Shown here: piece by piece, positions 1 through 64,000 of the stretch | Position numbering within the stretch: the first letter of the stretch is position 1 | Layout of the letters: the number at the start of each line of letters is the position of its first letter | NCBI GenBank assembly: GCA_951406725.2 | Contig: OX597822.1 | Location: forward strand, 1,054,001 to 1,118,000 | Length of the DNA stretch: 64,000 nt | Source of the DNA: Octopus vulgaris | Lineage: Eukaryota | Direction of reading: 5' to 3' | Position numbers and translations under genes: made by a program | The notes under the pieces: generated by a model | The model's input: only the letters and a program-made list of their open reading frames with translations | What the model was told of the DNA's origin: nothing | Database searches by the model: none

Positions 1-378
1 ATCCATCTAGTCTTTTTAACAGTGATATATATAAGTGATATATATATCACTGTTTGTTGGCCGATGCGTTCCTACTGGGTTTTATTATTCACTATAGCAA
101 GGTGCCTAATATTTAAGATGTTCTGAATGTGTTCGCGAGAGTTTGGAGCTTTTTGCGGGTGTTTGGGTTTACTTACTATAACTCTGCATCATAAAACAAG
201 AAGGATTTGTCCTTCGTATTGAAAATGCATATTTTAATATTTTTGGACAGATATTTGCCTTTCAAACAGGCTTTAAAATGCTGAAGGCTTGAACCGCTTC
301 GCCAAAACTTGCTTCAACATTTTCACTGTAACTTCAGTTGCAGACACCACGTTTCTCAGACTCGCGAAATATTTCAAT

Positions 379-738
379 ATCAGCATATCACGATCCACTG
401 AGTTGATCGCTGTTGTTATTCGATGTTTTAAGGTTATCGCGGTTAGTGGGTAGCGGTGGAACATAAACGCGAACTTTTACACACCTTCGCAAGAAAAAAA
501 TTACACACGGAAAGGTCTGGGGATCTCGCAGACCGAGCACATACGCGTCCGGGAGGAGTTCGCTTATCGCATTGATATTTTCCATGCTGCAGGTGGTGGC
601 CACATCGAACACTTCTAAAACGGGAAATAAAAGTTGCTTCTGAGTAAATACTGTGAAATAACCTGGAGTTTTCTATTGTTTTTTCCTTATTAAAATATTG
701 CATAATGAGAATCGGTTCATTCTGTTTGAATAACACTG
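379..738 (-). mobile_element. Tc1/mariner-derived non-autonomous element, truncated copy
   Basis: The minus strand gives frameshifted transposase C-terminal peptides (RSPDLSVCNFFL, VKVRVYVPPLP, LKHRITTAINSVDRDML). The terminus CAGTGTTATTC is flanked by TA at 739-740. Colinear with the copy at 12705-13192. Confidence 0.8.
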
Positions 739-754
739 TATATATGTATATCAC

Positions 755-856
755 GTGGTCACGTAACCAACCAGGCTATCAGATGCTGCTACACATCGTT
801 GGTCACAATGCGCTTCGCATTGTTTTAGCCTTCAAATGACACAACCCCACTGGCTA
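755..856 (-). mobile_element. SINE family C, 3' fragment
   Basis: Near-identical to the tail part of 10748-11031 (ggctatcagatg..acacatcgttgg..cacaatgcgcttcgcattgttttagccttc). Confidence 0.75.
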
Positions 857-1114
857 TAAATGTGCATATATGTATATATGTATGTATATATGTGTATATA
901 CATGTAAATATATGTACGTATATATATGTATATATATATGCATATATAGATGCATATGTATATATATATATGCATATGAATATATATATGTGTCTATAAG
1001 TATATATGTATATGTATATATATATATATGTATGTAATATATATATATATAGAGAGAGAGATAGATGTATATATGTGTAATATATATGTACAAATATATA
1101 TATTTATATTTACG

Positions 1115-1157
<43 letters not shown>
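857..1157. repeat. Mixed (TA)n/(TG)n microsatellite, representative of dozens in the window (e.g. 1644-1870, 11033-11210, 27100-27572, 40417-40803, 41085-41600, 51522-51900, 60540-60905)
   Basis: Read directly from the sequence. These tracts produce the YI/HT/CV low-complexity ORFs in the track. Confidence 0.97.
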
Positions 1158-1159
1158 AG

Positions 1160-2232
<1,073 letters not shown>

Positions 2233-2511
2233 ATAAAAAACCATGCATTTTTTATCCCGAGCAACTCAGGGTATCCCTGCTTGTATGTATATATATGCAT
2301 ATACATATATACATGCACAAGCACACACACACACACACACACGCACACACACACACAAACACACACACACATACACACACAACGTAATCACCAAAAGTTT
2401 GTACGTATAAGCCTATCACTGAATATACCCCTACCAACACGAACATTACCACCATCACCACAACCACCACCACCATCACTATTACTACTACTACTACTAC
2501 TACTACTACTA

Positions 2512-2544
<33 letters not shown>

Positions 2545-2693
2545 GCAAGACGAATATAACACCACCGTTATTACCTCCATCACCACCGCCACCAGCACTA
2601 TAGTAATAACAACGGTTACCAGTACCCACCACCACCATCACAACTTTCAGCACCGCTACTTTCACCACCACCACTCCCATTGTCACAACCACC

Positions 2694-2910
2694 TATTTCT
2701 TTACTGCCCACAAGGGGCAAAACACAGAGGGGACAAACAAGATCAGACAAACGGATAAAGTCGATTACATCGACGCCAGTGCGTAACAGGTACTTATTTA
2801 ATCGACCCCGAAACGGTGAAAGGCAAAGTCGACCTCGGCGGAATTTGAACCCAGAACGTAGCAGCTAAGCATTTCGCCCGGCGTGCTAACCACTCTGCCA
2901 CCTCGCCGCC
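2694..2910 (-). mobile_element. SINE family A (tRNA-like head), tail type 1
   Basis: Reverse complement of the family consensus GGCGGCGAGCTGGCAGA..GTTCAAATTCCGCCGAGGTCGACTTTGCCTTTCATCCTTTCGGGGTCGAT..GCCCCTTGTGGG.AGTAAAGAAATA. Confidence 0.85.
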
Positions 2911-3188
2911 ACAACCTTCACAACTACAACTGCTACCAAAATCGTCGCCCCTCTTACTCACCAGCTCTACCTTCACCAACACCTTCATCACCACCACCAC
3001 CACCATCACTACCACTCCCACCGCTACACAAGTTGCTGCTGCTGTTACTACAGCAGCAGCAACTGTTGTAGTAGTAGGGTGGAGATGATTGTGGTTGGTG
3101 TAGCGCTGGGAGTGGAAGTGATGGTGGTGGTGGTGGTACTACTACTACTACTACTACTACTACTATTACTACTACTACTACCTAAGTG

Positions 3189-3251
<63 letters not shown>

Positions 3252-3507
3252 GCTACCGATCGACCAACACACCAGCTGGTTGTCCGTTTTGTTCGTTTCC
3301 TTTAGAAGCGCACAATCCAACGATAAAATGTCTACGTAGTCACTTTGATAGCCAGAAATAGCAGCTAAATCTCCGACTGACATAGAAATGGACAAGCCAG
3401 AATATTCTTTTTATTTTTATTTTTGAATGTTTGGTACTTATTATAACTGCTTCATTTCGGTGGCAGAAACAAACCAACACACACACATATACAAACACAC
3501 ACATAAA

Positions 3508-3579
<72 letters not shown>

Positions 3580-3851
3580 TCTGTATTATTCCTGTTAAAG
3601 AATAATATATATGTGGACATATGTGTATATCTCGGCGGGATTCCACACACATTCCCTCGGCCAAGTTCATTCACCAAGCATTGATCGACCCGGACCCATA
3701 GAATAAAACATTTGTCCACAGTGCCGCGCAGTGGGATCGAATCTGAAACCAGGTGGTTACAAAGCGAATTTCTTAACCACATAGCCATGCTTGTCCTGAC
3801 TTGAATGCCTTTGATCACAGGTCTGACGGCTCGATCCCCCCCCCACCCCCC

Positions 3852-3883
<32 letters not shown>

Positions 3884-4608
3884 CATTATGAACAGCAGCA
3901 TCAATAACAATTAACAAAGCAGCCAGGCAGACAATGGCCGCCTAGAGAACGCCCTCCTTGCTTCAGCCGTTCATCGGAATGTCTGACAATCTGAGAGGGA
4001 TTTACGCTGTTTAATTAGAGTATTTCTGGCGGATATATTTCAACTAATTCCTGCTTTTAGGCGAAACATCACGGCTTGAAGAATAACATTTCCGGATCGT
4101 TAGTAGCGTTCTAGGTTAAGCCATAGTCATAAGCGTCTTGTTAAACGAAAGGCTTTCCAGAAGCTTCCTGGGATTTTCATTCATCGTCAGCGGCCGATGA
4201 GAATCTCGTGAATGTAAAGATTCCTTGTCTGGTCAGGCTTGGTCTGGTTTGGTCCGGTTTGGCGTGAAGTGGGTAGCAGTGGTTGCGTTGGCATGCGCTG
4301 ATGGTGTCTCGGCATGGTTAGGTGTGGCTGGATATGACTGGATGTGGTTGGGCGTGGATGGTGAAAGTACATTTATCCAGAAGGGAATTCGGATGAAGTG
4401 TATATTCCCCTTTAACTGAACCACCAAATTTATCGTTTTATATGCATCTATATAATATTGTGCGAGTGTGTGCGTGTGTGTTAATGTATATTTGTGTGTG
4501 TGTATATATATATGTTTCTTTTTGTATCGTCTATCTGGATGTTTTGTTGTCCCTTTTTGCATCACCGAGTTGTCCGGATGTTTTGCGTTCTTGTCCTATT
4601 TTGTATCT

Positions 4609-4655
<47 letters not shown>

Positions 4656-5140
4656 CACAAAAACACACACATACACACATACACCCACACATATGTATAT
4701 ATATATATATATCAGCAATAATAAATGGTAAAATTAATGAATTAATTAATAATTAATAATTCCATCAAGTAGTATTCGGCATGTTAAAAGGACCATTTTC
4801 GGTAAACTTAAACTATATTTTTTTATAATTATGAGCATAATTATAATTAGGGTTCAGCAAGAAAATTTGCTTCATAATTATACCCATAATTATAAAAAAT
4901 ATTATATATATGTATATATATATATATATATATGTGTGTACGTGTATGCATACATATATACATACACACATGCATATACACAGAGACACGCATGCATCAT
5001 GCATACATATGTACATAGCTCCACACACATACACACACACACACATGTATGTATGCGTGCATATATTTATGTCTATGTACACCTAATAATTTATAAACAT
5101 TTAATTATTTAAGTGGTAAAATTATCAGATCAGGAAATGC

Positions 5141-5268
<128 letters not shown>

Positions 5269-6016
5269 CACACACACACACATATATCTATATTCTTTTA
5301 TTCTCACCTGCTTCAATCATTGGACCACACAAATATACAAACGGGGCAAACTTACACACAGATATATGTGGCTGGATAGTCAGAGACTGAATATAATTTG
5401 ATATTCGTTTGATTTTCAAGCAAGTCTGATCTGGGGATGAACAATTAAAAAACAATACCTCATTTGATATATTTTCTGATATATTTTAATATATTTTTGA
5501 TATATTTTCTGGGAAGATACACACGCGCGCACATACATTAATATACGATGTTGGAACAATATTTGGTGAAAATAACGGTGTGTTTAATACTTACAACGTG
5601 TCTCAGACAACTTTATTGAAGAACGAAATGGGTCGATGGTCAGACACCAGTTTTTGGAAGAGATTTAGTTACTTCAGTAACGAACACACCAGGCCAATCT
5701 GAGAAAGATGGAGATTTAGCTCCCATATAAACATCAACAAATTAAAACTCCCATTGATTTGTCCGCGAACTAGCCAGGCTTAGATTAAACCAGTATACGC
5801 ATCTGGAACACACCAGAATGCCTTGCCGATAGTAACACTTCCTGAATTTTCTATTCTATATTTGATAAAGAATCTTTTCCAACATATAATAATAGCATTT
5901 AACGGTCTATGCAAGGAAATACAATGTCATGTCCTTGTACCTACTAATTGACATTACCTTACATATTTTCTAGTGTTGAAATGTTTTTGTTTTTCGTTTT
6001 TTCTTTTGGTAAAATA

Positions 6017-6407
6017 CTAGCAGTATCGCCCGGCGTTGCTCGGGTTTGTTTCGACCCTTTAGAATTGGAATTTTTGAAAAGTAAATATTTTGCATTATGT
6101 AGCTTGTTATTCCCATTGAGAGAAAATTTTTCTGGTTGAAATACACCGAAAAATAGCGACGCAGCAGTAAAAAAAACTAAACAAATAGGGATTTTCATAG
6201 AAAAAAGCACCTTTTTGATGTAAATAATTTTTGGTGTTAACATGGTTCGATTTGAATCTTTTCATCTACGGAAGGAAGAGCAAGCCTTCTTCTTTTATAC
6301 TCTCAATTTTGGTCAACTTGCGTCACAGGGTCTCGGAGGAGATAGTGTTAGATGAAGGCTGCCAAACCTGCCATACACAGACAACTTCAGCTCTCTATAT
6401 AGAGAGA
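6017..6407 (-). mobile_element. Non-autonomous Helitron
   Basis: On the minus strand it has a 5' TC start, a subterminal hairpin CCCGAGCAACGCCGGG and a 3' CTAG end, inserted between A and T with no TSD. A close copy lies at 42896-43285. Confidence 0.85.
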
Positions 6408-7046
6408 TTTATATCAAAATAAAATAAAGCAAAAACGTTATGTGCTTTGTTACTTATTTTTACTTAAAAGTCACCAGCTTTGAGAGTTGGATAGAATGAA
6501 CCTACACTTTGAGTTAAAATGCAGCCGGGATCAGCATTGCTTTTCAGGATCGTTTAAAAAGTTCTAATTCAGAGCAGGACATCGATAAAAATCAGTTAGA
6601 ACATTGGTTCACAATCTCATCCATATACCTCTTCAATTATAACCACTACCTGTATTAAATGAGGATATAAAATTAGTGTTACATGATATCAAGTGTTTTG
6701 GTTGTTTGGCAAAGAAATACTGGGAAACGCTGAAAGCGGGTCGAGTGAGATGTTTTTCAGTATTAGTTCTGGCTCTTTGTGTACTGATGCCAACTCCTGC
6801 GACAACAATGGGAGAAAGATGCATTGGTCCAATTCGGTGGCTTTACTCTTGAGTAAACATTTGTAGTGCGGAGTAAAATTCAATGTATGCGTACTGGTTA
6901 GTCTTATCTGGGTTTGAAAATATATGTGTAGGGGCCTGGTCAAGTTTGAATGACAAGCCTTACTCACACACACACACACACGGACACTCAAACACTCACA
7001 ACACACAAATACGGACACTCACGCACATAATTCACATCTCTATCTA

Positions 7047-7102
<56 letters not shown>

Positions 7103-7574
7103 TCTATCTACCTAGCATAGACAAATACCACATAACATAAATTATCGATTTATTAAATCTATCTCCGCCCACAGCTCATAACAGCTCCCAATGAGAAAGG
7201 GAGCTCATCTCAAGAATCAAGAATTTTCCAGAGTTGACATGCCTTTCAAGAAAAGAACTATATTATATATACTTCTCCGGTGAAGAATTACCCAACGAAT
7301 AGTATAGATATTGGGAAAAATTCCATGGAAATTGTCTGCATGACTACCACGTAGTTATGCGATGTTTTCGTGCGGTGAGCTGAAAAAGTTTGTAATTATT
7401 TTGAAATGAAATTAGTCATAAGAACAAAAACCGTTCGGGTTATCGACAATTCCTATCAAGAAAAGTAAGGCTAAAACTCAGAAAGAACCTATGAATTTGA
7501 CCAAGGTCAGTATGAGAGCGCAAAATTCGACAAGTGACATCACTCCAATATATAACTGTTTAAATATATATATA

Positions 7575-8082
7575 TATTAGAGACAGAAGCAGTACTAATA
7601 CTAAGATGTAATGTTCATCTCCACTTAAAGTGTATGTTCTGTTAGAAAGGCGCATAATGCACTCTAGTTTATATCACTAGCAGAGATATAAATCCCCGTC
7701 ATCTCCAATTCCGAGATCACCAGAGCACGTGATTTCAACTTTCCTTAGTCTCCTCAATCACAGCTAGAGAAAGCAGCGACTCATCTCCCTGCCAGTGATA
7801 TACAGAAAAACAGTACCAAAACAAGCGCTGGTGTCGCGATTATCAAGTGAGCTACTTAAAAAATGTATATTAGCGACAGAGGCAGTATAAATATGGAGAG
7901 GTAATACTTATCCCTACTTAAACGTAGAAGTACTATTAGGACAAATTATACTGCGGTAGATACCATGAAAGAAATTCTCATATTGGCTTTTGGTGCAAAA
8001 ATACGCTCTTGTTCATATTGCTAGCGGGGAGATAAATGCCTGCCATTTCCAAGGATGAGACCACCAGGTCACGTGATTTCTA
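7575..8082. repeat. Two diverged tandem copies (about 7575-7740 and 7868-8082) of a MITE-like repeat
   Basis: Both start tattag.gacaga.gcagta and end cacca...cacgtgatttc. The same family forms a palindrome at 59735-60012. Confidence 0.65.
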
Positions 8083-8089
8083 CCTTCTT

Positions 8090-8290
8090 GGAAGAATCGT
8101 TAACACACCGGGAAAAATGCTTAGCGGCATTTCGTCCATCTTTACGCTCTAGGTTCAAATGCTGCCAGGGTCGACTTTGCCTTTCATTTTTCGGAATCGA
8201 TGAAATAAGTACCAGTTGAACACTGGGGTCGATTTCATCGGTTTGGCCCCTCCCACTAAATGCTGGCCTTGTGCCAAAACTCGAAATCAA
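8090..8290 (+). mobile_element. SINE family A, tail type 2 (a similar diverged copy lies at about 10280-10490)
   Basis: gaatcgttaacac..aaatgcttagcggcatttcgtc..ggttcaaat..gtcgactttgcctttcat. Confidence 0.8.
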
Positions 8291-9347
8291 TATAATTATT
8301 ACGTCATTTAATCAAAAAGAATGAATGGGAAAGTCAAGCGTTGGTAGTCTTTGAACCTAGAATACTAAATTTGCTGCAATAAATCGTTGCAATGATGGTG
8401 CACTCTCATGACATTCTCCTATTACCCCCCCCCTCAAGTTCAGCAATATACATACGCTATTAATTAACTGACATGTCTGTATCCTTTTAGGTATCAAAAT
8501 ATCAATATCAACCACAACAACAATAACAACAACAACAATAATAATAATAATAATAATAATAGTTCCATATGTCATTATTTCATTAAAGTTAAAGAAAAAT
8601 AAAATCAAAAGCAAACTTAATCCACTGTTTGAGTCGAGCTTACCCCCTCTTCATACATGACCAATATCGCCACCACCGACACCTCGGGATTGTATCAACC
8701 TACTCTACACCCTTTACTAGCCGCCTTGAAGGGAAATTAATGGATTTTATGCGCCCGTCAGTGAATCAGAGCTAATATAATAATGTGCGTGCTTTAATAT
8801 CTTCCTGAGTCAAAAGTGACCAGACGAGCTCCGTAAATACACATTAGTAACGATCGGTACGCATATAATCTTACAATATATATTCATGAACTTATATGCT
8901 TAATTATCTGATTATTCCAATGAAATTAATCGAGATAATTTAACCCACGAGATTTACAAATTGTTCTCTGATTTGTTATTCAGATTTTTCGCTTCCTAAT
9001 TGCCTGTACCACACACCAATCCATCCCACCTCTTTGAAGCGTTTTGTTTAATTAGGGGACTTAAAATGAAATGAAACTTTAGCAATTTTCCGATGGGTGG
9101 AACCAGGGAAGGTGTGAAGGCTTAGCAGTGACTTAAAATGCGGTTGGTGTTGTGTGGTGAGGTGAGGTGTGGCTTAGGTTGGAATAATTAGCATAATTAG
9201 AATAGATATTTTATGACTGAAATGGTTTTGGTAAGTTTTGGAAAATTTCAACAATAAAATATCGTTCTTTGTTTCATTGAGCTGACACGAATTCTTGCTA
9301 TCTATCAAACTGTACAGAAATGCAAATACATTCGCTTACAAGCTCTT

Positions 9348-9388
<41 letters not shown>

Positions 9389-10747
9389 TTCACACACACA
9401 CACATACACATACATATGCATTACACTCACGGATACACGAACACAGTCATTCATACGCACACACATTCACTCATTCATACACACACACACACCACACGGA
9501 CGAACACACACACACATGCATACAGACACACCCACACACTATCACACATGTATCCATTAATACACTTGCATATATAAATTTATTCATATCGGTATTTGTC
9601 TGTTCGCATGTGTTTGCGTAGAAGGCGCCATCTGGCTGTGGAATCTCGGCCTTGTACTTGTTTAGATTTTCCATTTGGAAACGTTTAACTTAAATCACTT
9701 TGACTTTCATTCCAAGTGGCAAAGCATGGCATCAGGAGTCCTCATTTATTTTAATCAATAAAAACAATTAAATAACAAAACAAAATAAATCAAAAGAGCA
9801 ATCATACCCGAAAACTATCAGAATATACGAGCTAAATTGCTGCCCTTCGTTTCGTAAAGTAGAGGGCAGCAGTTACAAATATATTTACTTTCAAATTCAT
9901 TCGACGCTTAAAGAACTAGAAAAGTCTTCCCCATTCAGATTTCTTTGGATAGTTTTCTGGTCGTTATCTGAAACCATATTTCCTGCAACAAGAGAAAGGA
10001 GAGAGAACATTTTAAAATTTTAAGTTATATTCTGTTTATATTATTTAAACATATAAAGCTAATACGTGTCTTCCACGCAGCAATCGTTTTAGCTTCAACA
10101 CACGGTCTCAGCTCAAATTACTTGACTGGCCTGTACAACCTCCAATATATATATATATATATTCACATCTATAAATGTCTTTAACTATTTATTTTAATTA
10201 ATCAAGTATTTTTCTTTTCTAGAACTAAATTTCCCCTGAAAAATTTAAGAAGACAATAATTACCAATATTTGTAAAATTCAGGGCAGCGAGCTGGTAAGA
10301 TCGTAGCAAGCTGGGCAAAATGCGTCGCAGCATTTCGTCTGTCTGACCTCAAATTCCGTCGAGTTCGAATTTGCCTTTCATCAGTTCAGAGTAGAATGAT
10401 AGAAGTATGAGTTGAACACCGGGGTCAATGTCATCGACTTATCCCCTGTCCCAAATTTACGAGCCTCGAGCCAAAATTAGAAACCGATACTTATAAAAGC
10501 CAAATGACTGTAGAATGTCAAACACGAGGAAGTTAATTTCTTAGAATAATAATGTTTTTTTTATTTACAATCCGAAGGCTGAAATAATCCGTTGTACATA
10601 AAGGAATATCAGTTATATATAGAGATAATTCATTATTAGTATTCTACATTATTAGAATACTAAGACAGCATCCCAAACAATTTTCTTAAATTTCTCAATA
10701 TATATATATATATATATATATATGTATCACCATGATCGCCATCACCA

Positions 10748-11210
<463 letters not shown>

Positions 11211-11400
11211 TATTACTGCTCGTGGTTCAATTAAAACCAAAATAAATCAATTTATTAGAAAACTGACTTTTCATCTTTAAATGTGATATTATTTGTGTAG
11301 GGGATGCGACAATTATTAAAATATTTGCTAGGGGATAGAGGACATTGAAATGGTTTAAAATCACTGCTATAGACTACATTAGGCTTTAATTTTGATTAAT

Positions 11401-11888
11401 GTACATCTGCATGGAATGGAGTACACGCAGTCTTTGGTGATATTCTCTTCTATTGGTGGTTTTACTCGAAGGAGATATTTGCGAAGTATTGTATTACTCT
11501 TGAATTCCGTCCGATGTCATATGAACCGCATATCTTTTGTATCTTTTCGAAGAGGCATTTCACATAGTGGAGACAGACTGGGGTCAGTTTATGGGCTTCA
11601 TCCTCTCTCTTCTTCCTAATTGGAGTGGGTAAAGTTTTTTGGGTAGTTGTTGCTAAATACATTGTTTCTTAGCTTCATCTTTCTTCGTGGTGTGTATCAT
11701 GTTTGCTCGATACTTTAGGCACTGAGAAAACCTCTCTTTACACTGTATGGATGGTGAGAACTGAAGTCGAGGTATCGTCCAGTGAAGATTGGCTTGCAGT
11801 ATACGGATCTCCTAAACCCATGTTTAGTACGTGTTATTAATACAGCCAGGAATGCTAACTGATGGTCTTTTCCCTTTTCCTTTTACCA
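11401..11888 (-). pseudogene. Penelope-like element: RT C-terminus and linker to the start of GIY-YIG (inverted 5' segment)
   Basis: Minus-strand peptides LAFLAVLITRTKHGFRRSVYCKPIFTGRYLDFSSHHP and FKSNTILRKYLLRVKPPIEENITKDCVYSIPCRC match PLE motifs (LPFLDV..VYRKPT.TG.YL...S.HP; VY.IPC). Stops and frameshifts are present. Confidence 0.85.
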
Positions 11889-12247
11889 CTGCATTTACTC
11901 CATTTCATGCAGTTGTGGTATTCAAAGGCGAAACATGACGCCCACTCAGAATAAGGGTAGAGTAACATCGTAAAGTTGTGAGACGAGGAGATGTTGAAAA
12001 ATCGGGTATAGCTGATCATGTATGGAAAAAACGGAGACCACCTTCGCCTGTGGGATGAAGTTAAAATAATAGGCAGAGAACACCAATGGAAAATACGAAA
12101 ACAAAAAGAGGCAGCCCACATGCTAGGACACAATAGCCTCCTAAGCAGACCTAGTGCAGCTATGAGTAGAATATGGGAACCAGTATTAAGGAAGGATACA
12201 AAAATATTAGGTTTATAAGTCCTAAAATTCACTCTCTAATAGCCTAC

Positions 12248-12320
12248 GGGCACATAACGTAGTGATTAAGAACGTGGGATAGTAATCCCAAGATTCCAAG
12301 TTCAATTCCAGGCAGTGCCT
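12248..12320 (+). other. 73-nt tRNA-like sequence inside the PLE tail
   Basis: The ends GGGCAC/GTGCCT pair. It has an A-box-like TAACGTAGTGA, a central stem TGGGAT/ATCCCA and a B-box-like AGTTCAATTCC. Confidence 0.6.
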
Positions 12321-12394
12321 TGAATAATAATGATATCAAAAAAATACTTTAGGAATGAGAACTCAAGGCTGGGTTAAAAATTCCACCAAGATTC

Positions 12395-12430
12395 CTGAAG
12401 AAGGCTGGAGAGTAAATCAACCGAAATGTT
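12395..12430 (+). ncRNA. Decayed minimal hammerhead ribozyme
   Basis: CTGAAGA-A-GGCTG..CAACC-GAAAT-GTT. Stem II has one mismatch and stem I is not intact in this copy. Confidence 0.5.
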
Positions 12431-12704
12431 TTAGTAACAACAAACAAGATGAGGAAACATATCCGTCCAATGTGAATAATGTTTAGGAGTTTATTTCTTG
12501 CATTTGTAGTCAACACGTAGCAGCCTCCATTTTGTTTCCAATTTAAAAAAATTTCTATTTGGAAGATACAACCACAATATTATGCAACAGTTTGCATTTT
12601 AGACATTGCGGATCCAAATATCAAAATGTGTTAGTGTTAATCTTGGAGATCATCTGCTTTGACATACGATTCAGATATGTTTGTATAGAAGTATTATTCT
12701 AAAT

Positions 12705-13192
12705 AACTCCAGCTAAGTCACAAGTATTTACTCACAATCAACTTTTATTTCCTGTCTTACAAGCGTTCAATGTGACCACCGCCTGCAGCACGGGCAACAT
12801 CAGTGCGATAAGAGAATTTCTCTCAGACGCGTATCTGCTTGGCGTGCGAGATCCCCAGATCTCACGTGTGTAATTTTTTCTAATTGTTGGGATATGTAAA
12901 AGATCGCGTTTATGTTCCACCGTTACCCGCTAACATCGATGACATTAACCATCGAATAACAACAGCGATCAACTCAGTGGCTTGTGATATGCTGATTCGC
13001 GTCTTGGAGGAATTCTCTTACCGCATTGATGTTGCCCGTGCTGCGGATGGTGGCCACATTGAACGCTTGTAAGACAGGAAATAAAAGATGATTGTGAGTA
13101 AATACTTGTGACTCAGCAGGAGTTTTCTATTGTTTTTTTCCTTATTAAAATATTGCGTAATGAAATCGGTTCATTCTTTTCGAATAACCCAG
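12705..13192 (+). mobile_element. Tc1/mariner-derived foldback element with a transposase C-terminal fragment
   Basis: ORF 12884-13072 reads GYVKDRVYVPPLPANIDDINHRITTAINSVACDMLIRVLEEFSYRIDVARAADGGHIERL (typical ..GGHIEHL end). Arms 12705-12838 and 12991-13124 are inverted copies. It ends GAATAACCCAG|TA. Confidence 0.85.
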
Positions 13193-13356
13193 TACATTCA
13201 GAATAGGCGTGCCTCGTGGATATAAAGATTATAAGGCATACTTATCTAGCATGTACTCCATAATATCTGAGTTTATGTCTGTATATACATCCATCCATCC
13301 GTCCATACATACATACGTACATACATACATACATACATACATACATACACACACAC

Positions 13357-13542
<186 letters not shown>

Positions 13543-13544
13543 TC

Positions 13545-13920
13545 TCTCTTTACTCTTTTACTTGTTTCAGTCATTTGACTGCGGCCATGCTGGAGCACCG
13601 CCTTTAGTCGAGCTAATCGACCCCGGGACTTATTCTTTTGTAAGCCCAGTACTTATTCTATCGGTCTCTTTTGCCGAACCTCTAAGTGACGGGGACGTAA
13701 ACACACCAGCATCGGTTGTCAAGCAATGCTAGGGGGACAAACACAGACACACAAACACACGCACACACATACACATACATATATATACATATATACGACA
13801 GGCTTCTTTCAGTTTCCGTCTACCAAATCCACTCACAAAGCATTGGTCGGCCCGGGGCTATAGCAGAAGACACTTGCCCAAGATGCCACGCAGTGGGACT
13901 GAACCCGGAACCATGTGGTT
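13545..13920 (-). mobile_element. SINE family B, lacking the first part of the head
   Basis: Reverse complement of 56926-57308 with an internal (CA)/(TA) tract. Confidence 0.9.
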
Positions 13921-15328
13921 ATATATGTATATATAAATATGTAAATATATGTCTCTGTGTGTATGTATTTGTATAGAGAAGTGTACGTCTACTTGTGACC
14001 GAGTGAGTTTGTCTATGTGCGTGTGTTTGCATGTGTGCATGTGTGTATGTGTGTGTGTGTGTTTGTGAGTGTGTGTGTGCGTGATGTGCGGGTGCGTGTG
14101 CGCGTGTGTGCGTGTGTTCAGGCGTGAATGATGAATCGCGTCAGATGTATAAAGTAAAATAGTTTACATTTAGCATTTAGGAAAAGGACGATAAAAGTCT
14201 AATTACATAATTGAATGAGAGAAAAAAATCAATAAATAACTGGCGTTTTTAAATATAATTACCGAAAGACTTCTTGGCCTTTTGTAGTTAGGAGGAAGTC
14301 GTAGAGTTATGAGCAAATATCACAAGAAATAACTTGAAGATGACATCGTGTCGTGACACTGAGCAATACTTGTGGAGAGATTTAAGATTTTAATTAACTT
14401 TGTGACGTTTAGAAACTTAGTTAACTAGCGATATTTTATAGTTGTTCTGTTCCATAAGGCGGTGAGCTGGTACAATGGTTAGAGCGTCGTGATCATGCTT
14501 TGCTATATTTGCTCCGGGATTTTACATTCTCATTTCAAATCAGCCTTGACTTTCGGGATTGATACAATAAAGTACCAGTTAGGTACGGAGGTTGGTAAAC
14601 TTAATAACACCCTCAGAAGCCACTGGTATTATTGCTGCAAAACAGCGATCAATAGCAGACTCTTTAGATCTAATTACATCTCTTTAAAATCTGAGTTCAA
14701 ATCCCACAGTATTCCAATTAGTATTTCATCAAACGGAGATGTGATTTAATAAATAAGTTTTTTTTTTTATTTAATCGGTTGCAAAGGAGGATGCGACTAT
14801 AAACTTCGCAAAAACTCCGAGACCCGTGGCATCGATGCGTCTACTGTTTCTGTTAGGCATTTTGTATCCATAGCTACGGAAAAATATTTCAAGCAAGGAG
14901 GGAATTCCAAAGCTTAGACATTCAGGGAATCGAGGTTTGTGAGGAACGAAAGAGTGGACACAATATATAGAAGACAAGAATGCAAGAATCGGTTATGTCC
15001 AGGCGTGCAGGAGTGAAGATGATACGAGGACAATCAGTTTCGCAGAGTAGAGGCCATAGGTATAATGGCAGAAAAGCCAAAAAGAGGAAGTAGCATACCT
15101 GTGATTCAGAAGCCAAAGCTTGTCTGCGATGGAATTTATGGCAATCACTCGAGGTGGTGGTGGGGGTGTTGGTCGGGATTCGCTTTCTGTAGATGTGGTT
15201 TATGATGGATCTGTAGCGAGGGATCTTTGAAAAATACTTTTCGATTAATAAGATCAAAAATAGAAAGATAATATTTAATGCAGCAAGGCGCAATTATGCA
15301 TACACACATATATGTACACACACACTGT

Positions 15329-15392
<64 letters not shown>

Positions 15393-15731
15393 CGTATATA
15401 ACAAGGAACTAAAGAATTAACTAAGAATGGCCGGTAGCATGAGTTTGGAAAACAAAGATGAAGAAAAGTTTATTAAATGGCAAGATAAATTCTTGATTCG
15501 TTGAAATTGTCTTCGCTCTGAGAGAAGGTAAACAAGCATCAGGTAACGATTGCAAGCGACTTCGAATGGGAAGAAGAGAAAATCTCAAGAATCACCTATT
15601 TCACCGATTCGTCATGGCATTAAAGAAAAGATAGTCATTCTTTTATTTTTCTGGGGACAAGAATATAGCTGCGGCTACTTGTATGTGCTTAGGTAGGTGT
15701 CAACAACACTGCGGTTATATTACCTTGACTG

Positions 15732-16225
15732 AAGGCAGCGAGCTCGCTGAAACGTTAGCACCGGGCGAAATGCTTTGTGGTATTTCGTCTGCCGCTGTGT
15801 TCTAAGTTCAAATTCCGCCGAGGTCGACTTTGCCTTTCATCCTTTCGGGGTCGATTAAATAAGTACCAGTTACGCATTGGGGTCGATATAATCGACTTTA
15901 TCCGTTTGTCTGTCCTTGTTTGTCCTCTCCGTGTTTAGCCCCTTGTGGGTAGTAAAGAAATATATATTACCTTGACTCTAGCAAGCATAATATTTAGACA
16001 TGTAAAGGCTGTGAGCTGGCAAAATCGTTAGCACGTGCGGTAAAATGCTTCGCGGCATTTCGTCTGTCCTTAAGTTCCGAGTTCAAATCCCACCGAGGTC
16101 GACTTTACCCTTCATTCCTTCGTAGTAGATAAAATAAGCGCCAGTTGAGTGCTGGGGTGGGTCGATGTAATCGACTTATCCCCTACCTCGAAATTGCTCG
16201 TCTTGTGGCAAAATTTGAAATCAGT
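15732..16225 (+). mobile_element. Two adjacent SINE family A copies (15732-15962 tail type 1; 16006-16225 tail type 2)
   Basis: Both start aaggc.g.gagct.gc and share the gtcgacttt.cc.ttcat core, then diverge in the 3' tail. Confidence 0.9.
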
Positions 16226-16250
16226 ATTTAAACATATATCAAAACAGCGT

Positions 16251-16540
16251 GAAGGCACGTGGCCTAGTGGTTAGACGTGTTGCACTCACAAGCATGAGAT
16301 TGCGGGTTCGATTCTCAGACCGGCTGTGCGTTGTGTTCTTGAGCAAAACACTTCATTTCACGCTGTTCCATTCCACTCAAATGTAAATCGGGAACCCTGC
16401 AAAGAAATAGTCTTCCAATCAGGGAGAATGTTGGCTTGCTCGCCTAACCAGCGGGCAGGTACCATTCGAGAGCTAAAACGATGCAAAACGCATTCTAACC
16501 AGCGATGTTTAACATCCGATTGTCAGGTCGATCATGCGAT
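16251..16540 (+). mobile_element. tRNA-headed SINE with a family C-type tail and a different middle
   Basis: Head gtggcctagtggttag..gggttcgattctc, then gtgttcttgagcaaaacactt. The tail tgttggcttgctcgcctaaccagcggg..gctaaaac.atgc is shared with family C. Confidence 0.75.
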
Positions 16541-17645
16541 ATTAAAACAGTGCAGAACATTTATGTCCCAGTGTCAATTGCACAAATACGTGACCAGAGA
16601 TAGGAATTTGCACAGTATATGAAAGTTAGCAATGTGTATTTATTCGCTGTTACGGTGGTCTGATAAAGTGGAAACGACAGAGAGTAATATATTTATCACA
16701 GCGTAGTGTATTAATCGTCTCACATATGAGCTGGGTTTTTTTTTTTACATCGTGTTAACTGGTAAGTAGGAAATGAAGGAGAGAATTAAAACGAAAATGT
16801 TGGGTTAGAGTTATTTAATTTACTTGAAGATAAATAGAATACAGAAACAATCATAAACCACGTGCATGATAATTCCCGGATATGGTGGAACGCTTCAACA
16901 GCAAGATAACCTCGTAGAGGTGGTCAGCGGATGCTTCATACATTCCAACATCAGGCGTGCCTATCCAGGTTATACAGATGGGTGGATCAGGACCAAATTT
17001 GCACCCCTGCAGTTCCAGTCTGTGGATCAAGCTAACTTTTGAATAAAACATTTTATCCAAAGCAATCGTTGTCTGTGCCTGCGACTTTATTCGCAGAGTG
17101 AATGATTCAATTGTTTTCTCTCCCGAGTAAAGTCCAGTCAGTTGAGTACTTTTTAGAGAGAGCCTACTGCTAATCCTACAGTCTACCACTATTAACTTAT
17201 ATTTCTCGTACCCTCTGGTAAAAATCAAAAATTTCTCCATGAATTCCTGATACTTTGCGCATTGCCTCATATTCACTCCATTCATATGCTCGTTCTTAAT
17301 AACATTGTAAGTTCCGGCATAGTCATTTTGTTGTTGCTTTTACTTCAGATGTGATGATTATTTTGCTGATAGTAGATTCCTCATGAATGAATATGCAAAA
17401 CAACGAAATCATTTATGGAACTTGTAGACTTACGGTGACTATTGTGATAACGTCTGGAATAATGATAATTACATGTAAATAATAAGACAACAATATTTCA
17501 TATAAATATAGTATCATCATTTTTAATTAAATGTTTATAACAATCATTAAAATGTTCAGTGAACCGGACGAGTAAAAATGTTATAAGTGAAAAAGCTGTT
17601 TCTATTTTATCATTTTTGGCGAACGGTTTACAAAACAAGAGTAAT

Positions 17646-17719
<74 letters not shown>

Positions 17720-17814
17720 TTTCCATGTATATATATATATGTGTGTGTGTTTCTATGTATATGTATATAATTAAAATGGCAATGTTGATGTATGCATATA
17801 CCCACACACTCACA

Positions 17815-17897
<83 letters not shown>

Positions 17898-18790
17898 ATA
17901 TATATATATACACACACACACATATATATATACATATATATTTATAAACACATGAATATGTATTGCTCAACATACATGCGTGCATACACACACAAACATA
18001 TATATATGCATATTTATATACTTATATTCCAATATATGTATATTCATATATACAAATACAAACATGCATATATATATATGTGTGTGTGTGTGTGAATGCA
18101 TACGTGCGCACACGAACACACAATCAGACACATACATATTGTGTGTGTGTGTATGTATAACTGCGTATACGTTTTTGTGTGCGCCCCTATGAGGACCATG
18201 CACTCCATCTGTGCCGCCATCTGCTCTTCGTCTTATCGTCAGTTGTTCATCCAACCATCCCTTCACAAAACAGTCCAAACCCGCCCCACACCGCACTACA
18301 CAATATACCACACGCCTTTTCTAGCTCTTATCTCTATCTTCTCTCAGTTTCTTCCTCCCCCTTCCCCCCCACTATCTCTTTCTTATAAATTTGTCTCTTC
18401 TATCTGGAAATCGCTCAGTGTTTATAGATTTCTGTGGAGGAATTGAAAATGACTGCCTTCAGCACTCACCGGCGGCTTTATCTTGCTTTTATTTATTATA
18501 ATCTATCCCACCACTCCGCTGCCTTTTTTGTAAATTGGGGAACGTGCATATATACAAATATGCAAACGTAACATATATTTGCATAAAGTCAAGTTAACAA
18601 GCTCACATATACACGGTTAGCGTAATTAATGTACATACACTGGAAAACATGTACAGAATCAATTAGCTATACATACGGTACACGTTTATCAAACATTGTT
18701 CAATGAAAAGGGTCTATAATTATATGCATACAATATAAGTGTTTATGTATGTATGTATGTATGTATGTATATATGTATGCATATATATAC

Positions 18791-19551
18791 AACAAATAAT
18801 ATAGGTGGCCTATTAGCAATTTAACCACCTAAAAGCAAGTTAATAGAGGTCATAGAAGTGACAGAGGGTACTAATTCGTACCAGTATTGCTTGAAATAAG
18901 AGTCAAATCAACTCAAAAGCCACAAAGCACCATTTTAATTACTGATAAGGGGAGGTAAGCCCTTAGCGGATGTAGCCAAATCGACGATTTCTGATTTTGA
19001 TGCAGAGTATCTTAATCCTTTTCAATGACTTTTACCACACCCAGGCTTAGACTCAAATCTCTCTGTCACTCTTATAAGAAAACCGTTGAAACACGCGCTG
19101 ATCTCAAAACAGTAAAAGTGTAAGCAATAAATAATATGGGAGGCTTATTAGCAATTTAACAACCTGAAGGCAAATTAATAGATGTCCCTAAAGTGACAAA
19201 GTGTACTAATTAGTACTAGTATTGCTAGAAATAAGAGTCAAAACAACTCGAAAGCCACAAAGCACTATCTTAATGAATGACCGTTTTGAAATCATCGTAT
19301 GTGTTTCAACGGTTTTCTTATAAGACTTACAGAGAAAGTTGAGTTTAACCCTGAGTGCAGTAAGAGTCACTGATGAAGATTAAGTTACTCAGCATCTAAT
19401 TCTGAAATCGTCGATTTGACTATATCCGCTAGGGGCTTACCTCCCCTTGTCAGTCATTAAGATAGTGCTTTGAGGCTTTTGAGTTGTTTTGACTCTTATT
19501 TCTAGCAATACTGGTACTAATTAGTACCGTCAGTAACTTTAGTGACCTCTA

Positions 19552-19555
<4 letters not shown>
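18791..19555. repeat. 335-bp tandem unit (about 1.5 copies) plus an inverted copy, hammerhead-bearing (retrozyme-like or PLE pseudo-LTR)
   Basis: Unit starts at 18791 and 19126. 19281-19555 is the reverse complement of about 18840-19113. No ORF. Confidence 0.85.
19365..19421 (+). ncRNA. Type I hammerhead ribozyme
   Basis: Stem I AGTCA/TGACT, core CTGATGA (19370-19376), stem II AGATTA..TAATTCT with one bulge, GAAA (19404-19407), palindromic stem III ATCG-T-CGAT, predicted cleavage triplet AUU. A decayed antisense copy lies at 18974-19030. Confidence 0.75.
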
Positions 19556-19597
<42 letters not shown>

Positions 19598-19943
19598 ATC
19601 TTTTTTCAAAAACCAAAGCTAAAAAAGTTTTTTTATATATACACATGCTGACATATGACCTACGTTGGTCTCCTTATTCGCATAATCACCGAACCTGGAG
19701 CTTAACTATGGTCTATCCATAGCACTTACTCAGCCCATTACCTGACACCTTCGGTCTTATATATATATAAATTCTTGTTTTATGTTAAGTTACATATTAA
19801 AAAACAATTTAAAGTGTAAGAAAGCCGAATCGTCGAAACCTCTATCCAAGTTTTATTTTTTCTATACATAGATACATACATAATACAATGCAAACGTAGA
19901 TACATACCTCTCATACAAACTTGCATACGTACATGCATACCTG

Positions 19944-19989
<46 letters not shown>

Positions 19990-20399
19990 AGAGAGATAAA
20001 GAGAAAGATAGAGACAGAGATTAAAGATGTATATATGTATATCATAGTATATGTGTATTTGAGTGAGATGTGATGCGATATTTTGAGTGTGTAACTCTCT
20101 GTTTAAGGAAGATTCAGATTTTGAGTTACCTAAATCTTACTAAAAAAACTCAAACATTAATTTCAAATAAAACCTTATCTGCTTATTTATCACCAAAAGA
20201 CCTTTAACAGAAATCATACACCCAGAAAAATATAGTTTTCTACTTGATTTAAGCAGCAAAAATAAAAAAGACATTTGGTCCACATTTTTACCAAGAGACA
20301 TGTTGAAATAACTGTTATTTTGGGGGAATTTACTGTCACCTTTAACCCATTATACGCTTCATATACTTCTTCATTCGTCTGAAATCACTGGAATGGATG

Positions 20400-21330
20400 C
20401 CAAAAAGCCTGCGACTTTATTGATGATTGGTAGTACGCCATGTTAATCGTGTAAACTGTTTCCACATTACCAGCTCAGCGCAGTGGTCTTTTTCTCTGAA
20501 CTTGATGGATGGTGTCTGATACTCTTCAAGGAAGATTCCCTTCTCTCAAGATCAGAAAAGCAGACGATAATAAAATAATGCTCATTTGAATCATCGGACA
20601 GACGATAATATTCACTGGGGTTACTAAATATGGTTGAATCTTTTAAAAGCAGAAAAAGCTATTAAATCGCGATTTCCTTTCTACAGAAACCTTATCCAGA
20701 CTAAAATAATAGGTAAATATATGATTGAATACTTTGGCAGTTTGGTCATGAAGCACTTTCATTACTGATTCATCAAAACACCTATGGGGAGCCATTTTTT
20801 CTTCAGTGGAGCCTTTATTTTTTGGGAGCAGAATTGCATCTCCTGTATGATTTCTTTTTCAGATTACGGAATATTTTATTAGAACTGGAAACACATTGCA
20901 GGTTAATGTATTCGTTGAGAAAGTTCAGTAACATAAAGGCATAGCTATTGGAATTATTATTTTTTGTTCAGGTGTTGACACCACACTCATTCCTGGGGCT
21001 TATAAAGCATAGTATCATTTCAATTTTCCCCTTAGTCTTAGACATGCGCACTTCTTGCTTGCAACATTGGCAGGAATTAGAGAACGGGAGAAGAAATAAC
21101 GAATGATTATTCTGGATAAATGGAAAGTATTATACACAAAAGCTCTTGAGACCATTGACAGGAAATTACAGAACTAGCGTGAGGATTGATCGAATAGTGA
21201 AGCTGTTGTCAGACGACTTCAGTCAGATCCTGCCATTGATCCTAAAAGAAACGAAAATCCGTGCTTGCCTTTGATTGCCATCAATTTAGGCAAAAACTTA
21301 AAACTTTCAAAATTGCAACAAATACTGATC
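20400..21330 (+). pseudogene. Decayed Helitron RepHel (PIF1-type helicase) region
   Basis: Ordered degenerate motifs: RTGNTLQVN..KVQ*HKGIAI (GTGKTF, 20881), SGVDTTLIPG..FNFPL (SSGIAATLLPGGRTAHS.FKLPL), IILDKWKVLYTKALETIDRKLQN (IIWDE..ALEALDR.L), LLSDDFSQILP..RACL (GDFRQILPV..ACL). Confidence 0.75.
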
Positions 21331-21654
21331 AACTGGCTTGTGAGGCTTGCCAAGAATTTGGTACGAGTAAGAGATGAAAGCTTCCTACTTCTCCATTAAC
21401 AAAACAGGTGGATTGCTTTTCAACCTGCAACATCATTGCATCATTCGAAAGAAGTCTTGCGAAAGATCAAGACCAGAAATAGTAGAGTTAATAACATCAA
21501 CTAACAACTGTTACTGGAAATTCTAAGAATTAGCAATTCTTATAAACTAACAGATAAGGAAGAAAGGGTTCGCTATACTGAAGAACCTTCAGGCCAATCG
21601 CCACATGGCATGATTCTGTAGGAAGAATAATCAATAAAGAAGTACAATTTTGTA

Positions 21655-22075
21655 CTCTGGGCACAAAGCCCGAATTTTTTTTTTTGGAGGGGAGAGGGGC
21701 AGTCGATTAGACTTTATTTATCGACCACGAAAGAATGAAAGGCAAAGTCAACCTCGGCGGAATTTGAACTCAGAATGTAAAGATAGTCGAAATACCGCTA
21801 AGCATTCGTCCGTCGTGCTATCGTTTCTGCCAGCTCGCCGCCTTATATATATCACTACATTCTTTTCTACCCTAGGCACAAGGCCCGAAATTTTGCAGGA
21901 GGGGGTCAGCCGATTAGATCGACCCCAGTGCACAACTGGCACTTAATTTATCGCCCTCGAAAGGATGAAAGGCAAAGTCGACCTCGGCGGAATTTAAACT
22001 CAGAACGCAAAGACAGACGAAATATCGCTAAGCATTTCGCCCGGCTTGCTAAAGTTTCTGCCAGCTCGCCGCCTT
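21655..22075 (-). mobile_element. Two tandem SINE family A copies (21655-21845, 21860-22075)
   Basis: Both contain gaaaggcaaagtc.acctcggcggaattt.aactcagaa and end ctgccagctcgccgcctta. Confidence 0.9.
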
Positions 22076-22269
22076 ATATATGATATTACTATATTACTAA
22101 TAAAGAATTCGACGGTGTGTTGAGCACAACTCACAGGAAAACAATTTCATTTTCTCTTTTTTGCATAAAAGATTATAACCAAAATAAATCCAGTAATTTT
22201 CTGTCACACAGAAAATATTGACGCATTTGCATAAAGCCGGGTACATTGGCAGTCTCTCTCTCTTTCTCC

Positions 22270-22339
<70 letters not shown>

Positions 22340-22349
22340 GATTCTTTTG

Positions 22350-22755
22350 TTCTTTTACTTGTCTTGTTACAGTCATTTGATTGCGGCTATGCTGGAGCAC
22401 CGCCTAAAAGGGATTTCAGTCGAAAAAAATCGATCCCAGGACTTATTTCTGAAACATAGCACTGATTCTATTCGTCATTTCTGATGAACATCTTAGTTAC
22501 GGGGACATAAACACACCAACACCGGTTGTCAACCAGTGATGAGGGTGGGGGGAAAACACAGGCACAAAAGCACTCACACGTAGATATATGCACACATGTG
22601 TATATACGACGAGCTTCAGTTTCAGTGCACCAAATGCACTCACTAGGAATTGTACGACCCGAGACTTTGATAGAAGACACTTGGCCAAGGGACTGAACCC
22701 AGAATCATGTGGCAGGGAAGCAAGCTTCTTGCCACCCAGTCACGCCTGCGCCTAC
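22350..22755 (-). mobile_element. SINE family B, diverged
   Basis: cagtcatttga.tgcggc.atgctggagcaccgcc..gggactgaaccc.gaa.catgtgg. Confidence 0.8.
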
Positions 22756-22759
22756 ACAC

Positions 22760-22794
<35 letters not shown>

Positions 22795-23614
22795 TATAAT
22801 TTATAAGTAAGGGCAAAAGAAAAGATTTCTAATGCCAAAATATGCCGAAAATAGACACTACTTCAATAACCATGTAATTTATCACTAAAAGCAGATATAT
22901 ATATATATATCCTTTAAAATTGTGTAGGGTAAATGCCCCTGAATGAGTATACATACAAACATACACACACACACAGTAAAGATGCAATGGCTTAGTATTT
23001 GTTTGGTTCCTTATTTGTCAGCCCCAGAATAATAAATTTTGAATTCTCGGCTTTGTGTGACTCGATCTCGCAATACGTAAAGAGGGACCAGTAACCGAAA
23101 GTGTTTTATTTGAATGTTTCCATTCTGCCAATAGGCAATCTTTCTTCTCTATGGCTACCTGCTCATTCCTCTGTCTTAACCCCCGCCGGCTATAAAACCT
23201 GGCTCTTATCTTATCTTGTAATCTCCCCTCTTTCGCTCTTTTTTTTTTTTTTACCTCAGTTTATATATTTTTAAAATTCATTTTGTTTCTTTATCAACTC
23301 TCAATTGTTTGTTTTAATTTTTTTCTTTTATTTATTTATTTTTCTTTTATTTAATTTTGATATGTTGTTGAAAGACATTTGGAGCAGAAGAAGAGGAGGT
23401 GAAACAGAAAAGCAGAAGAATAAAATGATGAAGAGAGTGATGGAGAAGAAAATTTGCGATGATTGAAAAATAGTCTGAAAACGAAAACGCAGAAGATAAA
23501 GAACAAAAACGAAGAAAAGGAAAAAAAGAAAAGAAATATATAAAAGGAGAACGAGAAGTGACCTACTCTCCCTCATTCAGTCACACACGCGCGTTTACAC
23601 GCACAGACACACAG

Positions 23615-23645
<31 letters not shown>

Positions 23646-23739
23646 GATATGTAAACATATATATGAATGCACATAATCACGTATACAAGAACATACACTC
23701 ATACACTTGCCGACACATACACATACATCATATACATGC

Positions 23740-23771
<32 letters not shown>

Positions 23772-23773
23772 GT

Positions 23774-23814
<41 letters not shown>

Positions 23815-23925
23815 AATAGATAGATAGATAGATAGATGGATGGATGGATGGATGGGTAGATAGATAAATCGAGCACTCAAGCAGTTTATAAGCGCACAGA
23901 GATCCACAAATACGTAAACTCATTA

Positions 23926-23963
<38 letters not shown>

Positions 23964-24781
23964 CGCACACGTGTCTATGTATATACCAATAGACGCACAC
24001 ATACGCGCACACGCATTCAAATACTCCATATGACAACAAAAGATGGCTAAGACTTCAGTTAATCTGTTGTTGCATCAATCAGTCTGGTCTGTATTTAAGC
24101 ATAAACCACCTCTTTCTGCCACCACCATACCCTCCACCTCCATCCCTGCCGCCTCCTCTTCCTCTCCTTCCTCCAAAACCACTGCAACACTACCTCTACC
24201 ACCACCACCAAAACCCATTTCCACTTCTACAACCACCGCATTTACCAATACGTCCCTAACACTATCATTTCACGACGACCACCACTACAACCATCACAAC
24301 CACTACTACTGCTGCTGCTGCTTTTGCTGCGACTACTGTTACTGCTGCTGCTGCTGCTACTACTACTACTACTTTCACCGCCGCCATCACCTCCACCATG
24401 TTTGCCACTTTACTTTCTCTTATCATCCTATCAAGTCCCACTTCACGACGGCATAATGATATTTCTTCTCTATCGACCACCCCTACCTGCATTTTGCCCC
24501 AATCAGTTCAATCGCACACCGCCACCCTCCTGCCTACCCTCTACCTTAATCAATTCTTCAATCTTTGGCCCCTTCTCCAACCCACTCCCTTGTATCTCCT
24601 CGGCCCTTGGGTAAACTGTTAATTGCTATCTACATTAACACCAATCTATGAACAGGATCCTGGTTTAGTTCATTTCTGATCTGAATATACATAAATATAT
24701 ATAAATATTTTTTTTATGTGTGTGTGTTTGTGTGTGTGTGTAAGTGGTTATAATTTTTTTTTAGAAATTCTATATCCCCGT

Positions 24782-24829
24782 AACTGTCTGATGAACATTT
24801 ATGTGAAACCGTGAAACTGAATAACAGTT
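24782..24829 (+). ncRNA. Hammerhead-like motif with disrupted stem III
   Basis: AACTGT-CTGATGA-ACAT(TT)ATGT-GAAAC..ATA-ACAGTT. Stems I and II are perfect; stem III does not pair. Confidence 0.55.
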
Positions 24830-25439
24830 TGTGACGTTTTATCGAATAAAATAGTATTTTGTTGCTGATGTTTCCTTTCTTCGGCAGAAGGCGTCTGGAT
24901 TTTACCGAGCTAAAGATCGTGAATGTGCAGTTGATTAGCTCCTGAAAGTCCTTCAGGATCCACCAGTCCCTTCAGGATATTATGTCACTCTGATGTTTGA
25001 GAGACTCTCAGACTAAAGATGGTGTAGAATGAATGAATCGACCCCCGTACTTAATTTTTAAAAAACTGGTTCTTATTCTTTCGGTTTCTTTCGCCGGACG
25101 GTGACGTAAACACATCAGCAACCGGATTCGTCTTTATTAGTCGAAAGAAACCTGATGTTGTTTTCTTGTTGTTTGTATTTGTAATAGTGTAACATATTCC
25201 CCGTTTTGTCTTTGTTGTCGTACACATTCGCTTGTTGTCTCCCTCCAAATTTAATGTTCTAAGCTTAGATTTTTGGGGGCAACCAGATTTGAACGGTTTC
25301 AAGTAATTGTAAGAATAATTTAGTAACTTGACTGATAAGAGAAGGCAGTGAATGACCCGTCCCTGTTTTTCCTGTCCGTCTTCACATCATCTATGTCCGG
25401 ATGTTTTATTGTGTTGCTTTCTTGTTCCATTTTCCGGAC

Positions 25440-26240
<801 letters not shown>

Positions 26241-26864
26241 TAACCCTACATTAAACTACAGGAATGCCCGCCACGCGCGCGCAGTTAATTATGAACATCG
26301 CTACAGATTGCTATTAGACTTTTGTGTTTGTGTGCGTATGATTATATGTGTGCATGTGTGTTTGTGAATATGTACGTAGAATCAAATGCTTAGCTGTCTC
26401 ATAACCGGTGAAATATCTCTATACTAAAATGGCTATAGACAAGATTCTATTTAAATACAATGTTGGTGTCTACTGAAAACACTGAAGATACGAAGACGAA
26501 AAAACAAAAACGCGTCACGTGTATTTGTAAGAGAAATCATAAAATTATGACGTCATAATAGACGTGAATCAAATTTTTCAATAGAAATGAAATTTATCAT
26601 CTTTTTTTTTACCTGCCTTTAATTATATATAAATATGTTTATGCATGTATGCATGTATTTTCGTCTGCCGTTACGTTCTGAATTCAAATTCCGCCGAGGT
26701 CGACTTTGCCTTTCATCCTTTCGGGTCGATAAATACAGTACCAGTTTCGCACTGGGGTCGATGTAATCGACTTAATCCCTTTGTCTGTCCTTGTTTGTGT
26801 CTTCTATGCTTAGCCCCTTGTGGGTAATAAAGAAAAGAAAAAAAAATATATATATATATAACTG

Positions 26865-27102
26865 GCACTCCACAGGCACGAGTACCCTTAATCTGGTTCT
26901 CAGAGAGATTTAGTAGGACACAGAATGTGACATGGCCGCTCTTTTGGATTACAGGTACTACTCATTTTTGATAGCCGAGCGAACTGGAGCAATGTGGAAT
27001 AAATTGTCTTGCCCACGGAAACAACAAGGCGCTGCCGGATTTCGAACTCACGACCTTACAGTCAAGAGACAAATACACTAACCACTAAGTCTGACGCCTT
27101 CA
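26865..27102 (-). mobile_element. tRNA-headed SINE, family D
   Basis: Minus strand GAAGGCGTCAGACTTAGTGGTTAGTGTATT..GGTCGTGAGTTCGAAATCCGGC, then GGGCAAGACAATTTATTCCACATTGCTCCAG. Confidence 0.65.
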
Positions 27103-27105
27103 TGC

Positions 27106-27138
<33 letters not shown>

Positions 27139-27368
27139 TATGTATTATATATTTCTTACATACATACATACATACATACAAACGTAACATATAGGATACA
27201 TATATATTATATATATATGCACATATATAAACATTAGCATTCGCACATATATACACACATATATACAAATATGCATATATTCATGTGTAAATATATATAT
27301 ATATATTCATATATACATATATATATATATATATATACATATATACATATATATATACATATATATAT

Positions 27369-27404
<36 letters not shown>

Positions 27405-27422
27405 TTATATATATATATATAC

Positions 27423-27476
<54 letters not shown>

Positions 27477-27535
27477 TTATATATATATATATATACATAT
27501 TATATATATATATACATTTATATATATATATATAC

Positions 27536-27575
<40 letters not shown>

Positions 27576-27713
27576 CATCTATTCGCATCCATACATCTTG
27601 TATCAGTCTTACGCAAAAGCTGTCACTCGCGCACTCGTCACTCAGTAACTTTCTGCAAGCCTTTACCCGCCTCACACCACCCTATCATTCTCCTTCCCCC
27701 CTCGTTATCTTCA

Positions 27714-27753
<40 letters not shown>

Positions 27754-27974
27754 CCCTCTCTCTCTATCCAGTCTGCCGTTTCCCCGACCACCTTCAGCCT
27801 ATCTATTAATCTCCGATGCCTGAAACGGGACTGCAGATGGCCCCTTATCACGTCATCTCTGTTGGCTGTCCTGTCCAGAGACACAACTGCAGGTCCTCCT
27901 AGCCATCCAAGTGTCATATTAATGCGATCCACTCGTCGAGATGCAGGGCAATGCTTCACGGTCTTCGTGAGGTA

Positions 27975-28153
27975 CAGTAGTAGTAGTAGTAGTAGTAACA
28001 GCAGTAGCAGCTGTAGTAACAACAGCAGTAACAGTAGTAGTAGCAGTGATGACCGAAGTATTAAGAGTAATATGGTATCGTTGATGCCTGTGGTGATTGT
28101 AATAGTAGTAGTAGTAGTAGAAGCAGTAGCAGCAACTGTAGTAGTAGTAGTAT

Positions 28154-28203
<50 letters not shown>

Positions 28204-28259
28204 TAAGCAGTAGCAGCAGCTGTAGTAGTAGTAGTAGTAGTAGTAGTAGAAACAGCAGC

Positions 28260-28302
<43 letters not shown>
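27975..28302. repeat. (TAG/CAG)n trinucleotide repeat (similar tracts at 17648-17720, 3137-3180, 24283-24372)
   Basis: Read directly from the sequence. Source of the poly-S/T/V/L ORFs. Confidence 0.95.
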
Positions 28303-29249
28303 TGTAAGGTGTGTTTCTGTGTATGCATGTGTGTGTGTGCATGTGTTTGTATGTGTGTACGTGTGTGAGCGTGTGTTTGTATGTGTGCCTCAGTGTGTAT
28401 GAACGCGTGCATGAGTGAACGTGTGTGAGCGTGCGTTTATATGTGTGTGTGTGTGAGTGTGAGTGTGAGCGCGCGCGCGTGTGTGTGTGTGTGTGTGTGT
28501 GTGTTCGTTTGTGAGTGCGCGCATGCTGGCATGACTGAGTACTTTGAGAGTTCGCCTCGCACAGGTAGTGTCATGGGTTCGATTATAGTACGTGACATCA
28601 TGCGGAATTAACTTTTACATAGCCAAGGGTCGATCCAAGTCATGTGAGTTATGCTGCGTTCGCAGAAACCATATGGAAACTCGTCAGATTCTATCTAAAA
28701 TTGTATTGGTTCTGATAAAAAACAAATCATTCCATCCCCTATTTTTGCATGAAGTATGCTATATTTGCATGAAAGTCATACGAAGTTATCCAAAGTGTCC
28801 TTTTTCTATGAACACGTGGTTTGATTCGTGAGAAATTTTGCAAATGTTTATAGTAGGGAACCACTCTTATTCGTTTGCAAGCACAAGTGTGTGTGGTATA
28901 CTCAACCGTTTACGCTTCAATTTGTACACTTGATCTATAAACTAGCACACTTCTCGTAAAAATAGTCGAAGGTGACTCATTTAATGTTCAGTCAACAAGG
29001 GAAAGGTGGCGCCCAAGACCTTTTATTTTCAAGGTTCCGAGACAGGTGTGAAAGAAAGAAGGATATTATACTCACACTGGAGACAAGGTTTAAATGCAGT
29101 GGAATAGATAACTGTCAAGGTATCCAATGTGCCAGGTCAGGTGGTGGTGTTAAACACGGTAACATGTACGTGTATGTGTGCGAATATATATACAGGGATT
29201 ACCATAAATCGCTTCCCCCCCATTTCTTTATCATTATTAGAAATAAGGT

Positions 29250-29470
29250 AGGCGGCGAGCTGGCAGAATCGTTAGCACGCCGGTGAAACGCTTAGCTGTA
29301 TTTCGCCTGCTGCTACGTTCTGAGTTCAAATTTCGCCGTGGTCGACCTTACCCTTCATCCTTTCGGGGTCGATGAAGTATGTACCTGTTACGCACTAGAG
29401 TCGATATAATCGACTAGCCCCCTTCCCTCAAAATTTTCAAGGCCTTGTGCCTAAAGTAAAAAGGATAATT
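29250..29470 (+). mobile_element. SINE family A, tail type 2
   Basis: aggcggcgagctggcagaatcgttagcacgccgg..gttctgagttcaaatt..ggccttgtgcctaaagta. Confidence 0.9.
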
Positions 29471-29819
29471 AGAAATGGCTAAAGCGACTTATGGCCATCC
29501 GTGTATATATGTGTATAGACACGCAGGTGATCCTATGGATCCAAAAGGTGAAGAGACGGAAAAAGACACGATTCAAATGCCAAAGGTAGAGTGCTTCATT
29601 CATAAGTTTAAAAATTGATAGCGTAGGCTTCCTGCTTCAATAAGGTACTACACACGCGCGAGGATACACGCTCACACATTGACACACTCCCACACACATA
29701 TATGACGTAAGTTGAGGAATGAAATAATTAAAGAACATACATATATTTACCGAACAAAGTAGGAGAATTAAGTGGGAGATGTGTGGAAGGAAAGAACTGA
29801 TTCACTCAGAAACTATTAC

Positions 29820-29863
29820 GTTTCGCTAAGTACCATAGAGATGGAAACTGAAAAAAGCCTGTC

Positions 29864-29931
<68 letters not shown>

Positions 29932-30470
29932 TTGTGCGTTTGTGTCTGCTTTTGTTCTCACTCACCATCGCCTAACAACTGATAATTGTGTATTCACGTC
30001 CCCGTAATCTAGCGGTTCGGCAAAAAGGAACCGATAATATAAGAACTATGCTTACAAAGAATAAAACCTGGGTTCCATTTGTTCAGCTAAAACCCGTTCA
30101 CACAGAATATTCTTTCGTACTGTTCCTTTTCCTTGTCTCCGTTATTAGACTGAAGCTGTGCTGGGAGACCGCCTTGGAAAACCTTTATTCCAATGATTTG
30201 ACACCAGTACTTTTTTTTTTCTTGCTTTCTTTAAGCCTAGTACTTATTCTATCGGTCTCTTTGCGGAACCGCTAAGTTACGGTGAGGCAAATTCACCAAC
30301 GCCAGTTGTCAAGCGGCGATGAGAGACAAACACTGACACAAACACTGACACAAACACACACACACACACACATACACATACAGTTTCTACTATCACCCGA
30401 GGCTAAAGTAGAAGGTACTTTCCAAAGGTGCTACGCAGCGCGACTGAAGCCGGAACAATGTGTCTGGGAA
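29820..30470. mobile_element. Inverted pair of SINE family B pieces (+ 29820-30090; - 30125-30470)
   Basis: gcggttcggcaaaaaggaaccgataa on + versus tatcggtctctttgcggaaccgctaagttacgg. Confidence 0.75.
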
Positions 30471-30736
30471 GCAACTATAGTGAATAGCATAATTTGTATG
30501 GTTGTGATTTTGACAACTCATCGTAGGAAACCAGGTATGTTTTCTCTGAGGAGCGTCAACAGATAGTGAAGCAGCTCACCAGGAGATTACCCCTTTCACT
30601 TCTGCATATCAGAGCCATAGAAGGAACGTATTTACATATTTATAAATTTCTCACAGCCAGATAAAACTGTACATGCCATTCAGTAAATAGAACTGGTTTC
30701 ATGTAATTCTGTAAGATTTAATTCAGATCATCTTGT

Positions 30737-30760
30737 AGGTTAGGGTTAGGGTTAGGGTTA
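30737..30760 (+). repeat. Short interstitial (TTAGGG)n tract
   Basis: taggttagggttagggttagggtta. Confidence 0.8.
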
Positions 30761-31813
30761 TTGAAAAAGGTACACTGTTCTATTCAGAGTCAACATTATA
30801 ATCGGAATAATGTCACTGAAGTCTGGTGTCGATTAACTGGAATAAACGTTTTTCAAGTAAGTACTGTTTATTTCGCTCCAGTTAGAATTCTTAGAGTAAA
30901 TTCTAATTATTCTTGTGTTAGGATAGGAAGAACATATTGTCTTAAGGTTGCATAAATTAATTTTTGTGAATAATGATGGAAGAATTAAAATTCTTGGACA
31001 GTGTTCGCACTCTTGGCGTATATGAATGCGACTAAACTTAAAAAGCAAATGTAGTCCAGCTAACTACCATTCCTTCGCTAAATTGGCCTCATGTAAAGAA
31101 TATAAGGTTGGGGTATGTGGGATTGGTACTTTCTATACTTTATTTTAATAAGAATCAAAAATATTTCCAAACTATTACCGTTTATTTGTACTCATTTTGT
31201 CTCTGGTTACTGCAATGGAATTAATATTATTTTGTTGTTTTATTGTTTATTTCGGTTTTGTTTGTTTTCATTGTCGTAAGCAGTATTGATTATATATGTA
31301 TAACACGCAGAAATCTAGACAACAATCTTAGGCTTCTTTCCGTCTCTCTACGTGGCATTTCTCGAACTGACCAAGAGAATAGAAGAAATTTTAGCCAAAC
31401 AAATTCAACGTCAAATGCGATGCCATTAACGGATAATCCGTTCTAGGTCAAGTGATGGCTTCAACAGAAGGAAGAGGAGCAAAGAAGAAGTATATGTTAA
31501 GAAAGATAATATGAAGGAAAAGAGGGGAAAAAACTAAGCAAAACAGGAAACAGAAACTGACAAAGAGACGGGCAGTAAAATGGCGGGCGTTATTAAGAGG
31601 TGAACGATGGGCAAAAAGTTCTAAAATAAAAACAAAGACGTGAAAATAAAGAAATAAAAATTACTGGTAATGTGACTAAACTAAACTGTGTGCTTTGTTA
31701 CTAAGGTTGGCGGTGGTATAAGGTGAACAATATGTGATAAAACATATAACTGCTGATTGGAAAGGTCAAATCAGAGAAAAGCCCGTGGATTAGTCAAGGA
31801 AGAAAACGAATAC

Positions 31814-31855
<42 letters not shown>

Positions 31856-34800
31856 CTGGTAATAGGCAGGCAATAATGCATCAGTGAAATTATTTTGTGT
31901 TCATATAAATAAAGTCATATTTAGAATATTATTTCATGACTGGTCAGTGAAGAGATCTTCGTACCTGACGAACTGGCCAAAACAAAAGTATTTTTAATTT
32001 TCAATAAATCACGTTCAGCTCACTGAACATGCATTATCTAAATTTCTGCTGCAAGAGTGTAGAACATTGTCGAAGTAAAAAGATGCGATTATTGGAAATC
32101 TTACTGGAGATGGTTCACTTCTGGTTTAAGACTAAGGATTTAACATTTGACTTAATAAAAGAATGAAGGTTGCGAGTCGAACCAAATGCTTAGCAGCATT
32201 TCTTCTGAGTTCAAATCCTGCCTAGGTAAAAATGTGCATTTCACCCTTTCAAGAGTGATAAAATAAAGGACCAGTCAGGTATTGAGGTCGATGTAATCTA
32301 TTAATTCCTTCCCACAAAATTTCAGGCATTGTGCCTCTTTTAGAAAGAATTTAGTGAAGGAATTTAGTTTGCTGGACAGAATTTGCTTTCTAAGTTTAGA
32401 CTCACTCAGATACGTCAAGAATGTAAAAACTCTCCAAAATAAATTTATGTCGCCTTAAAACAATACGATCTTACTATCCCAACACAAAGAATATCTAAAA
32501 TGAAACATATATATGCTTGTGTGTGTGTGTGTGTGTGTGTGTACGCATGTGTGCATTTGAAACGCTGTCGTCTTACCTTCTAAAAGATGGTACACAATTT
32601 CAGATACCACGGAAGCGCCCTGTGTTACATTTAGATTGGTTTATAAGTCTAAAATACGTGGGCTTTATGCACTATAGTGCATAATCGGACTGTAAAATTT
32701 TATAATGCCTTATATATTTGAAATTTTCTGAAGATTAATAGTCTTTCATAATAGCTGAATATTTTAGAAGTATATAGAAATTCAGATTTGAAACAATGAA
32801 AAACATAAAACAAAACAAAATTGTCTTCCCGAAGCGTAGGCGTGACTGTATGGGTCAACCGTTTGCTTCCCAACCAAATGGTTTTCAGTTCAGTCCCATT
32901 GCATGGCACCTTGAGCAAATATCTTCTGCTGTAGCCCCGGCCTGACCAAAGCCTCGTGAGAATATTTTGTTGACAGAAACTGAAAGAAGTCCGTCATTTG
33001 TGTGTGTGTGTGTGTATATATATATATACTTGCCCAAGGTGCCACACACTGGGACTGAACTATGAACCATGGGGTTAAGAACCAAGCTTCTTACCACACA
33101 GCCACCCCTGCGCCTATTTAATATGTATTAGTATTTTAACCCGATTTCATTCGGATCTACTCAGGTCATATTTTAAAGATGAGGAATTTTACCCTAGGTG
33201 CCACGCCTTTCAATTGCCATGCAAACTCCCTACCACTTTTAACATAGCTGTGCAAATTTTCAGGTCAATCCGACCACATTTACTAACACTTACGAGGAAT
33301 AGATTGGACTGATCTGACCCCGACATGCAGCTGGTATCTACATTAAGTAAGTTTACGAGACAAGATTTGAACACAACTCCGGTAGATAAAATAAGTAAAA
33401 CCACTGCTAGGGTTATTTCCACTCAACGTCTTGAGAAATGCAATAAAATATCTTTATGTTCTTATGCTAATATTTCTCTATCACACATCTCAGCTGCTAT
33501 AAGTGTTGTTTTCTAAGTTATTGATTATATATTAAATCCTAAGACTCCAGTTTGACTGGAAATTCTTTTGAAATTACCATTTTTGAAATTACAATTCTGT
33601 GTCTATGAAATGGATATCTTCAGCTTTCACCAATCTTCTCGAATTGCATAAGAATATTCTTTGCATGAAGAGATGGTGGAATAACAAAAAAAAAAAAAAA
33701 TTAACTAAAAGAAATCGAAACCAGAATCGCTAGCATTAATTAAAATTGTCCAACAGTTCCACAACAACAACAAAAATTTAAATCATTCCCTCTTCCCGTC
33801 TCTGCCATTGTTTTTCCTTTTTCATTTTCAAAGAGTTTAAACTGAAGCTGAATCCTTCTACTAGAATACCCACGTAGATCGAAATGGTAAATTGTATGTT
33901 TTTGGTTTGTTTGTTTTTGAAATCTAAATATGATTTTTTTTGGTTTCCATTTATCTTTTGTACTATAACACACATTTCCTCGCTTTCGTGGACACTGAAA
34001 ATAGCGTTCACATCCGTTGCTGAAAGTGTCTCCCTATCCTTTGTTACTAATACACCATAGTACATACAAATATACTTAAGTTTCAGTACAAATATAATCT
34101 TTATTCAAGTCTGGATCTTCAAAACAATCGACTCAGCTTATCCTTTGTTTTATTCACTACATAGGCATTTTTAAAACTAATATATCCCCTCAAAATTCTT
34201 GGCTTTGAACCTATATCAGAAGCAATTGTTGTTATTATTACTAAGGTAGTTAAAACAGCCGTCAAAATGATTTCCGACATTTCGTCCGTCTTTACCTTCT
34301 GAGCCTAAATTCTGTCGGGGCCGACTTTGCGTTTCATCGTTTCGGCGTCGATAAAACATACATCAGTTGTGCACTGGAGTTGATGGAATCGAGTTAACCT
34401 CTTGACTAGAATTGCTGGCCTTGTGCTAAAATCTGAAGTTATTATCAAGGTTGTTAGATGGTTAAAAGGGCGCGAGGTGGGCGAATCATTGGCATGCCGT
34501 ACAGTAAGTTTAGCCTGTCTACGTTCTGAGTTCACATTCCAGCCAGATCGACTGTGCCTTTCATCCTTTCGGGGTCAATAATGTAAGTGCTAGTTGAACA
34601 CTGGAGTCGATGCAACTGACTAGTCTCGTAGTAGACAGTTGGGGACTTGGGTCGATGCAATTAACTTACCCGTTCCCTGAAAATACTGCCCTTTGTCAAA
34701 GTTTGACCCCATTATTAAGGTAGACACGTAGAATAAACCAGCGGTAGTGCGGTATTTATTCTGACTTTATGTTTTGAGTTCACATTCGGCCGAGATCAAG

Positions 34801-35222
34801 TTTGCCTTTCACTCGTTCGGAATCGATAAAATGAAGTCCTAATCAAGTACTGAAAGTCAATGGAATTTACTAACCCTTATTCCCGAAAGTGCTAGTCCTG
34901 TGACTAAGTCTGAAATCAATATCATTAAGACATCTAGCCAGGAGTAGTACCTCTTTCTGTTCTCTATGCCCTAAGTTCAAATCTCGCCGAAGATGACTTT
35001 TGATTTTCATCCTTCCGGGACAAATGTAAAGTACCAGACAGGTTCTGGAACAGATAGTATCGACTAACGCTTTGCTCTCAAAATTGCTGACGATGTGCTT
35101 CAACTGGAAACAATACTTCAAAGAGCATCAGGTTGGTATGAGGCCGAGACTCACAGTGGAAACGGTTTAGTAATATTTGATTCGTGGGTACGACTTAAAT
35201 TACAGATGTTTCAACACATCTA

Positions 35223-35761
35223 AAGGGGAGGTAATCGAGTTTTACCAAAAACTTCTGTGACTTCACATAAGCGGTCTTTGTGTAAGTCGAAACTAAAAAC
35301 TAACCCTAACCAACCTACCCTTAACTCTAACTGGCGGAAGTAAAGAATATGTACATCACCCGTTTTCTACGTAACCCTAAATCTGAAACTAACCCTAAAC
35401 TCTAACTCTAACCTTAAATCATAGCCCCAAGCACTAAACCTAACCCTAAACCAATCCTAAACACTAACCCTAACCCTAAACCAATCTTAAACACTAACCC
35501 TAACCCTAAAACTCGCCCTAAGCCCTAATTATAAACACTAACACTAAAACTAACCCTAAACCCTAACCCTAAAACTAACATTAACCCTTACCCTAAATCA
35601 TGACCCTAACACTAACCCTAACGGGTGTGCACGGTAAGAACATCAGATTAAAAATAGACGATATTGTGGGGGAAATGATCAGAATAAAAACAGACGATAT
35701 TGGGGAGCCCCTTACATCATTAATAAAAACTAGATTTGGTAAAACTAGATTACCTCCCCTT
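35223..35761. mobile_element. TIR-bounded non-autonomous DNA element carrying a degenerate (TAACCC)n array
   Basis: 27-bp TIRs aaggggaggtaatc(g/t)agttttaccaaa at 35223-35249 and 35735-35761 (one mismatch). Telomere-like units run from about 35290 to 35622. Confidence 0.8.
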
Positions 35762-36342
35762 CATATCGTTACGTAGATACATGGAGACCTCTGTATTTAG
35801 CTAGTGCCGATTCGTGTCCCTACGTTCTACATTTAAACCTCGCTACGGCTAACATTGACTTTCATTTTTCTGAAGTCAATAAAATATAGCATCAGTCAAG
35901 TATTGGGTCGTTGATATCGAATAACAATTTGTCATCAAAAATTCTGGTTGTGTGCCTAATTTAGAAACAAAGTTACTATTATTTATCCGCCAATAAGGAG
36001 CTGGCAGAATCGTTAACACAGCGGGCAAAATGCTTAGCTGCATTCCGTCCCTCTTTACATTCTGATTTCGAATTCCGCCCAGGTCGACTTTGTCATTCAC
36101 CCTCTCTATAAAATAAGTACCAGTTAGTGTCGATGGAAGTGACTTGTCCCCTCCCCTGGAATTGCTGACCCTGTACTGAGATTTGAAATCATTATTTATC
36201 TGTCGATGTCTGCTGCTCATCCTTCTGGAGTCAATAAAATAAAGCATCAGTTAACTAATGGTCTGGAGATAACCAATCCCAGTACTTGAACCCGCCGTCT
36301 AAAACTGCAGGCCTCGGTTCAGCATACGGAACCATTAAGTCC

Positions 36343-36432
36343 GCCCTCATGGCTCAGTCGGTAAAGCATCACTTTCATGCGTTACTTTTGTGGTTGATCT
36401 GAAAGTCGCGGATTCAAGTCACTCTGCGGGTG
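36343..36432 (+). pseudogene. tRNA-Lys(UUU)-like pseudogene with a 19-nt insert at the canonical intron position
   Basis: GCCCTCATGGCTCAGTCGGTAAAGCATCA-CTTTCA-[36378-36396]-ATCTGAAAGTCGCGGATTCAAGTC..TGCGGGTG resembles eukaryotic tRNA-Lys(UUU). The anticodon stem and T stem are damaged. Confidence 0.65.
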
Positions 36433-36927
36433 CACAAATAAGGTCGTGCGATGGCAGAATCGTTAGCGTTAAGGGCAAAGTGCTAAGCGGGATTTCTTCA
36501 GGTCCATTACAATCTGCGTTAAAATCCTACCGATCTCAGTTGCTACTTTGGCAAGGTGTAGCGATTCGTGTTGAATGCCTTCTTGTAATCTAGCCATAAT
36601 TGTTAGGAGATTATGGTGAAGCTGCTTGGCTATCTTAAGGACAGCTTTGTTGAGAAGCCCCGGACTCCTTACATTCCTCCTGTCTGTTCTTCAGGTATCA
36701 CACCATTTGTTTGGCAATGGTCTTGGAGAAACATATCAAAACAACCTGTGTATAGTTTGTACATAAAATTCAAGCATGCTAAGGCCCTATAGCTTTTGAC
36801 ATGTATGTTTGTATGTATGTATGTGATATGTATCTAATGCCTACATGTGTGTGTGCGTATACATGCTCATATATATATACGTATATGGATATATTTCTAC
36901 ATGGCTATGTATGTATGTATGTATCCT

Positions 36928-37002
<75 letters not shown>

Positions 37003-37421
37003 GTATATCTATCTATCTATGTGTGTGTGCAAATATATGCATGCGTGTGTTATATATCTTAATAATTCTAATGCGCACTCTTTCGTTTTTCTCTCTCTGT
37101 CTCTTATTCTTTCACCTCCTCTTCTACCAGTATTCTAACCTATTACTCTGTCCTCTCTCTCCCTTATTTCTCCCTTGCTCACGTGGCCCCTACGTGACCA
37201 TCGACCATCTTTCTTCTCCTAACTTGTGTTTCTTTCCCTCCGTTGTAGATGGAACAAAGATGTTTTCTTGTCTGTCTCCTGTCCGAGCTTGATTTACGCG
37301 TTCGTCACTAGAACATTGTTTAGATTTGCAGCCCTTCCTGTTTGCTTTCACTGTCCTGTTTGTGCTACCAATTTTGACCTCCGCAAAATTCCAAATTTTA
37401 TCTAATTTGCTTTGCGGGAGC

Positions 37422-37506
37422 AACTATTTTATCGAAAGCGAATATTGTTGTTAAATGCTCGAATTACGAGAGTAGAAAAACAGCCAACAACTGATGAAGG
37501 GTAGTT
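37422..37506 (+). ncRNA. Hammerhead-like motif in type II order (GAAA before CUGAUGA)
   Basis: AACTATTTT-atc-GAAA-gcga-ATA-TTGTTG..CAACAA-CTGATGA-AGGGTAGTT. Stem I is perfect, stem II pairs with G-U wobble, and stem III is poor. Confidence 0.4.
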
Positions 37507-37630
37507 CTTTGTGTTGTTTGTTTTGTTTTCCATTTATCTCTTTTGTTGTTTGAAAAAATAGTTCATATTCCATGGACTCGTACTTCGTATTTTTTGTTGT
37601 ACACGTTTTTTGACATCCTCTGCCCACACA

Positions 37631-37670
<40 letters not shown>

Positions 37671-37751
37671 CACTCGTATAGATGTATGTACGTATACGTA
37701 TGCATATATTCCTATATATATATAGTATTTATATTATATTGCATTATATTA

Positions 37752-37842
<91 letters not shown>

Positions 37843-38719
37843 AGAGAGATCAAGGACCAAACAGCTGTAATGTCTGAATAAAACTCCTAGATTTATTTTC
37901 ATGCAACAAGTATAGGAAAGGAGACATAACACTTAAAAAAAATAACCCGAAAAATTCAAGGAAAAAAACAAAGAAAAAGTACGAAGTCTTTTTTGAATTC
38001 GAACAAATAAAGGGGTTCCGATTTCAAACAGAACAGTCACCATCACCACCACTACCACCCCTAAAAACAGATCACAACAAACGGGGTAGGGAATAGAATT
38101 AAAATAGACCAACCTGCCTCACGAATCTTTACCTTCACTGATTGTTGTGGGTGGCTGGGTGGCTGTAGGTGTGCTTCGGTAGAGTTTTAGTAGTTTCCTT
38201 GTTGATTTCGTTTTTGTCTTCTTTGCTTAGCTCAATTGATTTATTTACTTCCGCAGGAGAAGGAATTGGGAGATGTATGAGTTTGTGAGTATATGTGTGT
38301 GTGAGACTTTCTGTATAGGGGTGTCTAAGTGTGAGTGTACATGTGTGTGCATTTTCAGCGGTAGATATTACTTGTGTGTATTTTTCGCCTGTACTTAACG
38401 CTTTTATTTGCGCACATATCTATGTGTGAGTGTACATATGTATATAAATAAGTATAGGCATGAATCAGTGTAGATCGTGTTAACGGAAAATTTCGCCTAA
38501 TGATATATTTATCAAATATGCCGTCAAGCGAAACTTGAAGTCCTCAAAACTGCGAACATTAACCCCTTTTCTAAAGGTTTATGCTTGTTTCCAAGCTTTT
38601 AGTTGGCCCTTGTTTTATAAGTTCTGAGTAATATAACTCTTTCCTTTCATAAGCCCGAAGTTAATCTGGTGGTTGAAAAAAATGGGGATGTGCATGGACG
38701 CCAGAGAAATATGCCGTGT

Positions 38720-38830
38720 CTATCACAATCATTTGATGAGCAGTGATTTGTCCTTGAATCTCAAAAGAGAGGTCTTCAATCAGTGTGTGCTACCTGCCAT
38801 TTCGTATGCACCAGAAACATGGGCTACCAA
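38720..38830 (+). pseudogene. RTE-type LINE fragment (post-RT region)
   Basis: LSLNLKREVFNQCVLPAISYAPETWA matches the RTE motif LK.KVFNQCVLP...YG.ETW. Confidence 0.75.
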
Positions 38831-38966
38831 CAACAACAACATTGAAAATGAGGAAAAGTTAACATGAAAACGCTTCAAGGTAAATTCTACCACGGAAAAT
38901 TCCACCAGGTAAATATTTTAGATTTATATATACATATATATATTGAACTTCATATATATATATATG

Positions 38967-39045
<79 letters not shown>

Positions 39046-39113
39046 TGTATGTATGTATATATATGTATGTATATATGTATGTATGTATATATGTGTATAT
39101 ATATGTACATATA

Positions 39114-39173
<60 letters not shown>

Positions 39174-39285
39174 TAAGTTTACCGTAAATGGTCCTTTTAA
39201 CATGCCGAATGCTACTTGGTAAAATTATTAATTATTAATTAATTAATTAATTGTGTATTCCTGTTCGAACATGTGTATTGTTCGA

Positions 39286-39343
<58 letters not shown>

Positions 39344-39853
39344 CAAATAAAAAAAATGGAGAAGGTAAACAATGGACAAACAACACCGTGTTAATCTTCA
39401 ATTATACCTATTTATTAATTGATTAATTGACTACATTCATATGTATGAGTGATCCAAATAAACGAATGAAGTAAGCAACTAAATACATAGGGAAATAAAT
39501 ACATAAGCTGGTATATACGTAGGTACATTAATTAAAGAAGTAAATAGATAGGTACTGGAAACAAAAAAGACGAAATGAATGAAGAAATACTAAATTCTTA
39601 CAGCCGTTTCTACGATGCGATTGCCCAATCTTCCAAGATTTCCAAATCAGGCCAGTGATATACGGAGATTTTATAATCCTTGTATATCACTGGCCTTATT
39701 TGGAAAACACCAAATATATGAATACTAGGCTTATAAGTTCTGTGTCGATTTGTTCGACAAAAGGCAGTTACTCCAGCACAGCCGCTGTCAAATGACTGAA
39801 ACAAGTGAGATAATTTATACATGCATATCTATATATATATATCTATGAACATG

Positions 39854-39929
<76 letters not shown>

Positions 39930-40413
39930 TATACATATCTATTTCTATACATATATCTATATCTATATCTATATATATATATCTATATATATATATCTTA
40001 TGTACATATATATATATATATATATATCTTATGTACATATTATATATATATATATATATATCTTTTATATACATTTATATATATATGTACGTACACATAC
40101 ATATGAATGAGTATCTGCGTGAAAGTGGGGTAGAGACAGAGAGAGCATGAAAACCTGGAAGCGATGTTCACAATGAAACAAAGAATTAAGATATTAAAAT
40201 CGAACTTAAAAGTTAGAGGTTTGAATCAAATTCTGAACAGAGTATCGAGTGACGACAAAAGTTCTCAAGCTGACGCCAGAATTTTATCAATTTTAAATCA
40301 TTCACAGATCATTTACATATGAAGATACACGGAGGTCAATGTAAATGCGTGTAATATATGCTGCTAGTGTGAGTATGTATGTTTATGTTTGTGTTTGTTG
40401 TGTGTCGTTATAT

Positions 40414-40486
<73 letters not shown>

Positions 40487-40494
40487 CATATATG

Positions 40495-40638
<144 letters not shown>

Positions 40639-40754
40639 CGTATATATATACGTATGTATGTATATATATATATATATATATACGTATATATATATATACG
40701 TATATATATATACGTATGTATGTATATATATATATATATACGTATATATATATG

Positions 40755-40805
<51 letters not shown>

Positions 40806-40807
<2 letters not shown>

Positions 40808-41083
40808 GCGCAATGGCAGCGGACTCGCGGTCGTAGGATCGCGGTTTCGATTCCCAGACTGGGCGTTGTGAGTGTTTATTGAGCGAAAACACCTAAGCTC
40901 CACGAGGCTCCAGCAGGGGGTGGTGATCCCTGCTGTACTCTTTCACCACTCTTTCTCCCACTCTTTCTTCTGTTGGCCTGCTCGCTTAGCCAGCGGGGTG
41001 GCGTCATTCGAAAGCTAAAAGAATGCGAACGCATTGTGACCAGCGATATGTTACTACATCTGATGGACTGGTCGGTCACTTGA
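40806..41083 (+). mobile_element. SINE family C
   Basis: Matches the reverse complement of 10748-11031, with a short deletion in the head. Confidence 0.85.
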
Positions 41084-41266
41084 TATATATATATGTATAT
41101 ATATGTGTGTAAATATATATGTATATATATATAAATGTATTATATATATATATATATATATATATGCACATATATGTATGTATGTATACACACATAAATG
41201 CATATACATATAAATATGTATATATATACACACACATATACATATATTTATATAGGTATATGCAAG

Positions 41267-41306
<40 letters not shown>

Positions 41307-41376
41307 GGTATATATTTATATATATATGGATGTATTTATATATGCATATATGTATGCATATATGCGTATGTACCGT

Positions 41377-41426
<50 letters not shown>

Positions 41427-41609
41427 GTCTATATATGTGTATACATATATATGCGTATGTATATGTGTATACATATATATGCGTATGTATATATGTATAC
41501 ATATATATGTGTATGTATATATATGTATCTATATATATACATATATATATATATATGTATATATATATGTGTGTGTGTGTGTGTATGTATAACTATATGT
41601 TCATATATA

Positions 41610-42725
41610 TTGCTGTGTTCCATGGTGAATTGTTTGTTGCTATTGGTATTGTTGAGCATTGTTTTGAAATTGAGGAGTTTGTCTATGTTATCTTTCCAAA
41701 GTATAAAGCAGTCATCTACATACCTCTTCCAGATCTTTATATAGCAATGAAATGAGGTGCCATATTTTTGTGGTGATGGTTGGTAAGTTCTAGGTAAACC
41801 ATTACAAGGTTCGTAATTACTAGGGCATCTCAGGTTCCCATTGTATTTCCACATTTATGTCGATAATAGACTGAATCGAACATGAAATAGTTGTTCAGTA
41901 GGAGGAATTTCATTGCTGCGATTATGCATCTGTGGTTGATGCGTCCTGAGATCTCTTCTGGGTATTTTTCTACCCAGAAGGAGATTGCTTCTTTGCCATA
42001 ATATTGGTGTACAGGTTCACCACATCGAATGATGCTGACAGGTTTCTTTCATTTCTTGTCTTCGGGAGGTGATTAAACATCTCTAAATCATCCCTGATGA
42101 AGCTTTACTTTAGAAACGGTTTGAGTAAGATGTCGAGGAAATTGCTCAAACGGTGAGTTTCACAAGCAGGACCAGGGGCTTGGGGGAACATGAATGCATA
42201 GGCTTGGAGAATCCTTGCAAGCTTTAGAAATATGTGGATTTTTGTGTATTTTAGGTAATCCGTTGAATAGACTTGGTCTGTATTAAAATTTGGATAAATA
42301 GTCATTTTTTTATGAGGCCCTTTCCATGTATTTAAAATAAGGAGGATAAGTTTTCAATTGTCTTCTGCGGGTTGTATTTTATTATCTTCTCATAGTAAAT
42401 AGTGTTTTCCAACGTGAAGATTATTAAATTTTTATAGTACTCTGTATCCATCACTACTATCGCACTTCCTTTATCGGCTTCTTTAATGGTCATGTTTATA
42501 TCATTTCTTAATTCGGTTTGGTTTTTCCATTCATTTGTGTTAAGGTTGGATTTAATTCCTCGTTTTTGTAGGGTATTGAACGAAAAATTGGTAATGTGTT
42601 CACAAAAATCATCAAGTGCTTTATTTCCCCCTTTTGAAGGCACAGCATTCGCTTTTGTTTATTACTATTGAGTCATCTTCGCTGGTTGTATTTGAGAAGT
42701 GCCTCTGTGAGGCGCAATTTGCGGC
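41610..42725 (-). pseudogene. Penelope-like reverse transcriptase remnant
   Basis: Ordered minus-strand motifs [61 protein letters not shown]. Frameshifted. Confidence 0.9.
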
Positions 42726-42744
42726 AAAAATACATAGTGTTATC

Positions 42745-42864
42745 CTGGGCTGAGGACAATAATATGTAGCTCAATGCTGAAAAATTCCAGGACCTGCGCT
42801 TCAATAATAACAGTATAGCAAAACGGCAGTGCTCCAGCATGGGCGTAGTTCCGAGCTGAAACTA
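42745..42864 (+). mobile_element. CR1/L2-type LINE remnant: short RT piece joined to the 3' end
   Basis: WAEDNNM*LNAEKFQ followed by ggcagtgctccagcatgg..gctgaaact, the same 3' end as 47162-47756. Confidence 0.6.
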
Positions 42865-42895
42865 CAAAAATAATATGTTTATGTGTATATATATA

Positions 42896-43285
42896 CTAGC
42901 AGTATCATCCGGTGTTGCTTGGGTTTGTTTCGACCCTTTAGAATTGGAATTTTTGAAAAGCAAAAATTTTTCATTATGCAACTTGTTATTCTCTTCAAGT
43001 GAATATTTTTCCAGTTGAAATACACCGAAAAATGGTGGCACAGCAGTCAAAAATCGTAAAAAAATAGGGATTTTCATAGAAAAAAAGCACCTTTTTGATG
43101 TAATTAATTTTTGGTGTTAACATGGTCCGATTTGAATTTTATCTTCTACAGAATGAAGAGCAAGCCTTCTTCTATCATACTCACAATTTTGGTCAACTTG
43201 CGCTGCAGGGTCTCGAAGGAGATAGTGTTAGTTGAAGGCTACCAAACCTGTCACACACAGACAACTTCAGCTTTATATATATAGA
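42896..43285 (-). mobile_element. Non-autonomous Helitron, same family as 6017-6407
   Basis: Colinear and highly similar, with TC and CTAG termini at an A|T site. Confidence 0.85.
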
Positions 43286-44031
43286 TTTGCTACACACTAC
43301 TTTCCATCCGTTAATAATGAAACTTGGTAGATCCAAAAGTTAAACACACAGACACACACACAGATACACACACAGACACACAAGTTGAGTTTTATATATA
43401 TAGATTTCTCAACGGGGATTTCAGGGGAGAGTTTCAGGGAGTCGCTAGCGATGTATCGTGATGATCAAAAATCCGACCTGCTAAAATTTGGTTAAAGTGA
43501 CTCAAACTGCAGACTCAACGCAAAATGGTCACATTTAATTCAAAGCGTTAAAAATGTTATGAAAACAATTGGTATGTGTTCACAAAGTCCAAAAGATTAA
43601 TACGAAAAAACCCTCCAGGCTACATCCTGAAAATTCCTTTCTTTGCCGAATTTCTACAATGTTTACGGCGATTCGTTTTTATATCTTGATTTTTTTAATT
43701 TTTCATGCAATTTACGCATGCTTGCACGCGTGGTGAACACAGTTCACGTCAAACAGCTGACTGAGTAAAGTTCACTATTCAATGCATGAGATAAGGCCTA
43801 AACAAACACATTATCGATTTTTGCACTTGCGAGATAAATTTCGGAACAGAAATAGCGCAGTTCAATTTTCATTCGCCTAAACTTTAAGTGACCCATTTTT
43901 GGTGGTTCTACGATTTGTTGGCTAGGAAGAGATGTGCCGGGAAGTTAAACACACAGACACACACACAGATACACACAAAGACACACACACAGATACACAC
44001 AGAGACACACAAGTTGAGTTTTACATATAGA
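43286..44031 (-). mobile_element. Two stacked Helitron-like 5' ends (ending at 43404 and 44031)
   Basis: The duplicated block aagttaaacacacagacacacacacagatacacac..caagttgagtttta.atatagat reads TCTATAT..AAAACTCAACTTGTGTG on the minus strand. Confidence 0.55.
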
Positions 44032-44445
44032 TATATATATATGTGTGTGTGTGTGTGTACGTATATATATATATATATATATATGTGTGCATACATATAT
44101 GTATATTTATATATATGTGTGTGTGTGTGTGTATGTATGTATATATATAGATATATGTATATCTATATATATATAAATATATATATATATATACTTATAT
44201 ATATATGTATGTATATATTTATGTATATATATGTGTGTGTATATATATGGATATCTATGTATGCATATATATGTATATATATATATATATATATATGTAG
44301 ATGTATATATATATATGTGTGTGTGCGTTTGCATGTATACGTGCACATGTGTGCATATGCAGATTCTATGAACGAAGTTTTACTTTCCCTACTCCTATTG
44401 GAGTAATTTCCCTTAGCCAATGGCTTTTTTCCATAGCGTTTTTGT

Positions 44446-44520
44446 TTGTCTTAATAACTGATGAGATGCCCGAGCAGACTTCTGTCACGGCATTCGAAAC
44501 TCTGAGTTTTATTATGACAA
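44446..44520 (+). ncRNA. Type I hammerhead ribozyme, apparently complete
   Basis: Stem I TTGTCTTAATAA/TTATTATGACAA (11 of 12 pairs), CTGATGA at 44458-44464, stem II GATGCC..GGCATTC, GAAA at 44496-44499, palindromic stem III ACTC-T-GAGT, triplet GUU at 44506-44508. Confidence 0.85.
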
Positions 44521-45019
44521 CTAACTAAGTGTCACATATATTTATAAATAAATTCCTCTATTTACATATTATCGAGGTCTCATTCATTCTTTTGTTGTCA
44601 TATTATTATTACTAATATATATTATATTATATATATATATAATATAATATATGTATGTATATATATTTATGTATGTGTGTATATATATATATTTATGTAT
44701 GTGTATATGTATATATATTTATGTATGTGTATATGTATATATATTTATGTATGTGTGTATGTATATATATTTATGCATGTGTGTATGCATATATGTATGT
44801 GTATGCATATATATATATATATATTATATATATATATTACCTGTCGTATACTTACAGAAATGCATATACACACACGACCCCAGAGCGTGGGCAAATGCAT
44901 GAATGACTCACTTCGTATATCCACAGAACAGGTGTGTTCTGCTCGTGGAGTATATTTACAGGCGGCATATACATTTAACGCAATTAACTCATATTGTATA
45001 ATATGTATGTATGTATGTG

Positions 45020-45056
<37 letters not shown>

Positions 45057-45110
45057 CTGAATGTATGCCTGTATGTACGTCTAACTATGTTTGTGTGTAT
45101 ATATATATAC

Positions 45111-45142
<32 letters not shown>

Positions 45143-45674
45143 GCCTGTCTGTATATACATATATATATATTATGTATGTGTATATGTATATATATTTATG
45201 TATGTGTGTATGTATATATATTTATGCATGTGTGTATGTATATATGTATGTGTATGCATATATATATATATATTATATATATATATTACCTGTCGTATAC
45301 TTACAGAAATGCATATACGCATCCAGACTCATAGCGTATGTACATGAATTGTTCACAACCGTATACACAGAGAAGTTTTCGCTTTGATCTTACTAAAGAC
45401 TGATAACACTCTCTTGATGTTCTAAATGAGAATCCGATTCCGAATAGAATAAGCTTTAACTTGCCTCCAGCATTCACCTGCATCGAATCTGTGTTTAGGT
45501 CAGCCAAGACAACTTCCATTTCCACCGCCTTACTTCCCCACCCCCGCCACCCCACCGTATCAATCTATTCTCAAACCATTTTAGTCTTGCCCTTTATCGC
45601 TTATAGTACTTCGGCTTGCACCTTTAATGGAGGGAAAGGCTTCAGTAAGTCAAATATATGTAGAGTAAAATTAC

Positions 45675-45750
<76 letters not shown>

Positions 45751-45761
45751 ATATTTATCTA

Positions 45762-45794
<33 letters not shown>

Positions 45795-45899
45795 ATTCAT
45801 GTATGTGTACACATACATACGATGCTGACCTGAGAGATCTATATACATATTATAGGTCCCCTGTAGATCCATATATCCGTACATACGTACAGTTCTATT

Positions 45900-46112
45900 T
45901 TTTTTTGTCTCAGTCAACTGACTGCGGCTATGGTGGGGCATCGCGTTTTAGGGTTTTACTGCATAATTATCGACCTCAGGACTTCTTTCGTGTTAAGCCT
46001 AGTATTCATTCTGTCAGTCTGTTTTGCTGAACCGTTTAGTTCCGGGGATGCAAACACAGTTGTGAACTGGTCGTGGGGGACAAGCAATGACAGACACACA
46101 TACATACATACA

Positions 46113-46148
<36 letters not shown>

Positions 46149-46281
46149 TATATATACACACACGTTTATAAGTACCTAGGGCTCTGCTATATCTTAGGTT
46201 CGACCAAACCCCTATTTTTAGACGGAAACCGAAAAGAGGCCGGGACAAGCAATGACAGACATACATACATACATACATACA

Positions 46282-46353
<72 letters not shown>

Positions 46354-46623
46354 TTTATAAGTACCTAGGGCTCTGCTATATCCTAGGTTCGACCAAACCC
46401 CTATTTTTAGACGGAAACCGAAAAGAGGCCACCATGTATGTGTATGTATGTAAATAGGTAGTATGTATATGTGTGTATCTGTATGTGCGTGTGAATAAAC
46501 ACATACATACATACATATACATGTATATATACATACATATATATATATATATATAAACACACTAACACCAGTTGTCAAGCGATGGTGGGAGACAAATACA
46601 GACATACACACACACACACATAG

Positions 46624-46669
<46 letters not shown>

Positions 46670-46810
46670 AGCTTCATTCAATTTCCCTCTACTAAATACG
46701 CTCACAAAACTTTGGACAGCGCCAGGCTATAGTAGCAGACGCTTGCCCTAGGTGACATGTTCCAGAACCATGTGGCTAAGAAGTAAGTTCCTTGCCACAG
46801 AGCCACGCCC
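45900..46810 (-). mobile_element. SINE family B pieces containing a local tandem duplication (46077-46240, 46241-46430)
   Basis: gggacaagcaatgacagac..gtacctagggctctgctatatc.taggttcgaccaaacccc..gaaaagaggc occurs twice. Confidence 0.75.
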
Positions 46811-46814
46811 GCGC

Positions 46815-46848
<34 letters not shown>

Positions 46849-47084
46849 TGAGGTTTTATTATAGATCTCGTACTATATTCTCTTTTCTTTCTTCTTACAG
46901 AGTTGGTATTATATTACCTAATCATATTCCGAAATTGTTAATTTGATTATACACTAATTAACTAATTAACACTTAACTAGATACTATACAATATTACATC
47001 TTTCACTAGGCGTGACATGACACCATTTTTACTCTTGTTTCAACAACAGAGATTGCTTTCAGTTTCTTAGCTCGTCTCTCCACT

Positions 47085-47134
<50 letters not shown>

Positions 47135-47161
47135 ATGTACATATCTATATATATGTATACA

Positions 47162-47756
47162 TATTGCTCTCAGCTATGGTCACCAACCTGTGTCAGATTA
47201 ATTGCAGAATTTGAGGCAATCCAACAAAGCTACACGAAGAAGATAGCCTCTATGCTGCATATAAGCTATTGAGAAAGACTCAAGAGATTAAGACTCTATT
47301 CTTTAGAGCGTAGGCGCATAATATATATCTGGAAGATCCTAGAAGGACTTGTCCCAAACTTTGACATCGAGAATTACACAAATACTGGAACAGGGCGCCA
47401 TTGCATGGTGCCAAGGATTCCAAATTTGCCATGATGATATAGGACAAGATACTACAACAGCCTGGGCTTCATGGAACCACAGCTCTTCAATATCCTCCCG
47501 AAGGTCCTGAGAGACCTGTATGGCTGGATGTAGGCGTCTTCAAACTGAAACTGGACCTTTGGCTGTCAAGTGTCCCAGATGAACCAACTTCACAACAGGG
47601 AGTACAGATGGGAGCAGCAGCATGAAACGCCGTCATGCACCAAATGACAATCTCTAAAAAGAATTAGTGAACTAAAATTATGCAGCTGCACCAAATGGCG
47701 GTAACCCAGCATGGCCACAGCTCATGAGTTGAAACTTGATCAAATCAAATCAAATC
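47162..47756 (+). pseudogene. CR1/L2-type LINE 3' portion
   Basis: YCSQLWSP..EAIQQSYTKKI..SY*ERLKRLRLYSLERRR..WKILEGLVPNF..PQLFNILPK..VPDEP, ending ggcggta.cccagcatggccacagctc..tgaaact plus (CAAAT)n. Confidence 0.85.
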
Positions 47757-47757
47757 A

Positions 47758-47806
<49 letters not shown>

Positions 47807-47823
47807 ATATATATAATTACATG

Positions 47824-47863
<40 letters not shown>

Positions 47864-47930
47864 CATATCTATATATCTATATATATAATTACATGTCTCT
47901 CTCTCTCTATATATATATATATACATACAT

Positions 47931-47989
<59 letters not shown>

Positions 47990-48099
47990 TATACGATATA
48001 TACACATATATATACGATATATACATATCCATATATATATAAATACATATCTGGGTGGCAATTGTAGCCCCCTTTTGGCGGACCTTTATCTTTCTTCAT

Positions 48100-48620
48100 G
48101 CGAGTTCCTTTTTCTTACAAGGTAGGTTTGCTTAAACAACTTGATGGAAGTTGCAGATACATAGACGATATATTTATACCTAGCATGGTTTCTTTGAATC
48201 TTTACTCAGAAAAATATACCCCTGTGAGCTTATTACCAGAAATGGTAATGATATAAGAAATATTAATCTTGTCAATTAATTATGTCGATCTAGTAATTAT
48301 GTACTGTAACAAAGTAATATGTACTGACATTTATAATAAAGCAGAAAATTTTGGTTTCCAAGTGGCTTCAATGCCATGGTTCAGTAATTATAAAATTCCT
48401 TCTTTTTAATTGGGCAAATCGTCAGATAATATTACTATTATTAATAATATTACTATTATTAATAATATTAATACATTTTTGGAAAGAATAAATAAGCTGT
48501 TAAGACATAGTAAAACATGTTTATAAACATGGTAAGTTGGTTAAAACTTTTAATCGCTGTTTAGGAGGGAAACCTAAAATTTTAAATAAATATGAGGTAA
48601 TATCTTGTCTTCAGCTTAGC
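48100..48620 (+). pseudogene. Penelope-like RT remnant, another family
   Basis: CRYIDDIF at 48152-48175, then IYP.EL and INYVDLVI..TDIYNKAENFGFQVASMP (compare FLDL.I..T.LYDKRDDF.F.I..FP). Confidence 0.7.
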
Positions 48621-48984
48621 AAATATTTGTAAGGATTTGAAGGTTTACGATTCGAGTTATTTGCTTACTACGTCACCGGTATTGAGACAATTGAGAAAGG
48701 GGTAATTACGCACCACGTTATCAATATTTAGCTGCTCTTTAAATTCTTGGTGAGGAAGCCGCGTGTCTGATTAAACATCTAAGCGTTAATACTTGTGGGT
48801 TTATTGTTTTTAAACGGTTTTATTGTCTTTTGAATAGATTAATTAGCTTTAAACATAGCAAGTTTTATAATATTAGTTTATTACAAGTTCTTTTATGAGT
48901 TCTTATTTAATGAAATTTAAGTGTATATTCAATATTATAACTTGTAATAGTGATATACTAATGAGTATGTAGTGTTTTAATCTC

Positions 48985-49145
48985 TTTTTACTCTCTTTTA
49001 CTTGTTTCAGTCATTTAAGTGCGCCCATGCAACTCAACACCAGGACTTATTCTTTGTAAGCCTAGTACTAATTCTATCGGTCTTTTGCCGAACCGCTAAG
49101 TTACGGGGACGTAAACACAGCACCATCTGTTGACAAGCGATGTTG

Positions 49146-49188
<43 letters not shown>

Positions 49189-49342
49189 GCACATATATAC
49201 GACGGGCTTCTTTCAGTTTCCGTCTACCTAATCCATTCACAAGGCTTTGGTCGGCTCGAAGCTACAGAACACACTTGCTCAAGGTGCCACGCAGTGGGAC
49301 TGAACCCGGAACCATGTGGTTGGTAAGCAAGCTACTTCCCAC
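48985..49342 (-). mobile_element. SINE family B, near full length
   Basis: Reverse complement of 56926-57308. Confidence 0.9.
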
Positions 49343-49714
49343 ACACCCACTCCTGCGCCTATTATTAACTTTTGAATGATGAAATATTGTATTTCACTCA
49401 TAAAAATATTAGTTAAATTAATTTCAATCGTGTGTTGCTTTGGAAAAATATTTATTGTATTTGAACTTTCATTATAGTAATATCTATGGAAGACCGGTAT
49501 GATTATTATTTATATGGACTTAAAGATGGACCGTAATTTAGCATATAATTTAGTTATTGCAGTCTATTATTAATACCGATACAATGTGCATTGTTTTAAA
49601 TGTCTCTTGTAATTTTAGTAAGGTTAATGTTTAATCCTGCCTACAGGCAGCGTGGGATTGGTTGAAACAGTGTGGTTATTCAGCTTTACCTTTATATTAC
49701 ACTACGGAAGACGG

Positions 49715-50065
49715 TATGATGATACCTCTTTCCAAGTGCACAATACCAAAATGGTGACAAAGTGCAGACGGCTGGCTGGGTGGATCCTGAGAGGTTCAGA
49801 ATCAGAGATAAAGAAACTACCTGGGCTACTGCTCCCAGCTACGGTCACCCAACAGTGTAAAATTAACAGTGGATCTTGAAGCAATTCAGCGTAGCTTCAC
49901 AAAGAAGATCGTCTCATTGCAACAGATCAGCTACTGGGAAAGGCTGAAAGAGCTAAGACTCTACTTCCTGGAGCAAAGGTGTAAGAGATATGCAGTAATG
50001 GACATCTTAAAGATCCTGAAAGGGATTGTGCCAAATTTTGGCATTGAAATCTACACCTATAAATT
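49715..50065 (+). pseudogene. CR1/L2-type LINE fragment
   Basis: KCRRLAGWILR..DLEAIQRSFTKKIVSLQQISYWERLKELRLYFLEQR..ILKGIVPNFGI. Confidence 0.85.
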
Positions 50066-50132
50066 CAAAGTGCCTATGTGATAACTGTAAACCTATTTTT
50101 GAGCCACCCTCTCTCTCTCTCTATCTCTCTCC

Positions 50133-50160
<28 letters not shown>

Positions 50161-50163
<3 letters not shown>

Positions 50164-50661
50164 CCCCTCCCCTCTTTCAAACGAGCCCACAACCTTCGAG
50201 ACCTTTTAGTCCATAGCTCCTTCCCTGACCCTACCTCCCAACCCCGCTCGGTCCCCTGCTCCCGCCCACGTTGCCGCACTTGCCCTTACCTCTCCAACAC
50301 AACCCTCCTCACTAGCACCCATCATCGACCCTATCGCATCATCAACTCCTTCACCTGCACCTCCAGCAATATTATCTATTGCGTCTCTTGCTCTCTCTGC
50401 AATTCCTTGTACATCGGACAAACGGGACGCCGCTTGGCTGACCGGTTCGCGGAACACCTTCGTGACATCCACCTTGCGAACGACACACCAGTCTCACGCC
50501 ATTTCCGCTCCACCGGTCACTCCTTGCAGCACCTGTTTGTGTTCGGTTTGTCCTTACACAGAGGCCATCCGGATTCCCGTTTGCGCCGTGAACAGGAATT
50601 AATCTTCTCTCTTCGCTCTTATACGCCATTTGGTCTCAACTCTCCCCCCCTCCTCATCTAA
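50161..50661 (+). CDS. Penelope-like element GIY-YIG endonuclease domain (5'-truncated, uninterrupted frame)
   Basis: FKRAHNLRDLLV..CSRPRCRTC..FTCTSSNIIYCVSCSLCNSLYIGQTGRRLADRFAEH..PVSRHF..REQELIFSLRSYTPFGLN. There is no native start codon, so it is probably not an expressed gene. Confidence 0.9.
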
Positions 50662-51112
50662 CCCCCCTCTCCCCCTCCTCATCTAACCCCCTCTCCCCCT
50701 CCTCACCTACCTTCCCCCCGACCCCTACTTCTCTTCAGTCTTCATCCTTTCACCCCTACTCCCCTTCCCTTCTTCCCTCTTTCTCCCTCTTTCTCCCTTC
50801 TTCCCTCTTTCTCCCTCCCTCCTTCCCTCTACCCCTTCCCTCTGCTCCCTCACTCCCCTTCTATCTCCACCCCTTCCCTCTGCTCCCTCACTCCCCTTCT
50901 CTCTCCCCCTCTCCTCCCCTCTCCTCCTCCCCCTCTTTCTCCCTCCCTCCTTCCCTCTTCCTCTTCCCTCTGCTCCCTCACTCCCCTTCTCTCTCCCCCT
51001 CTCCCTCTTTCCTCCTTCCTCCTCCCCTTCCTTCTCCCCTCCTATCTCCCCCTCCCCCTCATCTCCTCCCCCTCCTCTCCCGCTCCTCTTCCCCCCTCTT
51101 CTCCTCTCTCCA
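50640..51112. repeat. Polypyrimidine (C/T) tract with short internal repeats in the PLE 3' region
   Basis: Almost purely C/T on +; cttccctctgctccctcactccccttct occurs three times. Confidence 0.9.
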
Positions 51113-51385
51113 CACTACACCACACGACTTTACACATCACATCATATATACATACACACGTCCAGACCTCTCATACGCACTAATACTCTCTCATACACAC
51201 ACACACACACACACACACCCTTATGTTCGAGTAGGTCATTCAACCCTATTATCTCCCCTAATTTCGCTCTCGTGTCTCATGTTTGATCTTTGACTTCTGG
51301 CCGAAATCAGATCGCCATGTTGATTCGTTAGTTACTGCACGCATATTTTTTTCTCTCCTTCTTTCTGTGTTTTTTTTTCTGTGTA

Positions 51386-51423
51386 TCTTTCTGTTGAAGA
51401 GCGTAGGCTCGAAACGTTAAAGA
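51386..51423 (+). ncRNA. Minimal hammerhead of the PLE tail, core variant CUGUUGA
   Basis: TCTTT-CTGTTGA-A-GAGC(GTAG)GCTC-GAAAC-GT-T-AAAGA with palindromic ACGT stem III, about 730 bp downstream of the GIY-YIG stop. Confidence 0.7.
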
Positions 51424-51729
51424 CTTGTTTTATTTATATTTCCTGAGCGCCATACTAATACAATTGTTTGTTTGTTTTCCACCTGCCTTCGTCTTTTGTC
51501 TATTTTCATAAAGCTTCCCGTTATATATATATATATATCTACAGATATAGAAATATAAATATATACATATAAACACACATATATATATACATATATATAT
51601 ACATACATATATATACATATATATATACATATATATATATACACACATACATTTATATACATATTTATATATACATATATATACACGCATACATATATAT
51701 GCATATATATATACATATATATACACATC

Positions 51730-51761
<32 letters not shown>

Positions 51762-51778
51762 TATACATATATATGTAT

Positions 51779-51815
<37 letters not shown>

Positions 51816-52205
51816 CCCACATATATATACGCATAAATATATATACACATATATATATATATATATATACATACATATAAATACACACACGCACACATGT
51901 ATTACTTGCTACCGAGACTTTTACGTTCCTGTTCGTAAGAAGGGGAAACTCTGAATGGCACTGTTTTGTGATACTCTTGTGATTCTCTACAGCTTTAATA
52001 ATAAAATATATTGATAGCGACTTCGATGTTTCGACCAGCTCCAGCAATCATCGATCACGGTTTCGTTGATCGAGTCTCCGAAGTCAATGTCAGTTCATTT
52101 CTTGAAGAATAAATAGGTACTCTTTCAATAGGTTTAATGTGATTTCTTTTATCATGACATAAAAATAAACATTAGTGTACATATATGTGAGTGGATGTGT
52201 GTGTA

Positions 52206-52256
<51 letters not shown>

Positions 52257-52734
52257 GCGTGTGCGTCTTTAGACTCACAAAGTCATGACTATAAATATAT
52301 TTTTAAACGCGTAAGCTTGTTTATGTCTAGACGTTTCAGCCGCACTATTAACATTTATGAGAAATTAATGAATTAATTACCTGAGGTCTGCGCACTCGCT
52401 CCCTCGCGCACACGCACACACGCACGCACACACACACACACACACACACACATATTCGCGGAAATAAACATCTCCATATGAACGTGGATTCGAGCTCTTC
52501 GACATCAGACTAATTAAATCATTAGACTAATTGCTTTAACGAACATTCCCAATTTAATTGAATATCATAAAATAATTAATTTCCGAATGTGTAATCGTAT
52601 GATTCGAATTACATATGTTTTGTAAGGTAGAGTCTCTGCCAGTTTTCTAATCTGGAAAACTGGATTCGATTTGGGTTTGAAAATAAATAGTTCTATATGT
52701 TTAACTCTAAATTTTGAGAAATTCGTGAATGATA

Positions 52735-53064
52735 CAGACTGGCTGTGTGGTAAAAGGTTTGCTTCCACACCACATGCTTCTGGGCTCAGTCTCACTGCAT
52801 GGCATCTTGGCAAGTGTCTTCCACTGTGGCCTCGGGTCATTTAACGTCTTGTGAGTAGATTTGGTAGACGAAAACTGAAATAAGCCTACCGTGAGTTCAC
52901 AAATATAGGAGTGGCTGTGTGGTAAGTAGCTTGCTTACCAGCCACATGGTTCTGCGTTCAGTCCCACTGCGTTGCACCTTGGGCAAATGTCTTCTACTAT
53001 TGCCTCGGGCCGACCAAAGCCTTGTAAGTGGATTTGGTAGACAGAAACTGAAAGAAGTCCGTCG

Positions 53065-53129
<65 letters not shown>

Positions 53130-53297
53130 ATGTGTTTGTGCTTGTCTCCGCAACATCGCTTGACAACCGTTGGTGATGTGTTTACGTACCTGTAACTTAG
53201 CGGCTCGGCAAAAGAGACCGACAGAATAAGTCCTGGGGTCGATTTGCTCGACTAAAGGCGGTGCTCCAGCATGGCCACAGTCAAATGACTGAAACAA

Positions 53298-53348
<51 letters not shown>

Positions 53349-53514
53349 AAGAGTATGTATATGCAATTGTCAGTTGTGGAACATGGCTGTCAGTACATAA
53401 ACCTGACGATTGCGTAGCGTGTTGAAAGTACTAGTTTATTTCAATATTGTAAAATTGTAAAAGTTGCAAATAATGTAACGCGAAAATCAGACTTAGTTGC
53501 AATTTCATTGATTA

Positions 53515-53563
<49 letters not shown>

Positions 53564-54213
53564 AATTTTAACTCTTTGTGTTTGTCCCCCAACACCGCTA
53601 AAGAACCGGTGCAGGTATGTTAATGTCCCCGTTAGTTGGCTGTTTGCCATAAGATGACTTTGGATTAAGTACGAAGCTTAAAAAATCCAGGGATCCTCAA
53701 AGTGGTGCCCCACCATGGCTGAAATTTAATGACTTAAACTAGTAAAAGATAAAGGATGCGTGTGTGCGTGTTTAAATTAGTACCGCCTTCGGTTTTTGGA
53801 CTTAGGCCTCGCTGGGATACGGCTTTGTCGAACAGATTGACTCCTGGCCCTTCTTCTATCGAGTATTTTTTTCCGAACTGCTAGGTTACAGGGACATGTA
53901 CAAGCCAACACCGTTTGTCAAGCAATGGTGGGAGACAAAAACAGATACACGCGCGCGCACGCACACAGACACACACGCACACGAGCGTGCATAGGCACAC
54001 ACACATATATACACATACACACATATGTACAAAAAGGGCTTCTTTCGTCTTCCGTCAACGAAATTCACTCACAACAGTTTGATCAGTTCGGGGGCTGTTG
54101 CAGACAATTGCCCAAGGTGCCACGAGAGACTACATGACCGACAGACAAGCAAGCTCCTTAACCGCACACCCACCCTTCTGTGTGTGTGTGTGTGTATGAG
54201 AGAGAGTAAGAGT

Positions 54214-54254
<41 letters not shown>

Positions 54255-54410
54255 CAATATAAGCGAATGTTTAAGAAATCCGCTTCGTAACCACGAGGTC
54301 TCGAATTCGATTCTACCAAAGCATCTTGGGCAAACGTAATTTTCTATAGCCTTGAATTGACTCATATCTTGAGCTTCAATGTGGGTTGAAGGAAACGGTA
54401 GAGAAGCCTG
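52735..54410. mobile_element. Cluster of SINE family B copies (+ 52735-52890, + 52905-53305, + 53520-53750, - 53780-54170, + 54260-54410)
   Basis: Repeated head ggctgtgtggtaa..gcttgctt.c.a.ccacatg and tail cagcatggcc.cagtcaaatgactgaaacaagtaaaaga. Confidence 0.8.
53397..53439 (+). ncRNA. Minimal type I hammerhead-like motif
   Basis: ATAAAC-CTGACGA-(14 nt, weak stem II)-GAAA-GTAC-TA-GTTTAT. Perfect 6-bp stem I and palindromic stem III AGTACT. Confidence 0.6.
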
Positions 54411-54732
54411 TCAGCTGTCTTCTATATGTAATTGAAATGGCATGACCTTGTCACACACTGTCTCACAAAATCTTGCCTCTGAATTGGTTTGTAAGTAAAC
54501 ATATTGATGAAAAACTCAGCTAGTTACACATTCAATTGAACGAACAACTGAGTCTTCACCCTCGAACGACATATTCTCCTCTCAGATTCACACTTATTGC
54601 AGCGGTCCTACAGTTTTTCTAAGATCTGTAAAAGAACTCGGCAAATTGGGCTTCAAGCCAGGCCTTTCGCGATACCCTCAAAGCCAGGATTTTTCCAGCA
54701 CCCCCTCATATGCATGCATTTATATTCTACTC

Positions 54733-54785
<53 letters not shown>

Positions 54786-55074
54786 GAGAGAGAGGGGAGA
54801 GAAAGAGAGAGAAGACTTACTACTCAGCCTTGCTCGGTAAAGTATTCACGGGATTGTTTACCAGTTTGAAGAATGGGAATTCACGGTACTTATGCATGTA
54901 TGTATATTTAACCTACTTCTGGACTTATTTAAGAATACTAACAATAGAAATCAATTTACATGAGGAGAATCATTATTTTAACAATTTTTATCCTGAAAAT
55001 CACCTGTTACTTTTATTTTAAAGTGAAAGAGAGGAGAAAGCGAAAGCTGTATGAACTTGTATATGAAATGGACG

Positions 55075-55268
55075 TGCTAAGCGGTATTTGGTCTGACGTT
55101 ACGTTCTGAGTTCAAATTTCGTCGAGGTGGACTTTACCTTTCATCCTTACGGGGTCGATAAATTAAGTACTAGTTACGCACTGGGATCAATATAATCGAC
55201 TTCAGCCGTTTGTCTGTCCTTGTTTGTCCCCTCTGTGTGTAGCCCCTTGTGGGCAGTAAAAGAAATAA
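55075..55268 (+). mobile_element. SINE family A, tail type 1 (similar partial copies at 26655-26835 and 58335-58460)
   Basis: gttacgttctgagttcaaatt..cctttcatcctt.cggggtcgataaattaagtac..gccccttgtgggcagtaaa. Confidence 0.85.
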
Positions 55269-55319
55269 GAATTATCTATCACTTTGATCCTATTTTTGTG
55301 ACAATCATAATGGCTTCTG

Positions 55320-56340
55320 CAATAGCAGATCAGCACTACCACTGAGCTTTCATTCAGAAGAATTGCAGAAAAGTTTAGAATCATGAAATAAAAGACTGAC
55401 AATTATGTTTGTGGATTTCTACAAAACATTTGATAGTATCAGCAAAACGATTATGTTGCATATACCGTTGAACTACAATATTCCAGATGACATTGTCAAA
55501 GCTATCACCACCATATCTGACAACATCCAATTCATTGTGCAATATACATTCGCTCCTAAGGCAGCGAGCTGGCAGAAACGTTAGCACGCCGGGCGAAATG
55601 CTTAGCAGTATTTCGTCTGTTTTTATGTTCTGAGTTCAAATTCCGCCAAGGTCGACTTTGCCTTTTATCTTTTCGGGGGTGATAAATTAAGTACCAGTCG
55701 TGTACTGAGGTCGATCTAATCGACTGGCCTCCTCCCCTAAAATTTCAGGCCTTGGGCCTAGAGTAGAAAAAAGAAACAGACGCTCCTAAGGCGGCGAGCT
55801 GGCAGAAACGTTACCACGCCGGGCGAAATGCTTAGAAGTATTTCGTCTGCCGTTACGTTCTGAGTTCAAATTCCGCAGAGGTCGACTTTGCTTTTCCTCA
55901 TTTCGGGGTCGATAAATTAAGTACTAGTTGCAAACTGGGGTCAATCTAATCGAGTGGCCCCTCCACAAAAATTTCGATCCTTGTGCCAAGAGTACAAAAG
56001 CATATACAGACGCTCCAATTAAAGAGTTTCTAACTACAACAGAAATCATTCAGGAAGACACCCAACATTCTTTTCTCATTGGGATGGTAATAGTCTCATT
56101 ATCAATTAGAAGCGATAAAAAAATTGAGTGTATATAATTGTGAATTTGACAATGCCCTGACATTTTATAAAAAACGCGATATGCAAGACTTGTTAATATT
56201 ACTCGACCATGCAGCAACAAAAAGTGTTCTGTTTCTCGATGCAAAGAAAATTGAATGCACGAACCTACTGTGTATGAAAAACAACTTATTATTTGTTCTG
56301 AGGCACTCACCTCAAAAAGGTTGTTGACTTCAAGTATCAT
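55320..56340 (+). pseudogene. RTE-type RT remnant split by a SINE family A dimer (55557-56000)
   Basis: IMFVDFYKTFDSI..YNIPDDIVKAI before the SINEs and FLTTTEIIQEDTQHSFL after (compare FVDF.KAFDS..YGIP..IV; TGVLQGDTLAPFLF). Confidence 0.75.
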
Positions 56341-56343
56341 GTG

Positions 56344-56401
<58 letters not shown>

Positions 56402-56405
56402 ACAA

Positions 56406-56437
<32 letters not shown>

Positions 56438-56470
56438 ATTTATATATATATTTTTTCTTTTTTTTTCTCT

Positions 56471-56896
56471 AGTTTCAGCTCAGAGCTGCGGCCATGCTGA
56501 TGCACCGCCGTTTTGTGCTACACTGTAATTGCGAAGAACCTCGTCTAATATGTGGCACTTGGTGAAGAATGGAGTTTGATATAGCTACTCTCATTTGCAC
56601 CTCTTGCCGTGAGGTAGGTTCATCTGGGACTCTCGACAGGAAGATGTCCAGCTTTGATTGAAAAACCGCTACATCCACTTTGTGCAAGTTCATCAGACTC
56701 TTTGGTAGAATATTAAAAAGCTGTGGGCCCTTGAAACCCAGGCTGTTGCAGAAGCTGGTCCTGAAGCGTGATGGCATTGCTGGGATCTTTGGTACTATGC
56801 AGTGTCGTCCCGTTCTAGCATTGGTGTAGCTTACAATGCCAAAATTTGGCACAATTCCTTCCAGGATCTTCCAGACATATATTACTGCATACCTCC
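56471..56896 (-). pseudogene. CR1/L2-type LINE 3' end
   Basis: RRYAVIYVWKILEGIVPNFGI..NARTGRHC..NSLGFKGPQLFNILPK..FQSKLDIFLSRVPDEP, ending GGCGGTGCATCAGCATGGCCGCAGCTCTGAGCTGAAACT. Confidence 0.9.
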
Positions 56897-56925
56897 TATA
56901 TATATATATATATATATATATGTAT

Positions 56926-57308
56926 AGGCGCAGGAGTGGCTGTGTGGTAAGTAGCTTGTTTACCAACCACATGGTTCCGGGTTCAGTCCCACTGCGTGAC
57001 ACCTTGGGCAAGTGTCTTCTACTATAGCCTCGGGTCGACCAAAACCTTGTGAGTGGATTTGGTAGACGGAAACTGAAAGAAGCCCGTCGTATATATGTTT
57101 ATATATGTGTGTGTGTGTTTGTGTGTCTGTGTTTGTCCCTCTAGCATTGCTGGTGTGTTTATGTCCCCCGTCTTAGTGGTTTGGCAAAAAGAAACCGATA
57201 GAATAAGTACTGGGCTTACAAAGAATAAGTCCCGGGGTCGAGTTGCTCGATTAAAGGCAGTGCTCCAGCATGGCCGCAGTCAAATGACTGAAACAAGTAA
57301 AGAGTAAA
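56926..57308 (+). mobile_element. SINE family B, best full-length copy (tRNA-like head, CORE-like block, internal microsatellite, LINE-like tail)
   Basis: A-box-like TGGCTGTGTGG and B-box-like GGTTCAGTCCC. GTGACACCTTGGGCAAGTGTCTT resembles the CORE/MIR block. Roughly 20 related pieces occur in the window. Confidence 0.9.
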
Positions 57309-57823
57309 GGGTATATGTGTGTTAGCGTGTGTGTATGCATATTTATATGAGTGTATGTATGACTGTGTGTATCTGAGGATGTCGAGTGCCGCACTAAGAA
57401 CCTTGAGGTTTTTACATCTATCCTGCTTTGTTCGTTACAAAAGAATGTTGCTGAAGCTAAACTCTGCTTTGTATTCCTCTGGACTCGTCTCGTGTCGTTG
57501 TAACATGTAGAAGCAAGACTAAACTAGAATGGCTTAATCCACAATACATCTTTTGTACAATATGAATCTTTATATCAATGCGATAACTTTATATATATAT
57601 ATATATATGTATGTGAATAGCCTAACTTCTTAAATAACCGGTTTCGTTTTCGGTATATTGAAACAATGAGGCGTGTCAGTATACGCCATTTCAGTTCACT
57701 TACTGTTTTACATCCAAATATCATTGTTTTCAAATATAAATCTTTTGATCCTGGCTCAAAAGTTATGTGCGTATGCATGTTTGTCTATATATGTATGAGT
57801 GTATATTTGTGTGTGTGTAATAC

Positions 57824-57859
<36 letters not shown>

Positions 57860-57860
57860 C

Positions 57861-57893
<33 letters not shown>

Positions 57894-58220
57894 ATGTATA
57901 TATATATGCGTGTGTGTATATATACACAGTTGGGGCCAAAATCAGGCACCAAATATTTCACATTTTATTATTATTATTATTATTATTGAGTGAGAGAGCA
58001 GTTCATGCCATCAAAGTGACACTGGGGTAAAATATACGAAGCCCAATATACCCATCATGACTACCCGTCTGATAAGGGTACACCAGGCACATGCATCACA
58101 ACCATATGTAAACGGTCCCAAGGTCAAACAACTGACAAGCAAATCTGTGGTATTGAGCAGAATATTTGCTGTAACCCATCTTTTATACCAAGACAAAACA
58201 ATGTACATGATAACACTTCC

Positions 58221-58275
<55 letters not shown>

Positions 58276-58464
58276 TTTGTCCATCATGTACAAGTACATC
58301 TGTATTTGCCATTATTTTATTCAACTTATTTTGTGCGTGCCTTTCATCCTTTAGGGGGTCGATTAAATAAGTACCAGTTACGCACTGGGGTCGATCTAAT
58401 TGACTTAATTCCTTTATTTGCCCCCTCTATATTTAGCCCCCTGTGGGCAATAAAGAATACACTG

Positions 58465-58538
<74 letters not shown>

Positions 58539-58586
58539 TTGATTAATGTGAGAAACAGAAGGTGGAAGATACGAGAAGTTTTATTG

Positions 58587-58692
58587 ATCACTACAATTGT
58601 TTCTGTCCATCTAGCGTCGATCCGTCGCGTGTGGTATACTGAGCATCTGGTTTAGGCGTATCCGTTTTTGTAGATGTGTCTCGTCAGGTGAT
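58587..58692 (-). ncRNA. Type I hammerhead-like motif with a long stem II insertion
   Basis: Minus strand ATCAC-CTGACGA-gacaCATCTA..TAGATGgaca-GAAAC-AATT-GTA-GTGAT with palindromic ACAATTGT. The base of stem II is mismatched. Confidence 0.6.
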
Positions 58693-58796
58693 TTCAAGAG
58701 GTATCTCGTTAAAATAAACCCTGTTTCGCAAGATTTCTTCTTGGTTTTCGTATATAGGAATGGTAAATTAACGTATACAGCTTCATTCTTCTAGAA

Positions 58797-58936
58797 AAGA
58801 GGTTCCGAACCTGGGGTCCACAAAGGTAGTACTGGAAGTTCGTGGAGTAAATTCAAAGTTTCGCACACATAATGATAAGCATATTAATAGGGGTCCGTGG
58901 GGAAACTCATTTGAATAAAAGGGATGGAAGCCACCG
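58797..58936. mobile_element. hAT (Charlie-type) MITE nested in the PLE
   Basis: Exact 8-bp TSD TTCTAGAA at 58789-58796 and 58937-58944. Degenerate ends aagaggttccgaac / gatggaagccaccg resemble CAGTGGTTCCCAAC-type TIRs. Confidence 0.7.
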
Positions 58937-59734
58937 TTCTAGAAAGTCCATATATAATCAGATTATTATAGAATTCAATGTTGATAATGTAAATGTTACT
59001 TGCTTTATCTGCTGGTAAAGTATCCCTGGAGCTTTCTCGAAGTTATCAGGTAATTTCTTAATTTTCCGTTAATGTTTGTTGTGCTTTCTAGGGTACTTCC
59101 TGAATTTCACTTTAACTATATTATAAGAGTTCCTCTTCCAATCTGGTTAGGTGTTGGTTGGTCGATGGGTCTTTCCTTCATTTAAGCACTTTTCTGAGTA
59201 AGTCTCCAGTTTCAGGCTTTTCATGTGATATATCTTTTCTGTCAAAGAAGAAAACCTTCCACCGCATTCTGTATATGAACTGGCTGGCTTTTCTCCAAGA
59301 GTGTTCCCTATAGGTATATCTTTTAGCGAAAGGTCGAGTGTTACTTTTACCATTTTCGTGGCACACTCCCTTATAGCATCTTACTCCCGGGAATCAGTCG
59401 TTGTAGTTATTAGTTAATGTATCGTATGGTAAACACATGGTAGTTTGCCGGTAAGCACTGGCTCAGTGTTCGTTGGGTATTTGATTAAAGAGAGAGACGG
59501 AAGATGGAAGATACAAGAATCTTTATTAATCACGACAATTGTTTCGACATGTGACAGTTAGAAAGCAAGGAATATACATCTGGCTTACGAAATCTCGGCC
59601 ATAGAGTTTGGAATTCCGCAAAGATACCTTTTATCACTAGTTTTATTTGGAATAGTGCAAACACCACGAATTGTAACCATCCCGCATCGCATAAAATATA
59701 AGGTGGTTGCGTCCAATGTTTCTATCCAGTATCA

Positions 59735-60012
59735 GTGGTAATATTTATCCCTTTAAACGCGGATGTTGTGTTAGAACAAACTATACTGCGGTAGATAACG
59801 AGAGAAAATCTCATAATGGCTTTTGGTGCAAAATGCACCCTTGTTTATATCGCTAGCAGGGAGGTAAATCCGCCCAGTCTGCAGCACCGAAATCAGCAAT
59901 ATGAGAGTTTCTCTTATGGTATCTACCGCAATATAGTATGTTCCAACAGAACATCGACGTTTAAGTAGGGATAAATATTATCTCTTGGTATTAATACCGC
60001 TTCTGTCGCTAA
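59735..60012. repeat. Palindromic MITE-like element
   Basis: Arms of about 95 bp (59735-59829 and 59884-59982) are imperfect reverse complements. Same family as 7868-8082. Confidence 0.7.
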
Positions 60013-60642
60013 TACATATATTTTTTTTATCTAGGCCAATGTCAGTATTTTATTTTGGAAACGGCAGGATTCGTCCGCAAAATATATTTAAGCAAAGGAA
60101 CCATGATCCACTTCCTCGTCGAAAGTGATTTAACTTACATTATGTCACTAAATTAATGAACCTTGTTACTTCCCTTTGATTCTGCCCTCTCCCTGTCAAA
60201 GTCACAGCCGTCTCACTATAACAGGCTTTCACCGCACAAGCCTCCACTTCAATCGGTCCGTTTCACCACTCCTTTATTTATTTATTTCATTATGAGTTGA
60301 TATTACTGTTCTAGCGGGAAATGAAGATGGTTGTGTAACCTAATGCCCCACACCTGCAGAAGAATTAACAACCCTATAACAACCACACCTGTAAACACAC
60401 TAACCGCCCAGAAACACACCTGATTATTGAGCTGGTGTTTCATTTTAGCACTTTGTCTCGTTTAGCTGCCTTTTAAGTTATAATGAATTATTCTTTCACA
60501 TCTTAACGCGTTCTCTCTCTCTCTCTCTCCCCCCCTCTCTGTATATGTATATATATATAAACATATATATACATATAGTATACACATATACTCACATATA
60601 TAAACATATAGTCATATACATATCTGATAATTACATTTGTAA

Positions 60643-60685
<43 letters not shown>

Positions 60686-60824
60686 CATACATATGTGTGT
60701 GTGTATATATATATATATGTATGTATACATACATGAATATATATATATGTTTAAATACATACATGTATATATATATAAATACATACATTATGTTATATAT
60801 ATATATACATACATACATACAACC

Positions 60825-60892
<68 letters not shown>

Positions 60893-61643
60893 ATATGTAT
60901 ATATACACGATTAGTAGTTATGTTTGCCTCATGAAAGGATGGTGTCAAACAAGGAAATATTTTGAGGGAATTAATTTTCTTAAAATATTAGGTATATATA
61001 TATATACATCACACACAGACCATTTTCACACTCTCCTGTCTCAGAATGCACTTTTCTTCATTATTTCTATTTCCGGTCACTTAAAAAATGTAACTGCACG
61101 TGATTGTCGGCGATTTTTTTCCTCCTTCGTCTTGGACTTCCCTATTGTTCCTGTTTCTGAAGTAGAAGTATCACTGTCGAAGCATAAAACTACTACTCTT
61201 TTCCTTCTGTGAGCATCTTATTAATACGTTGTTTGTGCTACGTACAAACGTTTGTTTGTTTTCCTTTTCTCTGTCTTTTTTTAATTGACTATATATATAA
61301 GGGAAGAAAAAGAAAATGGAGATTGAGAAGTTGATAATTGTTTATTGTCAACAACGAATCAATGAGGGATGAGCGAACCTAATTTAAACATGCCTATTTT
61401 ACACATATTTAAGGGTTTTTAAAAAATTAAAATGGTTTAGGAACAGGAGAATGTACCTCATGAAACACGCGTAGCCAAGTTATAAAACAGTAGGTACTTA
61501 AAATAAAAATTATGTTTTATATGGTGAGAGATAGGGGTCTACTATCTCTAAATTAAATTATATTTCTTCATTGAGAAGAATTTGAACCTCTGTTATGCCG
61601 GAAGTTTTATTCCCTAATAAAATAAAATTTAAATATATATATA

Positions 61644-62035
61644 CTAGCAGTATCGCCCGGCGTTGCTCGAGTTTGTAAGGGAAATAACTATATAAGCATT
61701 TTTAGAGATGTAAAGTATAATAGCCATCTCAATATGGCTAACCACAAAGGGGGGTGTTACTGTAGCTTTTTACGCTCTGAGATTTAATAATAAATTTTTA
61801 GAGAGTTACTTCCCTTATATATGCCAAAAATGCATTAAAAATGGGAAAAATTGATGGTAAATTGTTTTTAAAATCGTAGACTCATTGTAGACGCGCGCTA
61901 ATACCCAGAAGGGCTCGATATGAATCACGACTATAAGATACCCGGTTTTGGTTAAACTGCACCGCAAAATGTGGGAGTAGTTAGGAATCTAAATCGTAGG
62001 AGACAGACAGCACACAACCTCTCTTTTATATATAA

Positions 62036-62038
<3 letters not shown>
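61644..62038 (-). mobile_element. Non-autonomous Helitron, second family sharing the 3' terminus
   Basis: ctagcagtatcgcccggcgttgctcg.gtttgt matches 6017 onward, with a different interior. The minus strand starts TCTTTATATATAAAA. Confidence 0.8.
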
Positions 62039-62081
<43 letters not shown>

Positions 62082-62084
62082 GGT

Positions 62085-62425
62085 ATGTGGAATCTTGGGC
62101 AAGTATCTTCTACTATAGCCTTGGGCCAACTAAATCCTTGTAAGCAGATTTGTTAGACGAACGCTGAAAAAGCTCGTCGTATATATATGTGTGTGTATGT
62201 GTTTGACCCCCCCATCCCCCCTGCACCGCTTGACAACCGGTGTTGGTATGTGTTTATGTCCCCATAACTTAGCGATTTAGCAAAAGATACCGACAGAATA
62301 AGTAATCAGGCTTTAAAAAAAAGTAAGAACTGGAGTCGATTCCTAAAGATTCTTTACAGTATATGTACATACGTTTGTGGCGGTGCCACAGCATGGCCAC
62401 AATCTCAATGCGGAAACATAAAAAG
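62085..62425 (+). mobile_element. SINE family B, 5'-truncated (another piece on - at 63900-64000)
   Basis: cttgggcaagtatcttctactatagcc..ggcggtgccacagcatggccac. Confidence 0.8.
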
Positions 62426-62649
62426 GAATAATGCATATATAAGTACTTTCTTTACTTGCATTGATGTACGCAATCAAGGGTTGTGTCGGTGATTCCTTGT
62501 AGTGATTAGCACAGCTTTACGGTTTATTGCAGGCGCAGCGTTCGAATCCCAACTGTGATATTACCTTTGTCGGTCTTGTTTTTCTTTGTGGTCTATATAA
62601 ATCCCTAACTCCCTCCCTCCCTCCCTAATCCTTACATACATTCATACAT

Positions 62650-62906
62650 TATGATGCTCGTCCATTCGTGACCGAGGAAGACCATTGCTGACTTCTAGGA
62701 ACATTGTACGCTCTAGGACTAATTTATATCATGCATTTGCGGATCCGTTGGTGGCTAATGAGCCCTGCTCTTGACAAGCATACGCCACTGCAAACATTGC
62801 AGACCAAGCTTTCCCCATTCACTACACTAGCAGTGCGTTTTCGAGCGGTACCCTTAAATTCTTCATTCAAAATACGTGCTCTCACAAAGGTGCAATGCCT
62901 GTGCAA
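62650..62906 (-). pseudogene. RTE-type LINE C-terminus and 3' end
   Basis: LVCNVCSGVCLSRAGLISHQR matches the C..C...C.SR.GL.SH.R terminal zinc-finger motif of RTE/BovB-type ORFs. Confidence 0.7.
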
Positions 62907-63180
62907 GAAGATTTTTTTTTAAAGTGAGGAAAGGTTGAGTCAGTCCCATTCACTAAGCAACAGCAGCCATAATCCGAAAAGAAGAACAAATCAACATCAT
63001 CGGTAACCACTGAGCCGCAGGTTTTATGTCGGAGTTATCCCAGTTACCTGAGTTACCTTCTCCTAGAAGGATGCCCTAACCAAGGCTAGGACTCCTTCAC
63101 TCCCAATGGTTTAACCGCGCATCATACCAGCCTTAAGACATTTATTGGATGGCCGTTGACTCTCAAGAGTTCCTCCGCCC

Positions 63181-63212
<32 letters not shown>

Positions 63213-64000
63213 CATACATACATACATACATACATACATACATGCCAACATGGATACATGAGATATACATACACATGTATACACGTACGTATACACCAGT
63301 ACATTACATTTATGTGTATGCTTCTGTGTGTGTGTGTGTGTGTGTGCTTTACATTATATTCATGATTTATTTTACTGATATTTTTGTTTCGGCCAATTAA
63401 TTTGTTAATTTGTTATTTTATGTATGTCTTTATGGATCTATCAACGTATTTGTATGTAATGTAGCAGATACATACATAAATATATACAAAAATATATGCA
63501 TGTATGAAAAGTATGCATATACGTATATTCATATGTATGAATACACGCGCGCGCGCGCACACACACACACATACACACACAGATATATATAATGTCCATA
63601 CATATAAGTATACATATATACATACTTGGCAGCAGTCAAATGACTGAAACAAGTAAAAGACAGAAAGAGAGATATACATACACACGACGAGCTTCTTCCA
63701 GTTTCCGTCTCCTAAATCCACTCACAATGCTTTGGTCGGTCCGAAGCTATAGTAGAAGAAACTTGCCCAAGGTGCTACGCAGTGAGATCGAACCTGGAAC
63801 CGTGTGGTTGTGAATCAAGCTTCTTACTACAAAGCCACTGTTTGCGAGGTGGTGTGATGTTTTACTGTATGCGTTTGTTTCGATGATGTGAGGTGGGGTA
63901 GCAAATCGACCCCAGGACTTATTCTTTGTATGCCTAGTACTTACTCTATCGGTCTCTTTTGCCGAACTGCTAAGATACGGAGACGTAAACACACCAGCAT

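What the first reader, a model, noticed from the sequence alone, without database searches (positions are those of the whole stretch)
12248..12430. tRNA-like cloverleaf directly upstream of a hammerhead in a Penelope tail
Seen: about 30 bp after the GIY-YIG remnant lies a 73-nt sequence with paired ends and A/B-box-like motifs, and 75 bp later an HHR core CTGAAGA..GAAA. Known: Schistosoma Sm-alpha repeats combine a tRNA-related Pol III head with an HHR, whereas PLE pseudo-LTRs are normally described as Pol II units. Inference: this PLE family may carry its own Pol III promoter or tRNA-like processing signal, able to spawn a tRNA-HHR SINE. This copy is decayed.
Basis: partly seen in the sequence, partly recalled or inferred. 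Interest (0 to 1): 0.72.

Follow-up and report, generated by a model that had tools for sequence, protein, structure and literature searches.

The report
tRNA-headed Penelope retrotransposon with hammerhead
The stretch is the decayed tail of an abundant Penelope-type jumping gene whose terminal repeat begins with a tRNA-derived piece where about half of sampled insertions start, so the element likely uses a captured tRNA-gene (RNA polymerase III) promoter, which would be unusual for a protein-coding transposon.

Summary
Confirmed, and it is a family trait. Window 11403-12482 is a truncated, partly inverted copy of a Penelope-like element (RT plus C-terminal GIY-YIG) with at least 1,956 copies in a 2.8-Gb animal genome. 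Its terminal repeat reads: tRNA-Arg-like head, (AAT)n, ATG, minimal dimer-type hammerhead, tail. All 29 other endonuclease-seeded copies continue into the head; all 30 head-seeded loci continue into the same AAT-linked body. Of 89 hammerhead-seeded insertions, 44 have their furthest 5' end within -10..+8 of the tRNA start, against 4 in the next 359 nt, so the template RNA likely began there. A and B boxes are kept; the cloverleaf is only partial. The ATG lies in frame through the hammerhead into the ORF, an arrangement shared by a 55%-identical relative. Best reading (0.5): a captured Pol III-type internal promoter sets the RNA start and yields full-length and ~280-nt SINE-like copies. Not shown: Pol III transcription, ribozyme cutting, or an independent SINE lineage. 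RNA-seq gave no start signal, and the absence of TTTT is weak evidence. This copy's hammerhead is predicted dead. I found no report of a tRNA-headed Penelope in eight paper searches.

The parts
11403..11883 (-). Inverted piece of the Penelope ORF (RT C-terminal part), broken; collinear with the next piece in other copies
   Evidence: blastn against copies; tblastn with a natural copy's frame; 11403-11431 is the reverse complement of 11888-11916
11888..12218 (+). Direct piece of the ORF: GIY-YIG endonuclease region, frameshifted, stop TAA 12216-12218
12214..12219 (+). TATAAG overlapping the stop codon, about 28 nt upstream of the inferred RNA start; role untested
   Evidence: sequence
12241..12247 (+). 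Seven-base leader; in the family it forms a short palindrome with the first tRNA bases; inferred RNA start zone and centre of fold-back junctions
12248..12320 (+). tRNA-derived head, closest to tRNA-Arg(ACG) among the tRNA types sampled; partial cloverleaf
12255..12265 (+). A box (decayed in this copy; TRGCGTARTGG in the family)
12300..12309 (+). B box GTTCAATTCC (GTTCRATTCC in the family)
12323..12335 (+). (AAT)n linker, length very variable between copies
12355..12357 (+). ATG which, in the upstream repeat of full-length copies, opens a frame through the hammerhead into the ORF
12390..12435 (+). Minimal type I hammerhead (core 12395-12401, extra A, stem II, GAAA 12423-12426, palindromic stem III, predicted cut after 12430); decayed here
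   Evidence: features as in PMC4209133
12436..12482 (+). Rest of the terminal repeat up to this copy's 3' end; the optional ~30-nt tail is absent here

Best explanation
This is a decayed copy of a Penelope-like retrotransposon family whose terminal repeat begins with a tRNA-Arg-like head that likely serves as an internal RNA polymerase III-type promoter. Shown: the unit is head-(AAT)n-ATG-hammerhead-tail, then a 779-codon RT-endonuclease frame, then the same repeat; cDNA 5' ends pile up at the head's 5' edge; the ATG is in frame through the hammerhead. Inferred: the A/B boxes start RNA about 6-7 nt upstream of tRNA +1. From an upstream repeat the RNA would run through the ORF (no TTTT in the way); from a downstream or solo repeat it would give a ~280-nt head-hammerhead-tail RNA. 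The element's own RT copies either RNA from the shared 3' end to the RNA start, where the cDNA often folds back on a short palindrome or joins a second cDNA, giving the head-to-head insertions. Uncut RNA keeps the start codon; a hammerhead cut (predicted to need a dimer) would remove it. How an uncapped Pol III RNA would be translated is unexplained; a separate Pol II message is possible.
For: 5' ends: 44 of 89 insertions end in a 19-nt window at the head edge, 4 in the next 359 nt, 10 beyond; per-base stopping rate 0.040 vs 0.0008. Independent reads show opposite-strand joints converging on the same edge. Inferred start is 13-14 nt upstream of the A box, the usual tRNA-gene geometry (recalled). 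The three subfamily differences inside the boxes are all purine-purine changes at degenerate positions, while T, D and anticodon stems are each partly broken, the pattern described for tRNA-derived promoters in Helenus LTRs (PMC10886601). No TATA-like motif lies just upstream of this hammerhead (sequence), whereas 12 of 23 related spacers have one within 90 nt. 0 of 30 ORF-start copies carry ORF 3'-end sequence upstream of their 5' repeat; L213 runs from flank straight into head and ORF. No TTTT in the 2,340-nt majority ORF (expected 2.6; P = 0.043). A distant relative, L313, has a perfect A/B-box pair in the same position (0 of 300 shuffles).
Against: No direct transcript evidence: three unstranded RNA-seq runs show no start or end pile-up, 75-81% of reads run on into unrelated sequence, and the 2.5-3.6-fold depth step at the head matches the genomic copy profile. 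TTTT absence is weak: 3 of 19 long related ORFs also have none, and GGGG is also absent. Only one ORF-start copy (L213) is contiguous from head edge to ORF; six others reach the edge through a separate inverted arm. A TATAAG lies about 28 nt upstream of the same start, which suits Pol II as well. L313 keeps a TATA near its hammerhead, has longer box spacing, two TTTT runs in its ORF, and is not sister to this family. Pol III RNA is uncapped and SINE-like Pol III elements are short (PMC10886601). The family is old (median 93.5% identity to column majority).
Confidence: 0.5

Rival explanations
1. The RNA starts at the same place but by Pol II, driven by the TATAAG at the ORF stop in tandem or 3' repeats; the tRNA head is a passenger captured at the RNA 5' end or a helper element.
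For: TATAAG at 12214-12219, about 28 nt upstream of the pile-up. The characterised Penelope promoter lies in the pseudo-LTR and resembles TATA-less LINE promoters (PMC2377424). A capped RNA explains translation.
Against: New copies would lose the upstream TATA, and 0 of 30 ORF-start copies have it. It does not explain intact A/B boxes at the right distance in both subfamilies.
Confidence: 0.17
2. The head is a processing signal: RNase P cuts read-through, tandem or circular RNA at tRNA +1 and so defines the template 5' end.
For: Acceptor-like stem kept at 5-6 of 7 pairs; +1 is the commonest single end (8 of 37 non-fold-back edge ends). 15 of 30 ORF-start copies cross the predicted hammerhead cut site, which re-ligated circles would allow.
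Against: 17 of those 37 ends lie upstream of +1, 6 at -7, some joined directly to unique flank (L145, L147); part of this can come from fold-back or microhomology. T stem has only 3 of 5 pairs and the acceptor register is shifted.
Confidence: 0.15
3. The pile-up is a reverse-transcription artefact: RT copying long or circular RNA stalls or snaps back at the palindrome at the head edge, and the head has no promoter role.
For: The leader and first tRNA bases form a palindrome; 7 of 44 edge ends were scored as fold-backs centred on it and more show short traces; 55 of 89 insertions have an inverted partner arm.
Against: The hairpin is 4-5 bp; most edge ends join other positions or unique flank; structure-caused stops are expected at the 3' side of the tRNA fold (inference), where the rate is 14-fold lower.
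Confidence: 0.13
4. A tRNA or SINE inserted independently into this one decayed copy.
For: None beyond the weak single-copy scores.
Against: 29 of 29 endonuclease-seeded copies continue into the head at the same position; 30 of 30 head-seeded loci continue into the same AAT-linked body, none into another SINE body.
Confidence: 0.01

Closest known systems
Canonical EN+ Penelope-like elements, Penelope/Poseidon type, with minimal hammerheads (PMC4209133; PMC8557442; PMC2377424)
   Same: Single RT-GIY-YIG ORF, pseudo-LTRs, optional 30-40-nt tail, inverted 5'-truncated partner arms, minimal type I hammerhead with extra base after A9, G10.1-C11.1 pair and palindromic stem III.
   Different: The repeat starts with a tRNA-derived A/B-box head that marks the 5' boundary; no TATA-like motif just before the hammerhead; start codon upstream of, and in frame through, the ribozyme. 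'tRNA' does not occur in PMC4209133 and occurs once, for selenocysteine, in PMC8557442.
Schistosoma Sm-alpha / Sj-alpha SINE-like repeats (PMC2770079; PMC6765202)
   Same: tRNA-derived sequence plus hammerhead in a short high-copy retroposon; Pol III transcription reported for Sm-alpha.
   Different: Sm-alpha is non-coding, often tandem, tRNA-Gln-related, with a canonical ribozyme; here the unit is the terminal repeat of a coding element, tRNA-Arg-like, with a minimal ribozyme, dispersed and often head-to-head.
Cassandra, Helenus and Ajax ('TRIMp3'; PMC10886601)
   Same: Small-RNA-derived Pol III promoter inside a terminal repeat; boxes kept, tRNA structure lost.
   Different: Those are non-autonomous LTR elements of 0.3-1.3 kb without ribozyme; this is an autonomous 2.9-kb Penelope element.
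Animal non-LTR retrozymes (PMC7229834; bioRxiv 10.64898/2026.07.22.740005)
   Same: Short hammerhead-bearing units related to Penelope pseudo-LTRs.
   Different: Retrozymes are head-to-tail tandems thought to spread as circles; here short copies are dispersed, share a fixed 5' edge and retain an uncut ribozyme site.
tRNA-derived SINEs (SINE2) with a LINE-derived tail
   Same: tRNA head, A/B boxes, 3' end shared with the autonomous partner, about 280 nt.
   Different: The partner is a Penelope element that itself carries the head; no separate SINE lineage or target-site duplications were demonstrated.

Membership tests
Penelope-like element, EN+ (Penelope/Poseidon type) | Single ORF with RT followed by C-terminal GIY-YIG endonuclease | tested here: met
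   RVT_1 at E 5.8e-8 and 2.7e-6, below the curated cut-off; CVYSIPCSCGRLYKGET motif read by eye, Pfam GIY-YIG did not hit; 779-codon open majority frame; full-length copies L239, L241
Penelope-like element, EN+ (Penelope/Poseidon type) | Direct pseudo-LTRs, inverted truncated partner arms, optional short tail | tested here: met
   55 of 89 with inverted arm
Penelope-like element, EN+ (Penelope/Poseidon type) | No Zn-finger-like linker before the endonuclease (unlike Neptune/Nematis); clade placement against named references | tested here: inconclusive
   No such linker seen, unlike Neptune-like copies in the same genome; the tree holds no named reference elements
Minimal PLE hammerhead | CUGANGA/GAAA core, extra base after A9, G10.1-C11.1, short stem I, palindromic 15.2-16.2 | tested here: met
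   108 copies not seeded on the ribozyme; 28 of 89 main-subfamily and 2 of 19 window-subfamily copies fully intact; not met in the window copy
Minimal PLE hammerhead | Self-cleavage as a dimer | not testable with these tools
   No end pile-up in RNA and no 5'-end cluster at the cut site; unconstrained cofold did not give the active dimer
tRNA gene | Complete cloverleaf | tested here: not met
tRNA-derived SINE (SINE2) | tRNA-derived head with A and B boxes at the 5' end | tested here: met
tRNA-derived SINE (SINE2) | Transcription by Pol III | not testable with these tools
   RNA-seq uninformative; TTTT absence weak
tRNA-derived SINE (SINE2) | Own non-autonomous lineage distinct from the partner | tested here: inconclusive
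   No majority difference in the head (9 vs 58 copies) or the 112-nt body (9 vs 41); small ORF-linked samples
Non-LTR retrozyme | Head-to-tail tandem units with a hammerhead in each | tested here: not met
   Short copies are single or head-to-head in the 89 insertions

The most novel reading that the evidence does not exclude
An autonomous, protein-coding Penelope retrotransposon that swapped its Pol II promoter for a captured tRNA promoter, is transcribed end to end (2.9 kb) by Pol III, uses an in-frame hammerhead as a switch between message and template, and sheds SINE-like copies from its own terminal repeat: a living intermediate for Sm-alpha-like tRNA-hammerhead repeats, reached more than once among Penelope elements (L313).
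Probability: 0.3. Interest if true: 0.85.

Novelty: new variant of a known kind. Interest (0 to 1): 0.63.

Why it matters
Pol III promoters are known in non-coding parasites (SINEs, Cassandra-type TRIMs), while autonomous retrotransposons are described as Pol II units. A coding element whose RNA boundary is a tRNA head would blur that line, would remove the usual need for a tandem upstream copy, and would show a direct route from a Penelope pseudo-LTR to tRNA-plus-hammerhead repeats such as Sm-alpha. The start codon placed upstream of the ribozyme gives a concrete, testable role for Penelope hammerheads, whose function is still open.

Tried and rejected
ARAGORN and Rfam: no tRNA or hammerhead in the window or in copy L274 or L313. 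tRNA-Thr origin, my first guess from recall, scored below Arg(ACG) in the full heads; the ACG genes were fetched after I suspected them and the comparison set covers only a few isotypes. Pfam on four short window frames: nothing. PDB sequence search: nothing. Viral contigs: no relative. Prokaryote genome contigs: two probable contaminant contigs; L390 by eye has a TATA-like motif and no boxes. Sequencing-run search: no RNA holder listed; the RNA laid came from runs added by species label. Target-site duplications: none evident by eye in the printed junctions, not tested formally. Neptune-like copies as TTTT control give 5.6 per kb against 0.47 per kb here, but they are T-richer (74 seen, 90 expected), so this is a poor control. 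DNA of the closest relatives (55-68% identical proteins) could not be fetched, so whether they have the head is open. Rows dropped: L071 (same insertion as L072) before the count of 89; alignments scoring under 45; L311 and L314 from the 25 spacers tried (no ribozyme match), leaving 23, several of them near-duplicates. Scripts 42, 69, 103 and 104 ended in errors; only the parts printed before the error (69, 103) are used. Lunse et al. 2017 (PMC5785218) was not held.

Full report
Observation. The coordinates hold: stop codon 12216-12218, tRNA-like segment 12248-12320, CTGAAGA 12395-12401, GAAA 12423-12426. Single-copy tools miss both motifs, and the fold is marginal (z -1.95). The case rests on the family. 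The window lies in a 2.8-Gb, 227-contig genome; its repeats look octopus-like to me from recall, which no tool confirmed.

The element. Window 11888-12482 is the direct part and 11403-11883 an inverted upstream part of one insertion, with a 29-nt overlap. Other copies carry an RT (Pfam RVT_1) followed by a GIY-YIG-like motif read by eye. Column-majority letters over 118 fragments give one open frame of 779 codons; L239 and L241 are full-length natural copies. A 34-letter ribozyme pattern matches exactly 1,956 times, its reversed control 0 times; 3 of 26 unselected copies match it, so about 17,000 copies is a rough guess. Median identity to the majority is 93.5%: the family is old. DNA runs under five organism labels share about half of the sampled words. 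There are two subfamilies; the window copy is in the rarer one.

The head is integral. All 29 other copies seeded on the endonuclease continue into the head at the same place (the query included 13 head bases); 22 of 29 pass a crude three-motif test and the rest have internal deletions or substitutions. All 30 loci seeded on the head continue into the same AAT-linked sequence and none into another SINE body; 24 of 30 matched a body motif further on (these 30 include one duplicate pair and three insertions seen before). Among the tRNA types sampled the head is closest to this genome's tRNA-Arg(ACG), 47-52 of 73 positions, with Arg(TCG) near. In 79 ungapped heads the stems are partial (acceptor 5-6 of 7 in a shifted register, D 3 of 4, anticodon 3 of 5, T 3 of 5), while A and B boxes fit the recalled consensus and the three subfamily differences inside them are purine-purine changes at degenerate sites (one is a CpG site, so this is modest evidence).

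The hammerhead. In 108 copies not seeded on it, the motif has a 5-bp stem I (weaker in the window's subfamily), CUGAUGA, an extra A, a 6-bp stem II, GAAA and a palindromic ACGU with U at position 17. These are the features of minimal Penelope hammerheads, which cleave poorly and only as dimers (PMC4209133, parts 1-2 of 4 read). The window copy has lost C15.2, three stem I pairs and one stem II pair, so it is predicted inactive.

Where cDNAs end. I took 90 of the first 100 listed ribozyme matches, all on one contig and unselected for 5' extent, giving 89 insertions. Furthest 5' ends: 17 downstream of the tRNA, 14 inside it, 44 within -10..+8 of its first base, 4 in the next 359 nt, 10 beyond. 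The stopping rate is 50-fold higher at the edge than in the ORF. Seven edge ends are fold-backs on a short palindrome; of the other 37, 17 lie upstream of +1 (6 at -7), 8 at +1 and 12 at +2..+8. 55 of 89 have an inverted partner arm. I infer a template starting about 6-7 nt upstream of +1, 13-14 nt before the A box.

The upstream repeat and the start codon. In 30 of 193 copies holding the ORF start, the tail runs straight into the ORF. Fifteen cross the predicted cut site, so their templates were uncut or re-ligated; L213 runs from unique flank through the whole head into the ORF; six more reach the head edge through a separate inverted arm; none carries ORF 3'-end sequence upstream. An ATG between head and ribozyme is in frame with the ORF: 38 of 51 ATG-to-tail distances keep frame and the commonest lengths (126, 135, 132, 141) all do, though only 3 of 8 individual ORF-start copies still do. 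A 55%-identical protein, P0003, begins with a matching translated-ribozyme segment; it was the only one of 18 long relatives to match my peptide pattern, and P0119 shows a similar start by eye.

Pol III or not. For: box position and conservation; no TATA-like motif just before this hammerhead, where 12 of 23 related spacers have one within 90 nt by a loose pattern; no TTTT in the majority ORF (P 0.043 against synonymous permutation, 0.015 against base shuffling). Against or neutral: 3 of 19 long related ORFs also lack TTTT; a TATAAG sits about 28 nt upstream of the start; three unstranded RNA runs show no start or end pile-up and look like read-through from many copies. One of 23 related spacers, in tandem array L313 (38% identical to P0003), has a perfect A/B pair followed by AATAATAAT and an in-frame ATG-hammerhead, but it keeps a TATA, has longer box spacing and is not sister to this family; two members of the same clade lack boxes. 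That suggests independent capture but is a single contig.

SINE question. Short head-ribozyme-tail copies are the commonest product, but they show no majority differences from ORF-linked copies and similar divergence (small samples). They are best seen as SINE-like by-products. Internally deleted repeat-ORF fragment-repeat copies also exist.

Literature. Passages read: PMC8557442, PMC6765202, PMC4918200, PMC4758252, PMC10886601, PMC13282606, PMC7761336, PMC7229834, PMC2770079. PMC2377424: abstract and Discussion. bioRxiv 10.64898/2026.07.22.740005: parts 1-3 of 5, abstract to discussion, no mention of tRNA heads there; supplements not seen. Eight searches showed no Penelope element with a tRNA-derived repeat; two of them returned nothing. 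Repbase, Dfam, subscription papers (including Ohshima and Okada 1994 on octopus tRNA-derived SINEs, seen only as a citation) and the octopus repeat library supplement were not examined, so the family may already be catalogued under a SINE or Penelope name. Three earlier AI notes describe tRNA-bearing, ribozyme-free non-coding elements with Penelope-type ends in other genomes; I did not test them.

Verdict. A real, family-wide and apparently undescribed architecture in a known class. The 5'-end pile-up and the in-frame ribozyme are shown; Pol III use is the likeliest cause (0.5) but untested. Interest 0.63.

Noticed in passing
L313 (JGI1357J11328_10009043) 2741-3030: Tandem Penelope array whose ORF-to-hammerhead spacer has a perfect A/B-box pair 57 nt apart, then AATAATAAT, a TATA and an in-frame ATG; a different tRNA-like sequence from the one here.
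   Followed up: partly
L230 and L231, about 1500-1870; also L207, L209, L223, L227: Internally deleted copies (repeat, short ORF start, repeat); L230 and L231 share the same breakpoint, hinting at a small non-autonomous subfamily.
   Followed up: no
L043 near 3021 and L011 near 724: A second, unrelated minimal hammerhead family with a T-rich upstream region and no A/B boxes.
   Followed up: partly
window 12338-12347: AAAAATAC lies about 50 nt upstream of the hammerhead core, where relatives have TATAAATAC; possibly a relic of a lost TATA box (by eye only).
   Followed up: no
window 12690-13170: Fragment resembling a Tc1/mariner transposase C-terminus (recalled resemblance) with an inverted duplication of its flanking part.
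   Followed up: no
window 10281-10480, 10725-11030 and 13540-13920: Several other tRNA-headed SINE-like repeats between TA microsatellites; none shares the head studied here by eye.
   Followed up: no
L242-L271: Several Neptune-like Penelope families in the same genome, with a Cys-rich linker and T-richer ORFs; no B box found downstream.
   Followed up: partly
G000:C2:211,887,000-211,907,000: Dense cluster of more than 20 tRNA-Arg(ACG)-like matches at about 200-bp to 1-kb spacing.
   Followed up: no
L389 and L390: Penelope-like ORFs on short contigs filed in bacterial metagenome-assembled genomes; probably host contamination.
   Followed up: no

Follow-up and report, generated by a model that had tools for sequence, protein, structure and literature searches.

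A decayed protein-less hammerhead repeat in the octopus genome, likely copied into a TA microsatellite by a Penelope enzyme

Structure of the locus and support for the assembly

We analyzed a 64,000-nucleotide window of the octopus genome (G000:C9:1054001-1118000, from a 2.8-Gb assembly), in which positions 18791-19555 lie between two TA-rich microsatellites. We conclude with good confidence that this locus represents a single old insertion, now decayed, of a protein-less hammerhead repeat of about 337 bp, which was likely copied by a Penelope enzyme into a (TA)n tract and is predicted to be inactive today. The locus consists of three pieces of one unit, mutually 85-90% alike. The first arm, on the minus strand, contains a whole unit of 335 bp at 18791-19125 (profile positions 2-337), whose 3' end has a 'tail' of about 47 nt and lies directly against a (TATG)n/(TA)n tract, and upstream of it a 5'-truncated piece of 156 bp at 19126-19281 (positions 182-336), which is joined head to tail with the whole unit and contains no hammerhead. 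The second arm is an inverted copy of 276 bp on the plus strand at 19280-19555 (positions 11-290, approximately), which stops at a short 3' site, without the tail, against (TA)n. The arms meet head to head at 19280-19281 with a 2-nt overlap, and the outer borders of the locus, left and right, are both unit 3' ends. The likely target is the flanking microsatellite sequence, (TATG)n/(TA)n on the left (18745-18790) and (TA)n on the right (19556-19597), as judged from the sequence and from the enrichment of TA at the family level.

An initial annotation of the window had described a 335-bp unit repeated directly, with starts at 18791 and 19126, and then inverted at 19281-19555. The spacing is correct, since 18790-18945 and 19125-19280 form a direct repeat at 335 bp with 85% identity; the second direct copy, however, is not a full one, being the 156-bp piece without a hammerhead. 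The inverted copy was borne out at 19280-19555 on the plus strand, which is 85% identical to 18840-19113. The four local hairpin motifs noted with it are also present, at 19431/19443, 19481/19490, 19513 and 18803/18825.

An independent check on the locus comes from the contigs of public sequencing runs. In runs X2, X4 and X6, which come from three studies and bear three organism labels, contigs of 248 nt span the inversion joint with 0-1 differences; a contig from X6 links the left flank to the element, and one from X4 has 4 differences over 448 nt. Run X9, with a fourth organism label, yielded short pieces of the family, and none of its listed contigs is the 18791-19555 locus. Because contigs of three runs span the joint, we take the locus to be real and not an assembly artefact. 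The same insertion is present at approximately 99% identity in runs of two other organism labels, while its own arms differ by 15%, indicating that the locus long predates the separation of those labels.

Hammerhead motifs at the locus

The second arm carries a type I hammerhead at 19365-19421 (plus strand), with stem I at 19365-69/19417-21, CUGAUGA at 19370-76, GAAA at 19404-07, a stem III of three pairs and the triplet AUU, the last a trait of its subfamily. The predicted cut falls after position 19416 (19416/19417). The annotation of this motif as a full hammerhead is right in layout, CUGAUGA and GAAA and wrong in integrity: A-U replaces G10.1-C11.1, stem II has private changes and a U.U mismatch, and the inner hairpin contains two mismatches. 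Its fold is no better than that of shuffled sequences (z +0.65), and when five hammerhead copies were folded singly, their z values of +0.66 to -1.67 put none of them clearly ahead of shuffled sequence. A stem II consensus had been drawn from the two copies in the window; it is wrong, as most of the family has an internal AA/AA loop here and the window copy alone has the T at 19395-19397. The scan with hammerhead models that had been proposed as a check, which was run on the decayed window copies, was negative: Rfam gave no hammerhead match in the window at the gathering threshold, nor in 18700-19700 at E<=10.

The first arm has a broken type I hammerhead at 18974-19030, with core UUGAAAA and position 11.1 changed to A. 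It had been recognized as decayed; it lies on the minus strand, opposite to the motif at 19365-19421. Each strand of the locus thus has one hammerhead, broken in the tandem arm and worn in the inverted arm, and because there is one ribozyme per strand, no transcript of the locus could release a 335-nt monomer. The suggestion that tandem transcripts of the locus cleave themselves into such monomers is contradicted, since the sole hammerhead of the tandem arm has the UUGAAAA core and the better one is on the other strand. Given inverted arms of 255 nt, a transcript that reads through the locus would be more likely to fold into a long, imperfectly paired hairpin. The window copy has decayed by 8-10% from its subfamily majority and has lost the strong fold of the family (z -0.95, versus -3.8 to -6.1 for subfamily majorities), and its sequence predicts that it is inactive today. 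The locus itself is a poor object for experiments.

Size and age of the repeat family

The ORF-less repeat is dispersed in the genome. A single 29-mer from it has 193 exact matches and 1,243 matches at up to 2 mismatches, compared with 0 for the reversed control, and DNA searches returned 1,744 and 2,024 candidates at first look, with the best 40 of each scored. A hand estimate from the ratio of exact to near 29-mer matches places the family at about 2,000 segments. We mapped 133 distinct insertions, a small part of the family; most were ranked by similarity to the queries, and 30 loci were chosen by a tail 29-mer alone. Flanks were read for 1.1-1.5 kb per side, and for 8-9.5 kb at 10 loci. 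The unit is 333-338 bp long (about 337 bp for the family) with a GC content of 0.38-0.40 and one hammerhead. Folded as circles, the majorities of the three subfamily groups tested, out of four, are strongly self-paired (z -5.6, -6.1 and -3.8, with 40 shuffles each).

Mapping of copy number and arrays, which the initial annotation had called for, confirmed dispersed copies but not long tandem arrays. The largest of the 133 insertions is 1,019 bp, the longest of 173 well-mapped arms contains 2.02 units, and a near-dimer query found no arrays among the best 40 of 919 candidates. Two whole hammerhead regions occur in tandem in nine arms from the 133 insertions; the 18791-19555 locus is not among them. 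Unit identity between loci has a median of 0.74 and a maximum of 0.90 over 7,234 pairs, and the best matches of six DNA queries reach at most 85-93% among those scored. Because no two loci are more than 90% identical over the unit, the family looks extinct. No RNA run was listed among those that contain the locus. In two runs presumed to be RNA, 46 and 34 scattered contigs of low depth fall on one family copy at 80% likeness, which is evidence neither way.

These ages bear on whether the locus or the family could be an active retrozyme that produces 335-nt monomers and circles today. Several observations are in its favor: 9 of 121 ribozyme-bearing copies keep every tested hammerhead feature and 37 keep the core, the nine arms described above have tandem hammerhead regions, young intact Penelope families exist in the genome, and the size of the unit fits the mussel and axolotl retrozymes described in parts of PMC7229834. 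Against these stand the single damaged hammerhead on each strand of the locus, the absence of loci more than 90% alike, the 85-93% ceiling on the best matches of the six queries, and the count of exact matches to a 35-place ribozyme motif, which is 5. Present-day activity is therefore very unlikely in our judgement.

The hammerhead of the family

Taken by majority, the 121 ribozyme-bearing copies give a canonical type I hammerhead that has AUC as its cleavage triplet and in which CUGANGA, GAAA, NUH and stems I-III follow in order. We measured covariation in an alignment of 106 of the 121 rows, from which 15 short, gapped or most divergent rows were left out. The hammerhead positions are paired in 89.5% of 1,802 cells, compared with 20-44% in slid controls. 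Two-sided changes number 116, compared with 56.2±5.5 in shuffles (0 of 500 reach it), although the rows are related and the changes represent few independent, subfamily-level events. At the second pair of stem II, for example, G-C is found in 52 rows, A-U in 34 and C-G, a transversion pair, in 5. The annotation had made its reading depend on a consensus with the CUGANGA/GAAA core and compensatory stem changes, and the family majority has both. The variants of stem III are palindromic, and sections of PMC4209133 link such palindromes to dimeric activity in animal hammerheads.

The 121 copies fall into groups of 64 with a canonical core, 32 of which 21 have U4C, 13 of which 11 have U17 (the AUU triplet), and 12 that are mixed; the group of 13 includes the window locus and one spurious row. 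AUU is a poor cleavage triplet. The U4C change lowers activity in vitro, yet is tolerated in a viroid, according to passages of PMC3088659. That subfamilies were amplified with such weakened-looking ribozymes (U4C in 21/32, AUU in 11/13) while their stems were kept may, in a tentative reading, point to selection on slow cleavage only, or on the fold itself. In conservation the core exceeds the remainder of the unit only slightly, which is what dead copies would show. More divergent sister subfamilies were seen at L184, L186, L193, L196, L201, L203 and L211; they have the tail region in common and differ in stem II lengths and in the palindromes of loop 3.

Insertion scars

Of 190 mapped 3' ends, 101 lie at unit position 325 or higher, 54 at 278-296 and 35 elsewhere, so that 155 fall in two clusters about 47 nt apart. 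A TA-type repeat follows 104 of the 190, compared with 237 of 2,660 control windows. Two arms are present in 57 of the 133 insertions, head to head with their 3' ends outward, and among the 32 of these that could be classed, 30 have one long and one short 3' end (p=1.2e-7); the other 25 have one end outside both clusters and are not in this count. The 18791-19555 locus obeys the rule, with ends at 337 and 290. At L034, L035, L055 and L144 the arms stop at unit positions 88-93, just before the hammerhead, which may represent a third 3' end (4/173 arms).

The segments of one insertion belong to the same subfamily in 25 of 26 pairs, where 37% would be expected, and within-insertion pairs share twice the non-majority bases of between-insertion pairs. 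This likeness points to one source RNA, and gene conversion could contribute to the bases shared between arms.

A different origin for the layout would be a rearrangement after insertion, in which local duplication or fold-back repair in the AT-rich tract produced the tandem and inverted copies. Microsatellite tracts are unstable, and segments within an insertion are slightly more alike than those in different insertions (0.82 versus 0.81). However, random rearrangement would yield neither fixed 3' ends at both outer borders nor the long/short rule in 30 of 32 cases, and the 57 inversions are head to head with their 3' ends outward. The end rule largely refutes this origin, which we regard as extremely unlikely.

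Copying by a Penelope enzyme, the reading that we prefer, is consistent with what has been described for Penelope-like elements (PLEs) that bear an endonuclease, in the parts of PMC8557442, PMC3846280 and PMC11167929 that treat their insertions. Like the octopus locus, those insertions have a partial tandem and an inverted 5'-truncated copy with a tail at one end, a (TA)n or AT-rich target, and two internal sites at which reverse transcriptase (RT) starts; unlike those elements, the octopus unit has no RT/GIY-YIG ORF, and its tail is about 47 nt where theirs is 30-40 nt. The tail occurs on one end of an inverted Penelope insertion or pseudo-LTR (pLTR) (PMC8557442, PMC3846280), and the Penelope protein of a lizard, once purified, can cut AT-rich DNA on both strands and extend each of them, with two internal RNA start sites bounding the tail (PMC11167929).

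By analogy, a Penelope GIY-YIG endonuclease would have cut both strands of a TA tract, and the Penelope RT would have begun copying a single source RNA from two positions within it (approximately 335 and 288), one for each DNA end. Both cDNAs would have run back along the unit, that of arm 1 passing the ribozyme cut site into a second round, and the two cDNA ends would have joined head to head at the 2-nt overlap. Possibly, though we hold this tentatively and as somewhat less than probable, the whole family preserves the fossil traces of a Penelope enzyme that copied a single small RNA circle starting from each of the two cut DNA strands, with start sites in fixed long and short roles and with slow cleavage or the fold under selection. 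If so, the units would be a natural test set for the role of the hammerhead in Penelope transposition.

Search for an attached ORF and a partner family

We searched the insertions for Penelope ORFs using tblastn with five Penelope-type proteins. None of the 133, including the 30 chosen by the tail 29-mer alone, has such an ORF joined to the unit, which agrees with the view that the unit is not always attached to one. Protein matches do occur in seven of the unit loci, and none adjoins the unit; L024, L057 and L096 were read in sequence, and L095, L111, L116 and L137 were judged by coordinates. The ORF pieces near L024, L057 and L096 have their own ends, with microsatellites and other sequence between them and the unit. 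Extension of ten loci to 8-9.5 kb gave no additional Penelope protein match. The majority unit, translated in six frames, has frequent stops; none of its open stretches is as long as a protein domain, and no peptide resembling Penelope was seen. Classification of the family as an autonomous Penelope element was rejected, since an RT and GIY-YIG ORF between the repeats is absent from all 133 mapped insertions.

The unit might still be the pLTR stump of an old autonomous Penelope whose ORF copies are rare or too decayed, making the locus a 5'-truncated inverted Penelope insertion. Insertions of autonomous Penelope elements have the same layout, tail and (TA)n target (PMC8557442, in part), and truncated schistosome PLEs have dual hammerheads 100-700 bp apart on opposite strands, as described in a portion of PMC4209133. 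Yet the unit end runs directly into its own start in 53 of the 133 insertions, for up to two units with no ORF between, and this, together with the count of joined ORFs and the lack of a domain-length frame or Penelope-like peptide in the majority unit, makes a stump unlikely.

No partner family was found among three young Penelope families (82 loci): they share no sequence with the unit, and the only matches are two neighboring insertions. The unit was rejected as the pLTR of these families, as the 82 loci lack it in their own ends. The earlier proposal of a non-autonomous ribozyme element mobilized by PLEs is supported for the family, on the covarying hammerhead, the insertion scars and the absence of an ORF in 133 insertions, but not for the locus, which is decayed and lacks two same-sense ribozymes.

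L181 (G000:C1:27839500-27849400, minus strand) represents a young Penelope-type family with a 4,271-bp tandem unit whose repeats are 100% identical. A 454-codon frame overlaps a 775-codon RT and GIY-YIG frame in it, with a possible frameshift; the RT and GIY-YIG domains were confirmed, and 132 of 132 scored matches are identical across 298 aa. A hammerhead descriptor search of L181 gave no match. Pieces of two further young GIY-YIG-type families lie at 50164-50658 of the window (plus strand) and at L096:2013-3127 (plus strand), with most of the 150 scored matches for each at 95-100% amino-acid identity. The piece at 50164-50658 has no Pfam match at E<=0.001, and its reading as GIY-YIG comes from a motif and a tblastn link to the L181 family. 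Decayed RT-like fragments at 41429-42658 (minus strand) and near 58932-59012 (minus strand) of the window were assigned from Penelope-type motifs seen by eye and a tblastn link; the piece that was tested has no Pfam match.

The template: cut, uncut or circular

The predicted cut site is crossed by 118 of the 173 arms, 11 of them twice, a count inflated by the several queries that spanned the ribozyme. The 5' ends do not accumulate at the site (of 53 that map nearby, 3 are no more than 6 nt from it), and in 100 less biased arms the stop rate there is ordinary, at 7.0 per 1,000 nt. Stops are more frequent 5-50 nt downstream of the site, at positions 156-200 (13.8 versus approximately 7 per 1,000 nt, p=0.001, in a window chosen after seeing the data); this excess may come from cut templates whose ends were trimmed, or from pauses of the enzyme at hairpins.

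Because arms cross the cut site, a linear monomer cut at both ends was not the template, unless the enzyme jumped between templates. We consider a re-ligated circle somewhat the likelier template, the alternative being a multimer made by read-through and left uncut, or jumps between templates. The crossing arms are explained by a circle, which would also restore head-to-tail copies in one subfamily after another; arrays since lost could have supplied an uncut multimer, which likewise fits them. In the lizard Penelope system, uncut RNA is the main substrate, and ribozyme cleavage is dispensable for insertion in vitro (PMC11167929, in part).

Comparison with known retrozymes

Metazoan non-LTR retrozymes have been described in coral, mussel and axolotl by Cervera and de la Pena (2020; PMC7229834), who proposed Penelope as their mobilizer. 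The octopus family resembles the retrozymes of that account in its ORF-less unit, within 150-450 bp and under 45% GC, in having one type I hammerhead per unit, and in its head-to-tail copies, strongly folding unit and Penelope elements in the same genome. It differs from them in that it has no arrays beyond about 2 units, many two-armed inverted copies, an extinct appearance and subfamilies with a U4C core or AUU triplet. Long arrays are typical of published retrozymes. The octopus ribozyme also has a full stem III, in contrast to the minimal hammerheads that part of PMC4209133 reports for most animal Penelope pLTRs.

A more recent survey by Li, Clavereau and Pollet (bioRxiv 10.64898/2026.07.22.740005) treats non-LTR retrozymes as non-autonomous Penelope derivatives; it covers 31 vertebrates, three insects and one coral, and most tested dimers were inactive (1 of 9 cleaved). 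The octopus family is like those elements in that hammerhead units are likely moved by Penelope and are dispersed as monomers and dimers. Unlike them, its Penelope link consists of insertion scars, and no Penelope pLTR was found to be related to it in sequence. That survey takes two consecutive complete hammerheads as its criterion of activity, and the 18791-19555 locus lacks them.

Unit size, GC content, ribozyme type and fold thus fit a family behaving as a non-LTR retrozyme would if a Penelope enzyme mobilized it, and we regard the unit as likely a further representative of the known hammerhead-retrozyme type, likely extinct. A literature search found no paper describing cephalopod retrozymes; supplements, many subscription papers and repeat databases were outside its reach. 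The words 'octopus', 'squid' and 'cephalopod' are absent from the main text of PMC7229834, whose supplements could list such genomes. The advance is a modest one, extending hammerhead retrozymes to an old family in a cephalopod genome. Through the long/short end rule and the arms that pass the ribozyme site, a unit of the retrozyme type is connected with the mechanism of Penelope insertion, a connection that the consulted literature proposes but does not show for retrozymes.

Other features of the window and genome

We compared the unit with a matrix for snRNA-type promoters made from 12 U6 and 12 U2 upstream regions, several of the U6 loci being pseudogene-like, which weakens the comparison. 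The unit scored no better than shuffles, 54 of 200 of which reach its value. Positions 5-24 of the unit presumably resemble the vertebrate PSE. The U2 and U6 genes of the genome (L263-L286) have several distinct upstream types, and many U2 copies and clustered U6 copies among them have a TGGGT-type motif 52-59 nt upstream.

Three more type I hammerhead-like motifs with a 6-bp stem I are present in the window, at 24788, 44458 and 53403 (plus strand); a profile search indicates that they are unrelated to the 337-bp unit. Immediately to the right of the locus, at 19630-19750, lies a very abundant unrelated repeat whose summed contig depth is thousands of times that of single-copy sequence in all four runs.
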